Shown in pieces: positions 1 to 36,125 of a stretch of 36,125 bases of DNA (positions are counted from its first letter, which is position 1; the number at the start of each line of letters is the position of its first letter). The notes beneath the pieces are model-generated. The model had not been told where the DNA came from. It made no database searches and saw only the letters and a list, made by a program, of their open reading frames with translations. The DNA is from Octopus bimaculoides. Taxonomy: Eukaryota. The stretch covers positions 136,295,156-136,331,280 of the forward strand of contig NC_068984.1 of NCBI RefSeq assembly GCF_001194135.2, given 5' to 3'. The translations under genes and the position numbers were made by a program.

Positions 1-12763: not shown

Positions 12764-13233
12764 GTTTCATTGTCCTTCCCAGAAAATAAACAAAGACTCC
12801 TTAATATTTTTCTTATGGTCTCGATGTAATGATAATTATATTTTGTTCATATCTTCATTTTTGTAAATATATCCATCCAATTTCTATAAGCGTTTATTAT
12901 ATTCTCATTTTTTATGTATTTATTGGTTATTTTTTTATATAAATATATTTTATCACCTTATCTAGCCTCACCATAACAACATTTATTACAAATAGCTATT
13001 GCTTGATTTTGATGAAAATTGATCGAATGGTCTTTAAACATGTAACCAAAATTTTACGTAAGATGAAAATATTTCTTTATCTATTATATTCTTTACAGCA
13101 TCTATTTTTTATGTATTAATCAAAATTAACAGCAATTAAAACACTAGAATTTAAAAGTAATAATTTCTGAAATTTGTGCGTGTTGCGTCTCTGTGTGTTT
13201 GTGTGCGCACGCACACACACACACATATACTCA

Positions 13234-13362
13234 GCCGTGGATGTGTGGTAAGTTCAGTTCCACTGCGTGGCACCTTGGGGTGGTGTCTTATACTATAGTC
13301 TCGACCTGACCAAAGACTTGAGAGTGTATTTGGTAGAGGGAAACTGAAAGAAGCCCGTCGTG

Positions 13363-13394
<32 letters not shown>

Positions 13395-13610
13395 CGTGTG
13401 TGTCTTTGCGTTTGTTTTTTGTCCGGCACCATTGCTTGACAACCGATGTTGGTGTGTTTATGTCCGAGAGACGTAACGGTTATACTTCGGCAAAAGAGAC
13501 CGATAGGATTAGTACTAGGCTTACAAAAAATAAGTCCTGGGCTCAATTTCTTCGACCAAAGTTGATACTCCAGCATGGCCGCAGTCAAATGACTGAAAGG
13601 TTAAAAAGAA
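13234..13610 (+). mobile_element. SINE family A with a deletion in the tRNA head
   Basis: GTGGATGTGTGGTAAG joins directly to TTCAGTTCCACTGCGTGGCACCTTGG. Internal (AT)/(GT) tract and the conserved CAGCATGGCCGCAGTCAAATGACTGAA tail are present. Confidence 0.9.
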
Positions 13611-13639
13611 AATACCGTATATGCTGTCACTTGTGGACA

Positions 13640-13895
13640 CTACCAGTAACACGTAACATTGTACGGATTGGTTGCTCGGTCGAGTCGTCTATAACTACAC
13701 TGAAAACTCCATCAGACATTCTGTGGATAATGCAAATTCTGGCTATCCTGCGGGTTCAAGCATACGCTCATACATTTAAGTCTTTAGACATAAATATGCA
13801 TGACGAGAGGCATATTTACAGCTCATCCAATTGTGGCTTTAATGAGATCCTTAAACTTCAACCCCACAACTTAAAATTGGACGACGGCAAGTTGA
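13640..13895 (-). mobile_element. Possible RTE-like LINE 3' remnant
   Basis: Minus-strand translation includes RP...LKFKDLIKAT, loosely like the RTE 'RPRLRFKD' C-terminal motif. Heavily decayed. Confidence 0.3.
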
Positions 13896-14004
13896 CGAGG
13901 GCTACTAATGTTTGAGGAAACATATCAGATTGACATAAATGTAGAAACATTTGGTTTGATAATTTATGGCCGGTGCTAAATAAACACAAAGTTTTATTCT
14001 GCAG

Positions 14005-14013
14005 CGACACCTG
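14005..14013 (+). other. Candidate 9-nt microexon (CGACACCTG)
   Basis: gttttattctGCAG|CGACACCTG|GTGAGT: good acceptor and consensus donor 9 nt apart, which preserves frame. Confidence 0.35.
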
Positions 14014-14484
14014 GTGAGTCTTCCAGCCCCATTGCTAACATCCTGCCGTTTTTGTAAGAGCTCAGCTTTCTTGACCTTATTTTGTCACTAGGTGTATTGT
14101 GTATGCTTGAGAGAAGGAGTGCAGAGTGTTCGGTTCATAATCACTATGCAAAAAGTTATTCGCTTGCCTAGATTCTTACTATATAAATATTCCCTGATGA
14201 AGCAGCGGCTTCATTGTGGAATATATTTAACGGAAGACCGATTGTATGTGCTTATGAGTACATGTTTGTGTGAGCGTGGGTGTGAATGTATCTTTACGTA
14301 TGTGCCTTTATATGCAAATATGAACATTTATAAATATGTATGCAAATATGTATGTATGTAATATGTGTGTATTATCTATCTATCTATTCATCGATCTATC
14401 TATATACATGTACATATATTTATTTACGCAAGTGTATTTAGGTACACACACACAATATGTATGTATATGCATATAAATATACTC

Positions 14485-14486
<2 letters not shown>

Positions 14487-14570
<84 letters not shown>

Positions 14571-14666
14571 TGTGTGTCTATGAATATATATATGTATATA
14601 TATATATATATAGGTATATATAGATAAATACGTACGCACGCGCACTCACACACGTACAAACATGCT

Positions 14667-14709
<43 letters not shown>

Positions 14710-14714
14710 ACACA
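14487..14714. repeat. (AT)n/(GT)n/(CA)n microsatellites
   Basis: Seen directly. Confidence 0.93.
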
Positions 14715-15342
14715 CTAGTCTTTTGAAATAATTTTCCTTTCGTCGTCTGCATACAGTCGAATAAATCACGAAGACGTGAAGATTGTGACAGTAAAAAGAA
14801 ATATAGGAAAATACAAAAGACAACTTTTCTTCAACTTTCTTTTCCAAAACTGAGAATGGAAATATCTGGAGAGCTGCAGAAACTTATCATCTCCACCACA
14901 ATTAAGAAGCGAAATCTCCGGATATTCACTCGAACTTAAAGAGAGTGACTAATCCATAAGACCGAGTATTGATCCAACCAAGTCTAACATAATTAATGCT
15001 TATTGTCGTAGCATGATTGAATGAATAATGGGACCACGTGGAACACATTGAAAAGAACCATTATGTATTAGAATATGCAAAGCTATCGTCATTCATTCCT
15101 AGGGATATTAACAACGAGTCAACGCCGTTAGAATTGTTCTAATTACAGCATAATTCAGAGTAAAAATAATTCTGGAACAATGAAACTGTACTTTTGTTAT
15201 GCAGTATTGTAAATTGATATTGATTCGTCTGAATATTATGCTAACTCTCTCGATGAATGGCAACTACGTAGGATGTATGTGAGTGAATGTGTTTGTCCAT
15301 GACTACCTGTCGGAATGTACATAAGTAATAATAAATGTAACT

Positions 15343-15350
15343 ATGTACGT

Positions 15351-15394
<44 letters not shown>

Positions 15395-15705
15395 GTGTGT
15401 GTGTGTGTAAGTATGCATGTATGTATTTATATATATATANNNNNNNNNNNNNNNNNNNNNNNNNNNNNNNNNNNNNNNNNNNNNNNNNNNNNNNNNNNNN
15501 NNNNNNNNNNNNNNNNNNNNNNNNNNNNNNNNNNNNNNNNNNNNNNNNNNNNNNNNNNNNNNNNNNNNNNNNNNNNNNNNNNNNNNNNNNNNNNNNNNNN
15601 NNNNNNNNNNNNNNNNNNNNNNNNNNNNNNNNNNNNNNNNNNNNNNNNNNNNNNNNNNNNNNNNNNNATATATATATATATATATACGTACATACATACG
15701 TACAT

Positions 15706-15756
<51 letters not shown>

Positions 15757-15757
15757 T
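15343..15757. repeat. (GT)n, gap, (AT)n/(CA)n microsatellite block
   Basis: Seen directly. Confidence 0.92.
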
Positions 15758-16689
15758 TACATGCATACAGCCACTACTTAGCCAAATACATTTACTGTTC
15801 GGCTAGGAACGTATTGTGCCTAACAAAAACATATTCGAAAAGACAGTATTTCGGCTAGATCTTCGATGGCGGTTGAATGTTATTTATTTAGTTAATTAAT
15901 ATGCTCAATAATAAATTAATTAATGGTAATAACTTTTGTTATGATTATTCTTTATCGGAGAAGGAAAAAACGAATCAGAGAATCGTAAACGATAAAGAAG
16001 TATCTGCAGACATTCAGCAACCTTTCTATTTAATTACCAATAGACAAAACGGTTAATGATATTAGCTGAATTATTATATATTGGAATAAGAAAGGCAGTT
16101 TGAGCTGCAAAATAAATAAATCACTGAAATAAATACATAAATGACATAAGCTTGTTTCCGAATATTCAATCAGATATTTTGTTAGGAATGCGACGACACA
16201 ATCAGGTTATTGCATCATATTCTGCAGAATGTCTTGCCTTTGGACCTTAACTGCAATAGTGTCACTGGAACACCTTAGTGACAGGCAGTGTGTTTTGGGT
16301 GAAACCTTTATGTTAACCTCTGACCGTAACGGATTTCTCAGAGAAGGCGAAATAGAAACACACCTACATTTTCACGCGTGCGTACATACACGAAGGAAAA
16401 CCGCATGGGACAGACATGCGGAAAGAAATCCAAAAGAAAAAGGAAAATGTAGAATTTCTTTTTAACTTGATTGCAATCATAATTAATTATTATAATAGGC
16501 ATCAAGCTAATTCGTCTCGAAGCAAACGAAAATTCATATTCTAAATATTAACATTTTATTCTAAATCAATCTCCAAACATTGGAATGTGATATTACATTA
16601 ATAATGATTGACATATTTAAATAGGAACAAATAGGCGACTTCTAGGGTTTCATTCGACGTGCGAAGAAGCCTTTTATGAAGGCTTAAGG

Positions 16690-16855
16690 TCTGGAATTTT
16701 GGGACAGGGTCTTAACTGATAATTACCTTATCGACCCTGAAAGAATGAAGGGTGAAATTTTCTCTGGCAGCTTATTTGAACTTTGAATGTAAAAATAGAA
16801 CAAATGCCGCTAAGCACTTTATCCTGTGTGTTAACGATTCTGCCAGCTCGCCACC
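16690..16855 (-). mobile_element. tRNA-derived SINE, family B (GGCGGCGAGCTGGCAGAA head), diverged
   Basis: Reverse complement begins GGTGGCGAGCTGGCAGAATCGTTAAC and contains TTCATTCTTTCAGGGTCGATAAG. Confidence 0.8.
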
Positions 16856-17064
16856 ATATTTGATGTGATAATAATCCTTGGGACGAAAGACACAAGGCAT
16901 AGAATTGTCCTAGAATTGAATAATCAAGTACCTGTAGGCATGGAGAACCACGTTGTGTGGAAACAATTGTAGTGATTAAAAAATAAATGTCCAGCCGTAC
17001 CCCTTCTTATTGACTTCAATTTTTTTTCAATTATATATATAAAATCTAACCGAAAACTGCGAGG

Positions 17065-17160
17065 AGTACGTTAGTGTAACGGTCGCACGCTATGTATTCG
17101 CACGCGAGTACATAGCGATGTGGGTTCGAGTCCCATGCGTACAGCAAACCCTACTTTTTT
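17065..17160 (+). ncRNA. tRNA-like element with an extended anticodon hairpin and a Pol III terminator
   Basis: Hand-folded cloverleaf: acceptor AGTACGT/GCGTACA (6 of 7 pairs), D stem GTGT/GCAC, anticodon stem CTATG/CATAG around a 16-nt loop, variable loop CGAT, T arm GTGGG-TTCGAGT-CCCAT. TTTTTT follows at 17155-17160. No normal anticodon can be assigned. Confidence 0.65.
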
Positions 17161-17430
17161 CCGTCGAGGGATTATATGCTCCAATATTAGACTATGTACC
17201 GTGGTCAATGCACGGTGATAGCTTATAATATATTTTTATTTTCAATATTATTATTATTATCATTATTTACAGATTGTAAAATTCGGCACTGCTTAATAAA
17301 TAATCGCTGAAAACGCACAGAAAGTTTGTTCACAAAAAAATAACATTATGAGAATGTGCGTGTGGGAGAACGTGTGTGGTGTGTGAGAGAGAGAGAGAGA
17401 GAGAGAGNNNNNNNNNNNNNNNCGTGTGTG

Positions 17431-17461
<31 letters not shown>

Positions 17462-17834
17462 TGTGTGTGTGTGTGTGTGTGTGACAAGAGTGTTAGGAAA
17501 CACCTTCCTTGCTAGAAATAAGAGCTAAACCGCTTTACTGCTGTAATTAACGCACATGATTAACAGGGACCATAACCGTCCGAAAAATGCCGTTCCAGAA
17601 TTCTCAATACTGCCGTCAGTTTCGGCAAATTTTGTTGCATCATCAGTTAAGACTGTTCGATTGTTTGCCTCTTTTCAGACTCTTTCGCGACTGGCCAATC
17701 CTGTTTCTAAATACCTCTCTTACATAAGCTAACGGCTTCCTCCGTAGTCTTAATTTGTATTCCCCTTTCATTCTTTTTCTGACGCGATGAACATGGTTCA
17801 CATGTATCATATTGATGTATTGTTCAAGCATTTA

Positions 17835-18045
17835 AGGCGGTGAGCTGGTACAATCGTTAGCTGACCGGGGAAAATTCTTAGCTCCATTTCGCCTGTGTTT
17901 ATGTTCAAATTCTGTCGAAGTCGAACTTGCCATTTATCTTTGGATTTCGATAAAATAAATAACAGCTGAGCACTGTAGTCGACGAAATCGACTCATAACT
18001 TCCCCAGATATGGCTAACGTTGTGCCAAAATTTGAAGCCAATAAT
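17835..18045 (+). mobile_element. SINE family B, diverged
   Basis: AGGCGGTGAGCTGGTACAATCGTTAGC head, TTCAAATTCTGTCGAAGTCGA, and TTGTGCCAAAATTTGAA tail. Confidence 0.8.
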
Positions 18046-18063
18046 TTACAGGCATCTATGTCA

Positions 18064-18268
18064 GTGAGCTGACAGAATCTTTAGCATGCCGAACAAAATA
18101 CTTAATGTCATTTCGTCCGTTCTGAGTTCAAATTACGTCGGGGTTGACTTAAATGTTCCTCTTTTCGGGGTCAATAAAAATAAGCAACATTTGAATACTA
18201 GGGTCGATAGAATCGACTTATCCCCTCCTCGAAGTTACTGGCCTTATGCAGTAATTTGGTCCCAATTT
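18064..18268 (+). mobile_element. SINE family B, diverged, directly after the previous copy
   Basis: GAGCTGACAGAATCTTTAGCATGCCG...TTCTGAGTTCAAATT...TTTCGGGGTCAATAAAA...GGGTCGATAGAATCGAC. Confidence 0.8.
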
Positions 18269-18620
18269 TATACAAGTGTAAATATCTAAGAAATATCTGA
18301 GACCTAAATTATTGAAACGATTGTAACGAAAGAAAAAAAAATACTTTCACTATCATCTTTAAACTTTATATGCCAATAAGGCATAGATTAGACTGATTGC
18401 ATAGACATAGCTTTACAAAATTACTTTATCCCTAGTCAGTTAGTTGTATGTATGCGTGTGTATGTGTGTGTGTATGTGTGTGCGCGCGCCAGTGCGGCTT
18501 CATTTGTGCTCCATGTTTTTACTAGCAATTGTACAGCTGCATAGAACTGTATGGATATACATATTTGCTTAAAAAAGATATGGATGCCTTTATAGGTAGC
18601 TAGATAGATAGACATGCAAA

Positions 18621-18660
<40 letters not shown>

Positions 18661-19814
18661 GCATACAAAGTATATAAATGTGTGTGTGTGTGTGTGTACA
18701 TAAATTTAAAATATTCAAAATCTTGATAAGATTCATGAGACAACCAACGGCAAATTAGATGTTAGAAAGATCTCAATTATATGTTACATGNNNNNNNNNN
18801 NNNNNNNNNNNNNNNNNNNNNNNNNNNNNNNNNNNNNNNNNNNNNNNNNNNNNNNNNNNNNNNNNNNNNNNNNNNNNNNNNNNNNNNNNNNNNNNNNNNN
18901 NNNNNNNNNNNNNNNNNNNNNNNNNNNNNNNNNNNNNNNNNNNNNNNNNNNNNNNNNNNNNNNNNNNNNNNNNNNNNNNNNNNNNNNNNNNNNNNNNNNN
19001 NNNNNNNNNNNNNNNNNNNNNNNNNNNNNNNNNNNNNNNNNNNNNNNNNNNNNNNNNNNNNNNNNNNNNNNNNNNNNNNNNNNNNNNNNNNNNNNNNNNN
19101 NNNNNNNNNNNNNNNNNNNNNNNNNNNNNNNNNNNNNNNNNNNNNNNNNNNNNNNNNNNNNNNNNNNNNNNNNNNNNNNNNNNNNNNNNNNNNNNNNNNN
19201 NNNNNNNNNNNNNNNNNNNNNNNNNNNNNNNNNNNNNNNNNNNNNNNNNNNNNNNNNNNNNNNNNNNNNNNNNNNNNNNNNNNNNNNNNNNNNNNNNNNN
19301 NNNNNNNNNNNNNNNNNNNNNNNNNNNNNNNNNNNNNNNNNNNNNNNNNNNNNNNNNNNNATATATATATATATATATACACATACGTTCATACATACAT
19401 ATATATGTGTGTTTGTGTGAGTGTGTATAAGGATAGAAGTACGTATATATGTATATCTGTTTATAGATACATGCTTGTCTTGTAAGCGAACATAAATATA
19501 AGTATATATACATATTAACATATATATGTGCGAGGGTATATACATTGTCTATATATATATATGTATATAAAAATATTTACGCATATGGGTATATATATGT
19601 TTCCATGAACCTATGTGTATATATGTATATGTGTTTCTATGTGAGCATGCATGCATGCATGCGAGCGCATTGATATAGCCGTGTTTATATATCTATATAT
19701 GAATNNNNNNNNNNATATACGTGTGTGTGTGTTCAAGAATATACATGTACACGTAAAAACACACATGCATACATACACATATACATACATAAATATATAC
19801 AAACATATATATAT

Positions 19815-20211
19815 AGGCGCAGTAGTGTCTGTGTGGTAAGTAGCTTGGTTACCAACCACATGGTTCCGAGTTCAGTCCCACTGCGTAGTACCTTGGGCAA
19901 GTGTCTTCTACTATAGCCTCGAGTCGACCAAAGCCTTGTGAATGGATTCGGTAGACGGAAACTGAAAGAAGCCCGTCATATATATATGTATATATGTATG
20001 TGCGTGTTTGTGTGTCTGTGTTTCTCCCCCACCATCGCTTGACAACCGACGGTGGCATGTCTACGTTTCCGTAACTTAGCGGTTCAGCAAAAGAAACCGA
20101 TAGACTAAGTACTAGGCTTACAAAGAATAAGTTCTGAGAATCGATTTATTCGACTAAAGGCAGTGCTCCAGCATGGCCGCAGTCAAATGACTAGAAAAAA
20201 TAAAAGAAAAA
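19815..20211 (+). mobile_element. SINE family A, full length
   Basis: AGGCGCAGTAGTGTCTGTGTGGTAAGTAGCTTG head, B box GAGTTCAGTCCC, short internal (AT)/(GT) tract, and a conserved tail with an A-rich end. Confidence 0.93.
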
Positions 20212-20642
20212 AGCATATATATATACATATATATATATTCTTCTATGTTTGAAATAATGTTTGTAAAAGAAACATTTACAGATTAATGTCCGCAATAATT
20301 CAAGTAGAATGAATTGTAGCCCATATTCTTAGCTACTCTTCAGAATTTTGATTATCTTTTATACATTACACTGTTGTTTCCCAAGTATTTCTGCTTAGTT
20401 ATTTTGACAATCATACTTCCTACATATCTTCAGTACATTGTATAGTTGTTCTTGTACCTATATGTTTTGTAGTCTTGCGTCTTAGGTCACAGCGTATGGG
20501 TGGCACTAATGGAGAGGTCATAATAGTTCCATCTTTTTATTCATATAACTTTACATCTAGACAAATGAATAGTTTTTTTCTGTTCTATGTAATAATACAA
20601 ATTTGTCCCGTAAAATTGTTGGTACAATGAGTACATACTATA

Positions 20643-20820
20643 TACGAGGTGCTATCAAAAGGTTCCCGGGCTGGTTTTGTTTAATAAAAAGTAACATATT
20701 TACCTATGTTTTAACATCATCTCTTTCGAAATAGTCATCTACACTGGTGACAATTTCGCAGCAATACCCCGGTCCCAGCATTCCTGCCGTTTTTGGAATC
20801 GCTTCCGAAATGATGAATCA
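20643..20820 (-). mobile_element. Mariner transposon 3' remnant (terminal inverted repeat plus transposase C-terminus)
   Basis: TACGAGGTGCTATCAAAAGGTTCCCGG resembles a mariner TIR. The minus strand reads FQKRQECWDRGIAA [short insertion] DYFERDD, matching the mariner C-terminal 'W..C....G.YFE' motif. Confidence 0.78.
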
Positions 20821-20832
20821 CAGTCGACGTCT

Positions 20833-20915
20833 GTGGTATTTGAACTCAGAACGTAGGAAGAATGAAACGTCGCTATGCATCTCACCCGTTGTGTTAACGA
20901 TTCCGCCATCTCGCC
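20833..20915 (-). mobile_element. SINE family B, 5' head fragment
   Basis: Reverse complement: GGCGAGATGGCGGAATCGTTAACAC...TTCTGAGTTCAAAT. Confidence 0.72.
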
Positions 20916-21163
20916 TCCTGAAGGTCTAGTAATATAGATTAGGAAATTGAGAAATTTATTAGTTGTAAATGCTTTACATGAATATGAATAAGAGGAGTTT
21001 TACATAAATATGAATAAAATGTATATTTAAATAAGAAAAAAACTAAAATAGAATAGTATCGCTCTTTACCTTCAGGCAAACACTTAAATCTTTTCAGACC
21101 TCATGACGTCAATAAATAAAGAGAGTAAAACTGAAGATCTCCCATATTTTATATATTGGAATT

Positions 21164-21625
21164 CAGTGATGAATCGTAAGAGGCACAGTCTAGCAATTTT
21201 ACCATATTCTATTGTCTCGCCTATCCAGTGTATCCCTGTTCGACAATGGATTCTGATGGAGGTCACAGAGGAAATGGGCTTATTTGGCTCGAACAGACTA
21301 TAATAGTCGTTGTATTGTTTAATACAGAAAAACGGAAGGAACGGTTTCTACGAAGAGAGAAAACTAGATTTTCAACCATACCTTATTGTATAATGACACT
21401 CAGTGAGGAATCTTAAGAAGTACAACGTCGCTGTTTTGACGTATTCTACTGTCCCCCTTACCCAGTGTTTCCCTGTTCGGCTATGGATTCCGGTGGGGGA
21501 CACAGAAGAAATGGTTCTATTTGATCCGATCAGACTACAATAGTTGTTGTATTGTTTAATACAAAAGTTGGCAAGGAACTGCTTCTACGAAGGACGAAAA
21601 CAAGATTTCCAAAATCCGACAACAC
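21164..21625. repeat. Diverged two-unit tandem duplication, 237-bp period
   Basis: Units start CAGTGATGAATC (21164) and CAGTGAGGAATC (21401). By hand, the core aligns without gaps at about 30 mismatches in about 148 nt. Confidence 0.9.
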
Positions 21626-21940
21626 TACACTTGCCAACAGAGACACTATAGTAATGTAATTCATACATTCGGCAAAATAATTTCAGTCGTTCTTCTACAA
21701 TATATTCTAAACGACTATATAAAAACATAACTTCTTCTAGACGTTAGAGTCAGCCAAGCTCATAAAAACTGGAGACAATCTCTAACACATTAAAGCAAAA
21801 CCACAGAGGACCGAAATATAACTTAACATCAAACAACAAAGAAATCACAAAGACACAATAACTTTTAGAAAAACAGAAAGGTGGCAATCATTTTTATTCA
21901 ACATAAACGATATCATTAGTAGTAAAATACTATATAGTTT

Positions 21941-22035
21941 GATCATCACCATCATCATCATTGGAATTGTCCTCATCACCATAGTCGTCGTAGTCGTCGT
22001 CATCATGATCACCATAATCGTTATCATCATCTTCA
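21941..22035. repeat. Degenerate (CAT)n/(CGT)n trinucleotide tract
   Basis: Seen directly. Confidence 0.85.
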
Positions 22036-22693
22036 ACGACAGCAAGACAAACAATAACAACTACAGCGGTCCCTGGAGTTACGTTGACAAACGTCTGCCT
22101 ATACTACGACATCAAGAATATGCACTTATCAGATATTTCTTAAATTTAACAGCAAAAAGACATACAAAGTAACAGAAACATGAAACGCAAAATATGTCGC
22201 TTTCACGTGGACCATGATTCTGTACAATCCTTCCATTAACACCCAAAAATTAATAGAGAAATCGAAATTTCAAGGGCCGTAGGATACACGAAATCTTGCA
22301 TATACATCTAAAACGCATACAGCCTACATTCACCAACTCCAGCTGCTTGTGCCGCCGTTGCAAGACAAGCATAAGGAACACAGATTCACAGCAAGTCTGT
22401 TACACAAATACACAGCAACTGTTGTAACATCAATAGCCTCACTATAGCTTCGGGCCCAGTATTAGTTTTCACGCCATGAAAAAATGCAGAGGGAAAAAGA
22501 ACTAATGTTGCCTGATCAAACACTTGCCCGTCTTCGCTGTGGCTCCTCTGACAAAATCTAAGGGTGAACAGGAATAGTGGGGATAGAGGAGATGGTAGAA
22601 TATGGCAAAACTGCTACGATGTACTTCATAGGATTCAATACAGCATATCGGTGAGTAGGGTATAGCTCCCATGGAGGGCAATAAATTATAGTA

Positions 22694-22917
22694 GAGGCGC
22701 ATGGCTTAGTGGCTAGGGTGTCGGATTCGTGAGCGTAAGATAGTGGTTTCGATTCCTAGACCGAACAACGCGTATTTTTTAGCAAAACACTTCATTCCAC
22801 TCAGCTGACAAAAATGAGTAACATGGCGTCCCATCCACGTGGAGAATTTATATCCAACGAAACCGGAAAACCAGTCACTGAGAGTTGGATTGATTCGAGA
22901 AGGTAATTTTACTTTAC
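22694..22917 (+). mobile_element. tRNA-derived SINE, family D
   Basis: GAGGCGCATGGCTTAGTGG (A box) and GGTTTCGATTCCT (B box), followed by AGCAAAACACTTCAT...CACTCAGCTGACAAAAATGAGTA. Confidence 0.8.
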
Positions 22918-23089
22918 AATAAGGTGTGTCTTTTTTTTTTTTTTTTTTTTTTTTGAACTTTTGGACTAATTAGTGTTTGTTGCTCGGTTTCTATGGCGTA
23001 TAAATGACCAAGATCAAGCATTCCCATGTAAGGGACGCCGATCAGATTCAGATTTCAAAATAAGCAACTATAAGTGGAACAGGAAGGTT

Positions 23090-23250
23090 AGTTACATCAA
23101 CCGCACTACGTAATTGACACTTTATTTTATCGTCCCTGAGGAGTTAAAAGGCGTGGTTGTTCTCGATGGAATTTGAACTCAGAACGAAAAGAGCCGGAAG
23201 AAATACCGCACAGCATTTTGTCCAAAACTTTAATGATTCTCCTGGTTCGT
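23090..23250 (-). mobile_element. SINE family B fragment, diverged
   Basis: GGAATTTGAACTCAGAACG...AATACCGC and TTTTATCGTCCCTGAGGAGTTAAAAGGC match the family B reverse complement. Confidence 0.72.
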
Positions 23251-23632
23251 CGTTGACCTTAAGGACAATGGATTTGTACGAGTTACAAACTCGCCGATCA
23301 GGCCAAACCCTGCAATGTCGCAGAATGATGGGTTAAGAGTGACCCGAGGCTACAGAACAGCAATTCATTTTTCATGAGGAGAGAGAGAGCGGGGAAAAAC
23401 TGAATGATAGTAAAATTAAGAGATCTGCCAAACAGTTAATCGATGTATGTATATTAACTAGTTTTAAGATGTACAGATCAACAGAGCACAATATAATTTG
23501 GCTGAAATATTAGTAGGTGGTAATAATTTCAGATGCAGACGGATTTATGCAGATATTGTTTTGATTTGTGAATTATGATAGATAAATCTAAATCCAAAGC
23601 AATACCGATTGAGAAAACTCGATCTCACACAC

Positions 23633-23633
<1 letters not shown>

Positions 23634-23695
<62 letters not shown>

Positions 23696-23805
23696 CACAC
23701 ACATACAGACATATACAGACAAATATATTTATTTTATGCATACTTATACACATATACATACATATATATAAATATGTATATGCATGTGTATACATATGTA
23801 TGTAT
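23634..23805. repeat. (AT)n and mixed CA/AT microsatellite
   Basis: Seen directly. Confidence 0.93.
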
Positions 23806-36065: not shown

Positions 36066-36125
36066 ATATATGTATATATAATACATACATCTGTATGTGT
36101 GAGTATATATGCAACGTATAATCTA

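Follow-up and report, generated by a model that had tools for sequence, protein, structure and literature searches.

A tRNA-like element with a palindromic anticodon arm in an octopus genome, most likely a damaged tRNA gene copy

Introduction

When a stretch of DNA folds into a tRNA cloverleaf and carries promoter boxes and a terminator, and the anticodon loop is replaced by a long hairpin, is it a new kind of RNA, a piece of a repeat family or a tRNA gene gone wrong? We addressed this question computationally for one such element in a 36,125-nt stretch of the Octopus bimaculoides genome (hereafter, the window), which belongs to a draft assembly, is ~65% A+T, and contains 3,346 N, many gaps and several SINE-like families. 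The stems, A and B boxes, 16-nt loop and T6 run listed in a first-pass annotation of this DNA were all found where that annotation had placed them (Table 1). The analysis described below points to a tRNA gene copy that has suffered damage as the most likely reading, and not to a novel type of RNA.

Table 1. Coordinates of the element, its parts and its putative transcription signals, numbered along the window.
Feature	Position	Strand	Remarks
tRNA-like body, acceptor 5' end to discriminator	17065..17144	+	80 nt; RF00005 over the full model 1-71; AGTACGT TA GTGT AACGGTC GCAC G CTATG TATTCGCACGCGAGTA CATAG CGAT GTGGG TTCGAGT CCCAT GCGTACA G
Acceptor stem	17065-17071 / 17137-17143	+	6/7 pairs, A1.A72 mismatched
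A-box-like TAGTGTAACGG	17072..17082	+	tRNA positions 8-19; the containing 17-mer is unique in the window at <=3 mismatches
D stem	17074-17077 / 17085-17088	+	paired
Near-perfect palindrome CGCTATGTATTCGC-AC-GCGAGTACATAGCG	17088..17117	+	inverted repeat I3, 93% complementary
Anticodon stem	CTATG 17090-17094 / CATAG 17111-17115	+	5 bp
16-nt segment TATTCGCACGCGAGTA replacing the 7-nt anticodon loop	17095..17110	+	16 nt facing the 7 loop positions of the consensus in the Rfam alignment
Variable loop CGAT	17116-17119	+
T stem	17120-17124 / 17132-17136	+	paired
B box GGTTCGAGTCC, T stem and loop	17123..17133	+	sole exact match in the window
Discriminator G	17144	+
T6 terminator-like run	17155..17160	+	10 nt (CAAACCCTAC) past the discriminator
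TATA-like run TATATATATAAAA	17032..17044	+	21-33 nt before the start of the tRNA-like body

Results

A single tRNA match that default searches skip

The first-pass annotation had described the locus as tRNA-like and proposed a covariance score as a check. With lax filters, and only with these, the Rfam tRNA model (RF00005) aligned end to end to the element with a score of 30.9 bits, above the gathering score of 29 (E = 1.2e-4 in a 401-nt search and 0.01 in a search of the whole window against all 4227 families). Together with the pairs of the cloverleaf, this score above the gathering score bears out the tRNA-like character. The element is the sole RF00005 match in the 36-kb window, with no other match reaching 24.9 bits. 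In contrast, the Rfam search of the whole window with default filters at the gathering threshold reported no match, the element included, and ARAGORN run with default settings over the whole window found zero tRNAs; it detected the element solely in intron mode. Standard annotation would therefore miss this locus. Families such as vault, Y and other Pol III RNAs yielded no Rfam match in 16900-17300 at E <= 10.

Relaxed searches also returned background. Lowering the ARAGORN threshold to 80% without intron mode produced 15 candidates in the window, and those read back (2019-2094, 8674-8752 and 27280-27353) were rejected as microsatellite, AT-rich or SINE sequence. Whole-window Rfam searching in E-value mode gave one tRNA match and dozens of microsatellite 'miRNA' false positives. 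Indeed, (TG)n, (TA)n and (GA)n microsatellites adjoin nearly every N gap (e.g. 1580-1655, 8226-8294, 15663-15733 and 25690-25756), and these account for the dozens of sub-threshold mir-297, mir-466 and mir-3149 false positives.

A script check of the listed stem pairs of the body found standard pairs throughout. The nucleotides that make tertiary contacts in tRNAs, i.e. U8, A14, G18 G19, T54 T55 C56 and A58, are present, and the R15:Y48 contact, as read from the sequence, is possible as A:T. Position 21 is a C instead of A, a residue that is near-invariant in tRNAs. This substitution, the A1.A72 mismatch and a score that ordinary tRNAs exceed by far reveal mild decay of the body.

The D arm and variable loop had been likened to those of tRNA-Gln, a resemblance that proved unspecific: comparison of the D region and the variable-plus-T region with human tRNAs, which can serve as a lead only, gave about equal matches to tRNA-Gln (27/39), tRNA-Val-TAC (30/39) and tRNA-Lys (30/39). 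Two further ideas on ancestry, namely that a tRNA-Val anticodon stem survives as a relic in the hairpin tip TTCGC/GCGAG and that the ancestral loop was a Glu-type TAYTCGC, were dropped as unsupported.

Pol III promoter boxes are followed by a terminator

The element displays the sequence pattern of a type 2 Pol III gene, i.e. A and B boxes at their tRNA positions, 40 nt apart, and then a T run. This pattern with an immediate terminator had been pointed out in the first-pass annotation and stands. No T4 occurs within 17065-17144, and with 33 runs of at least six T in 32.8 kb, the probability of finding one within 20 nt is ~0.02. On these sequence features, the element is probably read by RNA polymerase III. 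The TATA-like run is weak evidence for a possible upstream Pol III element and carries no weight here, because such sites are abundant throughout the window (P ~0.22 for TATAWAW in a 20-nt slot).

The element lacks a second copy in the window and the traits of a SINE

We next consider whether the element could be one copy of an unrecognised multi-copy family, be it a tRNA-derived SINE, another mobile element or an amplified tRNA-like family, with the hairpin as a family trait. The window is SINE-dense, and cephalopod genomes hold thousands of tRNA-derived loci (PMC6962438). In addition, a weak direct repeat (17020-17036 / 17235-17251, 14/17 positions matching) bounds a 215-nt unit around the element and is the sole candidate for a target-site duplication; this repeat is AT-rich and possibly due to chance. 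No second copy of the D arm, the B box or the hairpin exists in the 36-kb window at up to 3 mismatches, as opposed to 4 copies each for other SINE families, and the flanks (16860-17330) are unique within the window. Neither an A-rich nor a simple-repeat tail was found up to 17330, and the T6 run located 10 nt past the tRNA part would halt a SINE transcript. We place the element outside the SINEs because a terminator follows its head and a tail is absent; its own T6, the lack of an internal T4, the unique flanks and the missing body and tail are gene-like rather than SINE-like traits. Membership of a multi-copy family is thus an unlikely reading, albeit one to be taken seriously.

The SINE heads of the window had also been contrasted with the element in the first-pass annotation, a distinction that holds for the two heads searched singly (the GGTGGCGAGCTGGCAGAATCGTTA head and 34400-34660), neither of which gave an Rfam tRNA match at E <= 10. 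The first of these heads (GGTGGCGAGCTGGCAGAATCGTTA...), dissimilar to the element and located 200 nt upstream, belongs to a SINE-like family with the core GGTCGATAAATTAAGTACCAGT and at least five copies (17928-17997, 26333-26402, 26773-26842, 27649-27718 and a minus-strand copy ending near 16857).

Other repeats populate the window. One family of ~110 nt or more (D18) occurs at 4617-4727, 28731-28841, 34405-34515 and 35437-35547, with 61-85% identity to the reference copy at 34405-34515. Another repeat, at 8850-9090 and 28940-29110, has the translated motif LREIQ.D.ECDKAG in common on the minus strand and is adjoined by a tRNA-like SINE head (8670-8760) that ARAGORN sees at low threshold only. 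A tandem duplication with a 227-nt unit (D19; 21149-21375 / 21386-21612) shows 77% identity between its units, and similar translations suggest a related piece near 22560-22750.

Searches of prokaryotic, viral, metagenome and protein collections returned no relatives. A 24-mer from the hairpin does not occur in either the prokaryotic genome collection or the viral one. Scanning metagenomes for the D-arm...T-arm pattern retrieved three bacterial or phage tRNA arrays, which were discarded as ordinary, unrelated tRNA-Lys and tRNA-Gly genes with normal arm lengths. On two ~2-kb metagenome contigs, L001 (200-1978) and L002 (52-1058), 17 and 10 tRNA genes, respectively, are tightly packed into phage-like arrays unrelated to the element. 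Neither the six-frame translation of the element nor the neighbouring ORFs have relatives in a collection of 5.8 billion proteins, a negative that weighs little against a mobile family because the collection seems not to contain such cephalopod ORFs. Exact look-up of five local ORFs gave no record, and none of the ORFs of the window is exon-like in appearance. A full-text literature search with the sequences of the element and of a local SINE found no paper.

The anticodon arm is a continuous palindromic helix

The 16 nt that occupy the place of the anticodon loop pair with themselves, generating an anticodon helix of 11 bp, or 13 bp with two outer pairs, that is capped by CACG. Five of these 13 pairs correspond to the canonical anticodon stem, six form within the 16-nt segment, and two are external; one of the latter is a Watson-Crick 26:44 pair, and the other uses the last D-stem nucleotide, in competition with the last D-stem pair. 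A stem of 13-14 bp had been announced in the first-pass annotation, and we retain the lower figure because a 14th pair would leave a 2-nt loop. The hairpin folds with -18.2 kcal/mol (z = -5.06), an energy that none of 200 shuffled sequences equalled, and shuffling of the 16-nt segment restored the in-register 6-bp pairing in 0.29% of trials. In the ensemble, pair probabilities along the palindrome are ~1.0, with 0.95-1.0 for the six inner pairs, and no bulge interrupts the helix.

In the DNA, the two arms match at 13/14 positions. The lone difference reads as a U.G pair on the plus strand and as an A.C mismatch on the minus strand, which renders the plus-strand hairpin more stable than that of the minus strand (-18.2 vs -14.3 kcal/mol). 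This difference is only weakly informative, since it stems from one event and every second transition would have had the same effect. Downstream of the element, the 8-mer CTATGTAC (17192-17199) is the reverse complement of GTACATAG in the 3' arm of the hairpin (17108-17115), and a small hairpin, CCGTG-GTCAATG-CACGG, follows directly at 17199-17215; the 8-mer match may be due to chance or may be a trace of the origin of the palindrome.

Folding of the whole body assigned -16.7 kcal/mol to the cloverleaf with an open loop, -28.4 kcal/mol to the cloverleaf with the six-pair extension, and -32.2 kcal/mol when the 26:44 pair was also included. The minimum-energy fold, at -33.3 kcal/mol, lies 1.1 kcal/mol below the last of these; it keeps the acceptor stem, whereas the D and T strands become part of a bulged hairpin of 18 bp. 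Tertiary contacts, which folding models of this type ignore, usually tip the balance towards the L shape, and we regard both folds as plausible.

These features could be those of a functional, selected tRNA-shaped non-coding RNA, a Pol III product that RNase P and RNase Z would trim and in which the long-helix arm would be the working part, serving as a protein scaffold, a small-RNA precursor or a TFIIIC/Pol III chromatin element. Its promoter boxes and terminator are intact, pairing is kept in all four stems and is complete along the extension, and the difference between the arms preserves pairing on the transcribed strand only. Precedents do exist among tRNA-derived and tRNA-linked regulatory RNAs (PMC4695841; PMC3482243). 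Nonetheless, we deem this reading rather improbable: the element is single-copy in the window, 13 bp is well below typical Dicer substrates, the body has the small defects A1.A72 and C21, and a young palindrome formed in one step would account for the perfect pairing without selection. Slightly more doubtful is the version in which it is a conserved and expressed cephalopod RNA. Its acceptor/T-arm half would then provide the Pol III promoter and the RNase P/Z handle, and with its anticodon arm rebuilt into a helix of 11-13 bp and a CACG tetraloop, the RNA would have a role other than translation, such as that of a protein-binding scaffold, a precursor of small RNAs or a boundary element.

No removal of nucleotides restores a usable anticodon loop

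A decoding tRNA has a 7-nt loop with U33 and a purine at 37; the element has 16 self-paired nucleotides in its place. With the stem CTATG/CATAG, taking out any 9 consecutive nucleotides puts A or C, and never U, at position 33, and an intron at the canonical place between 37 and 38 would give the loop UAUUCGA, with A33. In intron mode, ARAGORN proposed a tRNA-Ala(cgc) with a 5-nt intron and the loop UUCGCAG, which does have U33 and A37, at the cost of a shifted anticodon stem and a 3-nt linker separating it from the D stem. The 3:70 pair is U-A, and the alanine mark G3:U70 is absent. No eukaryotic nuclear tRNA is known to have an intron as short as 5 or 9 nt. In eukaryotes, tRNA introns separate positions 37 and 38, and their cleavage requires that the intron pair with the anticodon and that the splice site be left unpaired (PMC10485636); in the element, the helix is continuous and neither splice site is bulged. 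Since no deletion restores a usable loop and no splicing bulge exists, the element, judged from its sequence and pairing, cannot decode as it stands, in agreement with the first-pass annotation. Its anticodon-loop feature sets it outside the decoding tRNAs, and its intron placement and splice-site geometry set it outside the intron-containing pre-tRNAs.

A working tRNA gene with a very short intron, either 9 nt at 37/38 to yield UUC (Glu) or the 5 nt of the ARAGORN solution to yield CGC (Ala), is accordingly hard to sustain. Although U33 and A37 are available in the Ala loop, and introns of real pre-tRNAs do pair with the anticodon loop and lengthen the arm (PMC10485636), A33 in the one version, the shifted stem, linker nucleotides and U-A pair in the other, the enclosed splice sites, the length of the would-be intron and the low covariance score make it very improbable. 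We give scarcely any credence to the palindrome being an assembly or sequencing artefact in an ordinary tRNA gene: the assembly is a gapped draft, with the nearest gap 250 nt from the element, but the element sits within continuous, non-repetitive sequence, its arms differ at one position, unlike those of a fold-back artefact, and removing the extra bases yields no normal anticodon loop.

Discussion

A probable tRNA gene copy disabled by a palindrome

What, then, is this locus? Our preferred answer, which we rate somewhat above even, is a solitary tRNA-gene derivative, functionally a tRNA pseudogene, that has kept the tRNA body, the A and B boxes and the T-run terminator, and in which a palindrome has replaced the anticodon loop. 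The first-pass annotation remains sound in its reading of the element as tRNA-like, equipped with Pol III features, unable to decode and distinct from SINEs, and is not specifically supported in its assignment to tRNA-Gln. Its two proposals for the nature of the element, a structured ncRNA or the head of an unrecognised repeat family, are here considered the less likely readings. That a tRNA gene copy was disabled by one palindromic mutation is a reading that it did not contain, and one that fits everything seen here.

The palindrome may have formed in one step, when a replication template switch or a snap-back copied the 5' arm as its reverse complement. Template switching is documented as a one-step source of perfect stems in RNA genes (PMC8794818). 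A single transition between the arms implies that the palindrome is either young or constrained. With its boxes, terminator and acceptor/T-arm half intact, the element may still be transcribed and trimmed: Pol III would generate a ~100-nt precursor, and RNase P and RNase Z, for which the acceptor/T-arm half makes processing conceivable, would trim it to ~80 nt. Such processing is not assured, because the non-cloverleaf fold is lower by 1.1 kcal/mol. The resulting RNA would be unspliced, probably uncharged and non-decoding, and the element itself is most likely neutral.

The prior also favours this ordinary explanation, since tRNA-derived loci are so numerous in cephalopods; in the giant squid, ~17,000 have been counted, ~2,500-3,200 of them tRNA-Val-like (PMC6962438). 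Two counterpoints deserve mention. The stems of the element are better preserved than those of many pseudogenes, and the U.G on the plus strand keeps pairing, as selection on an RNA would, a weak argument given that half of all transitions have the same outcome.

As it stands, the element is one more oddly mutated tRNA-derived locus among thousands, and its importance is small. It does show that default Rfam filters and default ARAGORN overlook a locus scoring above the tRNA cut-off. Were the element conserved and expressed, it would represent a natural tRNA scaffold displaying a helix, of relevance to the field of tRNA-derived regulatory RNAs.

Comparison with known systems

Several tRNA-derived Pol III transcripts, such as the 5' domain of BC1/ID RNA and the tRNA-Ile-derived miR-1983, have an extended hairpin that competes with or replaces the cloverleaf. 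RNAs of this type are conserved, expressed, and partly multi-copy or Dicer-processed. The element, whose computed minimum-energy fold is likewise an extended hairpin (18 bp, bulged), resembles them in idea only, and its helix is shorter than theirs; miR-1983 is mentioned in PMC4695841. It likewise falls short of a microRNA precursor, for which Dicer demands ~20 bp or more, with a helix of 13 bp and an alternative fold of 18 bp that is bulged. In the TMERs of murine gammaherpesvirus 68 (PMC3482243), a hairpin owes its promoter and its processing handle to a tRNA-like Pol III unit, again a likeness in idea only: TMER hairpins lie after the tRNA-like part and are cut by tRNase Z, whereas the hairpin of the element is the anticodon arm itself.

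Cephalopods also have tRNA-derived SINEs, the Ceph-SINEs named in PMC4824008, with which the element has in common a tRNA-related Pol III promoter region and a SINE-rich genome. SINEs have a body and a tail and no terminator right after the head; the element shows the opposite arrangement and has no second copy in the window. Intron-containing pre-tRNAs are similar in that the extra anticodon-loop nucleotides pair and lengthen the arm coaxially (PMC10485636), but the element has neither a valid loop at 37/38 nor unpaired splice sites.

The closest class is that of the tRNA pseudogenes ('pseudo/undetermined' in tRNAscan-SE), with which the element shares a low covariance score, A and B boxes, a defective anticodon loop and small defects at conserved positions. 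It departs from them in that a clean 9-nt gain has produced a perfect helix, unlike random decay, and in that the terminator is kept. We file it with these pseudogene-class tRNA-derived loci, among which it is probably ordinary. For its proposed origin, the apt parallel is provided by template-switch hairpins (Monttinen and Loytynoja 2022, PMC8794818), in which an adjacent reverse-complement copy creates a perfect stem in an RNA gene; the element is a candidate example of such a stem, made in a single mutational step inside a structured RNA gene.
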